A stretch of 48,611 bases of DNA, taken from assembly GCA_002269645.1 (NCBI GenBank), contig NIVC01001844.1, positions 1-48,611 on the forward strand, read 5' to 3'. Below the pieces are notes generated by a model. That model was not told the origin of the DNA. It saw only the letters and a program-made list of their open reading frames with translations, and did no database searches. The DNA is from Macrostomum lignano. Its lineage: Eukaryota. Numbering within the stretch: position 1 is the stretch's first letter; each line of letters starts with the position of its first letter. The position numbers and the translations under genes are program-made. This document shows, one piece after another, positions 1 to 48,611 of the stretch.

Positions 1-1000
1 TGTATCTAGAACCTGTATCTAAATCTGTATCTAGAATCTGTATCTAAAACCTGTTACTAGAATCTGTATCTAGAATATTTCCTGTATCTAGAACCTGTAT
101 TAAACTGTTAGAACCTAGAACCTGTATCTAGATCTGTATCAGATCTGTAGAATGAATCAGATATGTATCTAGAACCTGTAATTAATCTGTATCTAGATCT
201 GTATCTAGAATCTGTATCTAGAACCTGTATTCTAGACTCCTGTATCTAGATCTGTATCTAGAACCTGTATCTAGATCTTATCTAGAACCTGTATCTAGAT
301 CTGTATCTAGAACCTGTATCTAGAACCTGTATCTAGAATCTGTATCTAAAACCTGTATCTAGAACCTGTATCTAGAACTTATCTAGACTCTGTATCTAGA
401 ACTGTAAAAACCTGTATCTAGAATGTATCTAGATTTGTATCTAGATCTGTATCTAGAATCTGTATCTAGAATATGTATCTAAAACTTGTATATAGACTGT
501 ATCTAGAACATGTATCTAGAATTGTATCTAAAACCTGTATCTAGACTCTGTATCTAGAACCTGTATCTAAACCTGTATCTAAAACCTGTATCTAGAATCT
601 GTATCTAAAACCTGTATCTAGAACCTGTATCTAGATTTGTATCTAGATCTGTATCTAGAATCTGTATCTAGAATATGTATCTAAAACTTGTATATAGACT
701 GTATCTAGAACCTGTATCTAGAATATGTATCTAAAACCTGTATCTAGACTCTGTATCTAAAACCTGTATCTAAACCTGTATCTAAAACTGTATTAGAATC
801 TGTATAGAACGTATCTAGAACCTATATCTATAGACTCTGTATCTAGAACCTGTATCTAGAACCTATATCTATAGACTCTGTATCTAGAACCTGTATTAGA
901 CTCTGTATCTAGAACCTGTATCTAAAATCTGTATCTAGAATATGTATCTAGAACCTGTATCTAGAGCCTATATCTATAGAATCTGTATCTAGATCCAGAA
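1..1000. repeat. ~13-bp minisatellite (CTGTATCTAGAAC, 12-14 bp variants)
   Basis: Continuous tandem copies. The first ~250 bp are indel-rich, as expected at a low-coverage contig end. Confidence 0.95.
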
Positions 1001-1430
1001 TCTAACTGAGTACCTTCCACAACAGGCCATCTTAACCACAGCTTCCGCTCATAGAATCGTCAAATTATAAGCAATAAAAACTGGGGCATCAAAGTGCCAA
1101 CTCTGTCTCTGATCCTGCAGCTGCTGCAAGTGGCCTTTATTAAGGTTCAGGCACAAGCAGGTCGCTAAGAGAGAGACGAGATGCGATAAAAATCTGAAGC
1201 GAAGATTTGTGCACAAATAAAATTGATAAGAGTCTGCGTTATAAACTGCCTGTGGAAGTGAAGTGCTAGCAGCTGCGTGGTGGAAGCTGGAAGCTAATTA
1301 AATTTTTTATATAGCCCAACAAGATGGCAGCTAACAACCCATTGAAAGCTTAAGCTGCAGCACCCCAAAGCAAAAATTCTTAGGTTCCTACGAGGCCAAA
1401 AACTTCTGCATCAAAATACACTTTTTTCGA

Positions 1431-1650
1431 ATTATAGTGCATCAATATCATATCAATCAATATCAGTTATAGTGCATCAATATCATATCAATCAATATCA
1501 GTTATAGTGCATCAATATCATATCAATCAATATCAGTTATAGTGCATCAATATCATATCAATCAATATCAATTATAGTGCATCAATATCATATGAATCAA
1601 TAATAATTATAGTGCATCAATATCATATCAATCAATATCAATTATAGTGC
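1431..1650. repeat. 35-bp minisatellite (TTATAGTGCATCAATATCATATCAATCAATATCAG), ~6 copies
   Basis: Period 35 read directly (ATCAATATCATATC at 1441 and 1476). Confidence 0.95.
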
Positions 1651-1689
1651 ACAGCTGTGCTTGAGCTCTGCCATGAATAAATCAATACA

Positions 1690-1965
1690 TCATATATCAA
1701 TGCATCAACACCCAATATATCAATGCATCAACACCCAAGATATCAATGCATCAACACCCAAGAAAGATATCAATGCATCAACACCCAAGATATCAATGCA
1801 TCAACACCCAAGATATCAATGCATCAACACCCAAGATATCAATGCATCAACACCCAAGATATCAATGCATCAACACCCAAGATATCAATGCATCAACACC
1901 CAAGATATCAATGCATCAACACCCAAGATATCAATGCATCAACACGCCAGATATCCATGCATCAA
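1690..1965. repeat. 23-bp minisatellite (ATATCAATGCATCAACACCCAAG), ~11 copies
   Basis: Period 23 (1801, 1824). Explains ORFs 1661-2107, 1723-2004 and 1746-2039. Confidence 0.95.
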
Positions 1966-2080
1966 AGCAAAGACTGTATTCTTTCAAGCCAATCAGGAAA
2001 TTGAAAATCGGGAAGCTGAGCTCAAAAAGAAGAGAATAAAATTCCGCCTATCTTTTTTATCTGAAGAGGTGAAAAGTGTC

Positions 2081-2205
2081 AAAATGACATCAATGGCGCC
2101 AAAATGACATCAATGGCGCCAAAATGACATCAATGGCGCCAAAATGACATCAATGGCGCCAAAATGACATCAATGGCTCCAAAATGACATCAATGGCGGC
2201 AAAAT
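2081..2205. repeat. 20-bp minisatellite (AAAATGACATCAATGGCGCC), 6 copies
   Basis: Direct reading. Confidence 0.95.
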
Positions 2206-2268
2206 GGCTTCAAGTGCGCTTACAACTAAAGTACAAAATAGAATCCAAACCAAGCCATAGCACCATAC

Positions 2269-2894
2269 CTCGCGGCTAGAGCAGCCAGCAGAGTGGAGTC
2301 GACTCCGCCAGAGAAGAGCACCGCTATTGAAGACTGCCGAATCCCCAGCGGCTGCACCTTCGACAGTTCAGTAGCCGCCGGCGGCGGATACGGCGAGGAG
2401 CAGAGCTGGACTCGACAGGCGACGGAGTCGGACAGCAGTCGCTCGAAGGTGTCGACCTCGGCGGCGAGCCAGGGCGGGGCGTCGAGCGGCTGCGGCTGCT
2501 GTTGCTCCTCGGCGGCCGCGGCCGCGGCAACGGCGTCGGGCTGACGACGCACCGCCTCGGCGTCAATAACGAAGCGTCGAACGCCAGTTCGACTGCTCAG
2601 ACTCACCGGGCGGCCACACAGCGACGGCGTCATCGCTTCGTTGCCATCGTCGCTGTACAGATCGTAGGGGTGCAGCATCAGCACCGGCGGCGCCGTGGAC
2701 TCCGATGGCGGCGCCAGGCTCAGCGAGAACACCCCGCAGGCGGGCACCTCAGTCCAGGCCCAGCTATCGTCGCCCGACGCCGATTGGTCGAGCGCCACGG
2801 ACGACCAGACGAGGTGTCGGCCGTCGGCTTCAGTCAGCAGGAGGCTACGACGGCCAAGCAGGTCGCGGCCGAACAGGATGAGACTGAGGTCGGA
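2269..2894 (-). CDS. ASNSD1: Asparagine synthetase domain-containing protein 1, exon 4 (626 nt, phase 0 to 2); later exons not found in the window
   Basis: Acceptor gcgcag|TCC at 2894 and donor AG|GTATGG at 2269. Encodes SDLSLILFGRDLLGRRSLL (human LWFGRDFFGRRSLL) and the PP-loop IAVLFSGGVDS (human VAILFSGGIDS). Confidence 0.9.
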
Positions 2895-3029
2895 CTGCGC
2901 GCGTCGAAGGAACAGGCATTGGGAGTTGAAATATGAATAAACAACTCATCCTAATATTCAAATCTCACACTAAAATCAACATGTTACCCTAGAATCAGAA
3001 TTTCACCTGTGATCAGAATCTTATTCTAA

Positions 3030-4470
3030 AAACAGAATCTCACTCTGAGATCAGGATCTTACCCTGAGACCAGAGTCTCACCCCGAGACCATAATCTTAC
3101 TCTGAGACTATAACCTTACCCTGAGATTATAATCTCACCCTGAGACTAGAATTTCACCCCAGAATCAGAATCTCACCCTGAGACCAGAATCTCACCCTGA
3201 GACCAGAATCTCACACTGAGACCAGAATCTCACCCTGAGACCAGAATCTCACCCTGAGACCAGAATCTCACCCTGAGACCAGAATCTCACCCTGAGACCA
3301 GAATCTCACCCTGAGACCAAAATCTCACCCCGAGACCAGAATCTTACTCTGAGACTATAACCTTACCCTGAGATTATAATCTCACCCTGAGACTAGAATT
3401 TCACCCCAGAATCAGAATCTCACCCTGAGACCAGAATCTCACCCTGAGACCAGAATCTCACACTGAGACCAGAATCTCACCCTGAGACCAGAATCTCACC
3501 CTGAGACCAGAATCTCACCCTGAGACCAGAATCTCACCCTGAGACCAGAATCTCACCCTGAGACCAGAATCTCACCCTGAGACCAGAATCTCACCCTGAG
3601 ACCAAAATCTCACCCCGAGACCAGAATCTTACTCTGAGATTTTAATCTAACCCTGAGAATCTCACCCGAGACTAAATTTCACCCCGGAATAAGAATCTCA
3701 CACTACAATCAGAGTCTCACCCTGAGATCAGAATCTCACCCTGAGACCAGAATCTCACCCTGAGACCAGAATCTCACCCTGAGACCAGAATCTCACCCTG
3801 AGACCAGAATCTCACCCTGAGACCAGAATCTCACCCTGAGACCAGAATCTCACCCTGAGACCAGAATCTCACCCTGAGACCAAAATCTCACCCCGAGACC
3901 AGAATCTTACTCTGAGACTATAACCTTACCCTGAGATTATAATCTCACCCTGAGACTAGAATTTCACCCCAGAATCAGAATCTCACCCTGAGACCAGAAT
4001 CTCACCCTGAGACCAGAATCTCACACTGAGACCAGAATCTCACCCTGAGACCAGAATCTCACCCTGAGACCAGAATCTCACCCTGAGACCAGAATCTCAC
4101 CCTGAGACCAGAATCTCACCCTGAGACCAGAATCTCACCCTGAGACCAAAATCTCACCCCGAGACCAGAATCTTACTCTGAGATTTTAATCTAACCCTGA
4201 GAATCTCACCCGAGACTAAATTTCACCCCGGAATAAGAATCTCACACTACAATCAGAGTTTCACCCTGAGATCAGAATCTTAGCTAGAAGCATAGTTTGA
4301 GCCTGGAATTAGAAACTCATCCTGAGATCACAATCTTTATAAAAAAATCACTCTTAGATCGAATCTCATGCTAGAAACGAATTCAACCCTAAGATTGAAT
4401 CTCACCTTGAGACCAGAATCTCACCCTGAGACAATAATCACACCCTGAGACAATAATCTCACCCTATGAT
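3030..4470. repeat. 19-bp minisatellite (CTGAGACCAGAATCTCACC) with blocks of variant units, in ASNSD1 intron 3
   Basis: Period 19 (3241, 3260). Variant blocks recur and the edges are degenerate. Confidence 0.95.
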
Positions 4471-5090
4471 AAAATCTCATTTTGAAATCAAATCTCACTC
4501 TACGATTTAAATTTCAGTCAGCGTTTAAATCAAGATCATTCTTTGATCCAACGACCCAAATCTGAAAATCTCAAGAAAATCGCTAAGACCCAAATTAATC
4601 ACTGTAATAAAAATCACAATTTTGAGACCTAATTCTAACCCTGAGCGCAAAATTACCGCTCTATGATCACTAGACAAGCTGTCAGTCTTTGAGGGGCCCA
4701 GGAGTTGCAGCAAGACGCCATTACTATTATAAAAGTAACTACAAAAGCGCAAAAAACAAGTCAAGAAAGGAACACAGCGGGATGTAGCAGCGGGATAGCA
4801 GCTGCTTTGCACTTCGCGTATGAAACATGGCTGCAACACCTGCTTCGCTAAGCTATACGACTCTCACTATAAGCTTAATGATCAAAGTTTAATGATGTGC
4901 AGGCGCAGACGGCTAAAATGACGTAAGTTGACAGAAAATTGGGGGAGGAGGTTGAATGTACTTTTAAACTAGAAACAGCGAAAAACAAGCCAATTTTGAA
5001 ACTAAGCTGCAAGATATAAAGGTAATTGATGGATAGTTAATGGCCAGTCTAGTCTGGGCTATCACGGCTAGAGAAGTAGGCGTATCGGCT

Positions 5091-6730
5091 ATAGATGCAA
5101 GAATAGAATGGATTGCTAATCTAGCCAATGATAGATGCAGGAATTGAATGGATTGCTAATCTAGCCAATGATTGATGCAGGAATAGAATGGATTGCTAAT
5201 CTAGCCAATGATTGATGCAGGAATTGAATGGATTGCTAATCTAGCCAATGATTGATGCAGGAATTGAATGGATTGCTAATCTAGCCTATGATTGATGCAG
5301 GAATTGAATGGATTGCTAATCTAGCCTATGATTGATGCAAGAATTGAATGGATTGCTAATCTAGCCAATGATTGATGCAAGAATAGAATGGATTGCTAAT
5401 CTAGCCTATGATTGATGCAGGAATTGAATGGATTGCTAATCTAGCCAATGATTGATGCAGGAATTGAATGGATTGCTAATCTAGCCAATGATTGATGCAA
5501 GAATTGAATGGATTGCCAATCTAACCAATGATTGATGCAGGAATTGAATGGATTGCTAATCTAGCCAATGATTGATGCAGGAATTGAATGGATTGCTAAT
5601 CTAGCCTATGATTGATGCAGGAATTGAATGGATTGCTAATCTAGCCTATGATTGATGCAAGAATTGAATGGATTGCTAATCTAGCCAATGATTGATGCAA
5701 GAATAGAATGGATTGCTAATCTAGCCTATGATTGATGCAGGAATTGAATGGATTGCTAATCTAGCCTATGATTGATGCAGGAATTGAATGGATTGCTAAT
5801 CTAGCCAATGATTGATGCAAGAATTGAATGGATTGCCAATCTAACCAATGATTGATGCAGGAATTGAATGGATTGCTAATCTAGCCTATGATTGATGCAG
5901 GAATTGAATGGATTGCTAATCTAGCCAATGATTGATGCAAGAATTGAATGGATTGCCAATCTAACCAATGATTGATGCAGGAATTGAATGGATTGCTAAT
6001 CTAGCCTATGATTGATGCAAGAATTGAATGGATTGCTAATCTAACCAATGATTGATGCAGGAATTGAATGGATTGCTAATCTAGCCAATGATTGATGCAG
6101 GAATTGAATGGATTGCTAATCTAGCCTATGATTGATGCAAGAATAGAATGGATTGCTAATCTAGCCAATGATTGATGCAGGAATTGAATGGATTGCTAAT
6201 CTAGCCTATGATTGATGCAAGAATAGAATGGATTGCTAATCTAGCCAATGATTGATGCAGGAATTGAATGGATTGCTAATCTAGCCAATGATTGATGCAG
6301 GAATTGAATGGATTGCTAATCTAGCCAATGATTGATGCAGGAATTGAATGGATTGCTAATCTAGCCAATGATAGATGCAAGAATAGAATGGATTGCTAAT
6401 CTAGCCAATGATTGATGCAGGAATAGAATGGATTGCTAATCTAGCCAATGATAGTTGCAGGAATTGAATGGATTGCTAATCTAGCCAATGATAGTTGCAA
6501 GAATAGAATGGATTGCTAATCTAGCCAATGATAGATGCAGGAATAGAATGGATTGCTAATCTAGCCAATGATAGATGCAGGAATTGAATGGATTGCTAAT
6601 CTAGCCAATGATAGTTGCAAGAATAGAATGGATTGCTAATCTAGCCAATGATAGATGCAGGAATTGAATGGATTGCTAATCTAGCCAATGATAGTTGCAG
6701 GAATTGAATGGATTGCTAATCTAGCCAATC
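5091..6730. repeat. 40-bp minisatellite (GAATTGAATGGATTGCTAATCTAGCCAATGATTGATGCAG), ~41 copies, in ASNSD1 intron 3
   Basis: Exact period 40, substitutions only. Confidence 0.97.
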
Positions 6731-6786
6731 ACGCATATACGAACAGACTGGATTGCTAATCCAGGGAAGCTCCCTGCGCTGCCTAC

Positions 6787-6909
6787 CGCATAGTAGAAGA
6801 ACGCGTGCGGCCCTCCCAGGCAGCCGAGCGCGACCAGCAGCTCATCTAGAGAGAGGCACTGATGAAGCAGCCGGCTCACAGCCTCCGTGTCGCTGCCAGC
6901 CAGGTCCAC
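6787..6909 (-). CDS. ASNSD1: ASNSD1 exon 3 (123 nt, phase 0-0)
   Basis: ctgcag|GTG acceptor and GCG|GTAGG donor. VDLAGSDTEAVSRLLHQCLSLDELLVALGCLGGPHAFFYYA matches human NDTQIL...QGPWSFIYYQ and joins exons 2 and 4 in frame. Confidence 0.88.
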
Positions 6910-7311
6910 CTGCAGCGGTTTTTGGTTGCACAAACCATGAAGATAGGGAGGGGATTTCTCACCGGGGAGGGGAATCAGCCGACCTCTTTTTTTACCCTCC
7001 TCTTTAGATCCACCACTGCAGGGATATTCACGACGCCAAAATTAATTACGAGCGTATCATGGCTAATTTAGTTAAAAGGCCACCCTCTACGAGCTGTAGC
7101 CTATTTGATCAGAAAATTAAAGAACCAATAAATGAAATTAAAACCAATCTTGTTTTTCAAAAAGTTCTCCTAAAGTTCGCTCAGTACTTTAAAAACCACC
7201 AGAGCTTTGTCGAGCTATTCGGGGGTACCAAAAGACACGCTAATAGATATGCCTGGTTTATTAGCATCAGCCCGATGCTTGAAGCGGTTCTTTGGGGGGG
7301 AGGTGGATGTG

Positions 7312-7640
7312 GGAGTGGTTCTTTGGGGGCGGATTTGGGAGCGGTTATTTGGGGGGCGGATTTGGGAGCGGTTATTTGGGGGGCGGATTTGGGAGCGGTT
7401 ATTTGGGGGGGCGGATTTGGGAGCGGTTATTTGGGGGGGGCGGATTTGGGAGCGGTTAATTGGGGGGGGGGCGGATTTGGGAGCGGTTCCTTGGGGGCGG
7501 ATTTGGGAACGGTTCTTAAGGGGCGGATTTAGGAGCAATTTATGGGGCGGATTTGGGATATTCGAGGGCAGATTTGGGATATTCGAGGGCGGATGTGGGA
7601 CACCTGGGGGCGGATTTTGGATACTTGGGAGTGGGCGGAT
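7312..7640. repeat. G-rich ~26-bp minisatellite (GGGGCGGATTTGGGAGCGGTTATTT) grading into a 21-bp variant
   Basis: Direct reading. Confidence 0.9.
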
Positions 7641-7662
7641 TCCCTTGGTTTCAGTTGCTCAC

Positions 7663-7866
7663 CCTCGGGTCCGTGCAGTAGAACAGCTCCCCATTCCAGA
7701 GCAGCACCCTGCGCCGGCCACCGTCCAGTCGTTCAACCGGCTGCAGTCGCGCCCGATCGCCTCGCTGGTGCAGCACGCATCCGGCCAGAAGCAGCCGCTG
7801 GTCCACCGCCAGACTGGCCAGGCCGTCGGGGCCGCGGTGGCACCATAGCTGCTGGGACAGGTCCAG
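7663..7866 (-). CDS. ASNSD1: ASNSD1 exon 2 (204 nt, phase 0-0)
   Basis: tccaaag|CTG acceptor and AGG|GTGAG donor. LWCHRGPD...VLHQRG...QPV...LLWNGELF matches human LKQRGPN...VLHLRG...QPV...FLWNGEIF (Ntn amidotransferase-like domain). Confidence 0.92.
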
Positions 7867-7904
7867 CTTTGGAGAGGCGGTGGGTTGTTGGCGTTGCATT
7901 GAAC

Positions 7905-8860
7905 ACAATCTGGTCCTTTCAAAATCCCCAATCTGGTCCTTCCAAAATCCCCAACCTGGTCCTTTCAAAATCCCCAACCTGGTCCTTTCAAAATCCCAAA
8001 CCTGGTCCTTCCAAAATCCCCAACCTGGTCCTTCCAAAATCCCCAACCTGGTCCTTCGAAAATCCCCAATCTGGTCCTTCCAAAATCCCCAATCTGGTCT
8101 TTCCAAAATCCCCAATCTGGTCTTTCCAAAATCCCCAATCTGGTCCTTCCAAAATCCCCAATCTGGTCCTTCCAAAATCCCCAATCTGGTCCTTCCAAAA
8201 TCCCCAATCTGGTCCTTCCAAAATCCCCAATCTGGTCTTTCCAAAATCCCCAATCTGGTCCTTCCAAAATCCCCAATCTGGTCCTTCCAAAATCCCCAAT
8301 CTGGTCCTTCCAAAATCCCCAATCTGGTCCTTCCAAAATTCCCAATCTGGTCCTTCGAAAATCCCCAATCTGGTCCTTCGAAAATCCCCAATCTGGTCCT
8401 TCGAAAATCCCCAATCTGGTCCTTCCAAAATCCCCAATCTGGTCCTTCCAAAATCCCCAATCTGGTCCTTCTAAAATCCCCAACCTGGTCCTTCCAAAAT
8501 CCCCAATCTGGTCCTTCCAAAATTCCCAATCTGGTCCTTCCAAAATCCCCAATCTGGTCCTTCCAAAATCCCCAATCTGGTCCTTCGAAAATCCCCAGTC
8601 TGGTCCTTCCAAAATTCCCAATCTGGTCCTTCGAAAATCCCCAATCTGGTCCTTCCAAAATCCCCAATCTGGTCCTTCCAAAATACCCAATCTGGTCTTT
8701 CCAAAATCCCCAATCTGGTCCTTCTAAAATCCCCAATCTGGTCCTTCCAAAATCCCCAATCTGGTCCTTCGAAAATCCCCAATCTGGTCCTTCCAAAATC
8801 CCCAATCTGGTCCTTCCAAAATCCCCAATCTGGTCCTTCGAAAATCCCCAATCTGGTCCT
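7905..8860. repeat. 23-bp minisatellite (CCAAAATCCCCAATCTGGTCCTT), ~41 copies, in ASNSD1 intron 1
   Basis: Direct reading. Explains the overlapping repeat ORFs between 7542 and 8941. Confidence 0.97.
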
Positions 8861-9644
8861 GTTGTGCTTGACTTTAGCTCCGATAATTTGCTAGTAGAAA
8901 GTTGTTATTCGAGTTGCTCGCAATTTGCTACATATTTATAATAGCGTACTGCACTTTTATTGGCGTCTATGTATAGTTTGCCAAGACGCAAAAGAGTTCT
9001 AGCGCAACCCAATAGCAAGAAAGTCTGGGAATTATTTTTGGTGCAAAAGTTTGGATGCCTGCATGCCAGTTTCATGTGAACAGCGAGATCGGACCCGGCC
9101 GTTGTGCGTCATTTGGCGGCTCCACCAGTGTTGCAGCAGTACCGATGTCGCAGATTTTGGGTGCTGATCTCAGCAGTTTTCGTGAGAACCAGACGTTCTT
9201 AGTGCAAGCCAGTTTCAGCCGGCTGAACTTTTCTAACTTTCACTTTTGCAAACAATTGAGCGTGGGAAGCACAATGAACTCCTGCTGAACTGGTCTTGCT
9301 GTCCTGGGCTGATCGGCTGTAGTTGTAGTGTGCGTACTGCTGAGATCGTTGATACTGCTGCTGCTGATGGCGCGAGCCGAGCTACGTTGGGTGTCTTGGA
9401 CAAAGGCTAGCGTCCGCAACGTTGGGGCCTACTTCTTAACTTTGGTTCCCTCGCTCCGGGCTCACATTGGGTCCTCTCGGTGCCGTCCAGCCTCGGCCAG
9501 GTGACTCGACCAGGTGCCCTAGCCTTTCCCCTTTCCTAAACTTATGAGCATTTTCTTATGGCTCATAACTTTAACAAGTTAGATAGCCGTTGAAACCGCG
9601 CACGAGAGAAATAACCCAATATTGTACGGTGAGCGATATCCTCA

Positions 9645-10275
9645 AGCTGGTTCTTCAAATATCCCCAATCTGTCCCTTCAAATATCCTCAATCTGGTCCT
9701 TTAAATACCCCCTATCTGGTCCTTCAAATATCCCCAATCTGTCCCTTCAAATATCCTCAATCTGGTCCTTTAAATATCCCCAATCTGGTCCTTTAAATAT
9801 CCCCAATCTGGTCCTTTAAATATCCCCAATCTGGTCCTTCAAATATCCCCAATCTGGTCCTTCAAATATCCCCAATCTGGTCCTTCAAATATCCCCAATC
9901 TGGTCCTTCAAATATCCCCAATCTGGTCCTTCAAATATCCTCAAGCTGGTTCTTCAAATATCCCCAATCTGGTCCTTCAAATATCCTCAATCTGGTCTTT
10001 CAAATATCCCCAATCTGTCCCTTCAAATATCCTCAATCTGTTCCTTCAAATATCCCCAATCTGTCCCTTCAAATATCCTCAATCTGTTCCTTCAAATGTC
10101 CCCTATCTATTCATTCAAATATCCCCAATCTATTCCTTCAAATGTTCCCAATCTATTCATTCAAATGTTCCCAATCTATTCTTTTAAATGTTCCCAATCT
10201 ATTCATTCAAATATCCCCAATCTATTCCTTCAAACGTCCCCAATATAATCTTTTAAATGTCCCCAATCTGGTTAT
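9645..10275. repeat. 23-bp minisatellite (CAAATATCCCCAATCTGGTCCTT), variant of the 7905-8860 family
   Basis: Same unit with AAAATCCCC changed to AATATCCCC; degenerates distally. Confidence 0.93.
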
Positions 10276-10639
10276 TCGTAAAGAATAGTAAAAGTTAAGA
10301 GTGAAATCGGCGGGGAAACACGGACAGCACGACTGCTCGCTAATTAGGATGCCGCACAATAAGAAAGGTAAATATGAGCAGATTAATAGCCTGCGTCTAG
10401 CAAAGGCGTAATGATAGGCCAGAACTGCTGAAGGCGAGAGACAACAACAGTTATTAACTTTGTGAAATCAGCGGCGGCGGAGCGATAAGCAAGGGCAAAT
10501 TAATTCGAATAATAACAGTCTGAGACACTCGTGCTTTGACATTGACAAGTGAGTTAATTACAATTGCAGCACACTTGCCGCCTCACTGCAATCTCTAGTA
10601 ACCGCCTTCTGAGCATCAATTTTAGAGAGAGAAGCAGCC

Positions 10640-10995
10640 TGAATGAGTATGTGAATTAGAGAGTAAGAGATTGTGTGAATGAGAGAGTGAGACTGTGTAA
10701 ATGTGAGAGTGAGAGATTGTGTAAATGAGTGAGAGATTGTGTGAATGAGTGAGATTGTGTGAATGAGTGAGAGATTGTGTGAATGAGTGAGAGATTGTGT
10801 GAATGAGAGAGATTGTGTGAATGAGAGAGATTGTGTGAATGTGAGAGTGATAGATTTTGTAAATCAAAGTGAGAGATTGTGTGAATGAGTGAGATTGTGA
10901 GAGATTGTGTGAATGAGTGAGATTGTGAGAGATTGTGTGAATGATAACGTGAGTGTGTGACTGAGTGAATGATAACGTGAGTGTGTGACTGAGTG
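10640..10995. repeat. 18-20-bp minisatellite (GAGATTGTGTGAATGAGTGA)
   Basis: Direct reading. Confidence 0.9.
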
Positions 10996-11043
10996 AATCT
11001 AAGAGCTTGTGAAGCTGTGAGTTGTCCTACGCAGGCAGCTCAC

Positions 11044-11112
11044 CTGTCTCAGTCGGCAGTCAGCTCCGTGGCGGCATTCGCTGTCGCACAACAGCGCGAA
11101 AATACCGCACAT
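11044..11112 (-). CDS. ASNSD1: ASNSD1 exon 1 (69 nt): MCGIFALLCDSECRHGADCRLRQ
   Basis: Starts with MCGI, the hallmark of class II (Ntn) amidotransferase/ASNS proteins. The CAG|GTGAG donor is in phase 0, matching exon 2. Confidence 0.9.
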
Positions 11113-11144
11113 CAAAGCTAGCTATTGCAAGTTGTTGCCTGTCT

Positions 11145-11183
11145 TTATGGGTCTTCTGCTGCTGCTTCTAATAGCGGTGGCAT
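11145..11183 (-). other. 12-aa upstream ORF (MPPLLEAAAEDP*) in the ASNSD1 5' UTR
   Basis: ATG at 11183 and TAA at 11147-11145, ending 32 nt before the main ATG and out of frame with it. Confidence 0.55.
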
Positions 11184-11241
11184 CAAAAATATTTTATAAT
11201 TTTTTTCATTTAGTTTTCTTTTAAAAGCAGAGAAACTTAAA

Positions 11242-11267
11242 CTGAAATAGCTTTAAAGAATTTTATT
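11242..11267 (-). promoter_or_regulatory. Candidate trans-splice acceptor (TATTTCAG|TT) with an AATAAA ~19 nt upstream
   Basis: The minus strand reads AATAAAattctttaaagcTATTTCAG|TTTAAG. The same TATTTCAG|TT precedes LYRM1. Confidence 0.45.
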
Positions 11268-11296
11268 GACGTTTTTGTAGTACGCTCACGTATTAA

Positions 11297-11815
<519 letters not shown>

Positions 11816-12329
11816 TACGGATATAATTTAGTGACCGTTTCTTAAACTAATATGGAAAACACACGGCAAAGCAGTTACTTTCACTTGAAAGCAATACAGT
11901 ACCCGACCGCAGTGATAACAGTGATTTATGATAGGCCGATTTCTTTACAATTCAGAGCTTTACGGTTTCGTGTTCGTAATTCTTGACCTGTCGGCGAGTT
12001 CAGAAAGAACAAACAAATTTCAAGACGGAGGGCAGCAATTCTGAACAGTTCAAATCGCAGGGAAGAGTTTAGCACAGCTACCTTTGGTTAGCAACTAAAA
12101 CAGTTGACATGGACATAACCTTCAAACGGGGCAACTGCTTCCCCTGCACAGAATTCCTCTATTGCCGACTGAAGGGTCAACTGCGCTGGGCTGCTGCTAA
12201 TACGATTTTTCAAACCGAACAGGCGAAAAAAACTGCGGAATTCTGATTCAACATGGCTATTTGAGGCGGACTTGGGAGCCGTTTTTGGGCGCATTTGCAA
12301 ATCTCAGGGGCGGGTTCGCGAACGATTTT

Positions 12330-13945
12330 GGGGGAGGGGGCGGATTTGGATTCGATGCGACTTTTGAGAGGGGCGGAATTGGATGCGATTTTTGAGAGGG
12401 GGCGGATTTAGATGCGATTTTTTAGAGGGGGCGGATTTAGATGCGATTTTTGGGAGGGGGCGGATTTAGATGCGATTTTTGGGAGGGGGCGGATTTGGAT
12501 GCGATTTTTGGGAGGGGACGGATTTAGATGCGATTTTTGGGAGGGGGCGGATTTGGATACGATTTTTGGGAGGGGGCGGATTTAGATGCGATTTTTGGGA
12601 GGGGGGCGGATTTGGATACGATTTTTGGGAGGGGGCGGATTTGGATACGATTTTTGGGAGGGGGCGGATTTGGATGCGATTTTTGGGAGGGGGCGGATTT
12701 GGATACGATTTTTGGGAGGGGGCGGATTTGGATACGATTTTTGGGAGGGGGCGGATTTGGATACGATTTTTGGGAGGGGGCGGATTTGGATACGATTTTT
12801 GGGAGGGGACGGATTTAGATGCGATTTTTGAGAGGGGGCGGATTTGGATACGATTTTTGGGAGGGGACGGATTTAGATGCGATTTTTTAGAGGGGGCGGA
12901 TTTGGATGCGATTTTTTAGGGGGGCGGATTTAGATGCGATTTTGAGAGGGGCGGAATTGGATGCGATTTTTGAGAGGGGGCGGATTTAGATGCGATTTTT
13001 GGGAGGGGGCGGATTTAGATGCGATTTTTGGGAGGGGGCGGATTTGGATACGATTTTTGGGAGGGGGCTGATTTGGATACGATTTTTGGGAGGGGACGGA
13101 TTTAGATGCGATTTTTTAGAGGGGGCGGATTTAGATGCGATTTTTGGGAGGGGGCGGATTTGGATGCGATTTTTGGGAGGGGGCGGATTTGGATGCGATT
13201 TTTGGGAGGGGGCGGATTTGGATGCGATTTTTGGGAGGGGGCGGATTTGGATGCGATTTTTAGGAGGGGCGGATTTAGATGCGATTTTTGGGAGGGGCGG
13301 ATTTGGATGCGATTTTTGGGAGGGGCGGATTTTGGTGAGACTTTATGGGAAGGGGCGGATTTAGATGAGATTTTTGGGAGGGGGCGGATTTAGATGGGAT
13401 TTAAGGAGGGGCGGATTTGGATGCGTCGCGATTTTTGGGAGGGGGCGGATTTGGATGCGATTTTTGAGAGGGGGCGGATTTGGATACGACTTTTGAGAGG
13501 GGGCGAATTTGGATGCGATTTTTGGGAGGGGCGGATTTTGGTGAGACTTTATGGGAAGGGGCGGATTTAGATGAGATTTAAGGAGGGGCGGATTTGGATG
13601 CGATTTTTTTAGAGGGGGCGGATTTAGATGCGATTTTTGGGAGGGGGCGGATTTAGATGCGATTTTTGAGAGGGGGCGGATTTAGATGCGATTTTTTAGA
13701 GGGGGCGGATTTAGATGCGATTTTTGAGAGGGGCGGATTTAGATGCGATTTTTGGGAGGGGTGGATTTGGATGCGAATTTTGGGAGGGGGCGGATTTGGA
13801 AGCGATTTTTGGGAGATGGCGGATTTGGATGCAATTTTTGGGAGGGGCGGATTTGGATGCAATTTTTGGGAGGGGCGGATTTGGATGCGATTTTTGGGAG
13901 GGGGCGGATTTAGATGCGATTTAGATGCGATTTTTTGGAGGGGCG
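12330..13945. repeat. G-rich ~29-bp minisatellite (GGGAGGGGGCGGATTTGGATGCGATTTTT)
   Basis: Direct reading. Shares GGGGCGGATTT with the 7312-7640 array. Confidence 0.96.
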
Positions 13946-14399
13946 GATTCGGAAGCGAATCTCTGAGTCGGATTATTAGATATGACCGCATTCTTAGGTT
14001 GCAATATTTAGCCATACCAGGATAATTGGTACCGCTAAATAAATACGACATCCAATGAAAGGTAGGCAGCTGCAGTGCCAGTAGATACAGACCTGTTTGG
14101 CTGTCCTATTCTAAGGGCAAATTACAGTAAAGAAAATGAATGGGAACAATATGGAGACATGTTTTGCATTTAAACTCGGAGGGCACATGTATAGAAGTGC
14201 TCAACTCTGCACTAAATGTACTGTACAATAATTATAATATATTTACACATTTCAACGTACAAAGCGAACACTAATTACGAGTCTATAAACTCGAAAGCAA
14301 AAACAGCAAAGTGACAAATGACAAGAGATGCAATTTTTTACAACTGTGGGGAAAATTTACTAAACCAAACTGAAACCCGTCTATGGGAAAAACCTACCC

Positions 14400-14960
14400 A
14401 ACCAGTCAATGGGAAAAATCTTCCTAATTAGTCAAAGGGCAAAAATATCCCCAATAAGTCAATGGAAAAATCTCTCCAACTAGTCAATAGCAAAAATCTC
14501 CCTAATTAGTCTATGGGAAAAATCTCCCCAACTAGTCAATAGCAAAAATCTCCCTAATTAGTCTATGGGAAAAATCTCCCCAACTAGTCAATAGCAAAAA
14601 TCTCCCTAATTAGTCTATGGGAAAAATCTCCCCAACTAGTCAATAGCAAAAATCTCCCTAATTAGTCTATGGGAAAAATCTCCCCAACTAGTCAATAGCA
14701 AAAATCTCCCTAATTAGTCTATGGGAAAAATCTCCCCAACTAGTCAATAGCAAAATCTCCCTAATTAGTCTATGGGAAAAATCTCCCCAACTAGTCAATA
14801 GCAAAAATCTCCCTAATTAGTCTATGGGAAAAATCTCCCCAACTAGTCAATAGCAAAAATCTCCCTAATTAGTCTATGGGAAAAATCTCCCCAACTAGTC
14901 AATAGCAAAAATCTCCCTAATTAGTCTATGGGAAAAATCTCTCCAACCAGTCAATGGAAA
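14400..14960. repeat. 52-bp minisatellite made of two related ~26-bp subunits
   Basis: Period 52 (AATCTCCCCA at 14521 and 14573). Degenerate monomers at the edges. Confidence 0.93.
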
Positions 14961-15019
14961 ATCTACTTGCCCTTAGCAATTTTCCCATCAAATACTCTTA
15001 TAAATACTCTTTGAATTCA

Positions 15020-15406
15020 TCAGTTGGCCGCCTTATCGCGAGCTGCCGTCCTGCCCAGCACTGATTTGCTCTGCATAGGCGGCTCCACCAGCAGCAGCTT
15101 CTCCGTCTGGCCAACCAGCCGACATGTTGGACCGGCGGCGCCTTCCCCGGCGTCCAACAGCTCAAAGTACATCACGGTGCCAGCGGCGTCTTTGTAGCGG
15201 CCGCGCAGATCCAGCCGGCCCTGTTGAAGCCGCGGCGCCGCCGAGTCGAGGCCGGAGACGCGGCAGCCGCCGCCGCCGGCCAGCAGCAGGCCGCCGTGCT
15301 CGACGTGCAGCAGCCGCTCGTCCACCGCCTCCCAGTTCGCGGCTTCGTCCGGCTGGTGCGTCTGCCCGGATTGCGACTGGAATGCCAGAAGTGCGATGTG
15401 CGCTTG
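15020..15406 (-). CDS. GTF3C6: General transcription factor IIIC subunit 6-like coding exon; no ATG upstream of the domain, in-frame acceptors at 15406 and 15376
   Basis: DERLLHVEHGG...CRVSGLDSAAPRLQQG...RGRYKDAAGTVMYFE...GQTEKLL resembles the TFIIIC_sub6 pattern of human EEQLVLVELSG...CKVLGIDTERPILQVD...GEYEDTLGTCVIFE...CHTMKKL (compared from memory). Ends TGA TGA. Confidence 0.75.
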   Translation of the reverse strand, partial: QAHIALLAFQSQSGQTHQPDEAANWEAVDERLLHVEHGGLLLAGGGGCRVSGLDSAAPRLQQGRLDLRGRYKDAAGTVMYFELLDAGEGAAGPTCRLVGQTEKLLLVEPPMQSKSVLGRTAARDKAAN

Positions 15407-15424
15407 CTGTAGAAACTAAGAGGA

Positions 15425-15490
15425 CTGGGGTGGTAGCGCGTATAGACCGTTGCGTCAGGGCTCTCAGGTTTGATTCCGCACCGTGGCCAC
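15425..15490 (+). mobile_element. tRNA-like SINE head (degenerate A box; B-box-like GGTTTGATTCC at 15467-15477)
   Basis: A/B-box spacing. Homologous to the inverted copy at 16570-16660. Confidence 0.55.
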
Positions 15491-15499
15491 AGTTGGTCA

Positions 15500-15628
15500 G
15501 TCAGCTAGTTTTTTAGTTAGTCAATTAGTCAGTTAGTTGGTTCGTTAGTTATTTAATTAACTAGCGTTAGTTAGTTAGTCAGTTGGTTAGTTAGTTAGTT
15601 AGTTAGTCAGTTAGTTAGTTAGTTAGTC

Positions 15629-15671
<43 letters not shown>

Positions 15672-15780
15672 CAGTCAGTTAGTTAGTTAGTCAGTCAGTT
15701 AGTTAGTTAGTTAGTTAGTCAGTTAGTTAGTCAGTTAGTTAGTTAGTTAGTCAGTTAGTTATTCAGTTAGTTAGTTAGTC

Positions 15781-15811
<31 letters not shown>

Positions 15812-15812
15812 C

Positions 15813-15853
<41 letters not shown>

Positions 15854-15996
15854 TCCAGTTAGTTAGTCAGTTAGTTAGTTAGTTAGTTAGTTATTTAGTT
15901 ATTTAGTTAATTAGTTAGTCAGTCAGTTAGTTAGTTAGTCAGTCAGTTAGTTAGTTAGTTAGTCAATTAGTTAGTTAGTTAGTTAGTTAGTCAGTC

Positions 15997-16029
<33 letters not shown>

Positions 16030-16092
16030 TTTAGTTAATTAGTTAGTCAGTCAGTTAGTTAGTTAGTTATTTAGTTAATTAGTTAGTCAGTC

Positions 16093-16127
<35 letters not shown>

Positions 16128-16128
16128 C

Positions 16129-16159
<31 letters not shown>

Positions 16160-16348
16160 CAGTTAGTTAATTAGTTAGTCAGTCAGTTAGTTAGTTAGTT
16201 AGTCAGTTAGTTAGTCAGTCAGTTAGTTATTCAGTTAGTTAGTTAGTCAGTTAGTTAGTTAGTCAGTCAGTTAGTTAGTTAGTTATTTAGTTAATTAGTT
16301 AGTCAGTCAGTTAGTTAGTTAGTTATTTAGTTAATTAGTTAGTCAGTC

Positions 16349-16379
<31 letters not shown>

Positions 16380-16558
16380 CAGTTAGTTAATTAGTTAGTC
16401 AGTCAGTTAGTTAGTTAGTTAGTCAGTTAGTTAGTTATTCAGTTAGTTATTCAGTTAGTTAGTTAGTCAGTTAGTTAGTCAGTCAGTTAGTTATTCAGTT
16501 AGTTAGTTAGTCAGTTAGTTAGTTAGTCAGTTAGTTAGTTAGTCAGTCAGTTAATCAG
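15500..16558. repeat. (GTTA)n/(GTCA)n microsatellite, ~1.05 kb
   Basis: Direct reading. Confidence 0.98.
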
Positions 16559-16569
16559 TTGCAGTCGGG

Positions 16570-16660
16570 CCCGTTCCGCTGACCCTGAGCACGCGGCAGG
16601 AATCGAACCCGAGAGAACCCTAATGCAAGAATCGGACGCGTTCAAAACCGCAAAGAATCA
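16570..16660 (-). mobile_element. tRNA-like SINE head with perfect B box GGTTCGATTCC (16609-16599)
   Basis: B box followed by GCGTGCTCAGGGTCAGC, a motif also seen near 25093 beside another SINE. Confidence 0.6.
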
Positions 16661-17399
16661 GCTTAGAAAGCCTAGAAAAGTTAAAAAAACATCTCTTAGA
16701 AGCCCTAGCCAACTTTTTTGCGCGAAAAATCGCCCTGTTTTAAAGTTACATTTTTTTGCACAAGAAAAAAAAACAAGAAAATTCCGCTTACGCAAGCGAA
16801 TGTTATTAAGCAAAAAGCATTTGTCAGCCCACATAAACAGACCCGAGCTAGGCTAGGTTGCACGCTCGCTCGGTGCTTCATCGGTCAAAGTAATCTAATT
16901 ATAGCTCCCAGCCGCCGCGGCTGCCCTTCCTCATCCAAGAAGAAGCGCGGCAGGAAATGAACTGAACAACCAACAAGAGTGAAATGGAAAACACACAAAA
17001 GCAACACTTGCCAGAGGATATTAACTAATAAATCATTTTCGACAAACCCGCTAGACGGACACAGGTGATTTCCAATATCCTACTTTATACTCCTTTTTAC
17101 TACGAGCTGGTAAGAGCAGATTTTTTATCAAAATCGTTTATTTATTTGAAACAAGTTGACCGAATATTTACTAGGCTCTTAGGCCAGCTTGTATAACTAC
17201 GCGATAGCAAGCAATATAAGGCAAAAAGCAACATGGCAATCGAATAAAAATCCTAAAGCGATTCTACAATACTACTACAAGTAGAAAAGTAAGCAAAATA
17301 GACGAAAATGTGTTGTTTAATATGAAAAACAAGGTTCAGAGTCAAACAATTTTATTTATTCAATTTACAAATGCTCGTTACAAATGGCAATGCTCGAGG

Positions 17400-17535
17400 A
17401 GAGATGATGATGGAGGGCGATTCTTGGTGATGATGGAGGGCGATTCTTGATGATGAAAGGTGATTCTTGGTGATGATGGAGGGCGATTCTTGGTGATGAT
17501 GGAGGGCGATTATTGGTGATGATGGAGGGCGATTC
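17400..17535. repeat. 23-bp minisatellite (GATGATGGAGGGCGATTCTTGGT), ~5 copies
   Basis: Period 23 (17405, 17428). Confidence 0.88.
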
Positions 17536-17804
17536 TTAAGGGCGATGAAAGGCAATTTTTTTATGATTATAAAGCTGTTTCTAAGGGCGATGAAAAGCGA
17601 TTATTGATTTATGAAGCTCAAATGTGATTCTGGAATAATGCGGGGGAGCGATTTCTAAGGTTAAAAAGGCCGATGAAGCTCAGCGCTATTAGCGCATCAA
17701 ACTCGAACTCGGAAATGGCAAAAGTACATCAAACAAGCAAGTTGCTGTCACTAAATAAGCAGTCAAATTCCGCTATCTCAAGTTCGGCAACGGCTGCTCA
17801 AATA

Positions 17805-18200
17805 CTACTTGATCTTAGGCGCGTAGCCGGATTTGTAGCTCTTCATATAAGCCGGCAGGGCGTCGTCCATGCCGCGGGCTGTCCGACGCTTCGGCTGGCC
17901 GGGCGTTGCTAAGCAACCAGGCGGCAAATTTGGCATGCGCGGATACGGGATATTGTAGTGCAGAGCCAAATTAATGCGCGACTCCGCCTCCGCAATGTGA
18001 GACTCGATGACGGCCGGGTCTGACAGGGACTTGTGCTGGCGGAACAGGGTGCCAGCCTCTGTCCGGATGTAGGCCGCCTCCGTGGCCGGGTCTGCCACAC
18101 CTGGCCGGCCAGGCCACTGCCTGGCCAAACGAAGGATCTGACGGTACAGGCTGAGCACTCGCTGGCGCTGGCTGCTCAGCGAAGCCGCTGATACTGACAT
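17805..18200 (-). CDS. LYRM1: LYR motif-containing protein 1 (131 aa, intronless CDS)
   Basis: VLSLYRQILRLARQW...YIRTEAGTLFRQHKSL...RINLALHYNIPYPR matches human LYRM1 VLGLYRSIFRLARKW...YILNEARTLFRKNKNL...RIEIGLHYKIPYPR. Confidence 0.93.
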   Translation of the reverse strand: MSVSAASLSSQRQRVLSLYRQILRLARQWPGRPGVADPATEAAYIRTEAGTLFRQHKSLSDPAVIESHIAEAESRINLALHYNIPYPRMPNLPPGCLATPGQPKRRTARGMDDALPAYMKSYKSGYAPKIK

Positions 18201-18221
18201 CTTTTTAGTGTTTTACAGCTT

Positions 18222-18237
18222 TAACTAACTGAAATAG
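18222..18237 (-). promoter_or_regulatory. Splice or trans-splice acceptor TATTTCAG|TTAG, 28 nt upstream of the LYRM1 ATG
   Basis: AG at 18230-18229; same octamer as before ASNSD1. Confidence 0.45.
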
Positions 18238-18469
18238 TACAATACCATATGCTTGTTGGATAGCCAGTTTCCATAGCAACTAATATTTGTTAGCTCAGAT
18301 TGACAACAAAATTCACTGCAGACACACAGTTGTAACTGTTTTACTCAAACAAATTTAAAACATTGTTTCTAATTAGTGAGCCAACAAAAAAAATTATGAT
18401 ATTTTTTCAAGTATTTATAAACAAGATATTCGAAATTGGTTTTTTTAAAGACTTCTCATCTGGACTGCA

Positions 18470-18925
18470 TATTCACCTGGCTATTCCATTCACCTACTGC
18501 CTGTTGACCCATTCACATAGAGTGCCTGTTCACCCCATTCACCTAGAGTACCTGTTCATCCCAGTCACATAGAGTGCCTGCTCACCCCATTCACATAGAG
18601 TGCCTGCTCACCCCATTCACATAGAGTGCCTGCTCACCCCATTCACATAGAGTGCCTGCTCACCCCATTCACATAGAGTGCCTGCTCACCCCATTCACAT
18701 AGAGTGCATGTTCACCCCATTCACCTAGAGTACCTGTTCACCCCATTCACCTAGAGTGCCTGTTCACCCCATTCACATGGAGTGCCTGTTCACCCCATTC
18801 ACCTAGAGTACCTGTTCACCTCATTCACCTAGAGTACCTATTCACCCATTTATCTGGAGTGCCTATTCACCCTATTCATTTTGAGTGCCTATTCACTTAT
18901 TCACTTAGTGTCTGCTTACCTATTC
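18470..18925. repeat. 26-bp minisatellite (CCCATTCACATAGAGTGCCTGCTCAC)
   Basis: Period 26 (18601, 18627). Confidence 0.93.
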
Positions 18926-21900
18926 ACTTGTTATAGGCATTTTGTTTTATCCTAGAATATCTTATTGTTTCTATCAAGTTATAGTAGTGCTGCTTATTGC
19001 AATCCCACTGCTGCCACCACCAAAGGGGTTGTTGATTCTATCATCTAAAATTAACCTACTGATACCACCAATGTATAATAGATGCTCTTAATTTTAAAAA
19101 GCTATTATTATACTTTAGTTAGTTGTTCTAATTCTCATTATTAATATAGGCCTATTTTTAATGGTATTTCTGATAATATATTATAGCAGTTTTAATAGCA
19201 TTTCTTAGTATATTTCTGGCCTGAATGGTTTTATTAATATTAAATATTATGTATTATTTTTAGTCTTAGGTATTATTTGAATTAGAGAGTTTATAGCTTT
19301 CTTCTTAGAATATAATTTCTTAGTAATATTTCCTAACTCCTTTTCTTAATAAGATTAGAATTTTTCTAAACAAAGCATATTGAAAGAATAAGTGTTTATG
19401 CAAGAAAGTGGAACTTGAAGGCTTGGCATTTAGTACATTTATTAGGGCAAGAATTTATTTATATATGGGGTTTTGGTAGACATAATTAAAAAAATTATTA
19501 ATAGCCCCCCCCCTAATATTTTGCAAACAATTCTAATGCTTTTATATTTTATACAATTTTGACTTATGCAATCCAAAATACCTATATTTGTATATAAGCG
19601 TAGCACAAATAATACTATAGCAATAATAATACATAACAATAATGTCATAACATAATTAATTAGGAGCCTAAGCTTTTATAGACTTGGATATAAGAATAGA
19701 ATTTAAAAAATATTACTTCTATTAATATTAGTATTACATTTATTTTGTTTGTAGAATGTAGATATACCTAATTCAAAAAAATAGAAACTAATATTCAGTT
19801 TAGTTTGCAAACAAACAAGTAAAAATCATTAGGCCCCCCTACTAACTATATTTTTAAACAGATTTTAAATTCTTTTCTATACTTCATAATATAGACTTAA
19901 TATTAGATCATGTCATTATTTATATAAAAAAAGCATATATACTAATAAATATGCAAGGATGACTCAAGTCGCCCTTGACCATAAGCTGTCTAAAATTTAT
20001 GATCAGTAATTCTTATTAGGATGCATAAGTCCTACAATAAGTTGTTATAACTCTTGCTTTTAACTTACATCATATTTATAATATAAGTCCTAATATGAAT
20101 TCTAACTAAAATTAAAACACATTTGGTATAAATATATAAATGCCCATATTCTAGAAGACATATTTATGTCAAAATTTTCTACTACCAATAATAGGCAATA
20201 CTACCAACAAAAGGAAATGACCTGTTTGCTAATTCTGTCCATAAGCATATTTGTTCACACTCACTCACACTCACAGAGGCTCTTCATATTGCTTGCTCTG
20301 AGTTCTAGAACCAGAACCAATTTGTAAAGTATAACTTTTTGTCTTCTAAACTAGAAGGATTAGGATATTAGTGCTTTAAAATTGTGATTATTAAATGGCA
20401 ATAGCCAAGAAGAAAGTGAAAAATTGTGCAAAGTGAGGCTGTTAAGGCAGTCAAACATTCAACAAAGTTAAATAGTTATACTGCTTTTTCATGAAAATCC
20501 GAACGATTCTGGACCTGGTTTGAGAATCGATTTCCGTGAAGAGGCTCACGATCATCCAGGGTGTAATAAGGTATAGACGCAACGCAATTAACGGATTGGT
20601 TTCTTTGAGAATAATGATTTCTAATTTATAAACTCGCAGCATAACTAAAACATGCTAATTCTAACCATTTTAACTCTTTTAAAGTGCTCTAATGCAACAT
20701 TATTAATTCTAGGTTTCTAATTGGATTTTCAGAAAGGAAATTGGCCAAAATTTTGGTTTCAGAGTTCACTAGGCACATTTCGTGTTTGTCAAAGGACTAA
20801 GAACAAGAAGAGGCTAAATAGCCTTCAGCTTATAATTCAGCTTATGAGGCCCTGTTTATTATCTTCATTATTTTCGTTATTAGTTAATATTAGCTTAGCT
20901 ACAGACAACTCATTTTAGTATATGAGATTAAAAACAATTATTTAAAAAATTCTAAATATTCCTAATGCTTAAATTTAAGAGTGCTGCTACTACATTCACT
21001 GATTCACTTGACAATCTTTAACCATAGGGGCCTAGGCCTATTAATAGGCTTATAGATTGTGTTTAGACCTAACTTTAAGTTATGGCAGTCTGTGTTCATT
21101 ATTTATTAGGGCCTCACTATGTATGTTTCTGTTATGTTAACATTGTCATTATTTTGACTTTTGACAGTTTTGTATTAATATTTTGTTTAAGCCTTAGGCC
21201 TAGGGGCCTACATATAAATTAGGGCCTAGTATTCAGTTTTCAAACAAGTATGTCAACAGTTAAGTAAAAATGCTAACTAGGCCTATGATGGTCATTCAAG
21301 ATTAGGCCTAGCCTTGATCTTGAGCTTGTTTTTGATTGAATCAAAAACAAAAGCATCCTGATATACTATTAGGGCCTAGTGATCTTAGGCCTACTAATAA
21401 TCACTTCATTCTATGATTCTATGATGCTTAAAAAATGTGCTTTAACTTAAAAAGTAACAATGACATGATCTAGGAGGGAACCAGAACCAGTTAATTTGGC
21501 GACAGGTTGATTCGGCGACAAGTCAATTTGGCAACATGAGGGGGGAGCAATCTATTGTCATTTTGTCATCCATTGCATTGAGTTTGAGTTTGCATGTTTA
21601 CTCAGATGGATTTCAAAATCAACATCGTATTGACAATATTGTATATACATTGCACATTGCACATGCACAATGAACTGCGTTCCACTCAAAAGCTCATTCA
21701 CAACCACTATCAAATAAGCTATCAAATCGCATGACTGCTATATAAAGTATAATGAATAAAGGGAACACAAAGTTAAGTTAGCTTTTAAAATATACAAAGC
21801 AAAGATCAAAAGTAAAAAAAAATGAGCTACAACATATTTTGAGTATGCAGTCTTTGCCCGTCTTAGCATGTACATCATTTGGATTCAATCAATTGATTTT

Positions 21901-21994
21901 TTGTCTATGTGGTGATGTATATTAGCTCAATGCGCGACAACTCAGAATGGTAGAGTAGAAATTGAATTTGCAATAATTGTGACAAATAGACAGT

Positions 21995-22117
21995 ATGGAC
22001 CACTGCATTGTTTGCAAGAAGACTATTACCAATTACACTGCCGCCATTGACTGTGATGTATGTCACAAGTGGCAACATATAGAATGTAATTCCAGTATTT
22101 GTACATATTGTGGCTAA
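21995..22117 (+). pseudogene. PHD-finger N-terminal fragment of the MULE ORF (MDHCIVCKKTITNYTAAIDCDVCHKWQHIEC)
   Basis: C-x2-C ... C-x2-C-x2-W-x-H-x2-C spacing is the first three ligand pairs of a PHD finger. Confidence 0.75.
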
Positions 22118-22199
22118 GGATGTTCAGGTACGACTAAAAGACAGATTTTTAAAAAGTATATTATTTCTGAACGAAGTTATTACTTTTCTTTCTAAAGCA

Positions 22200-23235
22200 A
22201 CCAGGCAGATGACACTTGCTATTTGCAACTAAGCTGATGCTTACTCTGCTCTGTCAAGCTAATACATGGTACATGGATGGTACTTTCTATGTAGTAAATG
22301 CACCATTTACGCAGTTATACAGTATCCACGTCTTCATAAGTGGTCCAAATGACAATAAAAAGCAGGTCCCAGTCCTATTCGCACTGATGTCTAGGCAGCA
22401 GCGTGAAGACTACTGCTTGTTGCTTGCTGCTGTCTGCAGTCTTGTGCCACATGCACAACCTACAGCTGTTGTCATGGATTTTGAGGCTGCAGCTTGGTAA
22501 GCTGTCAAACAGCAGTTTCCAGATGCTCAACTTAGAGGCTGTGTTTTTCACTAAATGCAGGTGTGTAAGAGGATGAAATTGAACTTTGAATGGGACCCTT
22601 AACATATACTGTTAAACAGATTACTGTTACAGACCCTACTGTACTATAAGTTTTGCTTGCTTAAATTTACTTGTGTCATCAAACACATGCATTTTACAGG
22701 CCATCTATTGCCATATTCAAAGCTCTGGACTGCAAAATTTGTACATATCTGACTTTGAAGTACAATCTGTGTGCCAAAAGATAATGTTGCTGCCATTTCT
22801 TCCACATAAAGAAATTAGTGAGCAGTTTTTTTGGCTATGAACTGTAGTTCAGCTGGAGCCTCTACAACTTTTGTGCGACTATGTGCAGGCTAAATGGCTA
22901 CAAAGCACAATCTGGAGCATCCGGGAACTCAGTGTTTTCAAGAAAGACATGTATGTGCAAACAGTGACACCAAAGGGTGGCACAAGAAGCTAAATGCCAG
23001 AGCACAGCGCGGTTGACTTCAATTTTACCTGCTGGTGCAGCTGTTGCACGAAGAGGCCCAGATAGTCTCAATCGAATTGCGGCTTGTCGCTCAAGGCGCT
23101 CAGCGAAGGCGACAAAGACCAAATTATTGTCAAATGGAACAACAGTACCAGTGCTTCTGGGTGAAATACATGTCAGGAGCGTGGACCACCGAAGGCTTGC
23201 TAGATGCATGCAGCTTGCTGAATGGCCCAAAATGA
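22200..23235 (+). pseudogene. MULE DDE transposase pseudogene with an intron at 22561-22699
   Basis: WYMDGTF...QLYSIH...VPVLFALM...MDFEAAAW*AVKQQFPDAQLRGCVFH*MQ|AIYCHIQ...LPFLP...NSDTKGWHKKLN. In-frame stops, frameshifts, and the catalytic Glu of the NNxxEGW motif replaced by Lys. Confidence 0.9.
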
Positions 23236-24420
23236 TTAAGTTTTATATTGTTGTACAGCCTACTCCACCTAGTTTTAACTTTTTAAACAATTTTAAAAAC
23301 TTTTTTGCTTTGAAACTTTTAAAAGTTTTAGACTAACTTTTATACTTGCACAATCCATTAATTTGTTTGATTGTTGACATAAAATGAGTTGTAAATGCAA
23401 TGACAAATAAACTTGTAAATTAAATATGATGTGCATGCATACTTCTCTAATGAATAATTACTGCGTCAAAATGCAACTTGTAAGCTGGGTGTACGTGTAA
23501 CCTCTTTGAAAACATGGCAAGGACAAATGGCAATATGTTAAATTTCGTTTTCTAGTTTCGTAGCTTTTGTAGCATTTGCCAAATTGGGTGTTGCCTAACT
23601 GACTTGTCGCCAAATTAGCTTGTTGCTGAATTAACTGGAAGCCATCTAGGATCATCTCTTTACCTTTTTATAATTTTACTACATTACTACAAGTATTTTG
23701 GTGAATTTTTTGCACTTTTAGGAAATATTTTGTGCTAAATTGGCTGTTTGGCACCTAAAATTTCATTTTCAAGTTCTGGAAAACTGGACTTATCAAAAAA
23801 TAACTTCCGTTACCTTCTATTACCCAAATCTGGCATTCAAATAAAAACTGGAAAAAAGTTCCACTTTAAAAAAAGTAACTTCCAGTATTAAAGTGCCAGA
23901 AGTGCCAGAACTTTGCCCAATTCTGAATATCTATGTGTCATATTATGGCAAAACTATGCACTGTTCATAGTTTTATCTAGACTTATATAATTAGAAAAGA
24001 AAGTTGTTTGCAATTTTGTTATAGGCAAAAACTTACTGTTTTATCTCAAGGGATTAAGCAAAACAAAGAAAAATGACCCTTGTCTTTGTCATGCATGTAT
24101 AACACCTAACCAAGCTAGCTAATCTAGCTAGGTAAGAGAGGCTCCTAGCCAAAATAAGCCCAAAAATTAAACTCTTGCCTAAAACAAATGCAAAAAGTAC
24201 AAAAAAAGAATAAAACAAAGTGGGAAAAAGAAATGAAACACAAACACAGGAGCAAAGAAGTGGAGAAAGAAAACAAAAATGGAGTTAAAAAGTGGACTAC
24301 CAGAGCCAGCTAAGTTGCATTTTGATATTATTTATTTTATTTTGCATTGCTGCTGGTAGTCACTATTGAGCTGTCCAACTGCCAGCTATCTACAAGTGCT
24401 GTAGTTGCGGGCTCCATCCA

Positions 24421-24546
24421 ATGGAGAAGGCAGCTGAGGAAGATGCCAATCAACAGCAGCAGCTTGGGTCAGCCGAGCTGGACCAGGTGCAGGACTACCT
24501 GCGGCTGCACAGAGCTGCTCTAAGATTCGAGCCTGGCCTAGTGCAG
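24421..24546 (+). CDS. Exon 1 of an uncharacterised gene (42 aa, MEKAAEEDANQQQQ...FEPGLVQ)
   Basis: ATG, GC-rich host-like codon usage, and a CAG|GTGAAA donor in phase 0 that joins the 25335 acceptor in frame. Confidence 0.7.
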
Positions 24547-24689
24547 GTGAAATATTTTTTCTTTTATCAGCAATGAGTTTAGGTCTTCAATTCTGGTGTA
24601 GTAAATAATGAGACAGGCTGACAGTACCTGTTTTAGTAAAATGTCCAACCTTTGTATCAAAGTCCCTTTTATTTAGAGTCAGGTGGCTA

Positions 24690-24993
24690 TGTGCACCCTG
24701 GCGCACTTTAAGCGACATTGTCACACAACCAGCTAGAGGCATTACTGCCCATTCCGCAACTCCCCTGAGCAGGCACACACTCACACAGGAGTGTACAGCG
24801 GCCCTTTCTTTATTTATCGTTAGTCATGTACACTTCACTGCGCCTTGGGGGTTAGCCTTCAATGACGTTACTTGCACAAGCAGAGCCAAGCTGAGACTCC
24901 AATTGAGCCCCAAATTAGTGCGACTGGGCCTGGGAATCGAACCTGGGCCGCTGGTACACAGGAGTGTCGCGCTAGACCACTGGGCTACGGCCC
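24690..24993 (-). mobile_element. tRNA-derived SINE (A box TAGCCCAGTGG, B box GGTTCGATTCC); 3' limit approximate
   Basis: Intact A/B boxes but a poorly pairing T stem and anticodon arm, so not a functional tRNA. It lies in the intron of the plus-strand gene, with an inverted partial body copy at ~25058-25110. Confidence 0.75.
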
Positions 24994-25334
24994 TCCGCCA
25001 CATTAATTTTGGTGCTCATACATGAAAATTGGCTTGCGTACAGCACCTGATGAGTGAGGGCCGCTGTACACCCTGTGTGTGTCTGCGTATGCGTGCTCAG
25101 GGGTCAGCAAAATGAGCATGACTGCTCTCGCTGGCTGCAAGCTGCCTAACGCTTTGACTTTGAAATTGTCTAAAACTTTTCTTTTTGTTGATTCAAAATC
25201 GAATTCTCGATAGGTGTTATGGGTCAATTCTGTTTTCTTTTGCAATAAATTCACTTTACATTCTTATCTTGCTACTCATCAGTAAAGCAATCTGCTTATT
25301 GTGACAAAGGACTACAAAACGCAACACTTCGCAG

Positions 25335-26378
25335 GAGCCCGGCCAGCTGCTCGCTCTGCTGGACATCTCTCCGCCGGCTGTACGCGGCCTCTTGGTCAAC
25401 GCGCTTCGTTGCGCCGGCCGCCTCGACCTGGCTAATCGCTACGATGTCGAGCGTCGGATCGACGCCCCTCTATCGACGTCGGCTTCGGCTGCAAGGCTGA
25501 CTGGCCGAAGACGCGGCCAGTTCGCGCTAACAGTGGAGGTCAGCGCTATACAGGTGTGCCCGGCCGACTTCGGCCTGTTCACTGCCGCCGCAGCTGGCCC
25601 CGTGTTGGTTTCCACGCCGGCGGCTGGCGGCGACCGGCCGACCTCCTGCTGGATCAGCGTCGAGGCGCTCAACCGGTCAGTTGACGATCTGGTCAGTCTG
25701 GCCGTTGGCGAGGACAGCCGGCTCTGCTCTACTTTGACGGCCGCGGCGGCGGCTGGCCGCACCGATGACAGCGGCGGAGGCTGCGGCTGCTTCGGCGGCT
25801 GCTGCAGTCGACTGTTTCGTTTCCCCTTTTCTAGTCGGCGGCGAAAGCGTCAGCGACCTGCAGCTGCTGCTGCGGCGGCGGCGACGCCTCAGATGCTGAC
25901 GCCGCAGTCTGTGGCGGCTTCTAAAAAATCAATGCTGAGCAGTTCGAATCGAAAGTATTTGGCCCAGCAACAGCAGCAACTCGACGGCAACGACTCGTTG
26001 GTTGCAGCTGCTGACAGCGCAGCCGATGGTCTGCTGGTCCGAAAGGCCCGCCTGCTGGCCGAAAAATCGGCCGAGCTCTATCAGGCCGTGCTGGCCGACT
26101 CCGAGCAGCGCCTGGTCCGCTATCTGGAGCAGGACTGCGGCCTGCTGTGCCTGGAGGCTGGCTCTGATCCCTACTGCGGCCTGCAGATCCAGCTGGCTGC
26201 CACCACGGCCGACTGTCTGCGCCGGTTCTTGGCCAATCTGTCCAGCGAGACTGTAGCCCGCCGGCTTGAGCAGCTGCTGCTCACTGACCGCCTGCTAGCT
26301 GGCCTGAGGCTGCGCCGCTGCCGGTTCAGGTGCTGCGCTCCGCAGTGCGAGCTGGCTCTGGCTGATCTGACCGGCTGA
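25335..26378 (+). CDS. Exon 2 (terminal) of an uncharacterised ~389-aa protein; possible death-fold N-terminus and TRADD-N-like C-terminus
   Basis: ttcgcag|GAG acceptor in frame with ORF 25392-26378, and host-like codon usage. Domain calls are by eye only. Confidence 0.7.
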   Translation, partial: EPGQLLALLDISPPAVRGLLVNALRCAGRLDLANRYDVERRIDAPLSTSASAARLTGRRRGQFALTVEVSAIQVCPADFGLFTAAAAGPVLVSTPAAGGDRPTSCWISVEALNRSVDDLVSLAVGEDSRLCSTLTAAAAAGRTDDSGGGCGCFGGCCSRLFRFPFSSRRRKRQRPAAAAAAAATPQMLTPQSVAASKKSMLSSSNRKYLAQQQQQLDGNDSLVAAADSAADGLLVRKARLLAEKSAELYQAVLADSEQRLVRYLEQDCGLLCLEAGSDPYCGLQIQLAATTADCLRRFLANLSSETVARRLEQLLLTDRLLAGLRLRRCRFRCCAPQCELALADLTG

Positions 26379-26761
26379 TTATCATAATATGGTGCATCCT
26401 TGTCTGTGCTAATAGTACATGTCCGGCCAAGGGTGTCCTGTGGGTTGAAATGGGGCGGAGGTTCAAAGAAAACTGTTTATTATTTAAGCGTTTACAAAAT
26501 ACAAGGGCTTGTGAAAATGTCCCTTCTTGACTAGATATCGGGTAGATGTGTTCATGTAAGTACATGTAAGTAGTATGGACGGTTTTCAAATGTTAAGATG
26601 CGTGTATTATCATGCCTAACTTTAAGTCCAATTGGTAAACAGCACGGATGCAAGAATAACTGAATATTTCACTCGCAAAATGCGCTTCTACTTTTTTTCA
26701 GTAGCAAGACGCGTTTTTTTGCCTTTATAATAGCTGTAGTGCAGGCTGTAGTGCAGATGTT

Positions 26762-27063
26762 GCAGCCTAGTGGTTAGAGCATCTGACTCACGACTTAAAG
26801 GTCGGGGGTTCGATTCCTGATCCCACTGGAACACTTTGTGTCCTTGAGCAAGACATTTAACTCTGCATTGCTTCATTTCACACAGCTGTAAAATAGGTGC
26901 CAGCATTAGCTGGGGAAATTGATGGTGCGTGTGGCGACCCCCCCCCAGTCCTTGAACTGAACAGCCGTACGCAGCCTTCAGATGCGCCGCACAATGGCTG
27001 CGGCTGAGCTGTCGGTTGCACATCTGGCCATTAGGGCAGGTGTAATCAATTATTATTATTATT
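26762..27063 (+). mobile_element. Full-length tRNA-derived SINE with CORE-like central region and (ATT)n tail
   Basis: A box, B box GGTTCGATTCC (26807-26817), and CCTTGAGCAAGACATTTAACTCTG...CTGTAAAATAGG resembling the MIR/CORE block CCTTGGGCAAGTTACTTAACCTCT...CTGTAAAATGGG; ends in an ATT tail. Confidence 0.8.
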
Positions 27064-30000
27064 AATGCAGACTAGAAGAAATATTGAATTTTACATGTCT
27101 ACTGACTGAAAAATGGAGAAACACGTGAACAACCCTAATCTAGTGCGTGAGTGGACAAACTATTACTGAAAAAGTAGTATGTTTATAGTAAATAGCATGT
27201 TAAGAACAAAGCGACTAGATTTGGGATTTTACTAATTAAGAGTCTTTCAAATTGTTTTAATTGATGTTTTAACAACGGCAATACAATCAGCATTGATTGA
27301 AACTGAAAAAAAGAATTTTTAATAATAGGCCAGCTCAACCACTCGACTAGTTGTGTGCCTTTTTTGTTATTTATCGGCAACTGTGTGCTTATGAGCTCTG
27401 TTTCGAATATTTTTTGCATGTCAAGAGCATCGGCTACACATCACGCATGTATTGCCACCCTGTGTTTTAAGCTATTCGCATAAAACTATTAATGGATTTT
27501 TATCATTATTTATTGCCGCTTAGCGCCTCTGGAATAAATTCTCACATTAGATGAATTAATCTTCAATTTTGTAGGAATTAGGCATAAATTATTTTTACCA
27601 ACTGTCTCATTTTGGTCCAAAACAGGTTTTTTCTGTTCAAATATTATATTTATATATTTTCCATCTTTCTAGCTGATATTTTGTTTAATAAGCACCAATA
27701 GTCAGTGCCTCGTATACAACATATATTTGTGTGTTTAAAAGTATGCACTGATTATATAAGTAGTTTGTTTTTATTTTCTAGTCCAAAAATTGTTGTTAGT
27801 TTCTTGATGAAAAAGTGGAATCAATCTGTTTTAATCAATAGTTGTTTATATCGTTTTTTGCAATGCATAAATATGGTTTTTATTGGCATAATACACTTTA
27901 GTCAGCATGATTAAATCATCATGGCTACCTGGCATCTTCCCTGACTTTATTTAGTGCATGCAGTATTGTGAATGATTGTAAATGATGTGTGACTTGCATT
28001 ATACTGCCGGTGCATTAACTACAATCATTATGCAACATGTATCAGCCTGCATGATGACTGATGAGCCTGCATGATTTACCATTTGCAACTTCTGTACTCT
28101 CCCTTTATCAAGCTTTAATTAACTCACTACTCAAAAAATGTATTTGTTAATTGCTCACTCACTCGCGAATTTTTGTGCCGCAATTTCCTCTGTAGAAATT
28201 AGTAAAATTAAACTACACATTTATAAATTTTCCAATTGTCCTTTTGTACTTTCGATTCAGTAGCAAGTCAAGAAAGCAGTTATTTTCCTCTATGGAATTC
28301 CAACCAATAAAATGACCCGAAAGGGAGAGAGGGAGAATCACGTGACACATTTTGTTATTCGTGTGTGGGGAACAATAAGTGTACATTGGTCAGCGCAGCG
28401 ATGGGGGCAATAAAACATAAAAAAGGGGAAGTGGCAAAGAAGCGACTGGGTGCAGAGTTTGCGTGGAATGGCACGAACGATGAAAAGCAGATAAAATGAG
28501 CCAATAGGAAATTAAGGGAAAGAGAGATCATACTACTGAATTGGCAGTAGTTAAGTAGCACATGCGCCCTCAAATGATTTAAGGAAGTAAGGTATATGGA
28601 TAGTTTGGTCTTATTTTAAATTTTCAATATAACATGCTGCTTTCAAATTCAAGAACGACCAGATTTGGACATGTATAATTGAAGCAAGTCCATATTCGTC
28701 ACTAAGTGCAACAACTTGATTTCTCTATACTCTGCGTTTTGTGTTTTTTTTGTGACTAACACGCAAAGCAAACAGAATGCAATATTCTTATTGCAATGCT
28801 CGGAGTTTGTTGACTCCAGCTGATCTAATAATGACAAAAAGAATTCCATTTTTATTGCAAACTGGATTTTTGCCTTTATTTGTTTTCGCGTTTAAACAAC
28901 AATTAAAATAGTATAAATAGTATCGCAGTGAATAAGTGCGTGATCTAATATGCAATCGTAAGGTCCACTGTAGTATAACAGGATGTGAAAATCAAAGATT
29001 GTGTCATTATGCTAATTTAACTCTGCATTGCTTCATTTCACACAGCTGTAAAATAGGTGCCAGCATTAGCTGGGGAAATTGATGGTGCGTGTGGCGACCC
29101 CCCCAGTCCTTGAACTGAACAGCCGTACGCAGCCTTCAGATGCGCCGCACAATGGCTGCGGCTGAGCTGTCGGTTGCACATCTGGCCATTAGGGCAGGTG
29201 TAATCAATTATTATTATTATTAATGCAGACTAGAAGAAATATTGAATTTTACATGTCTACTGACTGAAAAATGGAGAAACACGTGAACAACCCTAATCTA
29301 GTGCGTGAGTGGACAAACTATTACTGAAAAAGTAGTATGTTTATAGTAAATAGCATGTTAAGAACAAAGCGACTAGATTTGGGATTTTACTAATTAAGAG
29401 TCTTTCAAATTGTTTTAATTGATGTTTTAACAACGGCAATACAATCAGCATTGATTGAAACTGAAAAAAAGAATTTTTAATAATAGGCCAGCTCAACCAC
29501 TCGACTAGTTCTGTGTGCCTTTTTTGTTATTTATCGGCAACTGTGTGCTTATGAGCTCTGTTTCGAATATTTTTTGCATGTCAAGAGCATCGGCTACACA
29601 TCACGCATGTATTGCCACCCTGTGTTTTAAGCTATTCGCATAAAACTATTAATGGATTTTTATCATTATTTATTGCTGCTTAGCGCCTGTGGAATAAATT
29701 CTCACATTAGATGAATTAATCTTCAATTTTGTAGGAATTAGGCATAAATTATTTTTACCAACTGTCTCATTTTGGTCCAAAACAGGTTTTTTCTGTTCAA
29801 ATATTATATTTATATATTTTCCATCTTTCTAGCTGATATTTTGTTTAATAAGCACCAATAGTCAGTGCCTCGTATACAACATATATTTGTGTGTTTAAAA
29901 GTATGCACTGATTATATAAGTAGTTTGTTTTTATTTTCTAGTCCAAAAATTGTTGTTAGTTTCTTGATGAAAAAGTGGAATCAATCTGTTTTAATCAATA

Positions 30001-31402
30001 GTTGTTTATATCGTTTTTTGCAATGCATAAATATGGTTTTTATTGGCATAATAAACTTTAGTCAGCATGATTAAATCATCATGGCTACCTAGCATCTTCC
30101 CTGACTTTATTTAGTGCATGCAGTATTGTGAATAATTGTAAATGATGTGTGACTTGCATTATACCGCCGGTGCATTAACTACAATCATTATGCAACATGT
30201 ATCAGCCTGCATGATGAGCTTTACCATTTGCAACTTCTGTACTCTCCCTTTATCAAGCTTTAATTAACTCACTACTCAAAACATGTATTTGTTAATTGCT
30301 CACTCACTCGCGAATTTTTGTGCCGCAATTTCCTCTGTAGAAATTAGTAAAATTAAACTACACATTTATAAATTTTCCAATTGTCCTTTTGTACTTTTGA
30401 TTCAGTAGCAAGTAAAAAAGCAGTTGTTTTCCTCTAGGGAATTCAACCAATAAAATGACCCGAAAGAGAGAGAGAGAGAATCACGTGACACATTTTGTTA
30501 TTCGTGTGTGGTGAACAATCAGTGTACATTGGTCAGCGCAGCAGATAATGTACATGGCTGCTTAACCCCCCCCCCACCCTGCGATGGGGACAATAAAAAA
30601 CAAAATGGAGAGGTGGCAAAGAAGCGACGGGGTGCAGTTTGCGTGGAATGGCACGAACGATGAAAAGCAGATAAAATGAGCCAATAGGAAATTGAGGGAA
30701 AGAGAGATCATACTACTGAATTGGCAGTAGTTAAGTAGCACATGCACCATCAAATGATTTAAGGAAGTAAGGTATTTGGATAGTTTGGTCTTATTTTAAC
30801 TTTTCAATATAATATGCTGCTTTCAAATTCAAGAACGACCAGATTTGGACATGTATAATTAAAGCACGTTTCGTAATTTCAGTCTGAATCAACATAATGC
30901 TTTTACCTTTACTCATACTAATTAGTGCTTTCTATATAATCAGTCTGTTTAAACTTTAATTGAAGCAAGGCCATATTCGTCATATTCGGCAGTAAAATCT
31001 ATATAGTCCAGTTTTTTTGTCCATTGCCCTCCACAATTTTTAATGGCTTGCTAATTGTCAATTGAACTTGTTCATATTCACTTTTTTTAAATGCAACAAA
31101 TTGATTTCTCTATACTCTGCGTTTTGTGTTTTTTAAGCGCAATGTGCTGCGTCAACTAACACGCAAAGCAAACAGAATGCAATATTCTCATTGCAGTGCT
31201 CGGAGTTTGTTGACTCCAGCTGATCTAATAATGACAAAAATAATTCCATTTTTATTGCAAACTGGATTTTTGTCTTTATTTGTTTTCGCGTTTAAACAAC
31301 AATTAAAATAGTATCGCAGTGAATAAGTGCGCGAGGTAGTATGCAATCGTAAGGTCCACTGTAGTATAACAGGACGTGAAAATCAAAGATTGTGTCATTA
31401 TG
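26855..31402 (+). repeat. Tandem segmental duplication: copy A 26855-29011, copy B 29015-31402
   Basis: Collinear copies with offset 2160 at the start. Duplicate ORFs 27705/29865 and 28355/30562. The breakpoint lies inside the SINE. Confidence 0.95.
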
Positions 31403-32593
31403 AAAATGAAACTTTCACTGCATGCACAGCTGTATAAAATACAAACAGAGTAGCATGTTGCGCATGCTAAATTAAAGAAATGGTCATCTTCACTGACCTA
31501 GCCAGATCAAATGCTATCATTGATTTTGTGATCAAAGAAAAGATCATCAGTCGCCGATCGAAGTGTAAATAAATTATAATGCTACTAAGATTGTAAACTA
31601 CTGCTAGTAGAAATAGAATAATTTTGTGGCCGATTCTCTTTTATTAGCTCGATCGCGCAGTTTGGCTGGTTTAGGAGTGGCGCATGCGGGAGTCTGACGG
31701 CTCCTGTACGTCCAGCGCATAGTTGATAAATTGCAGCTGAGCCCACTACTAGTGTTTGCTGGCTTGGACGGCAGAAGCGAAGCTGCAGAGTGGGAAGAGA
31801 AGGAAGAAATCAATCCTTAGCTACGGGCTCGTGCGACCTTTCGTGAACTTTTTGTTGCTATTTGAACCGCTCCAGCCAACTTCTACTATCAATAGCCTCT
31901 TTATGCGGCGGTTTGACAAAAGTGCATCCTGAAAATGAATTCAGCAAGTTGTGAACGCTGGATGGGAATTTGTTTGTATTAGCAGGCATAACGTATAACA
32001 GATTCACTCTTGCATTGTCGACCTGACTCGGGTTCCTAGTTAAACAAACTGTCATCGCTGTGGGTTTTCCCTCATCCCTTATCCTATCCCCCAGTTGTTG
32101 TAGAGTGTACGGTATAGTGCTTTCTAGTTTGATCGGGGAAGAGAGGATCGTGAATTCGACTCTGTTGTGGGAATTCTGACGCAAAAACCATTATCGTGCA
32201 TTTGAGCTAGTTTGGAAGGCTTCATCTGGAAACTGCAGTCTTCCTTGATCCTCTTGCATTAGCCATTATAATATCAGTTGAGTGATACGACAGGTATACG
32301 CTCCATTACCAGCCTCCAGCTCATTTTCACAAAAGTTTAGCTAAAGTTAAAACAAATTCTGAAAGTGATTTAGTTGCGAAATACGTTATTTGCTACTTTT
32401 GTATCGAGCAAATAAAGTCTCAAGATAGAAGTAATCTTCTCAAGTAATTTTCTATCATGGACAGCTGGATTAGAATGACGCTATGCCCGATTTTCTTTAC
32501 CATGAGCAGGTTGTTTCTTAGAAAGAAGGGGATTTTTCTAGCACGCATTTGTCTATGGCGAAACCCCATTCAGCACTATGCGTTCCTTACCGG

Positions 32594-33342
32594 CAGTGGT
32601 GTGATTGAGGAGCGAATTCGCGCCAGGCGCGAAAAAGGCGCGAATACGCGATTTCTGAGGGCAGGCGCGAATTTTCGTCAAGCAGAGGCGCGATTTTTCA
32701 ATTTTCGAAGTTTTATTTTGAACTGATCACGTTTAGTCTATTCACGCACGCTTTATTCAAATTTAAACTTTATGTTATGGTGTACAATACATGCAAATCT
32801 GGATCTGGAGCAGCAGCTGAAAATGAAAGAAGACGAGATCCAGTCAAAACGGAAGCAGACTGAAGGGAGCTCCAACGACTGCTGCTGGAGCTGACTCGTA
32901 ACAAGGAGAAGGATCAAGAGTTGGAACAGCTTCGACAGGAGAAATGCAAGCTCCAGCAGAAGAAATTGAAGGAAGCTGAAAGAATTGCTGAGCAAGTGCT
33001 GAAATGGAAGGCTGTTGAGCAGGAAGTTAGGAATAGCCATTGCCTGCCCCAGAGTGTCCTTCAAAAAAGTTTAGAAATCAAATACCATGAAATTTTGACA
33101 CCCATTTTTGTCCAAGGACATTTGCTGCTCGCTTTTAGTTGTGCAGGCCAAACTTTTATCAGTGGTAAAGTACTGCCACAGCAAGGATTGATCCTTAGTG
33201 CTGGAAAAAAGAAGCAAAAACCATAAAAATATGGGTTTTCTACATGTACATATATGTAGTTAGCATGTTATTTAAACTAGTAAACAATGGCGCGAATTTT
33301 TTTGAGGCGCGAAAAAATGGCCCTTTGCCAATCACACCACTG
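32594..33342. mobile_element. Non-autonomous TIR element (749 bp), TIR CAGTGGTGTGATTG, flanked on both sides by CCGG
   Basis: Perfect 14-bp TIR (18 bp if CCGG is counted), subterminal GGCGCGA motifs at both ends, and an internal coiled-coil gene fragment. Confidence 0.8.
32760..33060 (+). pseudogene. Frameshifted coiled-coil coding fragment inside the TIR element
   Basis: DLEQQLKMKEDEIQSKRKQTE, frameshift near 32865, then ELQRLLLELTRNKEKDQELEQLRQEKCKLQQKKLKEAERIAEQ. Confidence 0.55.
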
Positions 33343-34304
33343 CCGGCATCCAGCTCGTTTCTTAGAAAATATAAGACTTGATCTGTCCACGTTTTCAATA
33401 AATATCGTATCGATAGTTTGATTAAGGCGTAAATAGTTTGATTAAATAAAAACCAGTTATTCATAAGCGTTCATTTACAGGAGGGCTGTGGGCCCTCTGG
33501 TGCAACGCCTGCGACATCGTCCCGCAAGCAGCGCTGACTGCAATTCTGCCCATTTCGCTGACTCCTGATCGTCGATACAGGCACGCACTCATACACACTG
33601 ATACAGAATGTGCAGCGGCTGTCTCGCTTTCTAATCGTTAGACATGTATACTTTGTGCCTTGGGACTGGCCCACATACATGTAGGTGTGAATCGCTCGAC
33701 AACCTCCCGGTCGAGCCCAGGGGTCGTGGCACGAGAGTCGCCAGAGGCAATTTTCCGCTGATCTATTTTCTAGACTATAATATGCAGCCGATTGCACTTT
33801 TGCAAATTTCGAAATTCTTGGCCGGACAAGAGTGTGGATTAGCAGGTGCTCTGTGCGTTCAGCTGTCCCGGAAGTCGCCAATTAAAGCCAGCGCTTTAGT
33901 GCAATTCCCATTAATGATATTTTAATAAACTAGGACCATAATTAATCGTTTGGCTTTAGAGAGACAGACAATAAAGCAAAAAGTGCCTCTCATTTCTGTT
34001 GCTGCTAGCTTTCATCGGTATTAAAGTTAACCGCCCCGACTTAGCTGGCTGTGCGAGTTTCAAAAGCTTCCGTAGCTGCTGGATATTTATTGCCCACAAA
34101 CGGGTTCCCGGACAGACAATTTCCTGTTGGCCAGAGCCGGTCCCCTGCCTACTCCGTGCGGGGCGTTCATAAAGAAGGTCGAGCCGCGCGGTTGGCCGGA
34201 GCACACTGCCATGTCCCTGCTTTGGTCCACGCTTCCCGCTGTGGGCGCCGAGTTTTTATGGAGACACTCTTGTTGGACAGGAGAGGGCATTTGTTTTTTA
34301 GACA

Positions 34305-34314
34305 GATGATAGAT

Positions 34315-34410
<96 letters not shown>

Positions 34411-34444
34411 GGATAGATAGATAGATAGATAGATAGATGGATAT

Positions 34445-34509
<65 letters not shown>

Positions 34510-34510
34510 C
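34305..34510. repeat. (GATA)n microsatellite
   Basis: Direct reading. Confidence 0.98.
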
Positions 34511-35221
34511 AGATTTCGCCGGGGATCAAAGCGGACAAATTTTCTTTCCCCATCACTTTCCTTCCATCCGAACTCCCCACGCCAAGTCCAGTACGCTGGC
34601 AGAGTTTCTGGGGAGAACCCTGCGGCTCTTTAGCAACGGCACGAACTGCTGTGGCGGGATAGCAGGGGAAAGCTGGCGAAAGCTCTGGATAGCTGCAGAA
34701 GCGCTATATAAGATAAGATAGCTATTGCATACAAACTAAAATGCCTCATAAATTCTGGTTGAGCTTTAGCCGCTTAACAGTGCCGCTGCTCCAATGCGTA
34801 TAGAGCTGAGCTGGCAGTAAATCTCCCGGCTTGCTCAACGCATTTGGCCCTCTGCCTACCCGCTGCGGTTATTCTGTGGTGATGCAGCTGCGCTTGTTTA
34901 AATCAAGGCCCATAAGCTCTGAATTGCTCTCTGTCAGAGCGGTCGTCTGAGGCAGGTGTAATCTTCTGTTTAACTAATGCCAACGGATAATCCTCAATTA
35001 GCGGGCTCAGTATTGACACGGCCCAGTGCAAACACATGCTCTGCTAGGGCTGGATTCGCATCGGTCAAGCTGCACTACCTAAGCCATTGTGCAGTGCGGC
35101 ATTGATTGAAATTCTTGAAAATTATTGCCAACACTCAAGTCCGAGCAGCTGAGTGAAGTCAAGTTCTGCAATCAAGTGCGCGTCTCTAAGCATCTTAGCG
35201 AAGCGGCGATCAACGGATTCT

Positions 35222-35304
35222 ATCTGTCTGTCTTACTGTCTGTCTGTCTGTCTGTCTGTCTTAGTGTCTGTCTGTCTTATTGTCTGTCTGTCTGTCTGTC
35301 TTAG

Positions 35305-35337
<33 letters not shown>

Positions 35338-35436
35338 TAGTGTCTGTCTGTCTTATTGTCTGTCTGTCTGTCTGTCTTAGTGTCTGTCTGTCTGTCTGTC
35401 TTAGTGTCTGTCTGTCTTAGTGTCTGTCTGTCTTAG

Positions 35437-35473
<37 letters not shown>

Positions 35474-35476
35474 TAG

Positions 35477-35519
<43 letters not shown>

Positions 35520-35524
35520 GTCTT

Positions 35525-35572
<48 letters not shown>
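35222..35572. repeat. (TGTC)n microsatellite with TTAGTGTC interruptions
   Basis: Direct reading. Confidence 0.97.
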
Positions 35573-35573
<1 letters not shown>

Positions 35574-36264
35574 ATATCTAATTATCCCATCAGTGTTACG
35601 AGTATCCGTCTCATTCCCAACCCCAGCAGCAGAAGCCTCAGACGCGTATACTTTAACAACACACGGCCATTTCTAGCGTATTTCTAGCCGCTGCAAGCAG
35701 ACTCAGCAGCCGAAATGCGGACACGGGATTGCGATGATGAATTATTGGGTGGCCACGAATTCACTATAATTGTAACATTATTTTATCCAGCTCGGTTCCC
35801 CTATATACTAAAAGCATCGCATTTGCATGATCAGTTTGTCGGGAATCCGGCAGTCTCGCACTTCTGCTCATAGCGGTCGGACTAACACTGCCGAGAAGAT
35901 AACAAGCAAAAATACAACCGTAATTCCATTCGTTTAAAAATAAAATTTCATATAGTAATTAGAAAAGGATTGTTGATAAATTTCTGTTAGCTATTTTCAA
36001 AGGAAAACGGTTTATTTTTCTAGTTTTTGATTATCGAAACAAGACGAAACTGCGAGTCCGTTTACAGTGCGATTCTGACTTACGAGCCGTAGTTTATAGT
36101 CGGGCTACAATACCTAGATTTCTCTATCGTTTTGAGAAAAAGAACAAAGTTAGGAACCATTGGCTTCACACAGACAGAATTATTGATATGCATGTGGCTA
36201 TCTTGGGCAGGAATGACAGGAAACTTTTTCTAGCTGTTAGAAAGGACACATTCAAGTCTTGGGA

Positions 36265-36430
36265 AGCGTTATCGAGTCTCAAGTGGCGCTTTTGGGTCCT
36301 AAGTGACGCTTCAAAGTCTTGAGGGACGCTTCCGAGTCCCAAGTGATTCTTCCGAGTCCCAATTGACGCTTCAGAGTTCCAAGTGACGCTTCCGAGTCCC
36401 AAGTGACGCTTCCGGGTCCTGAGCGACACT
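36265..36430. repeat. 20-bp degenerate minisatellite (GACGCTTCCGAGTCCCAAGT)
   Basis: Period 20, ~7 copies. Confidence 0.85.
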
Positions 36431-36630
36431 TCAAAATCCTGATCGACTCTGGTTACAGAAGTTTGGTCTGGTTACACAGTTTTACAACAGCTTGTTGTTA
36501 TATTCAAGAGAAAGCAGAAAAAGTCACAACACAAAAGTCTTTTAAGCTCTTCTTTCCCGGCTCGCATTCGATTCCGACACGCCTGCTTCAGCGCAGGCTT
36601 GAGCAGCTGGCGGATCTGCTGTCAGTTCCG

Positions 36631-37815
36631 TCACTGCTCGCAGCGGCACCTGCAGGCCCTGCTGTAAATTCTGCGCAGCTCCTCTCTGAACTTCGAGTTC
36701 ATCATGGCGTAGACGAAAAAGTTCAGCGACGTGTTCAAATAGAAAATGCGGTGCAGCGGCGAGTCCGGCAGCAGCTTGAAGTTGATGAGGATCATCGGCA
36801 GCATGCTGCCGTAGAACAGCACGGTGGCGCCGAACAGCATCCAGGCCAGCTTCTTGGGGAACCATGACTCGGTGGTGGCGGCGGCAGCGGCGGCGGCGGC
36901 GGTCGCCGACTGCGGCGGCAGCGCATTGCTGACGAAGCTGCTGCTGGGACACTCGGAGATGCCGTTAAACCCGGTTGGACCGTCGGCTGTCACCTGAAGC
37001 GAGCAGCTGGTCGGTTTTAAAGATGTTTCCAAAGCGTAGCTGGCGGTACCTTGAAGATTTTTGTCGCCAGCGCCGTCGCCACCGCCGCCGAGGTCCCCGC
37101 AGTTGCTGGTCGCGCCGACTTCGTCCGCCCTGGACAGCAGCGCCAGCGTCTGCTTGGTGACTTTGCGCTTCGAACTGCGCCGCCTCTCCATGGAGGCCAC
37201 GAAGGTGAAAATTCTGATATAAAGCGACATGACAACCAGCACTGACAGGGTGCCGAGTGCGCCGTAGAAGTACAGCAGGTAGGACTCCAGCTGGAGCTTC
37301 AGGCCGCACTGGTCTTCAATTAGGTAGTGGCTTGTCACGTTGCACACCTCTAGGAGCAGAAGACTCAGCGCGGCGGCGAACAGGGCGCATAGGGTCTTCT
37401 TGTAGGTAAGGCCTTGCTGACTGGCCTTCACGATGCACAGGTAGCGGTCCACTGCGATGAATACCAGAATCCAGGCCTCCATCTCGAACGCCGCATACCT
37501 GGACGACAGAATCACGGTGCTGAACCAGTGATTAGTGGCCTTCAGCTCGTACTTGCTGGCCAGGTAGTCATTGTACACCCGGTAGCAGTCGGTGGGCAGC
37601 ACCACTGCCGATATAAACAGATCCATGGCCGACAGTACCGTGATGAGGAAGCGCAGACTCTTCTCCCGACTGGAGGCGAACACGAGGATGACGTGGATGT
37701 TGCCGAACAGTCCGAGCACGCCCAGGGTGGAGTAGAAAGCCAGAGAACCGATCGCTACTAGGGGAGACTCCGGCAGAGAGTGATCCGTGCACTGCGCATT
37801 TGTTGTGTTGCCCAT
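36631..37815 (-). CDS. Orphan class A (rhodopsin-like) GPCR, 394 aa, intronless
   Basis: Seven hydrophobic segments: TM1 GLFGN, TM2 LSAMDL, TM3 IAVDRY, TM7 NTSLNFFVY and helix 8 FREEL. The first ATG is at 37815 (MGNTT, with an N-glycosylation sequon); the ORF track start at 37869 is TTG. Confidence 0.92.
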
Positions 37816-38059
37816 TCGGAGCTGCTGGCTCGCTCGGGTCAGCGCGCTGCTCGTCTGTTTTCGTCGCAATTCGGGACGGGACTTTCAGAAACCATCGGTT
37901 TTTATAGGCCGCACTGCACACGGCCAGGCAGGGTCGTCTTGCGGGATTGGCCGCCCAGCGAGCCCTCCAATGCGGCCGCGAAACTGCTGGGAGTGCATTT
38001 TTGACACTGTCATACAGTAAATTAGATACGGCGACGTGAAAAAGGAGACGGATAAACTC

Positions 38060-38890
<831 letters not shown>

Positions 38891-39459
38891 GCCGACGCCT
38901 AGAAAGTCAGTCAGAGAAGCTAGAGAACGGAAATGTCACAAAGCGGCCGTAAATTCGCTCGCAAGGGCTCTCAACAAGCCATCTTTAATTGGGAGTTTCG
39001 ACAGAGAGAAAGAGAAAGGAAGACGGAAAGAACCCGAGAGGAAACCGGGCGCAGAAGGATTGAGAAGGGCGTGAGGTGCGTTGGGCAGCAGTGAGCGAGT
39101 AGACAGAGTGCAAGTGGCAGAAGTGCTCACCCGAGTCTAAAGGATTGGCAGGGGCTGCTGTGTTTTTCCCTTCACAGATCGCACAGTAAGGGGGAACGAA
39201 GGCGCGATCCCCCTTGATTTATCCCCATTTGCGACCGAGTCGAAATCCCTAATTGGAAGAGGAAGGGTTGATCGGGATCCGCTGGGCCGGCTTCGGCTTC
39301 GTCCCGAAGGGATTTTCATTTCTTCTCCGTTGCCGGAGTTTCCCCAGCGTGTTGCCAGTGAGACCCAGAAGCAGAGCCTGAAGCAGCAACTCTTCCCCCA
39401 AATTACTCATATTCAAACAGCTGTGGGCTGATTCTCTGTTCAAAAAGATCTTGCTTTCG

Positions 39460-40535
39460 ACGCTAGATTGGCGCTAAAATCTTGGCTGAGGCGCTAGATT
39501 GGCGCTAAAATCTTGGCTCACGCGCTAGATTGGCGCTAAAATCTTGGCTGAGTCACTAGATTGGCGCTAAAATCTTGGCTGAGGCGCTAAATTGGCGCTA
39601 AAATCTTGGCTCACGCGCTAGATTGGCGCTAAAATCTTGGCTGAGTCACTAGATTGGCGCTAAAATCTTGGCTGAGGCGCTAAATTGGCGCTAAAATCTT
39701 GGCTCACGCGCTAGATTGGCGCTAAAATCTTGGCTGAGTCACTAGATTGGCGCTAAAATCTTGGCTGAGGCGCTAAATTGGCGCTAAAATCTTGGCTCAC
39801 GCGCTAGATTGGCGCTAAAATCTTGGCTGAGTCACTAGATTGGCGCTAAAATCTTGGCTGAGGCGCTAAATTGGCGCTAAAATCTTGGCTCACGCGCTAG
39901 ATTGGCGCTAAAATCTTGGCTGAGTCACTAGATTGGCGCTAAAATCTTGGCTGAGGCGCTAAATTGGCGCTAAAATCTTGGCTAGGCGCTAAATTGGCTC
40001 TAAAATCTTGGCTGAGGCGCTAAATTGGCGCTAAAATCTTAGCTGAGGCGCTAAATTGGCGCTAAAATCTTGGCTGAGGCGCTAAATTGGCGCTAAAATC
40101 TTGGCTCACGCGCTAATTGGCGCTAAAATCTTGGCTCACGCGCTAGATTGGCGCTAAAATCTTGGCTGAGTCACTAGATTGGCGCTAAAATCTTGGCTGA
40201 GGCGCTAGATTGGCGCTAAAATCTTGGCTGAGGCGCTAGATTGGCGCTAAAATCTTGGCTGAGGCGCTAGATTGGCGCTAAAATCTTGGCTGAGGCGCTA
40301 GATTGGCGCTAAAATCTTGGCTGAGGCGCTAGATTGGCGCTAAAATCTTGGCTGAGGCGCTAGATTGGCGCTAAAATCTTGGCTGAGGCGCTAGATTGGC
40401 GCTAAAATCTTGGCTGAGGCGCTAGATTGGCGCTAAAATCTTGGCTGAGGCGCTAGATTGGCGCTAAAATCTTGGCTGAGGCGCTAGATTGGCGCTAAAA
40501 TCTTGGCTGAGGCGCTAGATTGGCGCTAAAATCTC
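39460..40535. repeat. 31-bp minisatellite (GGCGCTAGATTGGCGCTAAAATCTTGGCTGA), ~34 copies, with a 93-bp trimeric higher-order block
   Basis: Period 31 (40201, 40232). Confidence 0.96.
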
Positions 40536-40979
40536 GGCGCTCAGAAGAAGTTTGCTGTTAGAAGGTTTTCCACCCGGCCACTCGAATAAAACTGTGCATT
40601 TGTCAGCCGGTGCAACCTTACCCTGTAGTTATGAAATCGGATTTTAAAAGGGCTGATAAGAATCAGTGGCAACTAGCAACTGGCAGCTTCATCTATTTAA
40701 TTCATTTTCATTTTTCACTTTAACTAAAAGGAAGGCAAACTGCTTGGAGCCTCACTGTGGTGGCTTAGCCAAGAGGGAGGGGCGGCTGGAGTCAGGCGGC
40801 ACAGAATTTAGGATTTTAATTTTTACAATTACGAGCGTATTTCTCAATAAATTAGTTAATAGTAGTAGGAACACAAATTCAAAAACAGAAATTTTATCTT
40901 ATTTTTTGCCTCTCGTTTGGCGGTTAAATCTCGCCTTAGGCGCTATATCGGCGCTAAAATCTCTTTTTCGATGGTAAAC

Positions 40980-41220
40980 TGGTGCTAACTGGGCGCTAAA
41001 TTGGCGCTAAAGTCTCACGTCTGGCTACATTGGCTAAATTGGCTAAATTGGCTAAAATCGACGAAAAATCGGCGTTAAATTTGCGCAAATTCGTCGCTGA
41101 ATTGGTGCTAAATTGGCGCTGAATTAGTGCTAAATTGGCGCTAAATTGGCGCTAAATTGATGCTAAATTGGCGCTAAATTAGCGCTTTATTGGCGCCAAA
41201 TAGGTGCTAAAATCTCACCT
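40980..41220. repeat. Degenerate 12-bp repeat (AAATTGGCGCTA), related to the 31-bp array
   Basis: Direct reading. Confidence 0.8.
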
Positions 41221-41689
41221 TTGGCATAAAATTGGCTTCTGCCTCACTGCGGCTCGAGATGAAGAAGATGCTGTCCGAGGCGCGATTCTGATGCCCGATT
41301 AGATGAAGCCAGTAGCAAACAGATTGACTTTCACACTCGAATTTTAATGCGAAGGGAATATTTAGTCTCGAGTTTAATTTCCAATTCGTCAGAAAATATT
41401 TTTTGCGATCTGATGTGGCTACGAGATTGTTTATCGCCTCTGGGGATTACAGGCTGCTCAATTCTTTATTGACCAATCCATTTCTACCGTTTTTTACTAG
41501 CTCCATCGGAGAATCGGACGGGATCGTAGAGATGAAAGTAATTGAAGGTGGTGGGCATGGTAAAGATGTGGGGATAGAGGAGAGAGGAGGAGATTCGAGA
41601 TTCGAGAGCATTGATAACATTAATGTTAGAGAGAAAAAAGAATTGAACTTAAAAATAGGAGAAGACTTAAGAAGGTGGGAGAAATTAGA

Positions 41690-42020
41690 GATAGGGAATT
41701 CGAAACATAGGAGAGATTAGACATAGGTGAGATTAGAGATGGGAGAGATTAGAGATGGGAGAGATTAGAGATGGGAGAGATTAGAGATGAGAGAGACTAG
41801 AGATAAGAGAGATTAGAATGGGAGAGTTTAGAGATGGGAGAGACTAGAATGGGAGAGTTTAGAGATGGGATAGTTTAGAGATGGGAGAATTTAGAGATGA
41901 GAGAGATTAGAGATGGTAGAGATTAGACATGAAAGAGATTGGAATGGGAAAGATTAGAGATGGAAGAGATAAGAATGGGAGATTTTTGAGATGGAAGAGA
42001 TTAGAATGGGAGATTTTAGA
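41690..42020. repeat. ~16-bp purine-rich repeat (GAGAGATTAGAGATGG)
   Basis: Direct reading. Confidence 0.88.
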
Positions 42021-42243
42021 GATGGAAGAGGTTATTAACCAATTTTGAGCTGCAAAGCCAGTGCGAGCGACGTGGCACAGAGGGCGGTGCGCAGATAAAT
42101 AAACGGCGCACAAAGGCGGCACAAAGTACAGAGCGAGGAGGGGTGGATGGCTAACACCCATTTGACTCCAGGCTCACAAAGGAGCCCTAAGAGAAATGGA
42201 GGCAGAGATGGGAGAGATTAGAGATGGGAGAGTTTAGAGATCG

Positions 42244-43190
42244 GAGATAGACAGAGATCTCCCTATGAGAGAGACAGAGATCTCCCTATGAGAGAGACAG
42301 AGATCTCCCTATGATACGAGAGAGACAGAGATCTCCCTATAAGAGAGACAGAGATCTCCCTATAAGAGAGACAGAGATCTCCCTATAAGAGAGATAGAGA
42401 TCTCCCTATAAGAGAGACAGAGATCTCCCTATAAGAGAGACAGAGATCTCCCTATAAGAGAGATAGAGATCTCCATATAAGAGAGACAGAGATCTCCCTA
42501 TAAGAGAGACAGAGATCTCCCTATAAGAGAGACAGAGATCTCCCTATAAGAGAGATAGAGATCTCCCTATAAGAGAGACAGAGATCTCCCTATAAGAGAG
42601 ACAGAGATCTCCCTATAAGAGAGACAGAGATCTCCCTATAAGAGAGACAGAGATCTCCCTATAAGAGAGACAGAGATCTCCCTATAAGAGAGACAGAGAT
42701 CTCCCTATAAGAGAGACAGAGATCTCCCTATAAGAGAGACGGAGATCTCCCTATAAGAGAGACGGAGATCTCCCTATAAGAGAGATAGAGATCTCCCTAT
42801 AAGAGAGATAGAGATCTCCCTATAAGAGAGATAGAGATCTCCCTATAAGAGAGATAGAGATCTCCCTATAAGAGAGATAGAGATCTCCCTATAAGAGAGA
42901 TAGAGATCTCCCCATAAGAGAGACAGAGATCTCCCTATAAGAGAGACAGAGATCTCCCTATAAGAGAGACAGAGATCTCCCTATAAGAGAGACAGAGATC
43001 TCCCTATAAGAGAGACAGAGATCTCCCTATAAGAGAGACAGAGATCTCCCTATAAGAGAGACAGAGATCTCCCTATGATACGATAGAGACAGAGATCTCC
43101 CTATGATACGAGAGAGACAGAGATCTCCCTATAAGAGAGACGGAGATCTCCCTATGATACGAGAGAGACAGAGATCTCCCTACAAGAGAG
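42244..43190. repeat. 23-bp minisatellite (GAGAGACAGAGATCTCCCTATAA), ~40 copies
   Basis: Period 23 (42481, 42504). Confidence 0.97.
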
Positions 43191-43659
43191 AGAGAGAGAG
43201 AGAGAACAAGGATCAGATGTAAGCACTATGGAAGAGCACAGTACCCGTGTTTTGAGCAGATTCAATGTGGCATAGCAGCAATGCAGATTTGATGTGGCAT
43301 AGCAGCAATGCAGATTTGATGTGGCAGGACGCCAGCTGAATCAGTGCTGAGGGAGCCGAGTGGCTGGGGAATCGATTTCCAGATTGCCTTGTTGGGCCAG
43401 TTCTCTGGGAAGCTGGGACACCGGGTTCCCAGATTTCCGGATTCTACGGGAAATAATTTGAAGGAAATTCGATAATTTCACCGCCCGCGCCTCGAAAGAC
43501 ACGATCGAATAAAGGCGCTTGCAACGCGGAAGGTGCAAGCGAAGCCCGGGGCCGGACTCAGGGCGGGCATGCGTGTCCAACTCCATCAGTTTGATTGGGA
43601 GAACGGGTTTGTGAACTGTGTCCGGTTCAGCAGCCCCGATTGCCCGATTGCTGGGGTAG

Positions 43660-44435
<776 letters not shown>

Positions 44436-44794
44436 CCCCGTTACTCCGTTCTGTGTTTCTCTGTGTTACGGCATTTTGGCCACCAAGCGAACGCAGCCTC
44501 TTCGTTTTGCACTTCGACAGCCGTGGGAACTTTTATGCTTGAAGGGCGTCCCACATTGAATTAAATGGGCCGCAAAATTTTATATTTGAACTGGCCGGAA
44601 TTTGCAAGTAGCAGCAGCGCATGGATTCGAACTGACTAAGTTTATTGCCGTGGAATGCGAGTGCTGCAGCAGGGCCGGTGGATCCAAGCCAGCCAGCGCT
44701 TCGGAGAAAATAATTTTCTTAGAAGCCATAAATATTTACATGTGCTGCAGCCTGCGAAATAGAAGAAGGTGCATACACTATAAATACACTATAA

Positions 44795-46498
44795 AGATAC
44801 TAAGAGGACAGACACTGAGACGACACTAGGACAGACACTAGGACAGACACTAAGACAGATACTAGGACAGACACTAGGACAGACACTAGGACAGACACTA
44901 AGACAGATACTAGGACAGACACTAGGACAGACACTAGGACAGACACTAAGACAGACACTAAGACAGACACTAGGACAGACACTAAGACAGACACTAAGAC
45001 AGATACTAGGACAGACACTAAGACAGATACTAGGACAGACACTAGGACAGACACTAGGACAGACACTAAGACAGACACTAAGACAGACACTAGGACACAC
45101 ACTAAGACAGACACTAAGACAGACACTAAGACAGACACTAAGACAGACACTAAGACAGACACTAAGACAGACACTAGGACAGACACTAAGACAGACACTA
45201 GGACAGACACTAGGACAGACACTAAGACAGACACTAAGACAGACACTAAGACAGACACTAAGACAGACACTAAGACAGACACTAGGACAGACACTAAGAC
45301 AGACACTAGGACACACACTAAGACAGACACTAAGACAGATACTAGGACAGACACTAAGACAGATACTAGGACAGACACTAGGACAGACACTAGGACAGAC
45401 ACTAAGACAGACACTAAGACAGACACTAGGACACACACTAAGACAGACACTAAGACAGACACTAGGACAGACACTAAGACAGACACTAAGAAAGATACTA
45501 GAACAGACACTAAGACAGACACTAGGACAGACACTAAGACAGACACTAAGACAGACACTAGGACAGACACTAAGACAGACACTAAGACAGACACTAAGAC
45601 AGACACTAGGACAGACACTAAGACAGACACTAGGACACACACTAAGACAGACACTAAGACAGATACTAGGACAGACACTAAGACAGATACTAGGACAGAC
45701 ACTAGGACAGACACTAGGACAGACACTAAGACAGACACTAAGACAGACACTAAGACAGACACTAAGACAGACACTAGGACAGACACTAAGACAGACACTA
45801 AGAAAGATACTAGAACAGACACTAAGACAGATACTAGGACAGACACTAGGACAGATACTAGGACAGACACTAGGACAGACACTAGGACAGACACTAAGAC
45901 AGACACTAAGACAGACACTAAGACAGACACTAAGACAGACACTAGGACGCACACTAAGACAGACACTAAGACAGACACTAAGACAGACACTAAGACAGAC
46001 ACTAAGACAGACACTAAGACAGACACTAAGACAGACACTAGGACAGACACTAAGACAGACACTAGGACACACACTAAGACAGACACTAAGAAAGATACTA
46101 GAACAGACACTAAGACAGATACTAGGACAGACACTAGGACAGATACTAGGACAGACACTAGGACAGACACTAGGACAGACACTAAGACAGACACTAAGAC
46201 AGACACTAAGACAGACACTAAGACAGACACTAGGACACACACTAAGACAGACACTAAGACAGACACTAAGACAGACACTAAGACAGACACTAAGACAGAC
46301 ACTAAGACAGACACTAGGACAGACACTAAGACAGACACTAGGACAGACACTAGGACAGACACTAAGACAGACACTAAGACAGACACTAGGACAGACACTA
46401 AGACAGACACTAGGATACACACTAAGACAGACACTAAGACAGATACTAGAACAGACACTAAGACAGACACTAGGACAGACACTAGGACAGACACAGAC
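44795..46498. repeat. 12-bp minisatellite (ACACTARGACAG), ~140 copies
   Basis: Direct reading. ORFs 44789-46420 and 44800-46518 are repeat translations. Confidence 0.97.
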
Positions 46499-46499
46499 A

Positions 46500-48611
46500 T
46501 ATATATATAAGGACGCAAAGATATTATGGTGGGCGTCTTGCGCGCACGCGCTCGCAGAAGAGACGAGAAGGACAGTTTGTGGCAGATTGTGGGGTCAGGT
46601 TAATGGCTTGAAGGTCAGACTCAAGCGTGGCGGTCAGCGTGGCGGTCCGGCCTTGGCCCCGTCGGAGACGCTCGGTTGGCTGATGTAGCAAGGTTAGCGC
46701 CAGCGGGTTTTGCTCCCCTCTGCCGTAGCTGCGGAGGCAGTGGCCGACGAGCATTAGCCGGCGCCGCTGGAGAGTGGCACTGAGCTGAGGCACACGGGCT
46801 CTCGCCATCAGCAGGTCCGTCGGCAGCCGCTCTGGGTAATGGATGCCAAGGGCGAACCGCAGCAGCGATCGGTAGGCAGCGTCCAGGGCTCGGGACCTCG
46901 AGTCGGTCATTGGCACTGCCTCCAGTCCGTACAGGAAGATTGGCTCTACGGCAGCGCGGAACAGGCGCATCTTCAGGTCGTCGTTGGCAGCTGAGCTGAA
47001 GACCTCCCTGAGGAGATGAGCCGCGCGCCAGGCCTGTGACCTCCGGTCGGCGATGATGGAGTCAGGGCTCATCACGAAGGAGCCCAGGTACCGGAAGTCT
47101 CTGCAGGCTGAAATGACTTGTCCATCTGGTAGGGTCAGGATTGGTGCTGCATCGGTGCCCACGTGCAGCACTTCCGTCTTGCGTGCGTTGATTTGCAGTC
47201 CGACTCGGGCGCTCTCCTCATAGAGTCTCGAGAGCGCTCTCTGGGCGGCAGTCGGCTGCGGCACAGCAGGGCGATGTCGTCGGCGTACGCGAGGGCGGGC
47301 AAAGGGGCAGCACCGCGGCGGGAGCTCCGGCGTGACGCCAGCAGGTAGCTGTCCTCCTCTGTGAGGCTTCGGCGCAGCACGTAGTCGACGACAAGGATGA
47401 AGAGCAGTGGAGCCAACGTGTCACCTTGGAGGACTCCAGAGCTGGTGCAGAAGTCCTCAGTTGGGCCATCGCTGGTTTGGACAAAGGCTTTGCTGTTGTT
47501 GTAGAGGTCCATCACTGCAACGATAAGAGCCGGAGGGACGCCATAGTGTTCGAGCAGCCACGCGATCGCGCGCCGGCACACTGAGTCAAAAGCTTTGCGG
47601 AAGTCCACAAAGACAATTGACACAGCTCTTTGGTGAGTTTTACAGGCCTCGACGACTGCTCGAAGGGCTGCAATCTGCTCTGTTGTCGAGCGACCGGGCC
47701 TGAAGCCACTTTGGAGGCTCAGGATCATTTGGTTGAGGCCAGGCAGCAGCCGATTACGCAGTATAGCATTGAGCAGCTTAGCCAGAGTGCATTCCAGAGC
47801 GATGCCGCGTTGGTTGTCCAGACTGGTGGATGCGCCCTTCTTGGGGATGGAGACGATCTTAGAGGTCGCCAGCTGTCAGCAGCAGTAGCACCTGGGTTGC
47901 CTCCAAGCGGACAGTGCTTGTTGAGCACAGCTGTGATGTCCTGTGTCAGCTCTGGCAGCTTGAGCACCCTGGGTGGAATGCCATCTACTCCGCGGCAGCG
48001 TCGGGGCGCATGGTTCTGAGCACTCGGTTCACCTCGTAGGCAGTCAGCGGGCCGGAGTTAAAAGCCGAGGGCTCGGCCGGGGTAAAGTTTTCGATCGGTA
48101 GCAAATCAGCAGAGGGTGGTGAGGCGTTGAGCACATTGTGATAGTGAGTGGCCAGCAGGGCTTTGCGATGGTGTATAGACTCAGCACCTACAGCGGCATT
48201 GGGCCTCTGCTTCCTGCCAGTCAGGCGGGTTGATGGCGCGCCAGGCCGCTGTGTGCCGGCAGTTGTCTGTTGCTAGTTGAATCTCAGCAACAGCCTCCTG
48301 GACAAAGGCTTCGGTCCTCCGGGCATGCGTGTCGCGAAGATGGGCCCGGGCTGTTTCAGCCTGCTCACTGTCTTGGCCAAAGACTGCGGTTGTTCTTTGC
48401 ACGTCGCGCCTAGCGATGGAGATCTCCTCGTCGGAGTCCCAGGCGGCTTTTGGCTGGTGCGGTGTTCGTTTTGGTAGGGTCGAGGCAGCTTTCTCAACAG
48501 CTCTGGTGAAGGCGTCCGCCGATTCATTCAGGGCCGGAGTAGCATTTTGCAGTTTTTCCATGAACGCACTGCAAGTGTGTCTGGGTTTCTCAGATCTGCC
48601 CAGAGGGGTGT
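46500..48611 (-). mobile_element. Non-LTR retrotransposon (RTE/RTEX-like) ORF2 with RT domain and 3' end; continues beyond the window
   Basis: KIVSIPKKG...RGIAL...QSGFRPGRST...FVDFRKAFDSV...GVLQGDTLAPLLF...LAYADDIAL...FRYLGS...RRRLMLVGHC. Stop at 46524-46526. Four 1-nt frameshifts (~48228, ~47992, ~47867, ~47255). Confidence 0.95.

What the first reader, a model, noticed from the sequence alone, without database searches (positions are those of the whole stretch)
15020..15410. TFIIIC subunit gene with no genomic start codon: the spliced leader's terminal AUG may supply Met1
Seen: the GTF3C6-like frame has no ATG before its conserved domain; the first ATG (MYFE) is late in the domain. Two phase-0 acceptors precede it (tttctacag|CAA at 15406, ttccag|TCG at 15376). 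Upstream lie a SINE, 1 kb of (GTTA)n and another SINE, and I found no convincing ATG-bearing exon. Established: flatworm SL exons end in a conserved 3'-terminal AUG, shown in schistosomes to be usable as initiator Met. SL-AUG joined at 15376 gives M-SQSGQTHQPDEAANWEAVDERLLHVE..., an N-terminus of about the length of human GTF3C6. Inference: expression of a Pol III factor would then strictly depend on trans-splicing.
Basis: partly seen in the sequence, partly recalled or inferred. Interest (0 to 1): 0.78.

Follow-up and report, generated by a model that had tools for sequence, protein, structure and literature searches.

The report
Flatworm TFIIIC gene lacking own start codon
A small RNA polymerase III factor gene (GTF3C6-like) in the flatworm Macrostomum lignano has no start codon of its own and most likely borrows the AUG at the end of the spliced leader, a mechanism already known in flatworms and not shown directly here.

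Summary
The window is contig NIVC01001844.1 of the Macrostomum lignano Mlig_3_7 assembly. The sequence observation holds. A minus-strand ORF (15376..15020) passes Pfam's threshold for the TFIIIC subunit 6 domain. Its frame runs from an in-frame TAG (15418-15416) to the first ATG (15172-15170, mid-domain) with no ATG between. Two acceptors fit the published M. lignano trans-splice motif YTNCAG and are in phase 0 (15406, 15376). The species' single spliced leader (SL) ends in ATG. A second, homeologous copy has the same layout and an identical ORF, while flanks differ by 2-4 %. The deposited annotation leaves both copies 5'-partial, although neighbouring genes start with ATG. Codon composition suggests coding starts near 15376. 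The 2.4 kb upstream holds no strong donor. The one GTRAG donor (16791) does close an in-frame ATG exon, but that exon looks non-coding. I could reach no transcript data, so trans-splicing at this gene remains inferred. SL-AUG initiation is well documented in flatworms and is noted for Macrostomum, and a Taenia ortholog keeps its own ATG. Verdict: a plausible new instance of a known mechanism, of low novelty.

The parts
15020..15376 (-). GTF3C6-like (TFIIIC subunit 6) coding exon: 118 codons plus TGA, with no initiator ATG of its own
   Evidence: Translation. Pfam PF10419 above the gathering score. phmmer, PDB and fold hits to GTF3C6. GC3 is 0.83, like other coding ORFs here. 0/357 differences from the homeolog.
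15377..15382 (-). Favoured 3' splice acceptor TTCCAG (junction before 15376, phase 0)
   Evidence: Matches the published M. lignano trans-splice motif [T/C]TNCAG. The GC3 change and the only inter-copy SNP lie just upstream of it.
15407..15412 (-). Alternative acceptor CTACAG (junction before 15406, phase 0), preceded by the best pyrimidine tract
   Evidence: The 30 nt it would add have GC3 0.54 and carry an Ala/Glu difference between the copies.
15362..15364 (-). Third in-frame CAG. The deposited CDS of the homeolog (P0002) starts exactly after it
   Evidence: It fits the motif poorly (GGGCAG).
15416..15418 (-). In-frame TAG that closes the frame upstream
15332..15334 (-). Trp codon, the first invariant residue of the TFIIIC_sub6 domain (W-E motif)
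   Evidence: Alignments A1-A3
15170..15172 (-). First genomic in-frame ATG (MYFE), in the middle of the domain
15420..15490 (+). tRNA-like segment (box-B-like GGTTTGATTCC) abutting the acceptor region. SINE identity is unverified
   Evidence: Sequence. No ARAGORN or Rfam tRNA call and no other copy.
15491..16553 (.). (AGTT)n microsatellite inside the putative outron or intergenic spacer: 1.06 kb here, about 3 kb in the homeolog
   Evidence: TRF. L002 sequence.
16555..16660 (-). Second tRNA-like segment (GGGTTCGATTCC), inverted relative to the first
16792..16881 (-). Rival feature: a candidate cis 5' exon. ATG 16881 gives MKHRASVQPSLARVCLCGLTNAFCLITFAC, then the donor gcttgc|GTAAG (G at 16791), in phase 0
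   Evidence: The only GTRAG donor in 2.4 kb, conserved in L002. The generic donor score is -1.4 bits. GC3 is 0.47, non-coding-like.
17805..18200 (-). Upstream same-strand neighbour: an intact LYR-motif (Complex1_LYR) gene with its own ATG. Possible first cistron
   Evidence: AATAAA at 17360-17355.

Best explanation
This is the M. lignano gene for TFIIIC subunit 6 (GTF3C6/TFIIIC35-like). Its whole coding sequence lies in one GC-rich exon that has no initiator codon.

Most likely, the pre-mRNA is trans-spliced to the 35-nt spliced leader (...TTATTGCATG). That pre-mRNA starts either at the gene's own promoter in the 16.6-17.3 kb interval or as a read-through from the upstream LYR-motif gene. The junction would be at the TTCCAG|TCG acceptor (15376), or less likely at 15406 or 15361. 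The leader's terminal AUG then lies in frame and serves as Met1, giving M-SQSGQTHQPDEAANWEAVDERLLHVE... (119 aa).

Shown: the gene's identity, the lack of an ATG, the phase-0 consensus acceptors, selective conservation of the ORF, and that the species' SL ends in AUG. Inferred: that this mRNA is trans-spliced, which acceptor is used, and that translation starts at the SL AUG.
For: 1. Organism and SL. The contig is NIVC01001844.1 of GCA_002269645.1, which is M. lignano Mlig_3_7. Its SL is CGGTCTCTTACTGCGAAGACTCAATTTATTGCATG. 30-39 % of genes are trans-spliced, and these are enriched for conserved genes.
2. No ATG lies between TAG 15418 and MYFE 15172. The domain starts at W 15334.
3. Between 17804 and 15300 the sense strand has only three YTNCAG motifs. 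Two of them are the phase-0 sites at 15406 and 15376.
4. The homeolog on NIVC01000214.1 has the same layout. The ORF shows 0/357 differences, the neighbouring LYRM CDS 7/393, and the flanks about 3 %. This argues for a functional gene.
5. GC3 is 0.83 downstream of 15376 and 0.54 in the 13 codons upstream. The only local SNP (15384, Ala/Glu) lies upstream of 15376.
6. The deposited annotation gives both copies as 5'-partial single-exon CDSs (P0001, P0002). LYRM, the 389-aa gene and the Asn synthase gene start with ATG.
7. No donor scores above 1.6 bits in the 2.4 kb upstream.
8. With the SL Met, the N-terminus is about as long as the human one: query residue 16 aligns to human residue 16.
9. 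Precedent: Cheng et al. 2006 as cited; 143 of 187 SL-bearing E. granulosus clusters; and a Macrostomum genome paper that calls the final SL ATG a translation start codon.
Against: - No transcript, EST or read evidence for an SL junction at this gene could be obtained.
- A single GTAAG donor at 16791 closes a 30-codon ATG-initiated frame in phase 0 and is conserved in both copies. A cis-spliced start is therefore not excluded.
- Phase-0 AGs are expected here anyway, because they are CAG (Gln) codons.
- The 28-codon open stretch upstream of the domain is not statistically remarkable.
- The annotated 5' ends (15337; the equivalent of 15361 in L002) coincide with neither of the two best acceptors.
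- Flatworm relatives carry their own ATG and longer N-termini: the Taenia solium ortholog P0123 in its genome, and P0004, an unnamed transcript from an unidentified organism that I only guess to be a flatworm.
Confidence: 0.6

Rival explanations
1. A conventional cis-spliced 5' exon supplies the ATG. The concrete candidate is ATG 16881 to the donor at 16791 (30 codons, MKHRASVQPSLARVCLCGLTNAFCLITFAC), spliced across the microsatellite-filled intron to 15406 or 15376. The exon could also lie further upstream, beyond the LYRM gene.
For: It is the only GTRAG donor in the interval. It is in phase 0 with an ATG-initiated open frame and is identical in both homeologs. A TATAAT-like motif lies about 20 nt upstream of the ATG. 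Parasitic flatworms often share acceptors between cis- and trans-splicing.
Against: - The exon side of the donor is poor: TGC|GTAAGC scores -1.4 bits on a generic donor matrix.
- GC3 is 0.47, against 0.73-0.83 for coding ORFs of this contig.
- The peptide is hydrophobic and signal-peptide-like. No ortholog has anything similar, and a nuclear TFIIIC subunit would not be expected to carry it.
- About one such candidate per interval is expected by chance (my estimate: roughly 2.4 GTRAG sites, each with a 0.25 chance of an in-frame ATG).
- The RNA-seq-guided annotation did not join any such exon.
Confidence: 0.15
2. The mRNA is translated from a near-cognate codon in the exon (CTG 15388-15386 or ACG 15361-15359), without any AUG.
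For: In-frame CTG and ACG codons lie upstream of the conserved Trp. The homeolog's annotated protein starts at the ACG codon.
Against: Both codons have a pyrimidine at -3, a poor context on the standard Kozak rule. Non-AUG initiation as the sole start of a housekeeping gene is rare. An AUG-donating SL and consensus acceptors offer a simpler route.
Confidence: 0.07
3. The locus is not a functional gene. It would be a decaying or retro-copied GTF3C6 fragment, and the missing ATG simply reflects that. The identity of the two copies would come from gene conversion or recent duplication.
For: - The CDS has no intron, whereas the Taenia ortholog has one inside the domain.
- It is embedded in repeats.
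- Zero synonymous differences is even lower than the 3-4 expected from LYRM and the flanks. That is compatible with gene conversion rather than selection.
- No transcript-derived proteins appear in the collection.
Against: - The 118-codon frame is intact in both copies, with coding-type GC3 of 0.83.
- All residues invariant across the family are kept.
- It is the only TFIIIC_sub6-type protein from this genome that the protein collection returned.
- Differences resume immediately outside the ORF on both sides.
- The annotators had transcript support for a model here (describes the method).
Confidence: 0.08

Closest known systems
Flatworm mRNAs that use the spliced leader's 3'-terminal AUG as initiator Met (Cheng, Cohen, Ndegwa & Davis 2006, J Biol Chem 281:733; Schistosoma, Echinococcus, Taenia)
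   Same: The SL ends in AUG. The acceptor is in frame with an ORF that has no suitable AUG of its own. The N-terminus matches the length of orthologs only if the SL Met is used. This is the criterion applied to E. granulosus cDNAs in PMC3510090.
   Different: The SL junction is not observed here; it is inferred from genomic sequence. The species is a free-living, early-branching macrostomorph. In the papers I could search, SL-AUG use in this group appears only as a remark (PMC10468722) and has not been catalogued.
GTF3C6 / TFIIIC35 (human, PDB 8clk chain F) and Sfc7 (S. pombe, PDB 4bjj chain B): the triple-barrel dimerisation subunit of TFIIIC tauA
   Same: Pfam PF10419 above threshold. The W-E...LDS..P.Q.G...G.Y.D..GT..F signature is kept. 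These two chains are the best fold matches.
   Different: It is much shorter (119 aa against 213 in human) and lacks the acidic C-terminal tail. It has a Gly-rich loop (LLLAGGGGC) and is only 27-38 % identical. The structure model has low confidence (pLDDT 55.9).
M. lignano SL-resolved operons (Ustyantsev & Berezikov 2021, PMC8629364)
   Same: There is a same-strand upstream gene (LYRM). The spacer is made mostly of simple repeats. Repeat-adjusted, it is roughly 0.9-1.2 kb, close to that paper's 1-kb cut-off.
   Different: The raw spacing is 2.4 kb here and 4.8 kb in the homeolog. The trans-splicing status of both genes is unknown. A separate promoter in 16.6-17.3 kb is equally possible.
Taenia solium ortholog TsM_000591600 (P0123)
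   Same: It is a flatworm TFIIIC_sub6 protein with the same DEWE-V-D-L motif. It also sits close behind a same-strand gene for a mitochondrial protein (Tim29, 98 nt upstream).
   Different: It has its own genomic ATG, a 24-aa N-terminal extension and an intron inside the domain.

Membership tests
TFIIIC subunit 6 (GTF3C6/Sfc7; Pfam PF10419) | Sequence match to the family profile above the curated threshold | tested here: met
   24.1 bits against a gathering score of 22.7, E = 3.6e-5, profile positions 28-91 of 98
TFIIIC subunit 6 (GTF3C6/Sfc7; Pfam PF10419) | The nearest detectable relatives are named GTF3C6 proteins and nothing else | tested here: met
   An exhaustive phmmer search found only P0003, P0004 and P0005, all PF10419; P0005 is named GTF3C6 and P0003 a TFIIIC triple barrel domain protein. 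Human GTF3C6 8clk_F was the only PDB hit. The Taenia ortholog P0123 was also found.
TFIIIC subunit 6 (GTF3C6/Sfc7; Pfam PF10419) | Triple-barrel fold | tested here: inconclusive
   The AlphaFold2 model is all-beta but low confidence (pLDDT 55.9, pTM 0.36). Top Foldseek hits are 8clk_F (E = 1.2e-3) and 4bjj_B, then other triple-barrel modules, with TM-scores of only 0.36-0.49.
TFIIIC subunit 6 (GTF3C6/Sfc7; Pfam PF10419) | Heterodimer with TFIIIC63/GTF3C5 within tauA | not testable with these tools
   Needs biochemistry or a complex prediction with the M. lignano GTF3C5 sequence, which I do not hold.
SL-AUG-initiated trans-spliced flatworm mRNA | The species has an SL whose last three bases are AUG | tested here: met
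   The M. lignano SL is ...TTATTGCATG (PMC8629364). PMC10468722 calls the final ATG a translation start codon. No SL RNA gene lies in this window.
SL-AUG-initiated trans-spliced flatworm mRNA | The mature mRNA carries the SL joined at an AG acceptor of this gene | not testable with these tools
   No M. lignano transcript contigs or SL-read tables were reachable. Only motif evidence is available: YTNCAG at 15406 and 15376.
SL-AUG-initiated trans-spliced flatworm mRNA | The junction puts the SL AUG in frame with the main ORF, with no intervening stop | tested here: met
   15415, 15406, 15376, 15361 and 15352 are all in phase 0 and downstream of TAG 15418.
SL-AUG-initiated trans-spliced flatworm mRNA | No genomic AUG can give an N-terminus matching the orthologs | tested here: met
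   Within the exon the first ATG is mid-domain. Upstream there are only weak-donor, non-coding-like candidates. An exon outside 15.4-17.8 kb is not excluded.
SL-AUG-initiated trans-spliced flatworm mRNA | Translation actually starts at the SL AUG | not testable with these tools
   Needs Ribo-seq, N-terminal proteomics or reporter assays.
M. lignano operon (polycistron resolved by the SL) | Same-strand neighbours, repeat-adjusted spacing under 1 kb, and a trans-spliced downstream gene | tested here: inconclusive
   Same strand: yes. From the LYRM stop at 17805 to 15376 is 2428 nt. Subtracting 1196 nt of tandem arrays gives about 1.2 kb. Measured from the AATAAA at 17360-17355, the adjusted figure is about 0.9 kb. 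Trans-splicing status is unknown.

The most novel reading that the evidence does not exclude
Both homeologous copies of M. lignano's only detectable GTF3C6 gene have lost their genomic start codon, which the Taenia solium ortholog retains. Production of this TFIIIC subunit would then depend on SL trans-splicing, possibly as the downstream cistron of a LYRM-GTF3C6 polycistron. That would be a documented case of SL-AUG initiation in a free-living, early-branching flatworm, and would suggest this use of the SL AUG is not confined to the parasitic lineages.
Probability: 0.5. Interest if true: 0.35.

Novelty: new member of a known kind. Interest (0 to 1): 0.25.

Why it matters
If confirmed, this is a clean, easily testable example for M. 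lignano, a transgenic model flatworm, of a housekeeping gene that cannot be translated without the spliced leader. Three practical consequences follow:
- Annotation. The deposited models of this gene are 5'-partial. Pipelines that trim the whole SL, including its ATG, will truncate or drop such genes, as the Macrostomum genome paper PMC10468722 already warns.
- Transgene design. Constructs built from such genes would need an added ATG.
- The question of why flatworm SLs conserve their terminal AUG.

It does not reveal a new mechanism, and it implies no special regulatory link between Pol III transcription and trans-splicing.

Tried and rejected
1. Transcript evidence through the protein collections.
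- The word-indexed search and the cluster look-up returned only the two deposited genome proteins.
- Exact look-ups of the GTF3C6-like and LYRM proteins found only the NCBI contigs and no RNA-seq assemblies.

2. Supplementary tables of Grudniewska 2016 and 2018 and of Wudarski 2017 do not mention GTF3C6. Ustyantsev & Berezikov 2021 has no supplement held.

3. The Cheng et al. 2006 paper itself is not held. I cite it only through papers that cite it.

4. tRNA or SINE identity of the flanking elements could not be shown: ARAGORN found none, Rfam gave only spurious repeat-driven hits, and there are no further copies.

5. An SL RNA gene in the window: none.

6. The fish-dominated profile search confirmed the family but gave no flatworm orthologs. 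A two-sequence profile then found the Taenia ortholog.

7. LYRM-GTF3C6 fusion by splicing. The only decent donor inside the LYRM CDS (18100, 4.2 bits) is in phase 1, so it does not fit the favoured phase-0 acceptors at 15406 and 15376. It could only pair with the motif-poor phase-1 AGs at 15402 and 15342. Rejected as unlikely.

8. The organism of the transcript P0004 (SRR6291255) could not be identified.

9. The structure prediction was too low in confidence to define the N-terminal boundary.

Full report
**What the window is.** An exact-protein look-up places the window as the whole contig NIVC01001844.1 of assembly GCA_002269645.1. NIVC01 is the Macrostomum lignano Mlig_3_7 genome of Wudarski et al. 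2017 (PMC5730564). The contig is unusually rich in tandem arrays.

**Checking the observation.** On the minus strand, the frame that ends at TGA 15022-15020 is open back to an in-frame TAG at 15418-15416. It contains no ATG until 15172-15170 (MYFE).
- The 118 residues encoded from 15376 pass Pfam's curated threshold for PF10419, the TFIIIC subunit 6 triple-barrel domain (24.1 against 22.7 bits).
- An exhaustive phmmer search of 1.84 billion representatives returned only the window's own protein and three PF10419 proteins. Two are from fish, one of them named GTF3C6 by NCBI, and one is an unnamed transcript.
- The only PDB sequence hit is human GTF3C6 (8clk_F). Query residue 16 aligns to human residue 16, so one added Met gives an N-terminus about as long as the human one.
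- Alignments place the first invariant residues at Trp-Glu (TGG 15334-15332). Fish orthologs start only four residues before that Trp. MYFE lies in the middle of the barrel.
- A low-confidence AlphaFold2 model (pLDDT 55.9) still finds 8clk_F and the S. pombe Sfc7 module 4bjj_B as its best fold matches.

I also found phase-0 AGs at 15415, 15361 and 15352. This is partly trivial, because they are CAG glutamine codons.

The (GTTA)n array is real (15491-16553). The flanking 'SINEs' are tRNA-like only by eye. ARAGORN and Rfam call no tRNA, and no other copies exist in the DNA I hold.

**Does the species have the required leader?** Yes. M. lignano has a single 35-nt SL, CGGTCTCTTACTGCGAAGACTCAATTTATTGCATG. 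Between 30 and 39 % of its genes are trans-spliced, and these are enriched for conserved genes. The top motif at trans-splice acceptors is [T/C]TNCAG (PMC8629364 and PMC5730564).

Both 15406 (CTACAG) and 15376 (TTCCAG) fit that motif. On the sense strand the motif occurs only three times between 17804 and 15300. Two of those three are these sites, against 0.15 expected in the 85-nt stretch (P about 0.01).

**Evidence from a second copy.** The protein cluster has one other member, P0002, encoded on NIVC01000214.1 (L002). That locus has the same order of features: LYR-motif gene, 23-mer array, tRNA-like piece, (AACT)n (3 kb there), tRNA-like piece, ORF. The two loci are homeologous rather than allelic.
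- The flanks differ by 2-4 % plus indels. The LYRM CDS differs at 7 of 393 sites, 5 of them synonymous.
- The GTF3C6-like ORF shows 0 differences in 357 nt. Differences resume on both sides of it. At the flank rate about 10 would be expected. The ORF is therefore constrained or homogenised by gene conversion, not decaying.
- The only difference between the in-frame stop and the ORF is C/A at 15384 (Ala or Glu). It lies between the two acceptors.
- GC3 is 0.83 from 15376 onward, within or above the 0.73-0.80 of other coding ORFs on the contig. It is 0.54 in the 13 codons upstream.

The SNP and the GC3 change are weak but concordant. Together they place the start of coding sequence at about 15376.

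**What the depositors' annotation says.** The proteins on record for the two copies do not begin with Met. P0001 starts at AAC 15337. P0002 starts at the ACG that follows gggCAG, equivalent to 15361. The neighbouring LYRM, 389-aa and Asn-synthase genes start with ATG.

The Mlig_3_7 annotation was built from RNA-seq-guided transcripts cut at SL and poly(A) signals, with ORFs called by TransDecoder. I infer that the pipeline found no start codon and no upstream coding exon for this gene. The two copies are identical over the exon, so short reads multi-map. This probably explains the ragged 5' ends.

**Looking for a rival start.** I scanned the sense strand between the LYRM stop (17805) and the ORF.
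- There is exactly one GTRAG donor, gcttgc|GTAAGCGG at 16791. It closes an ATG-initiated frame in phase 0 (ATG 16881; MKHRASVQPSLARVCLCGLTNAFCLITFAC) and another in phase 1. Both are conserved in L002.
The exon side of the donor is poor (-1.4 bits on a generic donor matrix, and no donor in the interval exceeds 1.6 bits). Its GC3 of 0.47 is about 4 SD below the coding level. The peptide is hydrophobic and resembles nothing in the orthologs.
- By my estimate, roughly one such candidate is expected by chance.
- Near-cognate starts (CTG 15388, ACG 15361) have a pyrimidine at -3.
- A splice from inside LYRM is in phase 1, so it could only join the motif-poor AGs at 15402 or 15342, not the favoured acceptors.

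**Comparison with other flatworms.** A two-sequence profile search recovered the Taenia solium ortholog (P0123). It has its own genomic ATG, a 24-residue N-terminal extension and an intron inside the domain. It lies 98 nt behind a same-strand Tim29 gene. An unnamed transcript, P0004, likewise has its own ATG. I could not identify its organism; that it is a flatworm is my guess from its likeness to the Taenia protein. The missing ATG is thus not a general feature of the gene in flatworms, and in M. lignano it looks derived. I could not reach other Macrostomum genomes.

**Mechanism and confidence.** The best explanation (about 0.6) is SL trans-splicing at TTCCAG|TCG (15376), or alternatively at 15406 or 15361. 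The leader's terminal AUG would be Met1 of a 119-aa TFIIIC subunit 6.

The pre-mRNA may start at its own promoter. It may instead be a read-through from LYRM: the spacer, adjusted for repeats, is about 0.9-1.2 kb, near the 1-kb operon cut-off of PMC8629364.

Rivals are a cis-spliced ATG exon (0.15), non-AUG initiation (0.07) and a non-functional locus (0.08). None of the decisive facts, namely the SL junction, the choice of acceptor or the initiation site, could be tested. No M. lignano transcript data were reachable.

**Novelty.** Use of the SL's 3'-terminal AUG as the initiator is established in flatworms.
- The original report is Cheng et al. 2006, cited.
- In E. granulosus, 143 of 187 SL-bearing clusters are full length only with the SL ATG. 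The use is conserved among neodermatans.
- A dedicated tool exists for such ORFs (PMC9851317).
- The M. cliftonense and M. hystrix genome paper explicitly calls the final SL ATG a translation start codon that complicates annotation.

This gene would therefore be a new, unverified member of a known kind. It is useful for annotation and as a test case in a transgenic model, but it would not surprise a specialist. Nothing ties it specially to Pol III regulation.

Noticed in passing
window 15020-15376 vs L002 9986-10342; window 17805-18200 vs L002 4798-5193: The GTF3C6-like ORF is 100 % identical between the two homeologous contigs (0/357). The adjacent LYRM CDS differs at 7/393 sites (5 synonymous) and the flanks differ by 2-4 %. 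Zero synonymous changes is fewer than expected, so local gene conversion is possible.
   Followed up: partly
window 15491-16553 and 17405-17537; L002 6850-9830, 5470-5830 and 5995-6165: The spacer between LYRM and the GTF3C6-like gene differs greatly between the homeologs. The (AACT)n array is 1.06 kb in the window and about 3 kb in L002. The 23-mer array is 133 bp against about 400 bp. A GC-rich insertion of about 170 bp is present only in L002.
   Followed up: partly
window 15420-15490 (+) and 16555-16660 (-): Two tRNA-like segments with box-B-like motifs face each other across the microsatellite. They are not similar to each other beyond the T-arm motif. They have no other copy in the 69 kb held and are not called as tRNA by ARAGORN or Rfam.
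   Followed up: partly
L005 2845-4490 (Taenia solium MIEF01007743.1): The tapeworm GTF3C6 ortholog lies only 98 nt downstream of a same-strand Tim29 gene, an operon-like spacing. In M. lignano the gene also follows a same-strand gene for a small mitochondrial protein (LYRM), although a different one.
   Followed up: no
window 36631-37869 (-): An intact 412-aa ORF with a rhodopsin-family 7TM domain (Pfam 7tm_1, E = 6.8e-13), flanked by long (GACA)n-type arrays.
   Followed up: partly
window 46524-48561 (-): A retrotransposon remnant. Reverse-transcriptase ORF pieces (RVT_1, E = 5e-18) are split over at least two frames, next to a 1.7-kb 12-mer array (44807-46494).
   Followed up: partly
window 1-48611: Tandem arrays of many different unit lengths (3 to 126 bp) occupy a large part of the contig. 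Several are 1-1.7 kb long, for example 2996-4280, 5094-6729, 12323-13922 and 44807-46494. Many mechanical ORFs of over 100 aa are merely translations of these arrays.
   Followed up: no
window 18200-18240 vs L002 4760-4797: Upstream of the LYRM ATG the window has tatttCAG|ttag, where the homeolog has tatttCTGttAG. A YTNCAG-type acceptor about 30 nt before the ATG is thus present in one copy and shifted in the other. LYRM itself may be trans-spliced.
   Followed up: no
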